In this document: piece by piece, positions 1 through 64,000 of the stretch
Numbering within the stretch: the stretch's first letter is position 1
Layout of the letters: each line of letters starts with the position of its first letter
Assembly (NCBI GenBank): GCA_002189035.1
Contig: NEEC01000004.1
Span: 4,340,001 to 4,404,000, forward strand
Reading direction: 5' to 3'
DNA length: 64,000 bases
Source of the DNA: Utricularia gibba
Taxonomy: Eukaryota > Plantae > Magnoliophyta
Program-made: the position numbers and the translations under genes
Notes under the pieces: model-generated
The model's database searches: none
What the model was told of the DNA's origin: nothing
The model's input: only the letters and a program-made list of their open reading frames with translations

Positions 1-1413
1 AATTCCTCCAACCGAATTTAAAATCCCCAAATCAATTTCCCGTGCAAGTTTAATTGCTCCATGTATTTTCCTTTTTTTTTTTTTTAAAAAAAGAACCCTC
101 TTATTCCGAATTCCCAAATGTACGAACAAAAAAATATTTCATCCCACGAAGCCATAAATGGTGTTAGTTATAACAACATCTATGCGTTTTATAATTGAAT
201 TTTGAGAAAATAATTGTCAAATTTAAAAAATAAAACCAAATAAAAATGTCAAAAAATAAGAATCTTAAACCTGTTTTGGGATGATGAAGCGATGAGATTA
301 GATTAGAAGATGATAATATAACTGTTACAATTTTCTTGTAATATAAATATAAGATAAAAGAAGTGTAAATAAGAGGTGGTTTGACAACATTAATATATTT
401 AAATATATTATAATTGAATATATATACATTCAGTTGTATATAATATTTTATATTTGAAAATAAAAATCTAAGTATATAAGTGATATATATAATTAGTTCT
501 TTTCTCCATTTATTTACATTACTCATTTGTTTAAAAAATTAGTATATGAATAATATAATTATATGAAACTATTATATATATGTTAGTTAATCAAATAGCA
601 TTTATTGATAAATTTGAATATAAATCTTATATATTGTATTATCAAACATCCTCCAAGTGTTCTTCAATACAAATTTTTTTCTTTTCAAATTCATATCAAA
701 GCTCAAGCTTAAACTTATATTCAAATTCTTACTCTTTGTTTACTTTGCTAATTACCATATTAGAATGAAAACTTTCTAACAAAACTAGAATATTCTAATT
801 TCAATGGTTTTTACCATAGTTTTTTTATCAATAAATAAATATATATATAACAATAAAATAATTAGAAATAATTAACTTTAATACATATGTGATTATGAAA
901 TAATGACATAATTCCATTAATCATACATTTTAAATTCTCTTTATGAGTTTTCTTGATAAATGAGGTTTTTTTAATTTAATATTATATTAAATATTTTCTA
1001 AATTACTCATTAATTTCCTGAAACAATGATGAAGATTAGAGAGTGGTTTAGAAATGATTTACTATTAATGGAGAAGAGGGCTACTATATTTATTATTATT
1101 TTTATTATTACTATTATTGATGATAATAATAGCAATTCTCCAGTGTAGTTGGAACACTTTTTACCTTCATTTCGGCTCGTTTTACCCAAAACCACTTACC
1201 TCCAACAGAGAAATAAAGGAAGCTAGGGTTTTCAAGGAACTCTCTCACCGGAATTTGAAATCCCTTTGGTTGGCGACAACGAAACTACTGACTGATTTCG
1301 AGGAGGCAAGACTTTTTCCCGTCTCCTTTGGTGTGTGATGTTGCGGAGTGCAGTTGACTGACGTTCTGTTTGCAGGAGGATCTGAGTTGTAGGACGAGAG
1401 GAGAGGAAGAAGG

Positions 1414-4400
1414 ATGCAGCGGGGTTCTATTAGAAACCTGGAAGACCGCCTTGCCGCGTATGGGAAGTCGCTTCTCGATCCGCCCACTTCGCGAGATGAA
1501 CTTCTGAAGCTTCTTGATGTAAGTTCACCCCAAAGGCGAGATCTTTTTGACAATCGCTTACGGATTGATGTGGCTGAGGAAATTCAAGTCGTTGTTCTTG
1601 CGGTTGCGTGATTTATGTAGGATTAGGGTTTAGGGTTGCGTGATTTATGTAGGATTAACCGAGGAATTTTATCTTAAGGGCTCGTGAAATTAATGCAGGA
1701 GACCTTTGGCTGTGTGTTTCTCCTTGGCTAGATGTATTTTTAGATACTATGTAGAGTTTCTGTGTACAGGGTGACGTACACGGATTCAAAATTAGGTTCT
1801 GTAGAGTAATACATGGTCATCATCAAATATCCGCGGCGTATCTTATAGGAAATATCATGTTTTGTTCGCATCTTTGCCTTGAAGTTTTTTGCATGGTAAA
1901 GTATTGTTTGAGAATCGTGAATGTGATAATCCTTCTTTACTGTAAGACCCGTTTTTTATAGCGAGGTTTTTTTGATTTCACATTACGTAGGATGATTGAG
2001 GAAGTAGTTAGCTGTCAAAATACCGACTGCTGCATGTGAATCGAATCATGTCTAGTGCATTGTTGAGATTTTTGAGAATGCTCAAGGGTCGAGGTTTTTG
2101 GAAATCCTCATTCTCAATGAGAGCGTGATATTTCAGTGTGCACATCCGTTTGCATATAGGGACGTGTTTTGTGAATGCAGCTTAAGCACGTTCAATTTTA
2201 TGGTGAACTGTTGGCTGACAATTTTGTTAAGTTTTTACTGTCGCATTTCTTGCCTGCTTTCTGATTATGCACCCCCCCCCCCCTCCCTCTCTCTTTTGAA
2301 GAAAATTGAGAAGCATCTGTGCAAGGTGGAGCAGTCACCTACAAAATCCATGCAAGCTGCTCTTTCGCCACTAATGAATGCATTGATAGCTGATGAACTC
2401 TTGAAGCATTCTGACCTTGATGTAAGGGTAGGCATTGCCTCTTGTATAAGCGAGATTACCAGAATTACTGCTCCAGATGCTCCATATGATGATGAGAAGA
2501 TGAAGGTAACACTCCTTCTTGCCCTACGTCTCTTGTTATCTAAGTTTACATGAGCTCATTGTTTTCTTGACCTTGCTTTTTGGTGTCAGGTGGTATTTCA
2601 GTTAATTGTATCATCGTTTGAGAACTTGTCAGATGTATCCAACAGATCTTACCAACAGAGGGCAACTATACTTGAAACTGTTGCTAAAGTGAGATCATGT
2701 GTCATAATGTTGGATTTGGAATGTGACGATATGATTCTAGAGATGTTTAATCATTTTTTCAAAGCTATCAGGTGATTTAGTAACGTCATTTATCCATTTT
2801 TGTAATGCGTCGTTTTCCTCTCTGTATTTTTCTTGGCTTTCTTTTTCATAGGTTACTGGATACGTGTATTCATTCTGTTCAGGTTTATACTTTGGAAACA
2901 CTTCAACCTGTGTCTGATCCTTGAATGTTGCCTAAAACTCTTCGAGTTATTGGTGATTTAACCACGGCTCCTTTTGTTGTTGCTGTTGATGCTGCTTTTG
3001 TATCCATACAAATGATTTTTTTAATATTAATCTCATATTTTCTCGCATCTCCCATCTTTTTTCATATCAGGGCAATTTAATGAGTTCTAAAATCTAGTTA
3101 ATTTAGTATTGCAATCTTGGTGACCTACCTGTTTTCCTTCTGTCAGGCCAAATCATGAAGAAGTTATTTTTGCATCTATGGAAACAATAATGAATCTCGT
3201 TTTAGAAGAAAGTGAAGAAATCTCTACTGATTTAATCGGTTTAATATTGTCTAATGCAAGAAGAGACAATGAGGTTAGTCTCATGGAGCTTGTTTATCTT
3301 TTCATACTTTATTTATTTATTTATTTATGGTTAACCAATAGTGTCATGACAGGTTAATTCAACGGCAAAGAAATTAGCTGAGAGGGTTATCCAAAGCTCT
3401 TCAGAAAAGCTTAAGCCATACTTGCAATTAGCAGTAAAGTCATTGGATTCTTCTTTGGAAGATTACAGTGAAGCTGTAGCTTTAATATTGGGTGAAAACC
3501 CGGCTGTGGTTGAGCATAGTCATGAAAGCATCATAAGAGATCAAACTGTATGCTTTTTTTTTACCCCTTTTTATGTCAGCTTGACTATATTCTTTTGTAA
3601 ATATGGTTTCTCCTGGTGTGCCTGTAATGGCCATGGTATTTTTTGCACTCTTTATATTGTTAAGGATAACTTTTCCCTTTCTATGGTTATCAACTTATAT
3701 CAATTTATTTCAGGAATCAGTTATTGAAACATTGGCTGCTGTCTTACATTTTTATTTAATGTTGACTTGACAGGAGGATGGCCGTGCTGAATCAAATCAT
3801 CAACATAAAAATTCTACTACAGACAGAGCTTCACGATCAATGTTGTGTAATGGCTCAAATGATATTGGGACTGAAGTAACTGCTGAAGCTGCAACTCTTT
3901 CAAATGCTATTTCCAATCATACACATGATGCCAGATCAACGCATAAAAGTGAGGACAATTTGGATCCTGAAGGTCCAGGAGAATCATATGATAACATGGA
4001 GAGTAAAAAAGCTGAAAAGAGACCACATGACCAGGAACTTCTATCCGATTCTGTGACTCCTCCCACTGGAATGAAATCTTTCAAAGAAGGCAAATTGACT
4101 GCAGTAGTGAAAGATGGTATTACGACTTCAGCTTCACAAGCATCTGCAAATGAAGCTGCAGATGTAACATCTCCTACTCGAGGTAGCATCACAGATGAAG
4201 CCCCTTATGCAAAGAAACAAATATCAGATGGTACAGGTGTTCAGAAGGCATCATCAGGAGATAATTTGTTGGATGCAAAGAAAAGAAAGCAAGTTGAAAC
4301 TAGCATCAAGCAGGGAAGTTTAAATGATGAGGGTCCGAACAAGAGTGATGATGGAGCAATTTCTGTTGATCAGAAGATTGAGACTTCTAGTGGTAAGGCT

Positions 4401-6708
4401 CAACAGAATCATGAGAGCACTTCAAGCGCCGCCCTTGCATCAGAGACAGTTGTCCCAAAGCGTGGAAGAGGGAGACCTAGGTTGGATAGGTCGAAATTAT
4501 CAACCACTGAAGATCATGGAAAGGTATTAGTTATTTCCTTGGAGACAGATCACAGCATTGTTACATGTGATTCTTATGATGTCCTCGGGTTTAGCAGAAG
4601 AGTTCTCCAGGTTCAGCGTCTAAGTTGAAAAAGGATGAAGTTAGCCGTAAAAGAACCCCAAGAACAAGTAGCAAAGGAAAGAAAATTGAAGAAGCAGATA
4701 AAGTACGTCATTTGGCTTGTTTCTCTTTTTAATCGTTATCAGTGCTCAATTGTAAATTACAGTGAATACCTTGATTCTACATGAGACATGGCTGGGGCCT
4801 GTGTAAAAATCATCATGAGGGATTCATAGTAGTATAAAAGCGTTTTGTAGGACAGGGTGTATGCAGTATGTTGTATATGATAATCTTTAATTTTGAATCT
4901 CATATTGGTGGTAGAGACTGTTGGCAGCATCGTTGTGAAGGAAAGCTGCACGCTTCCAGGATGTTAAGAGAGTCCACATTGTGCTTTATTCTCTTTTTGT
5001 GTCCTATTATTCTATTTCAGAAATATATATCCGACTGTTTAATCTCCCATCTTGAGTATAAGGGCTGAAATTCTCTTACATATTGTATATGGAAGTTTGT
5101 CCCTCTCTTTTTCTCTTTTAAAGTTACGCCACTTAGCAGAAAGGTATATGGATGAAATAAAGCGTTGCTATTTATCACAGCACTATTGTGGTGTAGATGA
5201 ATATTCACTACTTTGAAGTCTTTATTTAACACATCCAGTTATCTCATCCCAGGGTTCCGAATCTGCTGAATATGGTGATGAGCTCATTGGATCAAAAATT
5301 AAGGTGTGGTGGCCGAAGGATCAAATGTAAGCATTTTATAGTTTGATAAATTTAAAAAATCTCCTTGTCATCATACTGAGTTTCACTGCTGATATATTCT
5401 GCCTAGGTTTTATGAGGGCGTGGTTGCATCTTTTGACTCGTCGAAAAAGAAGCATAAGGTCATTATACTTCAGCATTTTCGGCCACTTTGATTCCTAAAC
5501 TTTTATCTGAAGTTAAATGCCTTCCTGGTCTTCCTGGCAGGTCTTGTATACAGATGGTGATACGGAGATACTTAATCTACACAAACAGCGTTGGGAACAC
5601 GTAAAGGATGAGTCGGTTTCAGATGAGGTATTCTGATTGGTTTCCTTTATTGTATAATAATTCAATACCCGGGTGTTGTTATTAACAGTAACGCCAATAT
5701 GTCCAGGATGTCGAACATTCAGATCACAACACTTCAGATACGTAAGTTTCCATTTTTTGTGGCACTCGCTCTTCCTTTCACTAGAATTCCATGTATTTAC
5801 ATGTCAGTTATCGGAGTTTAGTAGTATTTGAGTAGCCTTGGACTTGTCGAATTTCTTCTATTTTTCCAATATTTGCTGTATGGCTAAGCTGACACGATGA
5901 AGTAGTAAGTCATATGAGTGTAGAAACTTTCAATTTCAAGAAAAAGGGAGAAAGAAAAAAATTTAGCTCCAGAAACTGGAAGGAAGTTAACATGCTGGTT
6001 GATCCTAGAATGTGAACTTGGATTCCCATAACTCAGTTGCTGCGTCGTTGTAGTTTGCTATCTGACTGTATAGATCTGATTATGCAACTAAAAGGAGGCT
6101 AGGAAGTAACTCTATGGTTTTCCCAGTCTCAATGAATCTGCTTTATCTTATATCAGGCGAAGTAAGAGGAAAAAGACACCAAGTTCAGACACATCCACCA
6201 AGCGACGAAAGTATGCATTTTGTCTATTTAGTTATCAGAATGCACTTGTCGTTTATGTTAGTTTGGGAGTTTATCAGAATGATCTCATCGTGTCCTATTT
6301 TTCAGTGAAGATAAAGCTTCTCCGACGTTGGACGGGAAGGCGATATCTGATTCAAAACCCCCCAAATCAAAAGCTGGAAGGAAACCTTCTGATGCCACTA
6401 AATCTGAAGATGGTTCTCAGAAACAAGGTGGGAAATTAGAAGGCATTTCTGGCAATGCGTCAAGTAGATCCAATGATGAGTCTCCCAGAACCCCGAGCCA
6501 TCAGAAACAAGACAATGAGGGGAACATCAAATCTGAAACCAGGGGTCGGAAACGCAAGGCAGTGGGTTCTAGTGGCAAAATAACGAACTCTTCTACATTA
6601 AAGGTGAAGGGGAAGACAGATTCAGAAAGATCATTGGAAACTGTTAAGGGGAAAAACACCGATACTTCTACACCAGAGGCCAAAACCTCAAAGAAACGAA
6701 GAAGATGA
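1414..6708 (+). CDS. PDS5: Sister chromatid cohesion protein PDS5-like (N-terminal ARM/HEAT region plus Tudor domain), 13 coding exons
   Basis: GT-AG exons 1414-1518, 2302-2505, 2590-2771, 3147-3273, 3353-3547, 3774-4523, 4598-4702, 5253-5326, 5407-5458, 5541-5627, 5707-5741, 6157-6210, 6306-6708 join in frame. Motifs LLDPPTSRDELLKLLD, HSDLDVRVGIASCISEITRITAPDAPYDDEKMK, Tudor LIGSKIKVWWPKDQMFYEGVVASFDSSKKKHKVLYTDGD, basic C-terminus KKRRR. Confidence 0.92.
1602..1657 (+). repeat. 24-bp direct repeat (period 32) around a telo-box-like TTAGGGTTTAGGG in PDS5 intron 1
   Basis: GGTTGCGTGATTTATGTAGGATTA at 1602-1625 and 1634-1657. Confidence 0.7.
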
Positions 6709-7208
6709 ACGCTTAGTAGGCTGGTCTCAGTTACCTTAATTCCCCTCTTTGCCCATTCTTCTTGTGTTTTGTTGGTAAGATCAGCCATTTCAGGTTTCTG
6801 GGGAATCTTGACGCCAATGATAGGTTCCCTGGAGTGTATGTTTTATGGTTGGAGAGTTTAGGGTAGTAGCTTAGGTAGGTGATGAGGAAGGACAGTTTTT
6901 GCTTTGGGATAGTATCTACTTGGACATCTGAGATGTGTACATTTTGCAGACAATGATCTGAGAGTAGCAATTAATTAATTATGTTTTGCTTCTAGGAAAT
7001 TCCGAGAGCTGTCTTCATGAAAATTGGCACCTGAAATATTAAAGAACAGGTTTTATCAGCAGCAGCACAACTTGCAAGGAATCATCAAGTAATTCTTTCG
7101 TTTCAAATTGGTGATATTCTTGAGCAGCAACAGCAATTGCGGCTGTGCACTTTATTACAACCACTAACTGGAGAATGGAGATGCTTGATGTCCACGGATG
7201 CCATTTTT

Positions 7209-9534
<2,326 letters not shown>

Positions 9535-10675
9535 ATCCCAGATCCTGTGAACATATGAACAGAAAAATCATCAAACCAATGAAATGGGTATCCCGGCAGT
9601 AGAACTCCTAGTTTTGTGTTGCATTCACCCGAACAGCTTCAGATGCGGCGGAGCAAACCAGAGATGAAAAAACAGATGAGGGCTCTGAGTTTAATGACAA
9701 GGCGAGTCCTACGGAGTGCGTTTGACAAATCCACGTGACAAGCTACCTTCTTCCCATGCCAAATTTCAGAAGTCAATATTATATTCACCACATCTCTCAC
9801 CCACGTTATCCAGAAGGGGTCAACAAGTGTTATAACGGTTGGACCGGCTCACCCGGCTGTGCCGGAGGCGCGTGGATCGCAGTTGTTTCCGATAAACCAA
9901 ACATTAAACTGCATTCCTAGTCATTAAAGAAACGTTACTAAACATAGACTCAGGCTGAGCTTCCCGGCGGACGGCGGCTCCATTTGTAATAAAAAAACGG
10001 TTGAGGCGATGGAAGACAGCCTCAGCTCAGAGATCGTCGTCACACATGGACGTTGATGGCGACAGCATGTTTCGGCAACGACTAGATCTTGCTTTTGTTC
10101 AGCTCCAGAGACGCGGATCTAAGGTTTGGCTCCCTAACCGCCAATTGCGACGACCGTTCAGGCGGCGGCCGATCGTCAACAAACGGGTCGACCCGTCGGC
10201 CGGCCCGCAGGTTCTTAAACCCTCCCTCGGGTCAACACATAAACCATTATCCAACCAGTGACGGTCAAGCAGCATACAACTGCTTGAACAACAACGAAGC
10301 TCCATATTCCTCGTTGGTATGAACTGAAACTGCTTTCAAACTCTCTAATAAGAATTCAAAGTAAAATGAATTAATATTTTATAATTTTTTAAAAAAATCA
10401 AATGAGGAATGTATTTTATTATAGAATACAAAATTTAATTTATCGCAATATATAAATGATATTTTTTTATATTTTTACATTTATCGTTAAAAAAATTTAA
10501 ATCACTTCTAGTTTTAATAAAATGACAAAATGCACGTATAGTTTAACAATATTTATACACACAATTTCTTATTTTAAAATGAAATTCTATTGGGCTCCTC
10601 CTGAAAGGAATGAGAGTGGAAAAAATATTCTTAAGCAAGTAAGATAATGGTACAAAGAATACAAGAACCTGGGAT

Positions 10676-12124
10676 TTACTTGTTCCACCAGTAAATAAGT
10701 ATCAAGCACAGGCAGAGGGATGCGACTAACCAGAGAAGGAGTGTGTCCATGGACTTCTTCTTCTTTATTGATGACAGAATCTGGTTGATCTACGCACCAT
10801 CAAGCAGAAGGTTACTGCATGCTGGTTGATGTATTTTAGTATTAGCACTGAAGGATCAACCCTTACATGTGGAAGACGGCTGCTGATGTTGCCGACTTTG
10901 GAACTAATCCCACCAAAAGTGGCTCGCTGGAACACGAGGGTGCTCAAGGTCTCTTGTGCTTGTGATATTACAGAGTCCATCTGCAAGAGTTGATGATAAT
11001 GGAGTGAAAACCTAGACATAAGGAAGGAATATGCTAAAGAAAATGGATGAATGTGGGCTTCACGGTATGCTACCAATCAATGCTTCATTCAACGCCCAGC
11101 AATGTAAAATCAGAGTCTACACGGAGTAACTGACAAGCAGTGGAAAGAGATCAACGAAGTATCATATTACCTGGCCAGAACTCCGATGCAGAGATGCCCG
11201 TTCCTTGAGAAGAGATTGTTCGTAGGAGCCACTACCATCTTCAAGGTCTAATCTACTTCTATCAAATTCTCGAAAGTCCTCTAGCAGCAAGGCATGCTCT
11301 TTCTTAGTTCTGTAGCCAGAACGGATCCAATCAAACTCCTACAACACAGTTGAGGCCAAAAAAATATATCTTTTGACTTAGAATTGGCATCGTCCAGTGA
11401 ACGGCTAAAACGTTATCAGAAATGGGCATACTGTGAAAAGCTGTACATAGATGACAAGACCTCTCACATCAACCATACTTCTCATATAGAGCTAGAATGT
11501 GCAGGTCCACCATCACTTACCTGATTAAGATCCCTAAGAATTTCTTGATGTCGAGTGAATGTATGAGAAAAGGTTTCAGAACCTCCCGATGACACCCAAG
11601 CCTGCATTTGCGCATTTACGTGCTGTAGCTGCCTCAAAAGTTGCTCTATTCCAGTCTCCAAATCATGGCCGTTGGAAGGATCAAATTTGGTCGTTGCAAC
11701 TTTACGGTACAAGTGTATTTGCTCATCAAGCTGTGCTTCAAGCTTCCTCGCCTAGCAAACGAACGAATTCCATTTCAATTCTAAAACAACTAGAGACTAC
11801 ATAATCAATAGCATACACATCCGCCGAGAATAAATCCGTTTTCTCAACAAGACGAAACGATGCAAATCACAATTCAAAACAGCAACAAGAACACGCAGAA
11901 ATAGTACAAATCAATGGAATTAATCGTTCCGATAGCGCTAATTCATGCAGAAAAGCTTGAAAAAAAAGGATCAAATTGTTATCAGTGTAACGGAAAATTT
12001 TCAAAAATCACAGTCATTTTCTGATTTGGAGCAAGAATAGTAACGGATCCCGAAAGTTAAGCGACGAAAAAGAGGGATCGAGAACCTGCTTGCGCAAAGT
12101 ATCCCAAGAAGCGGGAGGATCCAT
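10676..12124 (-). CDS. GOS11: Golgi SNAP receptor complex member 1 (Qb-SNARE), 5 exons
   Basis: Exons 12124-12086, 11751-11521, 11338-11171, 10980-10867, 10789-10676. MDPPASWDTLRKQARKLEAQLDEQ, QMQAWVSSGGSE, KKKKSMDT followed by a C-terminal TM helix LLLWLVASLCLCLILIYWWNK*. Confidence 0.95.
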
Positions 12125-12200
12125 AATCGCTCCTTCTCTCACAAAAATTCCTGAATCCAGACAGTGGGAGCCGGGCTATCGAAAACGTGGAAATTCCAAA

Positions 12201-13770
12201 CTCTCATGACAGCCCAGCCCGGCTCCTCATGGCAACCCAGCTCGGATCCTCATGCAGCCCAATCCTTCTCCTCATGGTAGCCCAGCCCGGCTCCACGTAG
12301 CAGCCCAGACCAGATCCGCATGGAAGCCCCGCCCAGATCCTCCTGGTAGCCCAGCCCGGCTCCTCATGCAGCCCAGCCCGGTACCTCTTGGCTGCCCAGC
12401 CCAGCTCCTCTCAGCTGCCCAGCCCGGCACCTCGTGGCAGCTCAGCTGGGATCCTCATGGCAGCCCAACCCGGATCCTCATGCAGCCCTGCCTGGATTCT
12501 CGTGGCAGCCCAGCCCGGATTCTTATACAGACCAGCCCGGATCCTCATGCAGCCCAGCCCGGATCCTCGTGGCAGCCCAACTCAGATTCTCATGGCAACC
12601 CTACCCGGATCCTCATGCAGTCCCGCCCGGCTCCTCATGGAAGCCCTGCTCGGATTGTTATGCAGCCCAGCCCGGATCCTCGTGGCAGCCCAGCTCGGAT
12701 TCTTATACAGACCAGCCCGGATCCTAATTGCAGCAAAACCCGGATCCTCATACAGCCCAGCCCGGATTCTCATGGCAGCCCTACCCGGATTCTTATACAG
12801 ACCAGCCCGGCTCCTCATGGCAGCCCAGCTCGCCGAGCCCCGATTCTCATGGCAGCCCAGCCCGGATTCTTATACAGACCAGCCCGGATCCTTATGGCAG
12901 CCCAGCCCGGATTCTCATGGCAGCCCATCCCGGATTCTTATACAGACCAGCCCGGCTGCTCGTGGCAGCCTGGCCCGGATCCTCATGGAAGCCCAACCCG
13001 GATCCTCATGCAGCCCAGACCGGCTCCTCGTGGCAGCCCAGCTCGGATTCTCATGGCAGCCCAGCCCGGATTCTTATACAGACCAGCTCGGATCCTCATG
13101 GCAGCCGAACCCGGATCCTCATGCAGCCCAGCTCTAAACCACTAAGCCCATCCCGGATTCTCATGGCAGCCCTACCCGGATTCTTATACAGACCAGCCCG
13201 GATCGTCATGGCAGCCCAACTTGGATCCTCATGCAGCCCAGACCGGCTCCTCGTGGCAGCCCAGCCTGGATTCTCATGGCAGCCCAACTCGGATCCTCAT
13301 GCAGCCCCCCCGGCTCCTCATGGTAGCCCAGCCCGTCTCCTCATGACAGCCCATCCCGGATCTTCATGCAGCCCAGCCCGGCTCCTCGTGGAAGCTTAAC
13401 CCGGATCCTCATGGCAGCCCAACCCGGATCCTCATGCAGCCCGCCCGGCTCCTCATGGTTGCCCAGCCCGGCTCCTCATGGCAGCCCAGCTCGGCTCCTC
13501 ATGGCAGCCCAGCTTGGATCCTCATGGTAGCTCATTCCGCTTCTCTTGCAGTCCAGCCCGGCTCCTCATGGTGCCCAGCCCGGCTCCTCGTGGCAGTCCA
13601 GCTCGGCTCCACGTGGCAGCCCTGCCCGGCTCCTCGTGATAGCCCTGCTCGTTTCCTCGTGGCTGCCCATCCCGGCTCCTCGTGGCTGCCCTGCCCGGCT
13701 CCTCGTGGCAGCCCAGCCCGGATCCTCACGCAGCCCAGCCCGTTTCCTCTCCGCAGCCTAGCCCGGATCC
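12201..13770. repeat. GC-rich minisatellite, about 70 units of 22-23 bp, consensus GGATCCTCATG(G)CAGCCCAGCCC
   Basis: Continuous tandem units with no unique spacers; variant unit GGATTCTTATACAGACCAGCCC recurs at 12517, 12697, 12787, 12864, 12932, 13068 and 13178. Confidence 0.95.
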
Positions 13771-13863
13771 ACCTTCACTGATTTGCAGCAGTCAAGTTAT
13801 ATTATTTGGGAAAATGAAATTTAAATTTAATGTGAAACTCTACTTAATAAAAAGCTTTCTTGT

Positions 13864-13951
13864 TGGGCTGGTGGGCCCGCGCATCCGGGCCTTCGAATTT
13901 ATAACTTGGCCCACTTTTGCCAACTTACAGAACAAGAAAGCCGTAGGGTTT
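13864..13951. promoter_or_regulatory. Site II motifs plus telo-box upstream of TIM17
   Basis: TGGGCT 13864, TGGGCC 13872, GGCCCA 13908, TAGGGTTT (reverse complement AAACCCTA) 13944. This combination is established for plant nuclear genes encoding mitochondrial and translation components. Confidence 0.7.
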
Positions 13952-14325
13952 TTGTTTTCTGTTTAACACATCGAACAAGGAAGGGGGAAGAATTGTGGCG
14001 GAGAAGGGTCTGAAGCAGGGGAAGTCATTCGATTTCGCTGGGTTGTGAGTATGAATCATTTTCTCGATGTATCTGGGGATAGGTGTGGTATTTGATCTGA
14101 AAGTGTGCTTGAGTGAACCCTGTATGAATTGTCTGTATCGGTGGTTCTTTAATGAAATCTCTGGTATTTTTTGATTTTCGGGGTTTTTATCAGAAATTGT
14201 TACACTGTATTTGATTATGTAGCATTGACCATGAGCTTGAGGACCGCTAACATCTTTATGTTGTTGTGTGCTTCGCAGCTATCGGGTTTGTCAGTAATTT
14301 AGGGATTTTCTGTTAGTATTGTTCT

Positions 14326-14993
14326 ATGGGTACCCCTGAAACATCTCGGGAGCCTTGCCCGGATCGAATCCTTGATGATATCGGGGGAGCCTTTGGAATG
14401 GGTGCAGTTGGTGGTGGTGCTTATCACTTCTTGAGGGGCGCCTACAATTCCCCTAAAGGCGAGCGTGCTCTTGGAGGTTTTCAAGCCATTCGAATGAACG
14501 CTCCCCGTGTAGGTGGTGGTTTTGCCGTCTGGGGTGGACTGTTTTCTACCTTTGACTGCACAATGGTCTATGTTCGCCAGAAAGAGGATCCATGGAACTC
14601 CATCATTGCCGGTGCAGCTACTGGAGGTTTTCTTCAAATGCGGCAGGGATTAGCTTCTGCTTCTCGATCCGCATTGGTTGGCGGTGTGTTACTTGCTCTG
14701 ATCGAGGGAGCTGGCATCATGCTCAACAAAGTTTTCGCTCAGCAACCCGACATTCCCATGGAGGATAATAATTCTTTGCCAAATGCAGCCAATCCAGCTG
14801 CATATGGAATCACAGAGTTCCCAGGCCAAGCTCCAGCAAATGCTGAAACCATTAAAGCCTCCCCCAGCCATCCCCATCTTGGCTCGGAAGCCTTTTCAGT
14901 GGTGCAAGGGAGAAAAGTGACGATGATGGAAGCAAAACCAAGGTCTTGGAGAGCTATGATTCTCCAGCTCCACCATCCTTCGAGTACAAATGA
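14326..14993 (+). CDS. TIM17: Mitochondrial inner membrane translocase TIM17 (TIM17-2 type with C-terminal extension); apparent 1-nt deletion at 14861-14865
   Basis: MGTPETSREPCPDRILDDIGGAFGMGAVGG...RQKEDPWNSIIAGAATGG. The family-type tail SWLGSLF...SKTKVLESYDSPAPPSFEYK* (TGA 14991-14993) is in another frame and is restored by one extra C in the C5 run. Confidence 0.93.
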
Positions 14994-15561
14994 AGTGCAG
15001 CCTCTGCCAGCTTGCTTCCTCAATGAACAGAAGCTAGAATTTTGATCAGCCACGTTGGCATTGGAATCAGTAGAGAAGCTGTGTGTCTCAGTTCAAAGTT
15101 TCAGGCCCCTTCATGATGTTTATTTGAGATTGAACTCGTGGCAGTGATATGCCGAGCCTGCCATTTATTTAGATTACTTCTGATGCTTGTAATAACAGAA
15201 ACACAGGATGCGATACATCTCTAGCTTCTTATTGGGATTCAGTTGTCTATTGGTCAAGTTTCCTCTTTTTATTTTACCTTTCCGGGTTACAATCAAAACT
15301 TTGTGATACCCTTTCCATGTTTGCGCCATCGTCCAAAAATAATAATATGAATACTAAATTAAAAAAACACTAAAGATTGAATTTTGTAAATAAAAACATT
15401 AAAATTGTAACTAAATGTGATAACATTTAACATTATGAAAGGTGGAGAACTTTTGGTATTTGTCCCTTGATGAGGAAGCTTAAACCTGGATCTGCATAGG
15501 CAAAGCAGATGGTATGAAAATGGAAATCAGGAAGCAACTTATTGGAGGTCTGGAACTGACC

Positions 15562-16974
15562 TTAAAGGGCCATCTCCCTCTGCAGTTCAGCAAGCTCGTC
15601 CTCATCCTCATCTACACGTTCTTTCTTCGGTGGTGGTCGAACAGGAGCAGTAGGAACTCTAGGTGCAGGTTGCAGAAGCTGTTCCTCCAGTTCGGCCCCT
15701 TCCAGCTCTTCTAATTCTGCCTCCAATTCATCCTGTTGGAATATATATATATGATATCATGTCCTGTGGAAGCACAAGGATGAAGAAGAAGATAGGAAAC
15801 AATAAACAGCCTACCTCGTCAAAATCAGCTGCGGCACCTAATGGTGCCGCCAGTGCTTCAGTAATTTGTTTCATGTTTTCGGTCTGCTCATTGATCTCAT
15901 CCATTGTCTTGTCGACATCATCGATATTGCTACAAAAGGGGTTATAGGTGAAGAATAAGAAGGGCTTAATCTATGTCTGCAGTAGATAGCTGACAACAAA
16001 TCCAGTTTATTGACTTGGCAAAGGCTAAACTACTGCTAACCATTTGACATTATGCAAATACAACTGGAGTTCATAAGAAAAACTTACGTTGCCTTCTGCA
16101 TAGCTTTCATTGTAGATGCTGCAGTTCTCAAAGCGTCCACAGTTTCTGTGGTAGCTTTTGCCCCCTCCAACATAATCATCTATTAAACAAAATTAAGCAC
16201 GAGTTAAGTGAAAATCCTGCTGAAAAGTACAGAAGATAATACTGCAGGGAAAAAGAAATGAACGGATGCTAAAAACTTAAGGGAGCACCTGATCATGAAT
16301 GCGTAGCTGGAAGTTTCCCAGGTGTTCAATTTGTTGCTCGTAGAGCTTTTTCCTCTTCAAACATCTTATTGCAGCTAGATACAAATACATGACTCATTAT
16401 TAATACAGCAAGTGAATCAGAAGCTCGGTGACAACTCAAGATTCCACACCATAAATTTGCAGCCAATGAGTGTTAAAAGAATTAATTCCTGAATTCTAGA
16501 AGCAACTACCAACAGATGGACAGAGTTAGTAATTCCTAAACAGAGAGCTTGCTCTGGGTTAATAGCCTCTTCCATAAGAACATGGTTCCAGAATTCATCA
16601 TACCAGTTTTATTTTTAGCTCTAGTGAACTCCTTGGCCCTTTCAACTTCGTCAGCAACCTTTTTCATAAGAACTTTCTCTTTTTTCTCTAGCATCTCAAG
16701 AGTCTACGAACCATTCAAAAACTAGAATTTCAGCATTTACACGAAATAGCAATGATAACACTGTGAAAAAAGTCCCATGACTGATCTTTTGGCATGAAAT
16801 AAATGAAACCATAAACATGGAATACCAAAATCAAGCACTTGCATACTATCCTCGGATTAAAAGAAGCAAAAAAAAAAAAAAAGTACCAATCAAGAAGCAG
16901 ACCTCGTTTAATTTGTCGAGCGTTGCGAGAGCATTTGTCTCCTGCTTCGGCTTTCCAAACAACCTGTTCAACAT
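15562..16974 (-). CDS. VPS32: ESCRT-III subunit VPS32/SNF7, 6 exons
   Basis: Exons 16974-16903, 16703-16604, 16374-16289, 16179-16088, 15929-15815, 15732-15562. MLNRLFGKPKQETNALATLDKLNETLEMLEKKE, GNFQLRIHDQMIMLEGAKATTETVDALR, FDEDELEAELEELEGAELEEQLL, ends ELQREMAL*. Confidence 0.96.
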
Positions 16975-17533
16975 CGCTTCCCACTTTCCTTCCGGCAATT
17001 ACCAAAAGGATAAAGCGAAAAATCGCCTCCTGCAATCCCACCAGCAATTCAGTCGCGTAGATCAAAACATATACTAACGACTCAATCAAAAAACCCACGA
17101 ACAGGGAAATTCTCCTGATCTTCTTCGCTAAGTCTGTCTTCCACCAAAGCGTGTGGTCGTGTCCTTGCTGCGAAAGTTTTTCATTTTGATTTATGTAGCA
17201 AACGAATACCCTTGATCCAATAAAACGAATCGGACCCAATGCCGACCCGGTGAAAGAGACGGGTTTTCCCTTTCCACCCAGGTGCAACTTCCACCCATAA
17301 CACAAAAATAATATAGGGACTTATTTGCAACACCAAACAACGCAAATTCATTTCTAACTTTTTGTCAAGATTTCAGTCATCTTTTTATTTTCGTCGAAGG
17401 CGTAGGCAAGTTCCCAAACTTTCCATGTGTGTTACAGTAACTATCACTGTCATGGTCTGTGAGTTTATCTATCTAACCAGCATGCACGGACGGAATCAGC
17501 CTGTGCGTCACCTGCTCGAAGGGTGAATGCAAT

Positions 17534-19636
17534 CTACTTCATATACCTTTTAAAAATGGCTTCCGCTCTTCTCACTTCATCCACGGGACCGACTATGAAC
17601 ACCTGAAAACACAACCGCACCGACGAGTCGAGCGTAAAACGAACAGTTGCAATGAGGACGAGAGAACATTGGACAGGTCAATAGACTGGCTAAAACCTTA
17701 TCAATAGGACGTCTAGGACGTCCGACAATGATGTCAGCGCTGCAAATGAAGGGTGGGAATCACAAATAAGAGACATGCATGAATCGAAAGAGACGTAGAG
17801 CAGAAGCCTTAGTGGCTCGTTTTACCGGCATGCCCGCCTTGCGTACATCAAACTGCATCCAATCACACATTTAACCTTTTCCCGAGGCACATGAACAACT
17901 GAGAGGATTTCTTCCGCCGGAGGGGGGTCCTCGGAGGACAAACTGGCTGAAGTGATGAAACAACCATAATCAGCAGGAAAATGCATTCGAGTATTACGTG
18001 CAAACCATCATCATTCTGCATCAGTATCAAAATGGGACACACGGGATGGATAATCGTGGCAAGACATTAACTATTGAATAGGCGTAATATCAAGATACTA
18101 AAAAAAAGGCCTTTTAGAATACCGGGAGGTTGAGGTAGAGGAGGCCAATCTGCGCAGTTATTGTCAGCCATGCAGTAGCAGCGGCAATACAGAGCACCAC
18201 GTAAAGCAAGGTACCACAATGACTTCTCAGTTAGATTCATAGCTATCTTGTGGTAGATGAAGAGAAGAAATCGAACATCATTTGCAGCTGTCTTGATCGC
18301 CAGTTCAGTTAAAGGTCTACGATCCCAAAACATCCGGTCCTGCAAAGCGATGAAAGTTCATTGCCGTCTCTCATGTTCGGTGACGAATCAAGTTCTCATC
18401 CAATGATATCATGTTTATGTTTTTTACAATGTCACTTGTTGGAATTCCACCATCATTTTGGCACAAGTACCAACTCCTAAGAGCTAACCTTGCCCTTGGT
18501 GTAGCGAACATGTCCCTTCCCATCAAAAACAATGCCTATGAGAAGCCATCCAAACAAAAATCTAGTTATATAGGGAATCACTGAAAAGTAAGTGAGAATA
18601 GTCAATGAATCATACATTGCATGTGCCTTGATGCTGCAATGCAAATTCAATTGCCTGAAAAGGAAACATTCTAACCCTCAAAGAGCGGATCATGAAGCAG
18701 ATCAACAAATGATGCGAACTGGGAAGAAGTTCGTTCGTGGCCGTCTTGCTCCTTAAACAGTGAATATCCGATCTGCTCGAAAATATTGGAAGTGGAATAG
18801 CATAGAAAAACATCAGGATAACAAGATAACTTTCCTAGAAACTTAGGGAAAATTCAAACCTGTGTGTCCGCAACATTATTCAACTTGATGCCAAACTGAT
18901 CGTATAAAGCCTGCAAGACACACGAATGAATGACCCTACAGCTAGAATCAGTTTCACACATATGCAGATTGTTCAAGAGCACCCGCGAGATACCTCGCTA
19001 TCGCGTCTGCAGTCATGAATAACTTTTGTGATGAAATCGGACTCGAGTGCAGGTTTACAGGCCAGAACAACCGCTTCTCCGCCTTCTTGGGCATCAACGA
19101 TGTATATCCTATCTTGAAAAGCAAACTGCTCCAAACGCCGATAATCGAAACTCAGCAATAACTAAAAACTCCGCATATCTCAAGAACTGAAAAGAACTTC
19201 TCAAATGATCAAGAATGTCGTTCAAGATTTACAAGCACGCGCATGAACAAAGCATACCATAATCAAGTAAACAACAAAAGACGCTAACCTGGAGAATAAT
19301 GATAGGTTCTCGCCGGGAAATAAAAGATACTTCACAATCGAAGCCGATGAGGAGTCGCTTTTCCGGCGAAGGATTCAAGAACTCCTCAGGGAGTTGAGAT
19401 GCATTAGTTACAACAATAATAGGAATACCTTCCTCGGTTTCCAAGCGATTATCACCTGAAGAAAAAAAAAGAAAAACACGATAGTAGCAGACTCTTGATC
19501 GAATAAAGAACTTTCAAGAACATATTCAAATCGAAAATCGATTCTGATAGAATGCAAGCGGACGAAAATGAAGAATGGAAGTACCTGCAGCGAGTCGCGA
19601 AGAAGCGTTTTCCTGATCACAGCAAGAGCACGCCAT
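17534..19636 (-). CDS. DEDD-type 3'-5' exonuclease with C-terminal KH domain (EXD1-like plant family), divergent, 10 exons
   Basis: Exons 19636-19585, 19455-19289, 19125-18994, 18910-18860, 18772-18676, 18535-18489, 18339-18123, 17946-17826, 17739-17697, 17602-17534 join in frame. ExoI IGFDCE, ExoII KVIHDCRRDSEALY, ExoIII AANDVRFL, ALRGALYCRC; KH EEILSVVHVP...VFIVGPVDEVRRAEAI. Confidence 0.88.
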
Positions 19637-20700
19637 CTCATCTCAGTTACTGCGCTTTCTGTCAGATTCTCAAATTCCAAATGATGAATGAATTCGAACT
19701 GCATTTATGAAATGCGAGGCGCGTGAACTGTTCGCAAGTACGTTGCGCGAAATAAAAAAGTGGGCCCATATTTCCAATCCTGGCCCGAAATCCAAAAACA
19801 AACAGCGCGGCCCGATAAGATTTTAAATAAAAATAATATTTTATTTTAACAAAACACAGCTCGCCAATATCGGACGACAGATCATAGAAAGCGGTGCTGG
19901 CGTGCCTGTTATTCTCTGTCGGAGACATATCACTCCGGGCAGTAACCGATTCAAATCTTGTTATCGCGACCTCAGGAATTTGAAGTGGTTGGTGAATTCG
20001 TGTCTTTTTCCCTTTTGAATGGAAATTAGTTGGATGGTGATACGTTTTCAGATGATTTTTCTGCTGTGAGTTCGATTTTTTTATGGTTTCGAAGGAGTTT
20101 CCCATCACAGAATGCCAAAATCTTGGAAATCTGTACGAAGAAAAGGGATATATTATAGAACGCTTGTTATATGGAATGAAATGGTAGTGCATGCAGACCT
20201 TAACTGAGGATTAACATTTTCATCTTGCTATTGAAGCTTTGGGATTTGGAGTCCTTGCTGAAGTTCTTGACTTCTTTTCATTGAAGAGTGTTAGAAATCT
20301 TACTGCTTAAGGCCTTGAAACTAAACGTTGATTAGGCTAGCTAAACAAAAAGGAGTTTTGCTACTAATTCAATAACTATTAAATAAAGAAGATAACTTGG
20401 TGTTAATTATTAGTGTTTAATCTAGATACATGTGGCAATTAGAAAAAGAATATAAAATTAGTCTACACAAGTTATATTAAATTTACAAAGCCGGTGTAGT
20501 TTGCATATTGATTTGCCATAGGTTGAGGATGGTTTAATGTTATTCTCATTTGGTATGATTGGTTGAACTGCATTTGAATGTATTTGTGTATTGCATTTTG
20601 AAAGAGTTGCCTGCATGTGTTGCCCTCTTTCATCGGAAATGTCTTCTGAATCCCTAATCACTGCGATCTCCAGCGTTCTTCTACTCTGAGTACGACCAAG

Positions 20701-21726
20701 ATGTCCGGCTTGCCATATTACATTGCTTCTTGCCTGCATTCTGGGAAACTTGCAATGCTGGCAATTCTTGTATCAGGAGGAATTGTATTGCAAATATTGG
20801 TACCTTAATATAATTTAGGCAATTCTTGACTATATTATTGTTCTTATTTGGTGTCATTTCTAATCCCTCTTCCCGTACATTTTTTTCTGAACATTGAGGC
20901 GTGCGCTTTGTACAACAATTGGTGGCCTATGCTATCAGGTAGGTGCTGCAGTAGTTGATACTATTCGAAATACGGTTTTCTGTTCCATGGGTATTTAAAT
21001 CATTACTTTGAGTTCAATCTTGATTTCTAAGGGGAGCATTGGCTCTGCGATGTTCTGACATGATATAATGGTCATCTCTTAAATGGAAAATATCTTCAAT
21101 TTTTAAATGCACTTAAACCAAACCTCCATGGAGGGTCAATGATGTTGTTTTATACTGTTATGTGTAACTGTTTTTTCAGTTTTCGAGTTGTACTTGTTAT
21201 ACAGGGCTTCATATTTCCCATCTTAGTCGTAGTACGCTAGATGTTTTATGCCACCTGACTCGCATCCAGACACCTTATCTTAATTGTCAACCTGAGATAC
21301 ATGAGCCGTGCTATGTTTGTTCTTTATTCTAAAATTTCTCTTTGATCTTTTCCAGTGTCCATGTACGTTATTCTACCAATGCCTTTGCTGTTCTTTGCTG
21401 GAGCTGATGCCTCATCTCTCTATTCTGAGTCAAGCAGTGGGTAAGATGGTTCTCCTAACCTCATACCCCTCTATTTGGTCAGGGGCTATGGACAAGTGCT
21501 TTTTCATTCTCCTATTTTGTGATATTGCAGTTGGGAAGACGCAACGAAGTTTTTAACAGGTGCTTCAGCTGTTGGTAGTCTCGCTATCCCTGTTATTCTG
21601 AAGCATGCTAATGTAATAACTTGGGGAGCTCTAGCAATGGCCCTCTCATCATATATGGTGTTCGTAATGGCCATTCTCTGTTGTCTGGCGATGAATCAGG
21701 ATCATGGCTACAGCAGTATCTTTTGA
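20701..21726 (+). CDS. VPS55: Vacuolar protein sorting 55 (OB-RGRP/Vps55 family), 4 exons
   Basis: Exons 20701-20799, 20899-20938, 21356-21440, 21531-21726. GKLAMLAILVSGGIVLQILACALYNNWWPML, WEDATKFLTGASAVGSLAIPVILKHA. Confidence 0.92.
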
Positions 21727-22081
21727 TATACACCACTTGTATGTAAATTCGTCACTATTTCATACCTTCTACGAAAAATTCGTCCTCTCGCAGAATTCAG
21801 TTGATTGGACTGGAGAAAGAGAAATTATATAGCATGTTCAACATGCATCAACCAATCTACGAAAAATTCCACTGTATCTACATTTTCACACATTCCTAAG
21901 CAACCAATCATCTTGTACAGCCAGTGTAATTTCGTGTGTGTATTTTGTATGCATATAAAATCACACGTGCAATCGCCACTCCACTCCAATAACGGACGTT
22001 TATCAAAAAACACAGATACATGCTGCTCTTCAGGGCAAAAGTTAATCAAGCAATGTGAACCTGCAAGTCTCCCAGCAAAGC

Positions 22082-24234
22082 TCAAAGGTGTTCTAGCACG
22101 GAGAGAATTTTGGGAGGGTGCCGTCTGAATAGCGGCTCGAGACGCGAATTCGACACATTGGAGCGCCACCTATCGATATCATACATCTCATTCCATGCTT
22201 GCACAATCTCATCAACTTTGAATCCTAAGACATCAGCAAATTATTCTACTTAGAAAGAAGAACATGCCAAAAAGAACCAAATGTGGAGATGAGAGTTACC
22301 TCCTAAGGCTGTTTCATTTGAGCAGTGATTCTTGATCATGACTGCAATATCGGTTTGAGAAGCACCTGCAAGCTGAAACTTTTCAACTGCAACCTCTAAA
22401 CATTCTTGCCATGTTGGTAGGCTCAGTTTATATTCCACAACAGAGCGCTCGTAGAGTAGAGTACCCCACAACATGTAAATTTGGGATCTTGTGTTTGTTG
22501 CCTGCTGGGAAGCATCTTCACCTGGAATATGAATAAGCCCATCTAATCCAAATTTGACCAGGCCCTCTTTATCTTTTTCGAGTTTAGAGAGTCCGTTAAG
22601 CCGCTGCTCTTCCAACTCTTCCCACAATTCCATCCCTCTCTCGATGCTATCCTCAGCCTTGTTATAGAGCTCAAGTACTTCACTTGACTGCTGTATATCA
22701 ATGTTGTTACCCCTTCCTCCAGAAATGTGATACCACAAAAGCTTTGCTTGCTCAAATTGCAGCAGACCAAGTGCAAGAAGCCCTTCTGGAAAATCTGCTT
22801 TTAGTTTTAGTGCCTCCTCGTACCTCTTACCTGCCTTTGCGTACTCTTTCTGAGCCCAATCATAAGCAGCTGAAACTGAAGCTGGTGTGACTTCAGTAGA
22901 ACCATCATCACTAGAGGGGACTCTCTTTCTTGCCTTAGACAAGTGGACATTTCCCCAGTTAAACAAGGCTAAAGCAGTCATCTCTTGGAACTTGGACATT
23001 GCAATATCAAACAATTCTTGGGCATCTTCACCTGTAACAGTATCCTCCATGGCTTCAGAGTATAATTTCATTCCAATATCATGAAGATCCAAGTACGAAT
23101 CACATTCAAATCCGACATGATTCTTGAACATCCAGGCAAAATGAATGATCCAATCCTCCACACAAGAATCCCCAACGCAGTGTTTGCAACACTGGAATTC
23201 CTTGATGGTTTGAAATTTCCCGAAAGTCGTTCATCTGTGTCATTTCCTTCATATAGTGGTTCCTTATCAAGACTCACTTCAGCAATATATAGACGCAAAG
23301 GTGTTTCACTGTTATTCAATGCCTCGGCTATTCTTAGCTCATCTGTATTAGTTATGGTTACTAGATCACCTTCTTGATCCTTATACTTGATGAGCACACC
23401 CTTCAAATTAGGGAATCTGTCAGCAACAACATCCCTCACAAGGCGAACACTACAATTTACAGGCAACTGTGCCGAACGAATGTCCTCTCCATGAACCAAT
23501 TTCACTGCTCTGATGACTATATTTTCTTCGTTCACGCTTCTTTTCTCTTCCACAACAACCTTATCCTCAAGAACCTTTTTTTCTTCATCACTGTGCTTCT
23601 CCTCCTCTGTTTCCTTAATACAGGCTAACTCTTCCTTAGCACTCCTCTTTTTCCTTGACTTTTCTTTTGCAACCTCTACGGATAGATCAAGGAAAACACC
23701 AGGAGTGGAGGCTAATATTTCTTCACCTTTAAACTGGACACCATTTTCCTCATCTGACTTTCTTAATCTGTCCGCAAGTTCTAAGGCATTTGAATTGTTT
23801 GGCTCCATCCCTAAAACAGTATTCACGTCCTTGATGGAAAGATCAAACCTGCCCAGAGCCTCATAACACCTTGCCCTTCTCAACAATGCCTTACTATACT
23901 TGGGCGCTACTTCAAGTGCCAAATTGCATTCCTTGATTGCTCTAGGGAACTCACCAATACCCATTTGCATGTAACATGAAGCAGTGTTATTATGCAAATA
24001 AGCAACACCAATGTAGTTTGCAGGCAGCAATTTGATTGCTTTCTCATACTTGAGAATAGCCTCTTGAAAATCTCGTTTCTGGAACATTTTGTTTCCCTCT
24101 TCCTTCAATTCTTTAGACATGTCAATGAAAACAGCCGTGTCATCGTCAAATGACACACTCCTCTCCAAACTCTTGCTCTGTTTTGGCTTCCCGTGTGCTA
24201 ACTGATTTTTCTTCTTGGCAGTTGGCCTCCCCAT
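22082..24234 (-). CDS. PHOX1: TPR-PB1-TPR protein of the PHOX/CLMP1 family, 2 exons; apparent 1-nt deletion at 23170-23173
   Basis: Exons 24234-22300 and 22224-22082. [14 protein letters not shown] (TPR), PB1 [50 protein letters not shown]. The two provided ORFs join as LGDSCVEDW with one extra G. Confidence 0.92.
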
Positions 24235-26340
24235 GTTATCACCTTAAGACTTCTTTCTAAAACCTCCCTGCCAAAAAGTAAAAACCCCATCTTCAAAAAC
24301 GTACTGAACACACGAAATTCGCAAAGCAAAAAAAAACAAGCCCAAGGAAAGAAATGCTGGACGCTGCATTCATCAAACTCATTACTTTACAACAAGTTAG
24401 CAAAACCCATACCCAAACTCAGTGCTTTACCGGGGAAAATAAAAAATTTAGAAAAACCCATACGCAAACTCATTGCTTTGCTGGGGAAAAAGATACTCGA
24501 CGTTGCATTCCCCTATTTCCGGGCTTCATAGCTGAAAACCCCTGAAAGAAAACTCCGAAACCCAATAATTTACTCCACACACTTACCACCTCTAAGAAGA
24601 AAATGCTTCGTTAGCGTAGCAACTCGAAGGAAGCACGCCGTGCAGCGGCGGCGGAGCTCGAAGTCCCTTGAAGAATTAGGGTCCTTTGGAGGGCCAGCGT
24701 AGTTACCCTGATTCTCGGTCACGCAAAATGGAAAATATGGACCACTAACGATAATTGAACGCCGTCCATAACATTTGGAATACAGGAAATGAATTATCGC
24801 ATCATTACTCCTCTTGCGGAGGTGGATGAACACAGACACGTGTGAAGCGTAAAGGAAGAATATTCTTTTTCCGGTAGTTGCCGACGCGGTTTCTTCAGGC
24901 CGACGGTTTCCTTCGCTCCACCGCTGGTCATAGTTTACACATCTTCGTCTTCAGTCGGTCTTAACAAATGTCCACAATGCGATTGTTCTTGTTATTTATT
25001 TCTATTTTTCCCATTTATTAACCATAAATATAGCTACTACTATTTAAAATAAATAATGAATATTGCTTCTAAATTGTGCCAGTAGCCACTCATCATCCTT
25101 CCTAAGTGACTTTGTACATCGAATTTGATTCTGATATCAAATGTTAATAACTATGTTCTCATTATATAATAATATACATTTTATACGTTCAATACATATA
25201 GTTTTACGTTATCTTCTTTTGAGAAAAAAATAAAATAAAATTAGAACCCCTTTACCTTACATAAAAAAGAAACCCCTTTACATTACATAAAAAAGGCCTG
25301 AATCATTCACCATTATTCAGAAGTGGGGAGTAGCCATTTAATGCTCATTATTTTGTCACTTTATTTCGAATTTTTTACATCATTTAAAATAAATAAGCAA
25401 TGCAATTAATTTAATGATTATTTAAATTATTTCTATAGATATCATTAGTATGTATTTATAACTAAAAGAAAAGAAAAAGAGTAAAATTCAATATTTATAT
25501 AATTATTTTATAATAAACGTCTACTTTCCTAATTAAAAATATATTTGCAACCATAAAAAAAGAAAATCATCTCTAATTTTGGTGTGTCATTTATCAATCA
25601 ATTATTTTTTATTTCATATATTAAAAAATTAATAATAAAAATTATTTTTTTAACATACATGTCCAATTTTGTAAATAGTCTATGCTAATCGGGATTCCCA
25701 TCCACGTGTGAGGTGAAGCATCCTCATCATCATGGATTCCAATTAATTGTAGACTGCATATTTGATTTGGTATTAATAAATTTTAAAATAATATTAAAAT
25801 TTAAATATGAGAAAAGGAAATTCAAACATTTTTAGTTGTTTTAAAATTAGAAGTCAATATTACAACAATTACAATATTCTAAATTTGTACATAGTTGGAG
25901 ATTCTATTTTGCACCCTACTTTTGGTTAGTGTGTGTCATAAGGTAAATTACCTTTTTATATAAAATTGCAATTATATTAATGAAACCATTTTATTTTGAT
26001 ATGAAATTCGGAAAGGCTGGAACGCCTCTTGTCACTTGTCGTTTACCGATTCTCCACCGTTGGATGAAACCGATTTTCTTGTTTTTCAGGGGGGCCGTTG
26101 GATCGAATCGGAACCACATTTTCGCGATAGAGACTAGATCTGTAGACCCGCCCATAGGTTCCGTTCTTATCCACATTTCCATTTTTACCCCTGTCCGGTT
26201 CTCTCATTCTCGGTACGTGCCATCACCGCTACGCCTATAAGAAAACCCTTGTACACCGGCTACGTTTGCCAAAGTGGAAAGCCTCAGGGCCCTTTCCGGA
26301 ATTTTCTGATCTTTCTTTTTGTACTTTTTTGTTTTCCCAG

Positions 26341-26988
26341 ATGTCTGCGTATTCACGAAGAAGAATCGGCGGCCCCATCGCGTTTCAAAGCTCCGGTCCG
26401 TTCAACAAATCGCCGGCGGCGTCGCCGTTTAAGGCGTCGTCCTCGTCGTTCGCGTCGTCTTCCAGTTGTTATTCGTCGTCTTCTGCTGCTGGTTACTTTA
26501 GTCAACCCCGTTCGATTTCTCCGCCGCGCGTCAACGTCCACGCGCTCTCTCCGCCCTCGCCAACGCCTTCCGTTCGCTTCTCGATCGACCGATCTACGTC
26601 TCCTGGTCGGACGTTTGCCGCGCCGCCACCATCTAGGAGTCAGGTAGTTCAGCGACCTGGCGCAACCATCCAGAAGAGGACCTGTTTGTGTTCCCCTACC
26701 ACACATCCCGGATCCTTCCGGTGCTCTCTGCATAAAAACAGATACGGCGGCGGCGGCAGCGGCAGCGGCGGGAATCAGTCGCTGCCTTACTCTCCCAACA
26801 GGTTGAACATGAGGAGATCCGCGATGACGAATTCTCTGGTGCGTATCGGAACCGTGGAAGGAGATCTGGTAAAACGCGCCCTAGCCGCATTGATCCGTCC
26901 GTCCTCGCACCAGCAGCGCCGCCGCGTCGATTTCCAGCCCCGTCCTAGTCGCCTTTCAATCATGTCTAAGGCCGATGACAACCGTTGA
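26341..26988 (+). CDS. Plant serine-rich protein (CxCSPTxHPGSFRC family), intronless, 215 aa
   Basis: ATG 26341; KRTCLCSPTTHPGSFRCSLHK, RLNMRRSAMTNSLVRIGTVEGDLVKRALAALIRPSSHQQRRR, FQPRPSRLSIMS. Confidence 0.88.
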   Translation: MSAYSRRRIGGPIAFQSSGPFNKSPAASPFKASSSSFASSSSCYSSSSAAGYFSQPRSISPPRVNVHALSPPSPTPSVRFSIDRSTSPGRTFAAPPPSRSQVVQRPGATIQKRTCLCSPTTHPGSFRCSLHKNRYGGGGSGSGGNQSLPYSPNRLNMRRSAMTNSLVRIGTVEGDLVKRALAALIRPSSHQQRRRVDFQPRPSRLSIMSKADDNR

Positions 26989-27653
26989 CGACTCGCTGCC
27001 GCAGGTTTGGATTCTTTCAATTTTGGCCAGTTTCGCGTTCATCCAAGATGAGAGCGAGGAACTCAGAAACGGCAGCGACACAGGGACACGGCCAGACGGA
27101 TAAAGTTTGTCTCAAGTGTGTTGTGTACACGCTGAATGGATATTGATCTGAAGGACAAATGAAAACGAAAAACAATTCACTCCCCTAACGAACCCAAGAA
27201 AAAGCAATCGTTAATCCGGCAGTTCGATTTGGGATTCGTTGGATCCGGAAGCTGATTCCGTTCACGTCTCCTCCGTCCGTTGAATCGGCGCCGTTGTGTA
27301 AGTAGATTCTTCTTTTTTTATTTTTATTTTTGTTTCACTGGTTTGCCTTCAAGATATGTGCAGGGGGTGACCCGTTGGAATTGGAGGGCAGAGTAAAGTG
27401 CGCCGATATTTTGAACCCAAGCCTGAAGTTGTGGCGGAGAATTCACTGGACACATGGACCCTAGGTAACATAATTGAGGCAAAATATTAAATTTAAATAA
27501 ATAAAGGGATTTTTTTAATTTGATAGAAACTGTGGGTGGAAAGCTAGGGCTTTTCCCAGACCCTATTGATTAAGCTCATTAGGGAGGAGATGGGGTTGAT
27601 GATTAATGAGTAAAGCTATGATGAAGCCTGGTTGATTGTGCTGATGACGGGGT

Positions 27654-29105
27654 TTATCCCTTGGGCTTCAGAAAGCGGGTTGTACAGGGTTGAGCCAAAC
27701 AGGGCATGTTCACTTTCTGGATATGAAATTGAGACCTAGCCGGGCCTTGGGTAAGAAAACCAGGAGGGGGTCCCCCCTCTTGGTGCCCCTGCTTCCCCAT
27801 CACACTCTGCCATGGATGACCTTTCTGTTTACCGATTGCATTTTGCCTCAAGTGGAGCCCAGATAATGGAGACTTGGGGGAATAGGATTCCCACTTGGCC
27901 TTTGGGCCTCTACCTGTAACCTGGAGGAGGAGGCCCTCATAAAAAAAATAATAATAATTGATAAAAAAAGTATCAGAGTACTGAGCCAGGGAAGGGAAGA
28001 GGTACATGTGCAAAAGCAGCAATCCCTGTGTTCAGAGGGAATACCCGCCCTGTAACGAAATCAGCAATGACTCCGATGTTTCATGTTGAACTAGGACTAC
28101 GTTACCCATCAGAAAATGGATACCATAGTGGAAAGCAAAGATCCTACCATGACCTATAGGAAGCAAAAGATGAGATGCTGCAAGGACCACAGTGCACCCC
28201 TTGCATACTTGAACCTGAGCAAGGGGCGGCGGATATATTCCAGATGCATCAGTTGCAGTTGTGAATACGATTGACAAGCCCGCTCCTTCAGTGTAGCCCA
28301 CACAGATGAACACAAGGGTCAAAAATATTATCAGAACACGGACACTGGACATCCATCCAACCTTGGCTTCATGAACAGAGAAGCAACCCCACCTTCTGAA
28401 ACCGCCGAAGATCACAAACCATGGATAAGTAATATGCAACGTCATCAATTTCCTGAAATTAAATACGGGATCAGGAGCATGTGTAAAGCTTTCTGTGGTA
28501 CGGTGAAACCGAATTGACCATTAGAAGGCGGACCGAGTTGAAGAGTTTGGCAGAAAGTTGCAAGCTTTTACACCATCTCCGTAGCACTGGAATTTCAATT
28601 GTCAACGACGGCACAGAGTTTACAACCTGTTCAGTCGGCTTTCTCCTCCTCCGCCTTCTATTATTCTCCCTTACCTCCGACAATACCACCCCTAGCAATT
28701 CAGCACGTACACAACGTGCCTAATTACTTTAATCAAACTCCATGAAACCCCGGTCCGCCCACCATCTGAACTCGAACCCGCCTCCAGTAAGGTCTCCGGT
28801 TCAACTCCATCTGAATTTAAAATCAGACTTTAATAATGAATTCATGATACTATAAGTAATTAAAATCAGATTTTACAAATGAAATGCAGAATAATGAACG
28901 AGTTGAGTGGAGTCGCACTCACTGTCTGAACGGAGAAGACGTGAAGACGAGAAGAAAAAAAGATGGCCGCGATTATGACGACTAATCTTTTTATATTATT
29001 ATTCTTATTCTTCTTCATGTTTCCGTCTTCCTTCTTCTTCATTAGCCAAAGAAACCAGAACCCAGTACCTAATCCTGAACCAAAAACACTCCGATCGGAT
29101 TCCAC
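27654..29105 (-). other. Unidentified spliced unit (degenerate gene, mis-assembled gene or lncRNA)
   Basis: Chain of GT-AG-bounded small exons 28452-28393, 28285-28215, 28153-28124, 28049-28006 and from 27920, with 61-107 nt introns; additional donor and acceptor sites at about 28922 and 28811. No stop-free spliced ORF was found. Confidence 0.4.
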
Positions 29106-29169
29106 CCCAGTTGACTTTTTTCACCATCTCGGGAAGTCAAGCCGGAGGCCGTGGATATACATAATATAC

Positions 29170-32100
29170 ATGACACATACTTCCTCTTCGCCCTCCTCGT
29201 CGACCCTATTCCATCGCCGGTTCTTTCGGCCGATCATGTTGGCCGCGGCGGCGGTGGTGGTGCTCGGCGGCGCGGCTCTGATATGGGTGTTCGTGGCGGC
29301 TTCCCGGTCGCCTACCTCGGCGGTGTACGGGAATTTGCATGTGAATGGAGATGCTCCGGTGGCGGTGACGGATGAGGATTTCGTGTGTGCCACTTTGGAT
29401 TGGTGGCCGCCGACCAAGTGCGATTACGGGACATGCAGTTGGGGCAACGCTTCTCTTCTCAATCTCGTGAGCTTCTTCTTCAGCTTGACTGTTCTTTCTT
29501 ATGGTTATTTATGACGTCATTATTTGATATAAGATAACAAAAAGTAGTAGACATGTGATAATAAAATATTTTTTATGACATCATTATTCGATATAAGAAA
29601 AAAAAGTGGAAATATGTGATAATAAAATATTTTTGTTTATCCATCACTACCTGGCCCACCATTATGGTGGAGCCCACAGTTGCTATATGGACGCCACGTT
29701 TGACGTCCATTAGTTTGACTAATGTAATTATTTAACAATATATTTTTTAATGAATTTTATATTAGTTTTATTTAATTTATATATTATGACCTATTAAACT
29801 CTATTACATTTTGCTTCTCAAAAAATGAATTTTATCTTATTTTTATATTATAATCAATATTTGTAATAAAAATATAATTTGAGTATTTCAAGTAATTAAA
29901 TAAAAATTACTTTTAAATTATATTCTTTTGAAATACAATTTATTCATGTCTAATAAAATTTGAATTCTTGTAATTTCTTTAATTTAGTAAATGTTTTTAA
30001 ATTTATGTTCTTATTGAAGCAGAAGTAACTGGTAATTGATAATAAAATTACTTTTGAAACATTTTTAAAAAAAATTAAAAATTGTTTCAAAAAAATAATT
30101 TTTATTTTCAATTTATGACATATAAACATTAGTTTATGATAATCCACCTTTGGCTGGTTTGGTCAAATCACGGAGTTTAATTGGTCAAGATCCCACCTTT
30201 GATTTTCATTTAATGTCCCATGTCTTGTATGCCCACCCCCTCCTAACCTCTTAGGTTGGGCATGAGGATAAAATGATCGAATTCCATTCGATCATTCTCT
30301 ATTCCAAAGTATATAAGACTAAGAATTAGTAGGCCCATTTTTTTGATCGGTTTTCGGCTAACAAAATGATTCAAAAAGTCTAATATTTTCCCTTATTCAT
30401 GATCCTGATTTGATCAAAACTGCATAATTAAGCACCAAATTGCTTACATGCGTAGTGTCTTCATGTTGTAGGATCTGAGCAGCCCCCTTCTGCTGGACGC
30501 AGTGAAAGGTATGAATTCTAAGCTTATTATGTGATTAAATGTGAATATTAAATACAAAAAGAATGAATAAAAGAGGGTGAGTGACTTGTTACCGGTTGCA
30601 GCCTTGGCTCCATTGAAGCTACGTCTTGGTGGAACACTGCAAGACAAATTGCGATACGAAACGCCGGCCGATCGGATTCCTTGCACGCCGTTCGTCCGAA
30701 ACGGCGCCGCCGTGTTCGGATTCAACGAGGGCTGCCTCCCGATGTCCCGGTGGGACGAGCTCAACGAGTTCTTTGCAGCTGCAGGGTAAGTCCAGCCTTT
30801 GGGTGTGTTTGATGGAACAGGAACCGGAACCTGAACCGGTTATGATATAGGGATTATATGTGGTCACAGGGGTAAGGTTGTGTTCGGTCTGAATGCGCTG
30901 GCCGGCCGGACCGTTGGACCGGACGGCTTCTGTACGGGGGCGTGGGATTCCACCAACGCCGAGTCCCTTATTAGGCGCACTATAGAGAGGGGCTACGCTA
31001 CGTACGCCTGGGAGTTGGGTAATAATAATATATATTATATTTTGTTACTTATTTAAAAAAAATGATTTTAAAAAATGGCAGGAAATGAGCTGAGTGGGCG
31101 TGGAATAGGAGCACGTGTTGCAGCCCATCAATACGCCTCCGATTTGAATCATCTCCGACAAATTGTGCAAGAACTATACAAGGGAGTTCAGGAGAAACCG
31201 CTGGTAGTTGGACCGGGCGGTTTTTTCGAACCGGACTGGTTTTCAGAGTTCACTTCCAGAGCATCCGGCTCTCTTCATGCTGCCACACACCACATCTACA
31301 ACCTTGGACCGGGTACACTATTGATCTCTACTTCTTCACTAGGGTTTGTGGGATGATCCAGAAAAGGGTTTTCTCCATTGGAAACACAGGAGTGGATGAT
31401 CATCTGGTAGACAAGATTTTGAACCCATCGTATCTTGACGCTGGATCGCAACCCTTCCGGGAGCTGCAGAGCATCCTGAAGAACAACGCGAATTCGACCG
31501 TCGCATGGGTCGGAGAAGCCGGGGGAGCTTACAACAGCGGACGAGACCGTGTCACGAATTCATTCGTCTTCAGCTTTTGGTATGTGTGTAGATAGATAGA
31601 TATTCACCTCACTCCATCTCCAAAATGCATGTTTTCTCCAGCTTTAGACTTAATTTTTTAATGTGTTCAGGTATCTTGATCAGCTTGGGATGTCATCGAG
31701 CTACGATACCAAAACATACTGCAGACAGACTCTCATTGGTGGAAACTATGGTTTGGTTGATACAACTACATTTGCTCCTAATCCTGATTACTACAGGTTA
31801 GTGAATCAAATGAGTCCAACCTTTTCGTCTTTACAGATCTAATTTAGGATTTAGGGTTTAGAGTTTCGGATTTTTCCGAGATCCGTTCATATCTTTTACT
31901 GCATGCATTTGCACAGTGCACTTCTATGGAACCGTTTGATGGGGAGCAGAGTCCTCTCAACCAGCTTCACGGGGACTGATAAAATACGTGCATACGCCCA
32001 TTGTTCCAAGAACTCTGTAAGCTCACTTATTCGATCATCGATTCCGATCGTATTCGATTGTATTCGTATACGATAATTCGACTCGTCCTTTGAATGCAGA

Positions 32101-32432
32101 CGGGGATAACGCTGCTGCTGATGAACCTGGACAGCTCCAAATTGGTAGAAGTTGGTATGACGATTGGAGATGGTGTCTCGAACCATAGCTTGGCTCTCCA
32201 ACAGCGTGCACCCAAGTTGATGAGAGAAGAGTATCACTTGAGTGCCAAGAACGGAGACATCCATAGCCAAAGGGTCCTTCTCAATGGGGAAGAGTTAAGT
32301 GTTCATAGAACTTCACCAACCATACCTCAGTTGAAATCCAAACTCCTCCGGAACTCGGAGCCGTTGCGGGTCTCTCCTTTGTCGATATTGTTCGCTAGGA
32401 TTCCAGCCCTTGCACTTCCTGCCTGTACCTAA
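29170..32432 (+). CDS. Heparanase-like protein 3 / beta-glucuronidase (GH79), 9 exons
   Basis: Exons 29170-29466, 30472-30508, 30602-30785, 30870-31018, 31082-31312, 31390-31579, 31671-31796, 31917-32016, 32100-32432. FVCATLDWWPPTKCDYG, catalytic WELGNE and WVGEAGGAYNSG, FWYLDQLG, YCRQTLIGGNYG. Start codon uncertain (29170 or 29236). Confidence 0.93.
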
Positions 32433-32717
32433 CAACAATGAGAACCGATACATAGGAATAGGCTCATAGTGTAGTGAGTTTCTTTCTTCGGAAGTTGGCT
32501 GAAAAGATATATAGTTTTTGGTTGCTGAAGAAGAATGATGGAACTTGTAAAGATGAGTGCATGGAAATCAGATTGCTAGAGATGGATCAACTGCCACCAT
32601 TTATTAAGGGAAAATGCAACCTCCATCTCGCTCGAGGAGCTGCTCAGATGAGATAACATGGGGTCAGAAAGTGTAAATGTACCTGTGCACCTGTACCCAC
32701 CGTTCACATGAATGATT

Positions 32718-35700
32718 CTATATCCCATTTTGGTGATTAAACCAGGGTCCAGACGCGCTGTTCACATGACTGGTGTGCGCATTTGGGCCGACTGGAGGAG
32801 GCAACCCCATGGCCATGGGAGGTGGAGGAGAGGGAGGATACATTACTGCATGAGCATTGGAAAGGGAGTGGGGGCTCACAAGAGGGCTCCCACTGGCTGC
32901 TGCTTGGCTTCCCTTCTGCAGTTGAATGGCATGAATTAGTCTCAGCCCTTCTTCGTGGATACGCGATATTGTTTCCAGCTCCTTCATTGACAAAGCTTCT
33001 AAGCCGGCTCCGTAAAGGGGAGCATGCCGTGACATGTCTTCCTGAAGTTGAACCTCGAGGCGACACACATATTGCTGCAAAGAAAACAACAGACCCAACT
33101 CATGACATCATTTTTTATTGCAGTGAAGAATGTGGTATACAGAGAGAGGGGGCATTGAGCGCACTAGATTAAACTGAAAGGGGATCAAGGCAAAATAAAG
33201 GGTTTTGTTGAAGGCTAACCTGGCACTCCCGCAATTGTGACTCCAAGCCAACAATATATGCTTCACACCGAGCAACGTGCTCTTCCTTCTCACGTTTTTC
33301 TCCATCTGTTTGTGCAAGTGTTTGGGTAAGCCGGCGAACTTCGCTCTCAAGTGACTGACGTATTTCCTCACGGGTGGTGTTCTCTGTTGCAAGCCTTTTC
33401 AACTCTTCATCGGACCTTTTTCGTGCTGCTTCGGCAGTCTTCAACCTCTCAGCAAGAGCATTTTTCTCCTTCATAACCCTCTTAAAACATCCAACAATAC
33501 TTTTCAGAACACATAAAAAGAACATGACGGTGGATCACAAGTTATGAAAAATGAAAAGGCAACAAAATGGAAGAAAAAATATGAACGAACATAGATGATG
33601 ATTACTTCTACAGTTCAGATAGAAAAGAGGGTGAAGAAGATGATACGGTAAAATCAAGCAGAAAGCAGAACACGCATTATATAGCTATTTGAATTGAGTG
33701 GGGGGCAGCAGAAGGGGAGCATCGTATGCAGACATAGCAAGTAATAGCACGCTTAACAAGAAAATAGACCTTCATTTCATCTCTTTTTCGAGATTTTAGT
33801 TGAGATAGTTGTGATTCTGCATCATAGAGGCGGTCCTGAAGATTCTTCTTATCAGAAGCAAGCTTCCTGATTTCATCTTCCCTCTCAGATCTCACCCATT
33901 CTAGCTGATTCTCTACTTCCTGTACCTGCTCAATCAGCTCTTTTCGCTCTCGGGCAAATCGATCCATTTCACCCTTCATTTCAGACTGCCAATTTACAAG
34001 GAGGCAGGTATAGTGCGTGTTCCCAGGGGCAAAGGAAAAAAAAAGAAAGAAAATAGTCACCTTGATACGGTTATATGCAGCCTCGGACTCATTCAGCTTC
34101 TGGGACAAAGCAGCTTTTTCTTTAGAAAAACTAGCAATTTCACTTTTTCTTTCTTCACGTATCTGGCGAATATCATCTTCACTGGCACACAACTGATGCC
34201 AAAGAGCTGCACGATCAACATTAGCGAGTTCTGCAACTTCTCGCATTATGTTCAAAACTGATCTTGCTGTTTCTTGTTCCTCCGAAACTAAACTTACCAA
34301 AACCTCCATATTTAAATCAAAATCACTACTAGTTTCAGCAACATTTGTTGCACGGTCGACAAGTCTCTTCAGTAACCTTAATCTTTGCGACTCATCAGCA
34401 TACTGTTTGAACAAAATAGTATAAAGAGCCTTAGCATATCCTTGAACACGTGTGTCTCTTGAGAGGGTAAGAGTCTCAGCAAGCCCAAGAACTGAACTGA
34501 AGTCATGCTGTTGAGTTCTTAGTTGCTCAGCAGCTTCCCCTTGTGCAACTGTGTCAGGATGCTGAAGATTTTGTGTCTTACAGTTTGATGTAAACTGTAT
34601 GGATCTCGCAAGTCGTCTTTCCAATGCAAGAGCAAGAGACTGGGAAACAAAGGCCCCACGAGCTACTGCCCTTTCAAAAGTTTGGGCAGCCTCAACAGCA
34701 ACACAAGGTATGGATAACATTTCTAGTAAGATATATACATCTGATAACTGAGAACCAAAATACGTACTATGATCTCCAGCTAAGTGTCGTCTGTCAGAAT
34801 TAGGCCCATTATCACCAAAAACAAAAAGCCCAGAGGAGCTTGGCGAAGAATGAGCACTGGAATCATGATCAGAGTTAATATCTCGAAGAATAGATTCCGC
34901 AATATCTGCACAACTATTTATAGATCGGCTAATATAATCCAACACACATGGAGAGACCCCTGCACCCAAAGTCTTCAATCTGATCCTGACAGACCTGACC
35001 TGTTACAAGACACCATCAAAGTCATGACCCTTGTGACAGCAACAGTTAGGGAACAAAAAAAGGCTCTGAAAATGGAACAGATTCCTATTTCATGCTCACA
35101 GCTTCAGGAAGACGCTGACAGTGTAGTGCTGCCTTAAATATAAAGTCTATTGTCGCCACAAGGGGTTCGTCATTGGAATCAGCTAAAAGCTCCAGAGACT
35201 GGAAAAATACTCGCTCCCATACTTCACCACTACATTCCAACTGACTGAGTGCTCCAAAAACCTGACAAATAAATATAGCAGACGTCATTAGAAATGATAA
35301 TAGAAAAGAGGAAATGTAAGCAGCACAGCAAACACCAAATCACTGTAATATAAAAGTTGTCGCTTGATAATTACAGGTAAACGTAATGCCGGTTCTGCAT
35401 TTTGCTTCTGAAGGCGATCTAGAAGAGCACAAGCAGCAAGCGAATGTTCTGAATGTTCCACTAGTTTTGGAACCAATGCAACTAGGTCAGGTTGGAGATG
35501 CTTGGGAGCTTTATCAAGTACAAGACTGATCTTTCGAGCTGAGTGTGGCCGTCTTCTTGGTTCAGGGCAACCTTGGGGCACAGCTTCATCGAGGGCTCTC
35601 AATGAGTTCACTATTAATCCAAGAAGCTCCTCTGATTGCTCTGGCCACTTGCTCTACATTGTAATAGTAGATCAGCCTTTCACTAAAAACGAGCAGCTGC

Positions 35701-38700
35701 AGCAATTGAAACATCAAAGAAACCATACCTTAGAACGAAGTGGTGGCTTCTCAAATGAAGCAGAAGCAGATGTCTCTGGTGGAGAAATAGTTTGTACAGG
35801 GAAAGACTTCTCAGGCGAACTAGTGGCATTCAGATCAGAACTTTGTACAGCAGAGGAATTTAAACCATCAACAAGATCTAATCTCTCTGCTACTGACATT
35901 CGCTCTGATAGTTCGTGTCCATTGTCAACATCACACTCCAGCGGAGTCATGGATCCACTCACATCTGGGGAAGGCTTGGAGCCAGTGGCATCAGAAGAAT
36001 CATCACTTGAACCTTCCTCTGATGGTTGACAACACTCGACCATAATATCTAACAATAAGTCAATGATTGCTTGCTGCAGCACTTTTACACCCATTAACAA
36101 GTTCATCAAACTAGGGCAAGATTCATCATTTTTATTAGCTTTCTTTCCATCAGTATTGCTAGATATCTTTGTAGGAAGCAGCAAACGTTTCACCTTAACA
36201 GGGTCATTCAGATAAACACGAAGTCCAGTTAAGAAACCAGCTATTGCTCCAGCGTCCATGAGCAATTTCTCCCTTAGAGTGACTTGAGGTTCAGAAGAAT
36301 TGTCTCCATAGGTAAGATGAAAACCAGCCCTGGACAGAAGATTTCTAAAAATGTCTTCTTCCTCACCACTAAGGCACTCACTATCATCAGAATCAATGAG
36401 TTCATCAGGGTCCGTTGTCAACGCTTCCTGATCATCTTCAGAAGCCAAAACCTGCCCAATGGACTGCAAAGTCAGTGACTTGAATATATGAGCCAACGAT
36501 TTGAGGCATGAACAGATCAAGAGATAGGAAAATATGTTTTTTTGGTAATAAACGAGGACCAAAGAAATGCCTAAAAATGGCTCCTACACATGGCCTTCCT
36601 TTATTAACAAACATAAAATCAGGAATTCAGTAGAAAAAATGAAAAGATAAAGAATGAAAGTATTGAACCCAAAATCCACAAAAGAAACCTATCACAAAAG
36701 GTCCAGAAGGAAGTTGCATTGTGTGGCCAGTGCAGCACCATATTAAAAATTCACAATGTGGAAAAATGTGGAGTGCTACCACATGCTTGATAAAATTCAG
36801 CACCGGAGAAAAATCGATTCACTATTTAGTTAATTCTATATACGGACTCATATAACTAGGATGGTAGTATAAGCTACAAAACCTCAAGATCTGAGAACTC
36901 AAACCATGGGCAGCAGTCCAAAATCTCACAAACAAACACCACCGTGTCACGGAGAAGAAACCCTGCATCAGCTCCCAACACATCAGACACCTTCATGAAC
37001 TGTAGAACAGAATTGTTCCACGTTTTGGTACAAATAGATGACTCCTTCCAAACCGTTTTGGATGGATTTTTTTGGTTCACAATAGCCATCCTGTATCTAA
37101 CCCAGAAGTTCTTCTCGGGATCGGTTGCAACTGATTGATCACTCTCCAAATAAATACATATGGTGTCAAAGGATTCATAAACTCCTGCACAACCACAGGG
37201 GCAGTAAAAAATTAGCATCCAACACTATCCAGTATGTCCAACATCAGTAGGACATTTTTGACATATCAATCATCATAGTACCAGAAGAACCACCCACCAA
37301 TTCGGAGCTCACATCCACCAGCTTGAAAGAATTTGCTGAATATTTTTCTGGTTTCCATTATTTCCTTGAAGGACATGAAATTCTCAACTTTCCATGTGAA
37401 TGAACTCCTCTTGCCAACATCAACTAGATGACAACAGTAATTTTCTGAATCTGATTCTTGATCAGCAAAATCCTGCATTATTGATGTTTCTTTCAAAATA
37501 AGAACTTCAGCAGAGAAGACAACAGTATCCTGAACTAGAAATCCAGAATCCTGATCAAAGAGGCTAGCCAGTGTAACAAATTCACGCCAACCCCAGTCCT
37601 TTGCAGCCTTTGAGTACCGATTTTGAGATTCCTTTGTGATTGACTTTTCTTCCATTCTTTGGTTTATCACTGACAAACGATGGCTTACAAAACAGCTCCA
37701 ATCACTTTGAGTGGTCCGTGAATCGGTTACCTCAAGAAACACACACAAATGACATGGAGGCTGCGATTGCCCTGGCAAACGAAACAGAAAATTAACATTC
37801 ATCAGGTCAGGAAGCTATGTTTATACAAGGAAATCTAGGACATACTCAAAGTAGAGTAGACTTTATGTTACTTAACAGTTGAATTTCCTTTTTATTGGAA
37901 ATTAGATGCTGACATCTTCTTTCAAAGGTTAGAAAGGTAAATCTGTAAGCATGAAATCGAGAAAACAATGGAATAGGTATCTCAAGAAAGTGTTCTTCTT
38001 CAAACAAACGTATTATTACAAAAACTAAACCAACATTGATAATATAATTTGAGTAGTTTTCCAAGATGGATTTATCCATAGTACCTCGAGGATAAATAAT
38101 GAGACGACAATCACGATTCCCTATTTGGAACCTTCTACTTTTGATGCAGAGTCCAGTAATCTTCTTCTTTTTCAAAAGATCCTTCAAACGGGTAAAGTTC
38201 TCAATTCTCCATGTGAACTTTCCCATATGACCATCCGATTTCCTCATACTCCCCCCGTTCTTTACACCAATTGGTGTGCAAATCTTTGAAAAACTGCTCG
38301 ATTCCTTGATTACATGAAAGGATGTGCTAAAAACTGCTGTGTCTTCCACCAAAAATCCAGAGTCAAGTCCCATAAAGTCCGACATTTTCATGTAATCATT
38401 CCATCCTAAACTTGTGTTGTCTCCACTTTTATTGTCAGCTGCAAATCGACCATAACTATCACGATGAACATGATTCGACCCGTTACCTGGTTTCTGGTTC
38501 AACACAGACATCCTAAACAAACACCAGCAACTCCTATCACTCACCATTGATGTCTTCTCGGTGTCTTTACTCTCCAAACACATGGACAAATACTCCACAC
38601 CGTTCACCATGCTCTGGTAAACACTGATACGCAAGTTGCATTCCCCAGCAGGGAAAACGGGGCTCATTATTTTCTGTGTCTTAATCATCTCCTTAAACAA

Positions 38701-39458
38701 GGAAAAATTATGAACCTTCCAAGTGAACTTTCCGCTCAAAACATCCCCAACAACAGGCCCAATCACTCCAACGACACCGCCAGTGATGGACACATTGTTA
38801 GCCTGCAAATCGTTATTGTCTCGTGAGAACGAAAACGACTCATGGAGGATCAATATATCCGCCACGATAAGAATGCAATCGTTGGACAAATGCAAGAACC
38901 CAGCCTTGAGGTCTAACAGAGTACTAAGAGAAGCAAAATCGCACCAACCATGCGACTTCTTCTTGGAAGAGAAGCGATGCCAGCTATCCCGATGCACTGA
39001 CTTAGACGTGTCAATCAAATTATCAATGGCGAGACGATAACTAGCAAAACAATCCCACTTCGAAGATGCCGTGTTACGAGGGTCCACGATTTGAAGGTAA
39101 ATCGATAAGTATCCAGGCAAGGCCTGAGAATCACCCTTCGGGTAAACAAGCAAGCGGCAATCAAAACCCCGACCTCAAAATATTTACTCCAGAGCGCACG
39201 CGATTTGATCTTGGGGAAATTGGAGATCCTCCATTTGCAAAGGGCGGAGTAATCCCCGCGACGCTCGACAACCACGGAATCCGCGGAGGCGACAGGGGAA
39301 ACAGCGGAGAAAGTAGGTGCATCCCGCAGCGGATCCTCAGCGGCGACAGAGGGCTTTTCGGAGATCCTCTGTGCGGGGATGGGTACCGCGACGGCGTCGA
39401 GAGGGGCATCGGAGGAGGAGACGGCGTCGCCGTTGTGAGAGAGGTGATAGTCAGTCAT
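32718..39458 (-). CDS. Large multi-MATH (TRAF-like) plus coiled-coil protein, 10 exons; apparent 1-nt deletion at 39167-39170
   Basis: Exons 39458-38085, 37771-37298, 37184-36883, 36451-35729, 35653-35375, 35261-35100, 34999-34061, 33985-33770, 33480-33219, 33074-32718. Four MATH repeats (KWRISNF, FTWKVHNF, FTWRIENF, FTWKVENF), coiled-coil tail, RHAPLYGAGLEALSMKELETI. SKYFEVGGFDCRLLVYPKG is restored by one extra G. Confidence 0.93.
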
Positions 39459-40022
39459 GGTTTGCTAGTTTGATGAGGGCGTGCGCGTTTGTGTAACCTG
39501 GGGCTCGCTTAGGTTTTGGAATTTGAAGAGGTGATGTACGGTATTCAATTACCAAATTTTATGATCATTTTTTAATATATAAATGAAACCAAATTGCACC
39601 AATAAAAAACCTTGTAATCACAAATTCCCTGACACGATACAGAATCATCATTACAACTTAAATCAATTTCATAAAATTTACACTTTATTAGTAAATACAA
39701 TAAAATTTAAAAATTATTATTATTTTATTAGAATCATATCTTAAAAGTTACTTTTCGAAAAATATAACTTTCAACATGGAAATATTTTAATTAAAAAAAC
39801 GGAATCTGGAGGAAGAATATTACAAAAAATAGTGCATTTTATGATATAGAGGATTCCAAATTTAGGGCTGTGGTTTAATATCTTATCGGATATTAATATG
39901 AAATGAAGATATTTTCCTAAATTGAGGACGTGTTTGATTCAAAATATGATGGTATTTTTTTTATTTGAAATTCATAGCTGATATAAGATTTATTTTAATT
40001 AAATTTGTAAATGAATTAATAG

Positions 40023-41029
40023 AGTGTTTGGTTGATGAGAATTAAATAAGAAAATATAAATTTATTTAAGTTTAAATACGTACCATAGACTAGTTTATTT
40101 TAACTAAAATTGAAAGATGTCATTTTTAAATAAACTCACGCATATAAGATTGAAAAAACTTACGTAATTATGAGTTTATTTAAATATACCAAGTAAACAA
40201 CTTATAATTTATAATCTCATCTTTAAATATATTTAATACTATCAACCAAACAGTATCTAAGTATTTGGTTGTATTTATAAAAGTGGGATGAGATTTGTAA
40301 ATGTATACATGAAAATTATTTTGGATTGTATCATGAAGTAACATCCAAAAATCATCAAATGTAAAAATAAAAAATGAAATTATACCATTATTCAATATAA
40401 AACACATATATGTAAATTCAATAATTTTTAAAATAAAATAGTAATGTTTGACATTTATCCAATGAAAAACTTATATATTGGATAAATATAAAATAGTAAT
40501 TTTTAAAACACATATCCCACACATGAATCAAAATCTTTTTTAAATCATTGTTGGTTCAACATAATTAACAATGTTCTATTTCATGCAGATGGGAAGCGTA
40601 TCACATTAAGCTCATGAAGTAAATGTTCTATAATTTATACTACTATATTTAAATCCATTCAATCTCATCAGTCAAACACTATCATTGTATTATTTTTTAA
40701 TAAAAATATTTAAAAATGATTTATAGTATTATTAATGATATTATTTTCAAAATATAGAAAAGTTGCTAATAATAATAATAAGTTTCTATTTTATAAAAAA
40801 TACTATCAATATAGAATAAATTTTAAGATTTTGTAGCATTAAATAGTATCAAAGGTAAGTAATATAAATTGAATAAATAGCATGGGTTTTTTTAATTGTA
40901 TAATAGTATATCACTTAATTTCAATTATAATTTCATTAAGTAAATACTATCTAAAAAACTAATCCTCCAATATCTTGTTTATTTAAAACTAAATAATGAT
41001 TTTTTTATTTCATTCTCATTAACCAAACA
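40023..41029. mobile_element. Decayed MITE-like termini (GTGTTTGG...CCAAACAC type) in AT-rich spacer
   Basis: AGTGTTTGGTTGATGAGA at 40023-40040 has inverted copies at 40241-40252 (12/12), 40663-40680 (16/18) and 41014-41029 (15/16). No clear TSD and no transposase. Confidence 0.5.
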
Positions 41030-42661
41030 ATTTCTAAAAGTTATATTTAGTTTTTTTAAAACTTTTGAATTTCATTTCATTTGATATGATATTTTAATTG
41101 ATTCGACATTAAATACAAGTGAAATTAATTTATATAAAATGAGTGATTTTAAAAAAAAGTGTTATTTATAAAATATTATTCATAAAATTACATATAATAT
41201 TATGAAAATTTCTATAATAAAACAATTAAATTGAAAATTTTTTCTAGTACATATGATATTTTATCATCATATAATTAACTTAACCATGTTTTAAATAGTT
41301 TTGTATTTCAATGTTAACATGAAAATAGTATTAAATATTATAAAAGTAGATGAAATGAATTAATAATTCAAAAAATAAATACATTATGTTTTAATAATTT
41401 TCAATTCTATAGCTATTAATCACAATTTTATAGAACTTCAAAGCCTAAATACTAATATTTATATATATTTAATTGGTCTACCAAAAGGCAGCCGCCAAAA
41501 GTAATAACACAAATCTCCTACCTCTAATACCAGCATCTGTTTCTTCAAAGTCAACCTATTGACAAGGGGCGTAATAGTAAATGTAAATGTAAATATGGGC
41601 CCCACTATTATTTATGACGTAATTTTAAATGCTGATTACGCATTTTTTAAAGGAGATTTAAGTAAGAAAAGATGATTGTAATATAAAAACAATAGAAAGA
41701 ATATAGAAATTAAATAATCTATATTTTCTGAATTTAAAAAAAACGAAACCTAAAGTGGGGGAGAAATTTATAAGCTTTCCCCGTTTCAACGGTTACGCCA
41801 ACAGTTTGAAGCAGCGCCGCGTTTCTGGTTTCGTTTTTCTTCTGCGCGTGGCTCCATTTTTTCCGTTACTGTTGAAAATCCGATTTCAGTGGTACCTCTT
41901 TCCATGGTCTTTTCCTCTTCTTCTCTCTGGTTACCGTTTTTTTCGTCTTGATGTCTAATGGGTGCAGTTTCTGATTAGTTTATCGGTAGTTCTAGTTTTT
42001 TCGGATCTTCGGGTATTCGCAAGTTTCATGCACCAAGTATTGAAATTTACCCAAGCAACCAAAATTTTCTTCTTTTGATCATTTTTGGGAATCAGGGAAG
42101 ATTTAATCTTTGGGGCATATGTTGTTAGGATGTCGCCTTTTGTGTTCCTTTTCTGGGGTTGTATTGATCTTTCCGAGTTTCTAGTTGAGGCTCAGATGGC
42201 TGTTAGTTATGCGTTGGTTGGGGATAAATGTAAATGGGGATTTTGTTGTATTAAGTGCTGTATTAGGCGCTTGAATCGTCATTTTCGCTGTTCATCCCCT
42301 GTCATGCTTTCACGTGGCTTCCTGTTAAGATTGTGGTTTCTTGTTGTTTTACAGCTTGTTTCTTTTTTGTTTTTCTATAGCTTTTTAGAGGTTCTGCTGC
42401 GTCTTATGCCCCTTCAGGGGCCATACTTGAGACCATACTTGAAACATGGGCCAGCCTCACTTTTCCCGTCCCAATTGAATTTTGAATTTTCTCTTCTGCT
42501 GCCCATTCGTTTTTGTCCTCTTACTTTCACTTTGACTAACAGATGAATTCCTATGCTTCTTCGTTCTTCTTATACTGCAGATTCAGGATTAGAAAAGCTA
42601 GCAGTGAAGAATTGATGCCAAATTTTTGGTTTGGCTTTTTGGGTAAAAGAGGATATTTCTC

Positions 42662-44894
42662 ATGTTGGGATTGACAAGGACGAGAGCACATCAGAGGTCC
42701 AGTAGATCTATGTCATTAGGTTGTTTCCTTGGGATGCATTTTTGCTTTTTTCCCTTGTGTTATTTTTTTGTGTCGGCTGTTGTATTATCTCTCCCATAGG
42801 ATTTGTATTTGGATACTGATGATCTTCAATCCCTTTTCAGGCATGGATTTCTCAGAACCGAAGAAGAGAAGTGGAATCTGTGGGCGAATCCTTATGGTTT
42901 CGACTCTTATAACGTTGTGCATTCTCATGCTTAACCAGTCCCCAAGTTTTAGTTACCCCAGCCAAGTAATTTCCTTTTTTGAATTGATGTTGCTTCATGT
43001 GCTGTTCCTTTTTAGGTTTTGAATCCTTTTTCAGCTGGCATCCTGGTTATTTTGGAGCAATTCTGTGTAGTAATCTCTGATTTCTTTATTCAGTTCTCTA
43101 TGCATGTGCCTGGTGTCCCCCATATCTTAGTCACTGGAGGCGCTGGTTACATAGGTTCACATGCTGCTCTGCGGCTCCTGAAGGATTCTTATCGTGTTAC
43201 TATAGTGGTATACTTCAACATCAACCTCAACATGTAATTTTTCTTCGATATAAATGTTGTGTCTAACAATGAATTTTTACCTGCAACAGGATAACCTGTC
43301 ACGAGGTAATCTTGGTGCCATTCAGACTCTCCAACAACTCTTCCCTGATCCCAGCAGACTGCAGTTTGTTTATGCTGATCTTGGTGATGCAAAATCGGTA
43401 TTTATGAAGCTGTTATTTCTTATCCCTGGGCCATTAGATGAATTCTTCTCTCACCATACTTTGCGTCCAGGTTCACAAGCTGTTTTCACAAAATGCATTT
43501 GATGCTGTCATGCATTTTGCTGCTGTGGCATATGTTGGGGAGAGTACTCTTGATCCTCTTAAGTAAGTTCTGGTGGTCTTGATCCAGGGCTACTGGTATA
43601 TGGGATGATCTTTATTCAGTGCAGCTTTTTTGTCTCCATTATAATGGTTTCCAATCAGTGCTTTTTGCATGATTTTATTGAGGAAATGTTTTTATCATCT
43701 GTGAATCATGCAAATGAGTGTCAAAGGTTGCCTTGCCTTGACTGTTCATGATTTTATACTTATGTTCAGAGCTGGTGTGAAAGCGATTGTCAAATGATGA
43801 ATGAATATGGTATTAGGTAAGACTGCTTATGTCCTTGTGCACTTTGATTCAACAGATACTACCACAACATTACATCAAACACTCTTTCCCTGCTGGAAGC
43901 TATGGCTGCTCACAGAGTGAAGACATTGATATATTCTAGTACATGTGCTACCTATGGAGAACCTGAAAAGATGCCTATTACTGAAGAAACTCCACAGGTA
44001 AATGCTTAAAGTTGATGAAGGTTGAGTCCTATGGTTAACCATCCTTTTCTCCTGCATTGTGCAGCTTCCAATAAACCCATATGGGAAGGCCAAGAAGATG
44101 GCTGAAGACATTATCCTCGACATGAGCAAAAACTCCGACATGGCAGTCATGATTCTTAGGTTGCTACACGAAAAACATACTTCTGTATGGAAAGGGGCTT
44201 GGTTTTGATGATTATGTTCTGTGCACAAGGTACTTCAATGTGATTGGTTCGGATCCTGAGGGGCAGCTTGGCGAAGCTCCCCGGCCGGAGCTGCGGGAGC
44301 ATGGCCGAATATCTGGTGCATGTTTTGACGCTGCTCGTGGAATCATTCCGGGTCTGAAGGTCTGTCTCCCCACCTCACCTTTCCATCAAACTTGAGGATG
44401 ATCTTTTCCAAACGCATGCCTTCACTGCACAGGTTCGAGGAACAGATTACAACACTGCAGATGGAACGTGCATACGCGATTATATCGATGTTACCGATCT
44501 CGTTGATGCTCATGTCAAAGCTCTGGAGAGGGCTAGGCCTGGTGAAGTGGGAATCTACAATGTTGGCACAGGAAGAGGTGATGAAACCAGGGCTGCTCTC
44601 CAGTTTGGTACATAGATGCTCTTTTCTTACCTGAAATTTATCCAACAGGACGATCTGTCAAAGGTTTGTGGAGGCATGTAAGAAGGCTACCGGGGTGCCG
44701 ATCAGCGTGGAATTCCTCCCCGACGGCCCGGCGACTATGCAGAAGTGTACAGCGATCCGACCAAGATCATGAATGAGCTAAACTGGACAGCAAGATACAC
44801 CAACCTTGAAGACAGTCTGAAGGTGGCATGGAGATGGCAGAAGGCTCACCTGAACGGCTACGAGGGAGCATCGATGCGGCTGTTCTCCACGTAA
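42662..44894 (+). CDS. MUR4: UDP-arabinose 4-epimerase (MUR4/UXE family), 10 exons; two apparent 1-nt deletions in the last exon
   Basis: Exons 42662-42719, 42841-42965, 43094-43207, 43290-43397, 43471-43562, 43856-43997, 44065-44159, 44230-44359, 44433-44577, 44649-44894. TM anchor, [17 protein letters not shown], catalytic [18 protein letters not shown]. Frame breaks at 44663-44664 and 44718-44721. Confidence 0.95.
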
Positions 44895-45202
44895 ATAGTA
44901 CCGAGATCCGTTGTCCAGATCCGCTAACAAAAACATACATGAAATCCAGATTTTGCTGATTCTGAGCTTGATGAAGAAGGGGAGGAAGAAGGAGTTATGA
45001 TTCATTATTCTTTTGCATCTTCTACCATAATCCACATGATGGGGTCGCAGAAATTGGTTGACAGGCAGGTTTCTTGCTTTCTTCCTTCCTTGGTGGGGAT
45101 CTGGACCGGACAATAATGCTTTGTTCTAGTTTACGCCACATATATATATTACAGAAAGATAACCATCCTCACAACTCTGATTACGCTTACCTGCTGCACC
45201 AT
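44858..45202 (-). CDS. Candidate 50-aa three-exon small ORF, antisense-overlapping the epimerase 3' end
   Basis: ATG GTG CAG CAG|GTAAG (45202-45191), 45100-45026 and 44923-44858 join in phase 0 to [50 protein letters not shown]; introns of 90 and 102 nt; site II motifs upstream. Confidence 0.4.
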
Positions 45203-46210
45203 TGATTCTCAGCTTTCAACAAGGCTTGTTGACGGAGTACTTCACACCGGCGGTCCGGCAGCGTGCGACGGCGGGCGTTTTTGTGTGGCGGCGTATCACT
45301 CGATCCGCAGGACCCGTAAATCTTCTTACTCCCATTTTGGGCCGACGATTAAAGACGGACGGTTCAGGCCCATCATGCAGCGGAACATCTTCATTCCCGG
45401 CCTCCGGCCCAGTCCGCGGAATTAATCCTTTTTTTTTCAAATTATTCTTAAAAAAAACTATTAAAAATAATAACATTCAATGTCAAATTTAATCATTCAC
45501 AATTGATTATTAAACAATTCATTGACATAAAAAATCCTTATAATAAAAAAATTATAAAACTTATAAATAAGAGTAAATTACAAGTTAAATCCAAAAATTA
45601 TATTGAAATTATTTTTCAAAATAGAAATTTGGATCTTGAAAAGTAATTTTGAAGAGCATTAAAATAATACAATTTTGGACTTAATTATAATTTATGATTA
45701 AAAATAAATAAAATATGAGCTCCCGTGCCAACTGTCATGTCCGGAGCACGAGGGGTTTTCAACAGACTACTTTTGACTAAGTTAACACGTGCTGAATGAC
45801 GAAATTTATTTATTTCTAACCCCTCCCATTCCACCAAAATTAATTTTCACTCTTCATGGTTAAATTACTGTTTTATTTGCTTATGAGCCAATGAATGGCG
45901 AAACTGAAAGTCATCATTGCTAATTAAATATCCTCGCTAAGATGTCATTATTCGATCTTAATTACGATTAATGAATATTGATATGTAAGTAATCACTTTT
46001 GCACATTTATATCTTCTATCTCATATATTAAAAGAGAGATTTTTCTTTATTTTATAATGTTTTTATTCTGAATGAAACTCTACACTGAGTAAGGTTCTTG
46101 CAGGGAGACAGATTTACAGTAGGATTTGGACAAGCAGAGAAAGAATGTTAAAAAACAGAGTCACAATCAGTAAGAAAAAGACGTGGAAAACTGAACTCAA
46201 ACACTTGCTG

Positions 46211-46887
46211 CTACTGTTTCATTGATTCTTCTGCCTTTTGGGTAGCCTCTTCAAAGCATTTCTGAGAAACGACGCATTTCTCGGCACTGTACAGCTTCTC
46301 TTGAATCAGTGGAGACTGCACAAGCCACTGCATTTCTTCATCCCCTGTTCCGTTCCCCTGTTTCGAGTTCATGATTTGAAGAACGCCAACTTGTGCTTCC
46401 AAGAACTTGATGTATTTGTAAGCAGCTCTGAGCATGTCCGCAGTATTCATCTTGTGACCCCCGGGTACCAATTTCCCGAGCTCATGAGTCCGCTCCGATA
46501 TCTTCCGCCGTCTCCGTCGCGCCGCAGCGCTCTGAGTTGAAACCACTGACTGCTCCTTCTGCGGCGCTGCGAATTCCGGTGTATCCGGAAAGGACGCATC
46601 GAAGCACAGAGATGGGAAGTGGAAACCATCGTTGAATTGCCCATTCTCGTAGCCCTTGAAGAACTCAAAGTCTTGATCAAAGAAAAATGGCTCCGGTTGG
46701 TGTTCAGATTTCGGTTCCTGGAAGAAGGCGAGGCTATCAGGAGGAGTAACTGTAAATGGGAGGTCGGAGAAAATGGAATCGACGCAGAAACAGTCGGGGA
46801 AGCAGACCGATTCCGGGGCACCTCTAGGACGCTCATTTCAGGGCCAATGGCTGCGCAGTTGGAGTGCCCAAAGCTACTCAACGCCAT
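46211..46887 (-). CDS. bHLH transcription factor (bHLH52/53-like), intronless; apparent 1-nt deletion at 46815-46818
   Basis: MALSSFGHSN start; STQSAAARRRRRKISERTHELGKLVPGGHKMNTADMLRAAYKYIKFLEAQVGVLQ; LVQSPLIQEKLYSAEKC. The 677-nt span is one base short of a whole codon number, and the bHLH frame has an upstream TGA and no Met. Confidence 0.88.
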
Positions 46888-48554
46888 TGAGGAAGAAGCA
46901 GAACAGAGCAAAAAGTGTCAACTGAGGCTGGCTGGCTACACACTTGACAGTGAAAAAAAATAACTGCCTAGAAGTTACTTCACCTGTTTAACTCACCTAA
47001 TTATTAGGATGTCATGATGAGTATTTTTAGGGTATTTAGTTTTCTTTCTCTAACCGCTTTTCACTTATTTTTATCAAATTACAATTCACCACCCGCAAGT
47101 CATAAAATATATCTGCGACTCCTCCCTTTTTCCCATAATTACCAATTAGTCCTCTGTTTTTTTTTTCAAAAACCGTGTGCGACAGCAACAGCATAGCTGT
47201 CAATCAACATGTCGGGAAATATACCATTTTAATGTATAATTTCATTTAGTCACATGTCATCCCAAAATAGTAAATGATGAACCATATCCAAATTATAGCC
47301 GCAATTACCATTGTCGAAAAATAATATCACATTAAATTATATTTATGAGATAATATAGTAGCATATGATTTTTTTTTTAGAATTTTTCATTTTATAGTAA
47401 GTCTGAAATTCCAAATTGGACTGGTACCAAATTATATAATTAAAAAAATTATTTATTTAAGTATATTTTTAAAATTATAAACATAGACTTGGTGTAACGC
47501 GTATTGTAGTGTGTTCTCCCTTGGAAGGCACCTCAGTCTTGGTTTCTAAGGGTGTAGAAGGAAGGATGTTGCTTAGTCATTAATCATGTTCCTTTCCCGC
47601 TAAGAAATATAATATATTTTTCAAATTATTATCTGTAATTTCTTGAGTTCTTTCTATTTTAAAAACGAATTTGAATCTATTATCTGATTAATTCGGAAAA
47701 TATTTTTATAATACATTGAAATAAATTAAATAATTTTCATTTAGTCTTTAAAAATACTATTTAAACAAATTAAGCGCATTTTTAAAAGTCACACAAAGGG
47801 CCCCTCAGAGTGGAAATTGAGATGTCGAGAAAGTCAGCGGTCCAAGACACGGAATTTCCAGTCTTAAGAACAACCAAAACACGCAATTGCCATTTTTATT
47901 TTTCTTTTTTAAATTGGAAAAATACAACGCGCCATCGTTATCCATTCTAGAATGGTTGGATTGTATTGCCTTTGTGGGTGCAACCAGATACTCTTTTTTT
48001 TTACTTTGTAAATAAATGTCACTATCAGTTACTATTATTTTCTAATTTGTATGGTTTTACATTTTTTAAAAAATATATTATATAAAATTGATTTGACTTG
48101 GTACATATAACTAAAAGTCATGTTTGTATAATGAAGTACAGAATTGGTTTTTGCATAATTGATATATGTTTATACAGAATTAAATTGATTTTTAAAAATT
48201 AATTATCGTAGAATAAAATCAAACCATATTTTGTAACTAATGAAATGATTTTCCAAAACAAATAGGCAAACTTTAATTACTTTTAGCTTTTTAAAATAAA
48301 TAAATAAATTAATTGGTCATTTGTTTTTTTTTTTTTATCTCCATTAAAACGTGTCTTCGGAAAGTAAAGCCCTAGTTAAAAGGCTAGGCCTAGAAAACAG
48401 TCCAATGATGGAGTAGAAAACTAATTATCTTTTAAGAAAATGGTATTCATGGGGTGAGGGGAAAACAAGTGGCGGTTAGGGCGGAGGCCACTACGCAGAA
48501 TGTGTGTATAAATATAGAAGGGTGGAGGGGATAAATGGAGGCAAGCCAGAGAAG

Positions 48555-50117
48555 ATGAAGGGGATGCTTGTGAGTTTAATCGTCTGCCTTCTGTCGGCGA
48601 TGTGCGGCTGCGCCGGGGTTTACGATTCTTTTGGTGCGTGTCTGTCGGAGAATAATGTTTCGCGGGAGAGGATTTCGGCGATAGTTTACGGTCCGCAGAA
48701 CCCGAGATTTGAGAATGTTTTGGATTCGGGGTTCGGAATCTCCGGTTCAACCTCACGACCACCAGGAAGCCCAGCCTCATCGTCGCGCCGACGACGGAGG
48801 CGGAAGTTGCTGCGGCGGTGGTTTGCTCCAAGAAACTGGGATTGCAGATTAAGATCCGGAGCGGGGGCATGACTACGAGGGGGTTTCTTACGTTTCTGAT
48901 AACGAATTCGTGATTCTTGATATGTTTAATTTCCGGTCCATCAACATTGATATGACCGACGCGACGGCGTGGGTGGGTGTTGGAGCTTATTTGGGTGAAC
49001 TCTACTACAGGATTTGGGAGAAAAGTAAGGTGCACGCATTTCCGGGCGGCGTTTGCCCCACCGTCGGCGTCGGTGGTCATATCAGCGGCGCTGGTTATGG
49101 GAACTTGATGAGGAAGCACGGCCTTACGGTCGATCATGTTATCGACGCGCGTGTTGTCGACGCGAATGGGCGGATTTTGGACCGGAAGGGGATGGGGGAA
49201 GATTTGTTTTGGGCTATTCGCGGCGGCGGCGGTGGCAGTTTCGCCGTCATTTTATCATACAGAATAAGACTTGTTCCAGTTCCGGCAACGGTGACTGTTT
49301 TCCGTCTGGACAGATTCTTCGACAACAACGCGGCGGAGGCTGTTTTCCAGTACCAGCAAGCCGTCACCACAATCGACGACAATCTCTTCATCAGGGTTCT
49401 TCTTCAGCCGGTGACTGTAAACAGGCAACGAGTACTCCGAGCAACTTTCATTGGCCAGTTCCTTGGAGGCGCCGACCAGCTTGTCTCCATCACGGCCGCC
49501 GGGTTCCCCAAATTGGGTCTCAATAGAACAGATTGCCAAGAAATGCCGTGGATCAATTCAGTTCTTTTCTGGGGAAATTTCGACCCTAGTAGTACTTCCC
49601 CTACCGTTCTTCTCAGCAGAGTCCCAGACCGCGTCAGATTCCTGAAACGAAAATCCGATTACGTCAGAACTCCGATCTCCGTTTCCGGCCTTCAGTCCAT
49701 CTTCAGGAAAATGGTGGAAATCGGAAGAGTGGGCCTTGTTCTCAACTCCTACGGCGGAGTAATGGACCGCATCCCAGAATCTGAAACTCCTTTCCCCATC
49801 GGAGAGGTACCCTCTTCAAGATCCAGTACTCTGTAACCTGGGACGAAGTAGGAGATGCCGCTGCTCAGAGATACATCAACAACACCAGAGTTCTTCACAG
49901 TTTCATGACTCCATTTGTTTCCAGTAATCCCAGACGAGCGTATCTCAACTACAGAGATTTGGACATTGGAACCTCGGACAACACCTACAGCAAAGGGAGA
50001 GTCTATGGATTGCAGTATTTCAACACCAATTTCGACAGATTGGTTCAGATCAAGACCAGAGTTGACCCTGATAATTTCTTCAGAAATGAACAGAGTATCC
50101 CCACTCTGAGGTCCTAG
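48555..50117 (+). CDS. Berberine-bridge-enzyme-like FAD oxidase, intronless; three apparent 1-nt deletions
   Basis: Signal peptide; RSGGHDYEG (FAD His), GVCPTVGVGGH (FAD Cys), GEDLFWAIRGGGGGSF, LKRKSDYV, PFPHR, RAYLNYRDLDIG, DPDNFFRNEQSIP. Breaks at 48728-48731, 48863-48867 and 49794-49797. Confidence 0.94.
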
Positions 50118-50316
50118 TTCTAATGGATCATGAAGCTCCTGTAATAATATATGTTTATGTGTTTTCTCATTACGTGTCCATAGAAGAAATCCATTCTAAA
50201 AGTTGATGTTATACATCCAAACCAATTGAATTACACAGTGAACAAAGGTGCTAACAAATGGTGGGCATCATATGGTGGGGAATAGCTACTGCTTCTGCAT
50301 TTTAAAAGCAAGATCA

Positions 50317-51454
50317 TCAATGACTCTTGTTCTCTGCCGCAGGCACCTTGGATGGAGGCAGAGTTCCAAAAACGTCGTCCCAGAAGGCGGAAGTGATGCC
50401 AAAGCCTTTGTTCTGAATGCGGAAATGGTGACTCAGGTGGTACTTCTGCAAAACAAAGGAGGGAAGCAAAGTTTAGAACTCTGATTGGTGCATTCAGTAA
50501 TGGTCTGCTTACTGACCTTGAGGTTCTTCACGATGTAGCTGGTTGGCTGTCCGTGGTGCAAGAAGTAATGAGTTATATCGTAGAGGACGTAGCCGAGCAA
50601 GCCGCCCCCAAACAAACAAGGGGTGGTTGATGGAGTAGTGAGTAGCTTCATCAAACCCCAGATCTGCAATTCACAGTTGGGAAATTAGCAACATTATGTC
50701 TGAGCAGAGCTAGACAGAAGGCTAGGCAAAGGAATCTCACTGGAAATAAGAGAATGGCGGTTGCGGCCGGAGGAAAACAAGGCGGAGACCATCCATAGGG
50801 TGTTTATGATGGCAACCATGGAGAAGATAATGCACTGTGTTGCCCCTGGAAATTGGTTTCAACATGTTATCTTAGGAGCTCAGAATGTTCAAAGTTAACA
50901 GGATCATGGTAAACCAACCAATAAGTCCTGGTCTGGATGTGGAAGAGGAACCGATGTAAGACATATTCGAGCAATGTCCACACAGAAATGCCGAATGCTG
51001 TCATTAGGAACATCTGAGGAGCTGTGCAGCCAAGACTAATGGATCTCGAGAGAGACCATCCCACAACAGGGAGCCAAATAAGGGGAATTACCCACCAGCG
51101 AGTCCGAGTTAGGAACTATTGACAAAACAACACATTGTGAACATGAAAATTAACCTAAATGCAGTTGAAAAGTAAGTCTATGAAGAAATCATCCAGACCT
51201 CTAACAATTCATTCTCGAAAAATCGAGGGTTTTCCTTGGTCACAATAGGCTGATGAACCCATTCCTGATAAGCCTCACCAAGATGGCCAACCTAAACAAG
51301 ATTGATGTAAATGGAACTGGGTAAGTTCTTGGAAGCATTTTCCTCAGCAGTATTCTCCAAATGTTTAGCAACAAGTACACGAACGACGGATGTATGCTCT
51401 AACCTGAAAAACCAAGGGTTTACTCAAATCCACAGTGAAGCCCTCAGCAACCAT
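50317..51454 (-). CDS. FAH1: Sphingolipid fatty acid 2-hydroxylase, 6 exons; apparent 1-nt deletion at 50772-50777
   Basis: Exons 51454-51404, 51291-51199, 51115-50919, 50845-50741, 50663-50517, 50445-50317. MVAEGFTVDLSKPLVFQVGHLGE; His boxes LHRFLFH, HGCHHKHP, THYFLHH, HLSHH. FAH1 versus FAH2 is not resolved. Confidence 0.93.
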
Positions 51455-51837
51455 TTTCACGCGAACGCAAATGCTGCAATTCAAGAAAAGTAACTACAAT
51501 CATACACTGCATACACAGATCATTCAGCGAGAAAAGAAGAGAAACCCAGATCGGGAATCCGAAAATTGGACGGACAAAAAAAGAAGAGATCCGAGGAAGA
51601 GAAGCATTCATTACCCAGAGAAATGTGGGAAAATATCTGAACACCCGCCACCGCAAAGGTTTTTTGGAGAAGCGGAAACAGGGACTAAAAACAGGCATCA
51701 TTCATTGGAAGGAGATAGCGAGGCGAGCCCTCGTGATTGCATGTTGGAGAGGTCCCACGACGAATGTCCGTCAGGCAAACCCTGTCTGGTCGTCTCACGG
51801 GACACCATGGCCACCATCTCCATTCTCTCTTCCTCTA

Positions 51838-51896
51838 GGCCCAATCATGGCCCACTACACATTTATAGCGGCCCAACCTAACTTCTTGATGGCCCA
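51838..51896 (-). promoter_or_regulatory. Cluster of four site II motifs upstream of FAH
   Basis: GGCCCA at 51838, 51849, 51870 and 51891. Confidence 0.6.
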
Positions 51897-52127
51897 TTTA
51901 TAAAGAAATATTATTTTCTAAAAGAATTTATTTACATTATTGACCACATAAACCATCAGTTTCAGTGGTCTCTTCGTGGTGATGTCCCAAATCCCATATC
52001 TTGTATTCTGGAATGGTGGTTCATGTGGTTCCTATGTAGAAAAATGACGATCATCATCAAAAACATCAACCAATCTACGACGAAAACGTCGTCGTTGTTA
52101 CCTTGAGGTTACTGAGACACCCCTTTC

Positions 52128-52890
52128 AATGGCTTCCCATAGTGCAGACGAATAGGGTGAGGGTGAAACGAAGTCTGATCATGTTCCAAGGCTGATATGG
52201 ATCAGCCATTGAGCTCGTGTTGAACAGTTGAAGAAGCACAAAGCAGTGGTTTGGTGATGGCTTTGCATACATGGGGTGCTTGTGATGGCAGCCATGGATG
52301 AGGTAGTGCAGACTGTTGCCCCTGCTATTGTGTATGTTTGTACTAGAAATAAGACAGGTGAAGAAGAGGAAGAGGATAGGCAAACCAGTAGCTTTTGGTT
52401 TTCATGTGGAATGTAAACCTATGCAACCAGTACTCCAGCAATGTCCATAGAACCATGCCGGAAAACACTGTGCCTGCTACATGGCTGGCTCCCCTGGAGC
52501 CCATCTCCGATTGATGCCTTAACAAACCAGCAGGCCACCGGAATCCAGACGATGGGAACCACCCACCACGGAGTTCCAGTCAAGAACTGTGAATGCCATC
52601 GATTTCGTTGCAGGAACAAGTGATGGTCTATACACAGTGAACATGGTGTTTGTTGCAGGAACTTTACCTCGAACACATTGTTTTGGAAGAACCAAGGCCT
52701 TTGTTGACGATAGGTTGGTGAACCCATTTATCGTAGGAATCTCGGGGATACCCAACAAGTTGACTAAATGTAGCAGTAAAACTACAGCAAAACAATGAGA
52801 ATGACAGAAAAAATCAACATACGCGTAATAGCAGACCTGAGACACAAGAGATTTGTCTAAGGCAACCATGAATGCATGATAATCAACCAT
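52128..52890 (-). pseudogene. Decayed tandem duplicate of the fatty acid 2-hydroxylase
   Basis: MVDYHAFMVALDKSLVSQ, DSYDKWVHQPIV, PWFFQNNVFE, FLTGTPWWVVPIVWIP, EYWLHRFTFHMKTKSYW, GNSLHYLIHGCHHKHPM. The exon-2 AG acceptor is absent, there are frameshifts of both signs, DxLRLVFPP is missing and the distal His boxes are absent. Confidence 0.78.
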
Positions 52891-53573
52891 GTCTGGAATG
52901 GAACTTTCAGATAACAAGATTGAAAAAGAAAAACATCAAACCCTTACCTGAGCAGATTCTTCAATGTAAAATCCAAGTTTCTGGTTGAAAGACCATAACC
53001 CGCATCGAAAAAAGACACATTTTACATCAATGAAAACACACCATGGAGCAGTGCAAGTCTCTTGTTTCCAAATTCGCAGAAAGGGTAACGGAGATTGTGG
53101 GTTTCCAGAAATATAACCGAAATTTATGGTTGAGAAGGGGGGATTTCAAATTTGTAATGAGAAATGAGAACGTTTCATCTGTACCGAAATCAAAGGGTGA
53201 ATGGCTTGGACCCAATACCGCCAATGATTCTTCTGTCTGTCCGTACAGATCAAGGAAACCCGCCCCTGATGAACAGAATCCTCATCGTCTATTTGGATGA
53301 TATTTCTTGGGCTTTTTCGAGTTCAAAAAGTTACGCTGATTCACTTTATCTCCCACAACCACACGATTCAAAGATTGGAACTTTTCCCCCAAAAATATCT
53401 ACCAAAAGAGAGACTTTATGTCAAATGATCCATTGACAGAAGCTGGAAAACAGCAAGGCAGTAAAATAACAACTTGTATTCTACATAACTTTGTAGTTTG
53501 TACACCTTCCGGACAGATAACAAGCACAAAGATAGAAGCTTTGGCGATGAAGGAATGAACTTCCCTGTAAAAT

Positions 53574-54683
53574 TCATGCCCAACGACTTCCAACGAAGTT
53601 GTGAAGGAAGAAGGAGAAGACAGTTACTAGAACCGAGAACGGCCTGCTTGCTAGCAACCCAAGTAGAATGATAACACAGAATAGAGAAAGTCTCCAAGCT
53701 CTAGTATCCTTAGCCTTGAATTGTCCTGTAGTTTTGTTGCCTGCTTCTTCTACCTTACTGGACTGAAGCACTTCATGGACAGAAGCAAACGTAGGCACGA
53801 CATCTTCGTCCCCGCATGGTGGAGTCGAAGTGGGAGGCTGTCCTCTAGCAACTTGTGATGATATCTCCTTCTCTGTTTGATTCACCTCTTCTGTCTTAAG
53901 TTTTCTACCTTTGAAACTCTTTGCAAAGAATCTCTTCAACTTCGCCTTCATCTTAGCTCTCTTGGATGTCTTTTTCGACTTGGGACCCCGATGCTGCAAC
54001 AAATCCTCAAGGCGAACTTCTTGAGACGCAGATGAACTCACTGTTTCCTCTTGAATTTCTTCCATTATGATCGCAGAGTTATCACCCGTTTCAACAATCT
54101 CTGCTTCTGTCAATCCACAATCCCCCTCCACCAAAATCTCACCACAATTCTGAGTATCTGGTGATCTCCAAAACAGCACTTTTGCTCGGAAGCAAGGATT
54201 CAAAATCCCCGATAAACGGTTTTCTAAGTAATCTAGAAAAAGCAATACGAATGCAGAGATGGTGATCCCCATTGTCAATCTACTCGTTCCCAGAGCGAAG
54301 AACACCACCAAGAACAACTTGAAAACAACCACCAAACTGCTACCTGAACTCCCATCACATTCTTCATCATTAGCTACTCCCACATCAAGATACTCAGTCG
54401 TATCAGAAGAAGTAGGAGATGATGGAATCGAGGGATATCTTTCGCAGGAAATGGGATCCTCAGCCGCATCAATAGAAGCATGATTATTGTTGTTCCTCTT
54501 TTTCTTTTTCGATGCCTTCTTCAATTTCTCTCGATTCTTCATAAACAGATCAACAAGCGATGTGGGAAACCCTGTTTCGACCACAAGAGAAGACCCATCT
54601 CGGCGCTTCCGCGAATTGTGGAGATGATCGTTCACAAGTTTTGAAATTTTATGGCTCTTCACCTTCCTCCAAGGGAAAGCCAT
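53574..54683 (-). CDS. Ethylene-responsive nuclear protein (ERT2)-like, intronless, 369 aa
   Basis: MAFPWRK...GSSLVVETGFPTSLVDLFMKNREKLKK family motif, central hydrophobic segment, C-terminal CVIILLGLLASR. Confidence 0.82.
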   Translation of the reverse strand: MAFPWRKVKSHKISKLVNDHLHNSRKRRDGSSLVVETGFPTSLVDLFMKNREKLKKASKKKKRNNNNHASIDAAEDPISCERYPSIPSSPTSSDTTEYLDVGVANDEECDGSSGSSLVVVFKLFLVVFFALGTSRLTMGITISAFVLLFLDYLENRLSGILNPCFRAKVLFWRSPDTQNCGEILVEGDCGLTEAEIVETGDNSAIIMEEIQEETVSSSASQEVRLEDLLQHRGPKSKKTSKRAKMKAKLKRFFAKSFKGRKLKTEEVNQTEKEISSQVARGQPPTSTPPCGDEDVVPTFASVHEVLQSSKVEEAGNKTTGQFKAKDTRAWRLSLFCVIILLGLLASRPFSVLVTVFSFFLHNFVGSRWA

Positions 54684-55534
54684 AGCCAGAATCAATCAAT
54701 CAAACATCACCCCGCACAATATTACACCCCAAAACGCATCCCAGAACCAACCCAATAAAATGAAAGGCAAAACGCATGAGACTGCATATCAGTGTCTCTA
54801 CAAACCCATCCTCAGAATCAGAAAAGATAGATATGAATCAACAAACGAAGAGGTATTAAGCGAAGGCGAAGTGGGTGAACTCGTCCAACCGCCTAATCCG
54901 CCGCCTATTTATGAAGCGGAGAAAGTGACATTATTGAAAGGTGAAAAGAGAGTTCGCCAGAAAAGCAAATTATGATAATCGAGTTTTGTCCTTCTTTCCT
55001 TCATTCCGCCGCGCCCAGTGACAGAAAGGATATTCCCTTTCCATGTATAGCTGTCGGCTACTCTCTCCTGTACTCAGGCTCTCCAAGCTCGTGTCTTGGG
55101 CTTCCATTTTGAAAAATAATGAAATCCACGAAAGTTTCTCGACCCAGAACTTCGGTTCTGTGTGTCCTAAACGTGTTTGATTGTTTAGGTTACGCAAAGA
55201 CGAAATTTTGTATGATCCAAAAACTTGAAGGCGTAGGTAGAGAGCCATTTGCCAAAATTGCAGAGATGGTACCAGGAATTGCCATGTGTCCGTGCATTAC
55301 TGGTCCTTTGAAACGTATAAATTGCTTTTTCGTCCCCTTTTCCTTTCCTTCGAGATGAAGTGAAATCTTTCTCAGGGTTTCAGTTTGGTTCATCCGTTTG
55401 TGTTTTTGATGTATAGTCTGTTGTGAAGCATGGTTTGAATTGAGATGAAATTTCAGTAATCTTTCGTTCGTCTGTATAAGTACAAAACTGAAGTGCAGAT
55501 TGTGTACGCAAAAGAAGGAAAATAATCGGCTCAA

Positions 55535-58030
55535 ATGGGCAACTTTACGCCAAAATTGAAGCTGGTTTCACTTATGTGGCTGGAGGGATTCAGGGAGGCT
55601 TGTTGCCTCAATCGTGTCATTCTCTGCCTCAGGTTGACTTATCTTGCGCCCATCTTCTTAATTCGCTTTCTCATTTCTGGTTTTCTTTTCTGAAATTTCT
55701 TGATTCACACGGTGTAAATAAGTTCCCTTTCCTATTATTTGATCGTTTTTGCTCATGGGCTTTCATTCGTTTTTGGTTAAAGGTCTAGAGAGCTTGCTGT
55801 ACGCACAGGGCAGTGTTTTCTCCTGAATGGCTTTATATTTCTAGGAAGGTATGAAGTACCAACACCTTTAATTGTTGCGTTGTTTTCAATACAAATGGGT
55901 TATGCGTGCAATTTTTCTTCTTGGTTCAAAACATTCAAGTTCCAATCTTTGGCGACTTTGGTCATGTTCTATAATGTAATTTATCGGCTATGCGTCTACG
56001 GAGAGAAACTTTGTCACGCTCAATTTACAGGAGCCTTTATATATTTCGTGCCAAGCGTAAAGGAGAGGACTTTCCCGATATCTGATGAGGAATATTGTCT
56101 TGCAGTATATATGTTTTTAGATCTTTTGTCATTCCCACCCTGCAATGGATTCTGCCTGATGGATGCCAGCTGAATAGTTTTCAAGAGCCATGCCCTTATG
56201 AAAGTATTCCAAAATTCTATCCCATCTTACGGAGTAAACTGATTCAGCTCTTCTATGTAAGCGGCCCTTTTTATTTCTCAATATGCGGAGACTCTGAGAA
56301 GGAACCTCATCTATCATGAAGCTTGCATCTAGTTCTCTAATGTCCCAAGGCGCAAACTTTAATCTCATTATGAGAAAGAAATAGACGTAGAAGAAGTTTT
56401 AATTATGATATGAAATGAAGGTTGCATGAAGCAGATGACTTTGTAGTGTGTTATACATGATTGTGACTTTTGATATCGCCACCTTCACTAACTTCTCTGA
56501 GGTCTGAACGACCGGTAACTATACACAGCTTTTAAGTGTATGTGCTTGTTTATGATGTTTTCATAATTTTAATTGAACTTTGTCTAGTCTTTAACCAGAT
56601 GTTTGAGATGAGCATTGATATTTTTTTCCATCAGCAACACTTGTCCCTCACAGGTTGTTGTTGATGTTTTTTCATCTAACTATATTATTTTGCAGGTGTT
56701 GTGGTTTTATCCTATGTACATATCCAGCTTTATTTTAAGCATGCTCTGGTAATCTATCCCCCCTCTCCTGCTCAACTCCAAACCATGTTGGCATAGCATC
56801 GTTTGTTTGTTTGTTTGTTTGCTTTTTTTTTTTTGATGAATGCCGTTCATGTATGAATTTCTTACTTTTTTGATGTTCTTTAGATTATGTGCCGTTGTTT
56901 TGTGTTTGAATTCAGGTATGGTGATATTGCAAAGCATGGATTTTTGGCTATTGAGATGTACAGTACTTCCAGTACTTCTACCCCGGAATCCTCCAGCTCA
57001 TTAGATTCATCTGCTTCAAAATCCACTGCCTCCAGCAACCAGACTACTGAGGGGTCTGCTTTCAAATTCTACAGCATTTTTTAGATTTCCTTTTTCTATG
57101 AATCATGATCCTGTGATTTTTCTTGTTCACCTTGGTAACTGTAGACTGGTGGTTGGAATGGCAGAACAAGTATATTCCATTCTCCTGATGAATTTTTTTG
57201 TCCTGCAGGTAAAGCCAGATACACTCTTTCTCTGTGCATGTATCCTTAGTTTGATAAATACAAATCCATTCTTGTAGGTATTTTTCATCGGTTTCATCCC
57301 GCTCTTCGGACAGTTTCTGAGCTTCATTCTCCTTACGTGGCTGTATGCTTATTCTTGTTTCGAGTGAGTTTTTTTTTCTCTACCCCTATATCCCGGATTC
57401 CGCGTCGAATCAAGAAATGCTGACTCTTGCTTTCCTTTCAAAGGTACAAATGGAACCATTCTGGTGTGAGCTTGGACACCAGATTAAACTTCTTTGAATC
57501 CAACTGGCCATTCTTTGCTGGATTTGGTACGACTTCTATAACAAGCTCAGTGTTCAGTACAATACTGGGAACTTTACCTTCAGCTCTAGTCTAGCTTCTC
57601 AGTTCTTCAGCACCTCCATCCGCTTTCCTTCCAGGCAGTCCATGCGTTGTGGCTATCTTCTTCTACACTCCCCTCGTCAGCTACGGTGTCATGGCCATTC
57701 TGTTTCCTCTAGTACGCATCTGACACCCCTTTTGCCTGATGAAGCGTTCTCTGCACTAACCAAGCCTTCCATGTTGCAGTTCGTGATGACTGCAGCAGGA
57801 TCAAAAGCAGACAGCGCCATCAGCTCCGGGAGAAGGAACTGGAGAGGCGCAGGCCTCCCTCGGCTCCCAATATTCTGCATCGCTGATTATCTGTCGTAAG
57901 CCTCCCTCCTCTACCGATCTTTCATGAGATCTGTGACGTTCATGCTATCGTACGCATGTTGTCGTTGCTCAGGATGAAGGTGCTGGCACTCCTACCCACA
58001 AACGCTCCTCCCCAGAAGGCGAAGGGATGA
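55535..58030 (+). CDS. EI24: Etoposide-induced protein 2.4 (EI24) homolog, 11 exons
   Basis: Exons 55535-55632, 55783-55848, 56106-56256, 56696-56748, 56916-57053, 57145-57208, 57278-57363, 57444-57526, 57635-57711, 57780-57895, 57973-58030. WLEGFREACCL, RTGQCFLLNGFIFLGS, LWFYPMY, RLNFFESNWPFFAGFGSPCV, PLVSYGVMAILFPLFV. Confidence 0.92.
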
Positions 58031-60055
58031 GAAGAGAAGATGCACTGAGTTTGCTTGCTGCTTCTGTACATATTCAAGACAGTGACGCACTGTTAACTGC
58101 AAGTTTCCGACAATGTGGTTTCATGCTACGTGTCGCGTTCGGTTGAAGAAGAAAGGATTGTGGTAGTAGTTTAGTTTTGTTAAGGATCATGTGAATAATT
58201 CTTATCCATCTTTCAATTAGGTTGTTTGTATAATTGATTTGAATATCTCGATCGTCAGAGACCATGTGGAATTTAGGAATATCTTGATCAAAATTTGGGA
58301 AGATATTTGAACGAAAATTATTTTACATAAGTTATTCTAAATAATACTTTGTTTCGGAAAATTTTTAAGTGTTGTTTTTATCAAAAATAATTTTGAACGA
58401 AACATTTTTTATTTTAATTTTTGGATATAATTAAAAATGAGATTAAAATAGAAATAAGAAATTGTTACTTATACTTTTTATTTCTTTTTTTATCATTAAA
58501 TTTTTGAAAATATCTAATTATGTAATTTTTTCATAATACGTTATTTTTATTTTTACTTTTTCAAAATTTCTATTTTTAATTTTTAATTTTAAAAAAATAA
58601 AAACAATATTCAAAAATTTTCCAAAACACTACTTAAATCTTGAAATATAAAGTCATCAGATATTATTCAAATCTTATAGTAATTTGTCTATTAAGTTAGT
58701 TTTTTGTCTATTTTTTGGAGAAAAAAAATTAAAAAATTAGCAACAATTCATGAAGCTCAATTTGGGACGAGGTCTGTCGTTGTTGTTGGCTGGGGTAGCT
58801 AATAGTCTGAGCCCAATCCATTATCAGACCCAATTAATTTGGAACCGTTGCAAAGTGGGCCCAATTATTCATTTTTCCTACCAAGAAATAATATAAATAT
58901 CAAATTTGTAAATAAAAGTATTAAATATGATTAAAATTGCAGTCGTATTAAATACACAATAAAAAATATGTGACAATTTTCGAAACAAAATTAGCTTTAG
59001 TCACGTCATCCCTCCATTTTTTCCGCATCTATCAATTGATCAAATCAACGTGTGTCATTTACTCCATTTTCAAGTTTATTCCTCCAAAAATGGTAACTAG
59101 ACCTATAAATTGCAATTACCTTTTTTAATAATTAATTGATTTTTATCTCATAAATTGGTTGACTTTTAGTATTGATTAATTGGTGTCAAATGATTTTAGT
59201 ATATCTATACCAATAAGTTTTGTAACAGGATAAACAATGTCATGATGCATCTTTTAATTGTACGATATTGTACGTTTCAGACATATAATTTTAATGTTTT
59301 TTCCTTACTAAGAAAAAGTTTCATGTAAAATTAATAGAGTGTAATTATACATAAACTATTCATTTAATTCGTCTATAATTGATGTGAAATTTGTTTAAAA
59401 TCTTTAATATCAGTCGACTCTTTAGAGAATATATAGTCAAATCTATATTTTATTCTACTTCTAAAATCTTTTTAAAAAATAATTAATAAGTAATTTATAA
59501 ATTTTATTTGATAATAAAATTGTTTATGCAACGCTTTTTTTTCAGAAGAATAAGCTAAAAAAATTATGATAATTGTAGCATGATAATGCGAATGTTTATA
59601 ATGTATTGAGAATTTGGAATGCTCCCATGCAAATTAATGAGGAGTACAAGTATATTTACTGTACGGTAAGAAATTTGGGAGGGGGCAAAATGGGAGTAAC
59701 AATATATGCACGTTTTTAATTTCATTTACCGCATTCATTTCACCGAGAACGGAATTTTGACCGCGCGCGCCTTGATATGGAAATCAATGCAAGTAGTCAA
59801 GAATTATTAACACTTTCGGTTTATTTCTCTTAATTCATACCACTTTGTTCTCCGTAAAAACTGTAAAAAATTATCACTTTACCATGGGGAAATTAACGCA
59901 ATTAAACCCGCATAATCTAAGGAATTCTTCGTTCCAAGAATTAAATTCAATGGTGCTGCAGTTCATTTTTTTTGTTTGGGTTCAGTGCATATATGTAGCA
60001 AAGATTGAATTTTTTTTGCAGTAAAAGCAGTCGTTGGTGCTGGTTCTTCACTAGG

Positions 60056-61434
60056 ATGCTACTAGTCTGGTGGTGGTGGCTGGCGGCGTCAGCTCTTCTC
60101 GATCCGCTGTCGGCGACGTGGGTGCGTCCATGGCACCGTTTCGACGGCACGTGGATCCCGACGGTGTTTGTGGATCAGTCCGGTGCCGGGAACTTCACCA
60201 GAATTCAAGACGCCATCGATGCGGTTCCCTCCAACAATGCGAGGTGGATATGCATCAGGATCAGACAGGGCACCTACAGGTTCATTCCATGAAGGGGAAG
60301 GTGTTGCTTCTTCCCCATCTGCTGCTTATGGTGTTTTTGTCTGTTTGGTGCAGAGAGAAAGTGGCGATCCCTTTCGACAAGCCATTCATTATGCTGAAAG
60401 GGGAATCCAAAAGGAATACCCTGATCGTGTGGAACGACTACGGCTCCGTCGCGACGAGCGCGACGTTCACGTCGGAGGCGGACAACATCATAGCGAAGGG
60501 GTTAACTTTCGTTGTAAGGAATGAGGGAAGATGAAGCATGGCGACAACTACCCGCTGTCGAAGATTAATGTGTGCTGTGTGTGTCTGTGCAGAACTCTTA
60601 CAACTACCCGCTGTCGAAGAAGGCGGAGAGGTTGGTGGCGCTGGCGGCGAGGATCCAGGGCGACAAGGCGCTGTTCTACCGGTGCGGCTTCATCGGGCTG
60701 CAGGACACTCTGTGGGATATGATGGGGAGGCATTACTACCGCTTCTGCACCATCCAGGGAGCTGTGGATTTCATCTTCGGCTCCGGCCAGTCATTCTTCG
60801 AGGTAAACGGGGGTGGCTCGAAACGCATGGGGATGAACAGTAGCTCACGATTTTGGGGTGCGCTTTGCAGAGATGCACATTATCGGTGACAGGGGCGGCG
60901 CTGAACGGGTACATCGGGTACATCACGGCGCAGGGGCGTTCGAGCGCCGCCGGCAGCGACGGCTTCGTGTTCATGGACTGCAACATCGTCGGCGATGGGA
61001 AGGTGTTCCTGGGGAGGCCGTGGCGGGAGTACGCCAGAGTGGTCTTCGTCAACACCACCATGGCGGATGTGATTGTTCCTGAGGGATGGGATCCCTGGTT
61101 CACCAGAGGACATGAGTGAGTAGCAATACAATGAATGATGATGACATCAAAGCTCTGTGTTCCTGCAGCGCATAACGGGATGCTGATTGTTCTGCTGATC
61201 AGGCAAACGCTGACGTTCTCCGAGTACGGGTGCAGCGGACCGGGAGCGAACATGTCGAAGAGGATGAAATGGGTGAACCAGTTTAGCCAGTCGGCGTTGC
61301 AGGGGTTGATGAGCACCGCCTACATCGACGACAAAGATCGCTGGGTCGGAAAATACTGTACCCTTGCCGGCTGTTACTCTCAGGCAGGAGAGGGACTGCA
61401 TTTCTGGCCGTTGAGGTCTCTTGTAATTACCTGA
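60056..61434 (+). CDS. Pectin methylesterase without PMEI pro-domain, 5 exons
   Basis: Exons 60056-60279, 60354-60513, 60593-60802, 60871-61115, 61203-61434. VDQSGAGNFTRIQDAIDAVP, GLQDTLWD, GAVDFIFG, FLGRPW, EYGCSGPGA. Confidence 0.93.
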
Positions 61435-61660
61435 AACTTTTACAATACTCCCAAAAATGTCTTCACTTCATTTCTGAACATCAGAGCTTGCCGTAAAAAA
61501 ATCACAAGTATCTGATGACAGAATCATTGAGGTTTATGTATTCCTTGTGAGAAATAACGATATATGATACTGGAGAAATTTACTCTAACACAAAAGCTGA
61601 TTCAGAGAACGATCATGTAAAGGAGTTTTCCATGTAGAAACATGGCCTATATCATGTACC

Positions 61661-63553
61661 TCAAAGAGGAAAGGAGGCTTTAGCGTCCTTAGATTTCCTC
61701 TTCTTATCTTGCATTTTCTTGTTCTTCTCCACACTGGAGGTCCAGGAGTAACCAGCAGGGATTGAGAATGGATCTTGGGAACTCTCAGTCCTGTGTTGAG
61801 GATGGGATTTCGTGAATGGCAACCAGGAGGACACTCCACCATGGCTCTCATGGACACCATTGATCGGCTTCGAAAATTCATCCGGCGTTCGGAGCTCTTC
61901 GAACTTGGTAAACGTGACCATCACTCTGATACTGGGAACCAATGGAATAGCAACCTGGGATGTTACCAACATCAGGAAAAGTATCAGAATGGCTGTGCAA
62001 CAACAAACAATGTATGTATGAAGAGGCTACCTTGACTGGGAATGTTCCTTTGGGGAGTTTTGTGGTGAATAACTCTCTCAGTCGTCTCACAGCTTTAACT
62101 TTATTTGCTATGATGTCAAGTAAGGGAATCACTTCTTCCATTCGTAGGGGAAAATCAGGAGAAAGCCAAAGAACAGGCCTCAAGCTTTTCTTATACTCAG
62201 TTTCACCACTAGTTGATGCTCCTTTACCTTCTCTCGACTTCCGATGATGATCCCTTTTCACCACCACATCAACAGAATGCCTACCAGGTGTTGTATCTAG
62301 AATGCCACTGACCTTCTCTTTGGAACATAATGATTTTCTGGGAGAAACAGTAACTTCCTTATCATCCTTGTGCGTGCGGTCTCGTCTCCTCAAAAAATCG
62401 AATAGTCCTCCTCCCTTTTTATGACCATTTTCAACATTGGTGCTACTGGCTGTAACATCGATTTGGCCATTGTCTTCAATTGTGATATCCCTTGCATCAA
62501 CATTCTCTATACGAAAGTCCGGGCTGCCTAGCTTAAAAGCAACCTCAAGCTGCTTTCTCTCTTCATCGGTTAGCATGCTATCATCAAATTCTTCTGCTCC
62601 TATCACATCAGTCAATGAGCCTGGAACTCTTCTCGACTTGATGCTCACCTCGACATTATGCATATCATACAACTTAGCTCTCCAAGGACCAATCATCTCA
62701 GTCTTCTCTTGTTTTCTCCAAGTCATTTGAGGTAAAAGAACAGCTTGGGTTACGTCAATTCCGGGTCGAAATATACCGATGCTCTGCAATGCCATAATTT
62801 CTTGCTGAATCTCCGACTCGCTCAATGGCACACCACTGCCATCGAATGGACTTACAACTTCTTTATCCTTGTGAGAGACTATTAGAAATGATCCTGGACT
62901 AGCTTGACCAGTCTCTAATCCATCACCAAGAAAGAGAATACTCTGATCAGAACGTTGCGTCACGAACCCATCAAAACCAACTAAACTCATGTCTGCTCTA
63001 ACATTGGCTCCTCTTTTCCATATTCTGTATGTATCCGAAGGGGCGATCCGGGAAATGAAGGGGATGACAGAGCTCTCAAAATTGAACCTGATCTCCATAT
63101 AAAAGTCTCTCATCCTTCTCATGGATCCAATTAATCGAGGTAATCTTCGGCGCCATTTGGCCCATGCCAGTGCCTGGTAATGTTTAACCATGATCTTTAA
63201 AATCCCTAATTCATGGACACAAAATGCTTCCTGGAGGGCACTCCACCCCTGTTCATTATGCAAACTACAGTCTGCTCCAGCATCCATGAGCATTTCTGCA
63301 GCATTTGCATCACCAAATTTCACAGCCAAATGAAGTGGTGTGTCTCGTTAGGAACATCACGTTTATCTATTACTTCTGATATGGCATCAGCCTTAGCCTC
63401 TTCTTCAAGCGAGACAGATTCCGTTTGAATTTCGGATGAATCACGAAGCCTCGGAAGAGCTCGGAGAATGCTTCTCAAACCAGCATAGTCCTTCAAGATT
63501 ATGGCTTTATGGACAGGACTATGCTCATAGTTCGCGAATGCAACACCAGACAT
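61661..63553 (-). CDS. Ankyrin repeat domain-containing protein 13-like, 2 exons; apparent 1-nt deletion at 63347
   Basis: Exons 63553-62031 and 61954-61661. YEHSPVHKAI, DVPN(R)DTPLHLAVK (frame break), QNEQGWSALQEA analogue HNEQGWSALQEA, DFYMEIRFNFESSVIPF, LRPVLWLSPDFPL, KLPKGTFPVKVAIPLVPSIRV. Confidence 0.92.
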
Positions 63554-64000
63554 CCCTCAGAATCAACCCCCTAAATCCAAACGCAAAACCAGCGGTGGCT
63601 GCAATCGTCAAGCAGGTTCCATAACTCTGGAATAGATGAATCAGTAAAAGGCAGAAACGTCGCAACGAAAAGAAAGGTACCAGACTATTAAACCCTTCGA
63701 TCAGGCAAAAGAATAAACTTTCTCCTACGTAACCCTCAACAAACAGCAAACTACAAAACAAAACAAAACAAAATCCCAGATAAGAGACAAACCGTTCGCT
63801 TACAAAAAGAAACCGAGAACAGGTTAATTTCCAGAACACCGATCACTCACTTAATCCCTCCTTTAATCAACTTAATCACAATTTATCTTACGCTGATCAG
63901 ACCGCCATCACTGAACTTAGCGAAAGGAAAAAATTGAACTTGGGGATGGGGAAAGACACGCCCTATTACCTCAATCAAACAGTTACAGCGGCGGCGAGAA

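What the first reader, a model, noticed from the sequence alone, without database searches (positions are those of the whole stretch)
12201..13770. Minisatellite that is an amplified site II (TCP-type) motif array inside a divergent promoter
The array starts about 80 bp upstream of the GOS11 ATG and ends about 95 bp before the TIM17 site II/telo-box cassette, so it appears to split what would otherwise be a short bidirectional promoter. Its unit contains AGCCCA (reverse complement TGGGCT, the site II consensus TGGGCY); I count about 35 intact copies by hand. Site II elements bind TCP factors in housekeeping and mitochondrial gene promoters (established). Inference: a promoter motif was amplified into a VNTR that may act as a homotypic enhancer, an insulator or a methylation-tuned rheostat for both genes.
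Basis: partly seen in the sequence, partly recalled or inferred. Interest (0 to 1): 0.75.

Follow-up and report, generated by a model that had tools for sequence, protein, structure and literature searches.

The report
Decayed GC-rich minisatellite between divergent genes
A real 1.57-kb run of 69 worn 23-base repeats fills the gap between two back-to-back plant housekeeping genes; each unit carries a six-base look-alike of a common promoter motif, but nothing shows that it was copied from the neighbouring promoter or that it regulates anything, and similar arrays were noted elsewhere in this genome.

Summary
Window 12203-13770 is a 69-unit minisatellite of 22/23-bp units, 73-76% matches and 64% GC. 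It has 36 AGCCCA hexamers, all on the + strand. It begins 78 bp from the ATG of a GOS1-type SNARE gene and ends 93 bp before the TIM17 site II/telo-box cassette.

- No unit carries the longer TCP consensus; the real TIM17 cassette does.
- AGCCCA is the junction of a doubled pentamer (AGCCC)2, and 3.8% of random 23-mers of this composition hold such a hexamer.
- The hexamer is only slightly better kept than the rest of the unit (rank 2 of 23 windows).
- Similarity of the unit to the flanking promoter is not significant (p 0.06-0.16).
- The array is old: the best long blocks are 83% alike, and only a central 45-bp dimer subfamily reaches 93%.

The scan found this before on other DNA of the same genome. 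Its notes list 23-bp and 67-bp arrays of 1-1.8 kb with TGGGCT/TGGGCY cores upstream of VHA-H and MIR168 and between PEX10 and sHSP. I could not check those notes.

Function is untested. The one point in its favour is that the array forms nearly all of the GOS1-type gene's upstream region.

The parts
12203..13770 (+). Minisatellite of 69 units of 22/23 bp. The + strand is C-rich (100 CCC runs against 1 GGG run) and carries 36 AGCCCA, which read TGGGCT on the - strand.
12499..13204 (+). Central and youngest part of the array: seven copies of a 45-bp dimer subfamily marked by the TTATACAGACCAG variant, with 93% mean pairwise identity.
12125..12202 (-). The 78 bp between the array and the ATG of the GOS1-type gene. 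This is the only non-repeat upstream sequence of that gene, so it probably holds the core promoter and a short 5'UTR (inferred).
12167..12177 (+). An 11-mer, GGAGCCGGGCT, that is the exact reverse complement of a common unit segment. It overlaps a 7/8 match to the class I TCP box on the - strand. Its significance is marginal.
12086..12124 (-). Coding part of exon 1 of the GOS1-type (GOS11-like) Golgi Qb-SNARE gene: 13 codons followed by a GT donor.
   Evidence: later exons
13771..13863 (.). AT-rich spacer between the array and the TIM17 cassette.
13864..13951 (+). Ordinary TIM17 promoter cassette: TGGGCT at 13864, GTGGGCCC at 13871, GGCCCA at 13908 and the telo-box TAGGGTTT at 13944. It is bracketed by a perfect 11-bp inverted repeat (13854-13864 and 13931-13941).
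14326..15045 (+). TIM17 open reading frame. The Tim17 domain covers residues 15-122. Homology in this frame ends near residue 170, and the conserved C-terminus lies in another frame at 14856-14993.

Best explanation
This is an old, worn, strand-polarised, GC-rich minisatellite that grew inside the short spacer between two divergently transcribed housekeeping genes. It most likely grew by replication slippage and unequal exchange in blocks of 1, 2, 3 and 5 units, then decayed by point mutation to about 75% identity. A younger central subfamily shows later local re-amplification. The site II look-alike AGCCCA is the junction of a doubled pentamer (AGCCC)2 in the unit core, and there is no demonstrated copy of the neighbouring promoter element in the unit. 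TIM17 keeps its own normal site II/telo-box cassette outside the array. The GOS1-type gene must start transcription in the 78 bp next to the array or at the array's edge. The array is probably one of several similar promoter-side arrays in this genome. Shown here: the anatomy, polarity, age structure, absence of the longer TCP consensus and lack of CpG decay. Inferred: the growth mechanism, near-neutrality and family membership.
For: The array and its periods of 23/45/68/113 come, and the unit table. No long block exceeds 83% identity, while the central 45-bp dimer subfamily is 93% alike. The extended TCP consensus is absent from the array and present in the TIM17 cassette. The hexamer is only marginally better kept than other parts of the unit. 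A site II hexamer is expected in 3.8% of random units of this composition. Flank-to-unit similarity is not significant. There is no further copy of the unit in the window: the best outside match scores 17.7 bits over about 2.9 million tests, which is chance level. There is no Rfam match and no Pfam match for the longest array ORF. Tandem repeats are densest in the 5'UTR and the first 200 nt upstream in land plants generally (PMC3887541). The scan's notes describe similar arrays elsewhere in this genome; these are leads only.
Against: The CAGCCCA core is the best-kept stretch of the unit: 35-36 intact units against 15-29 for other hexamer windows. The array supplies almost all upstream sequence of a housekeeping gene, with TGGGCT hexamers starting 87 bp from its ATG, which is where working site II elements usually lie (PMC3884152). 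The unit's CpG is well kept, as in unmethylated promoter DNA. If the genome is a small one, as an unchecked scan note says, a neutral 1.6-kb insert would be expected to be lost. Family membership rests on unchecked notes.
Confidence: 0.6

Rival explanations
1. The array is a working homotypic cluster of site II elements. TCP-type factors bind the TGGGCT hexamers, and the array, at least its proximal units, serves as the promoter or enhancer of the GOS1-type gene, or as a boundary between the two genes.
For: There are 36 hexamers, all in one orientation. The core is the best-kept part of the unit. The array is nearly the whole upstream region of the GOS1-type gene. There is no CpG decay, as in open promoter DNA. 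Site II elements cluster near the start sites of mitochondrial and other housekeeping genes (PMC3884152). TCP class I motifs are enriched at rice TAD borders, and Marchantia TCP1 sits at TAD borders (PMC8470105).
Against: No unit has the longer TCP consensus. The true promoter clusters looked at in this window (TIM17 cassette and the 51.8-kb cluster) are mostly the TGGGCC/GGCCCA form in AT-rich context. The conservation edge is weak (rank 2 of 23). Only 52% of units keep the hexamer. Loss of Marchantia TCP1 did not change genome architecture (PMC8470105).
Confidence: 0.2
2. The array arrived by insertion, either on a transposable element or as a re-integrated satellite circle that favours promoters. 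On this reading it did not grow in place.
For: Several similar arrays are noted at unrelated promoters of the same genome, and some other minisatellites there sit inside MITE or Mutator-like elements. An inverted 11-mer of the unit lies 25 bp outside the left edge.
Against: The flanks show no terminal inverted repeats or target-site duplication: left against right flank gives p about 0.8 in both orientations. The 11-mer is only marginally unexpected. No transposase or other TE feature is nearby.
Confidence: 0.1
3. The two genes still share one bidirectional core at 13860-13950, and the array lies in a 5'UTR intron of the GOS1-type gene. The possible donor is AAG|GTGGAT at about 13779 and the possible acceptor is TTCAG|G at about 12151 on the - strand.
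For: Candidate splice signals sit at both edges. If the array were transcribed and left unspliced, it would add 42 upstream ATGs, so splicing it out would make sense.
Against: The intron would be 64% GC, whereas the neighbouring intron of the same gene is 37% GC. Dicot introns need U-richness (established knowledge). No transcript data are available.
Confidence: 0.07
4. The array is an assembly artefact, either falsely expanded or chimeric.
For: The nearby TIM17 reading frame shows an apparent 1-nt frame change, so base-level errors may exist in this assembly.
Against: The units are about 25% diverged and carry many private variants, so reads tile the array unambiguously. Collapse or false expansion affects near-identical repeats.
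Confidence: 0.03

Closest known systems
GC-rich minisatellites (VNTR loci) of eukaryotic genomes, and tandem repeats enriched in plant 5'UTRs and the first 200 nt upstream of genes (PMC3887541)
   Same: Unit length is in the 10-60 bp class. The array shows strong strand asymmetry, higher-order periods and a G-rich core (GGGCTGG on the - strand). It sits next to a gene start.
   Different: It is much more decayed than the classic hypervariable loci. Length variation between individuals was not tested. Its link to recombination is unknown.
Site II elements (TGGGCY) of plant housekeeping, ribosomal and mitochondrial gene promoters, postulated TCP targets (PMC3884152)
   Same: The hexamer TGGGCT is present in 36 of 69 units, close to the start of a housekeeping gene and in one orientation.
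   Different: Known promoters hold two to four copies near the start site, often with a telo-box, as in the TIM17 cassette here. The array units lack the longer TCP consensus and any telo-box, and the hexamer arises from a doubled pentamer.
Arrays noted by this scan in the same genome (s1-249044 upstream of VHA-H; s1-195073 PEX10-sHSP; s1-261667 upstream of MIR168; s1-277585; s1-195091)
   Same: The reported features match: a 23-bp period or 67-bp higher-order period (here 23 and 68), a 1-1.8 kb size, a TGGGCTGGGC-type core (here GGGCTGGGC on the - strand), strand polarity, and a position upstream of genes or between divergent genes. One note describes an ABRE-like element next to site II; here the unit has C(A/T)CGTGGCAGCCCA.
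   Different: I could not read those sequences, so family identity is inferred from descriptions only.
Promoter tandem repeats that attract RNA-directed DNA methylation (Arabidopsis FWA and SDC; from my own knowledge, not checked here)
   Same: Direct repeats sit immediately upstream of a gene and could in principle tune expression through methylation.
   Different: The unit's CpG shows no excess decay, which argues against long-standing CG methylation. No small-RNA or methylation data are available.

Membership tests
Minisatellite / VNTR | Head-to-tail repeats of a 10-100 bp unit, far beyond chance | tested here: met
   69 units with period 23; 27 near-consensus matches against 0 in shuffles.
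Minisatellite / VNTR | Copy number varies between individuals | not testable with these tools
   Only one assembly is available. High unit divergence suggests slow turnover, except perhaps in the central subfamily.
Site II / TCP-bound promoter element cluster | TGGGCY hexamer present | tested here: met
   36 AGCCCA on the + strand, which read TGGGCT on the - strand.
Site II / TCP-bound promoter element cluster | Fit to the longer TCP binding consensus (class I GGNCCCAC, class II GTGGNCCC; consensus from my own knowledge) | tested here: not met
   0 matches in the array on either strand. GTGGGCCC is present in the TIM17 cassette at 13871.
Site II / TCP-bound promoter element cluster | Motif kept by selection relative to neighbouring positions | tested here: inconclusive
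   Mean conservation of the hexamer window is 0.903, rank 2 of 23 windows. Variants are shared by descent, so the counts are not independent.
Site II / TCP-bound promoter element cluster | TCP binding and an effect on transcription | not testable with these tools
   This needs DAP-seq, EMSA or reporter assays.
Amplified copy of the local promoter motif | The unit is significantly similar to the flanking promoter sequence | tested here: inconclusive
   TIM17 cassette against the inverted unit gives p=0.058, and the left flank gives p=0.16. Shared 11-mers occur at about 17 loci in 62 kb.
Dispersed satellite or TE-borne array | Other copies with the same unit at unrelated loci | tested here: inconclusive
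   There are none in this window. Scan notes describe several in the same genome but could not be checked. Scans of public collections were uninformative.
Dispersed satellite or TE-borne array | Terminal inverted repeats or target-site duplication at the edges | tested here: not met
   Flank comparisons give p about 0.8, and only weak inverted matches were found.
Coding repeat | Period a multiple of three, with protein family support | tested here: not met
   The period is 22/23, and the 297-aa ORF has no Pfam match.

The most novel reading that the evidence does not exclude
This genome carries a family of strand-polarised 23-bp minisatellites with a TGGGCT core that settle in gene-upstream regions, often between divergent genes. 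These arrays would be functional: many weak TCP sites acting as promoter platforms or boundary elements, kept unmethylated. Alternatively they would be footprints of promoter-located meiotic recombination hotspots. This locus would then be one case where the array has become the whole upstream region of a housekeeping gene.
Probability: 0.12. Interest if true: 0.7.

Novelty: new member of a known kind. Interest (0 to 1): 0.3.

Why it matters
As a single locus this is an ordinary promoter-side minisatellite, and its match to a regulatory motif is weak evidence of function. It matters in two limited ways. First, it is a natural test of how much upstream sequence a housekeeping gene needs, because the GOS1-type gene has only 78 bp of non-repeat DNA before its ATG. 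Second, if the similar arrays noted elsewhere in this genome are truly one family, the question becomes a genome-wide one: why do G/C-skewed 23-bp arrays with a site II-like core gather at promoters? That question can be tested with one profile search plus existing kinds of assay.

Tried and rejected
- **Coding repeat:** rejected. The period is 22/23 and the longest ORF has no Pfam match.
- **Known RNA family:** no Rfam match at E up to 0.1 in 10000-16000.
- **TE insertion:** I found no TIR, no TSD and no TE ORF.
- **Other copies in the window:** none above chance in a PSSM scan over all 23 phases and both strands.
The 120 loci read were short arrays, mostly 12/24-bp periods on high-GC contigs, which I take for unrelated (mostly bacterial) repeats.
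- **Viral and prokaryote genome scans** with a unit-specific 21-mer: 0 hits and 1 chance hit.
- **Exact look-up of the TIM17 protein:** not in the collection.
- **Literature searches** for a site II minisatellite or a dispersed 23-bp plant minisatellite found nothing specific.
- **Look-alike search in the scan's notes by sequence:** blank.
- **Joined gene model:** the GOS1-type gene was searched exon by exon by reference.

Full report
**1. Observation**

Tandem Repeats Finder reports one array at 12203-13770 with period 23 (69.0 copies, 73% matches, 4% indels). It also reports periods 45, 68 and 113. No comparable array exists elsewhere in the 64-kb window.

My own segmentation gives 69 units: 42 of 23 bp, 21 of 22 bp and 6 irregular. 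The consensus unit is CTCATGGCAGCCCAGCCCGGATC. It matches 27 times at 3 mismatches or fewer, all on the + strand and inside the array, against none in 100 shuffles.

The array is 64% GC against 41% for the window. It is strongly polarised: GC skew is about -0.26 throughout, with 100 CCC runs against a single GGG run on the + strand.

AGCCCA occurs 36 times, always on the + strand. Shuffled arrays give a mean of 0.7.

**2. Surroundings**

- **Left gene.** On the - strand an ATG at 12124-12122 opens 13 codons and then a GT donor. Later minus-strand exons match V-SNARE_C at 5.5e-9 and sit nearest to GOSR1_N clusters in the Atlas at 0.92. The gene is therefore a GOS1-type Golgi SNARE. Calling it GOS11 and not GOS12 rests on my memory of the Arabidopsis protein. 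The exons were searched separately by reference; the joined protein was not built.
- **Right gene.** The ORF at 14326-15045 is TIM17 (Pfam Tim17, 1.4e-31). It is 79% identical to a Camellia TIM17-2 over residues 1-170.
- **TIM17 promoter.** At 13864-13951 lies an ordinary cassette: TGGGCT, GTGGGCCC, GGCCCA and the telo-box TAGGGTTT. A likely 5'UTR exon and an AT-rich 5'UTR intron follow (inferred).
- **Distances.** The array begins 78 bp from the SNARE ATG and ends 93 bp before the cassette.

**3. Is the motif a TCP-type site?**

Only the six-base core is present. The longer class I and class II TCP consensus sequences (GGNCCCAC, GTGGNCCC; from my own knowledge of the family) occur nowhere in the array on either strand. 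The real cassette has GTGGGCCC at 13871.

An ordinary site II cluster elsewhere in the window (four GGCCCA at 51838-51896) uses the GGCCCA form in AT-rich context. The array uses only the TGGGCT form.

The unit core is a doubled pentamer, (AGCCC)2, and AGCCCA is simply its junction (seen directly in the consensus). Random 23-mers of the array's composition contain a site II hexamer on one strand or the other 3.8% of the time. A chance match is therefore uncommon but not remarkable among the many minisatellites of a genome.

**4. Is the motif under selection?**

I aligned all 69 units to the consensus. The AGCCCA window has a mean conservation of 0.903 and is intact in 35 units. The neighbouring CAGCCC window has 0.906. 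Other hexamer windows range from 0.80 to 0.87, with 15-29 intact units.

The core is thus the best-kept part, but it ranks only 2 of 23. The variable positions (4, 6, 15, 17, 21, 23) are subfamily markers shared by descent and are not independent hits. I score this as weak and inconclusive.

**5. Was it amplified from the local promoter?**

The TIM17 cassette and a segment at 12167-12177 resemble the unit only in inverted orientation. Against shuffled controls, the cassette gives p=0.058 and the left flank p=0.16.

Exact 11-mers shared with the array occur at about 17 loci in the other 62 kb. One falling within 40-100 bp of the edge therefore has p of roughly 0.02-0.05. This is a hint at best.

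The flanks show no target-site duplication or terminal inverted repeat (p about 0.8).

**6. Age and dynamics**

No long block inside the array is more than 83% identical to another. Overall unit identity is about 75%. A central subfamily is younger: seven copies of a 45-bp dimer carrying the TTATACAGACCAG variant, between 12499 and 13204, are 93% alike. The picture is an old array with later local re-amplification, not a freshly homogenised VNTR.

The unit's CpG (in CCCGG) is kept in 90-93% of units. Its transition fraction is 5.8%, lower than at other C (9.2%) and G (8.4%) positions. This argues against long-term heavy CG methylation, and so against the 'methylation rheostat' reading. It fits open promoter DNA.

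**7. What the array means for the two genes**

TIM17 has its own complete cassette outside the array. The SNARE gene has only 78 bp of non-repeat sequence before its ATG.

On its strand every unit holds an ATG, 42 in all. The last of these opens a 22-codon upstream ORF. The start site therefore most likely lies within 12130-12205, unless the array is spliced out as a 5'UTR intron.

Candidate splice signals do exist at both edges. However, the resulting intron would be 64% GC, against 37% for the gene's neighbouring intron.

In either case the array forms nearly the whole upstream region of a housekeeping gene, with TGGGCT hexamers starting 87 bp from the ATG. That is the range where site II elements usually act (PMC3884152). 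This is the best argument for some function, and it is why I leave 0.2 on the regulatory reading.

TCP class I motifs are enriched at rice TAD borders, and Marchantia TCP1 sits at TAD borders, so the boundary idea has a precedent. Loss of that factor changed nothing, however (PMC8470105).

**8. The same thing elsewhere in this genome**

The scan's notes, which are unchecked AI notes, list the following:
- a followed-up 1.8-kb array of about 78 decayed 23-bp units with a TGGGCTGGGCC core upstream of VHA-H (s1-249044);
- a 1.8-kb polarised TGGGCY array filling the PEX10-sHSP divergent promoter, 93 kb before this window (s1-195073);
- a 67-bp higher-order array with ABRE plus site II motifs upstream of MIR168 (s1-261667);
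- a 1-kb site II array between divergent genes (s1-277585);
- a G-skewed 23-bp minisatellite (s1-195091).

These descriptions match this array in four respects. The period is the same (23, with a 68-bp higher order). The core is the same (GGGCTGGGC on the - strand). One note's ABRE-like neighbour corresponds to C(A/T)CGTGGCAGCCCA here. The size and placement also agree.

I could not read those sequences, and a look-up by sequence was blank. I rate at roughly 70-80% the chance that this is one member of a dispersed family.

**9. What I could not do**

- The one metagenome scan used too general a probe and returned short 12/24-bp repeats, mostly on high-GC contigs, unrelated to this unit.
- The unit-specific scans of viral and prokaryote collections found nothing relevant.
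- Literature searches found no description of a site II minisatellite or of such a dispersed family.
- General background is that plant tandem repeats are densest in 5'UTRs and the first 200 nt upstream (PMC3887541).

**10. Verdict**

The feature is a new member of a known kind, a promoter-side GC-rich minisatellite, of modest interest by itself. The genome-wide pattern, if confirmed by one profile search, would be the more interesting object.

Noticed in passing
window 14836-14993: The TIM17 reading frame changes. Homology in the ATG frame ends near residue 170. The conserved C-terminus (WLGSLF...KVLESYDSPAPPSFEYK, then a stop) is encoded in another frame at 14856-14993 (E=4e-14 against a Camellia TIM17). 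This points to a 1-nt indel near the C-runs at about 14857-14880, either a sequencing error or a real frameshift.
   Followed up: partly
window 13854-13864 and 13931-13941: A perfect 11-bp inverted repeat (GCTTTCTTGTT / AACAAGAAAGC) brackets the 66-bp site II part of the TIM17 promoter cassette. About 0.07 such pairs are expected in a 3-kb region.
   Followed up: no
window 51751-51896: An ordinary site II promoter cluster: GGTCCCAC at 51751 and four GGCCCA at 51838, 51849, 51870 and 51891 in AT-rich context. It is a useful contrast with the array, which has only the TGGGCT form.
   Followed up: partly
window 12167-12177: GGAGCCGGGCT is the exact reverse complement of a common segment of the array unit. 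It lies 25 bp outside the left edge and overlaps a 7/8 match to the class I TCP box on the SNARE gene's strand. Its significance is marginal.
   Followed up: yes
window 14344-14378: The best match to the array unit outside the array lies in the first codons of TIM17 (17.7 bits). That is chance level for about 2.9 million tests.
   Followed up: yes
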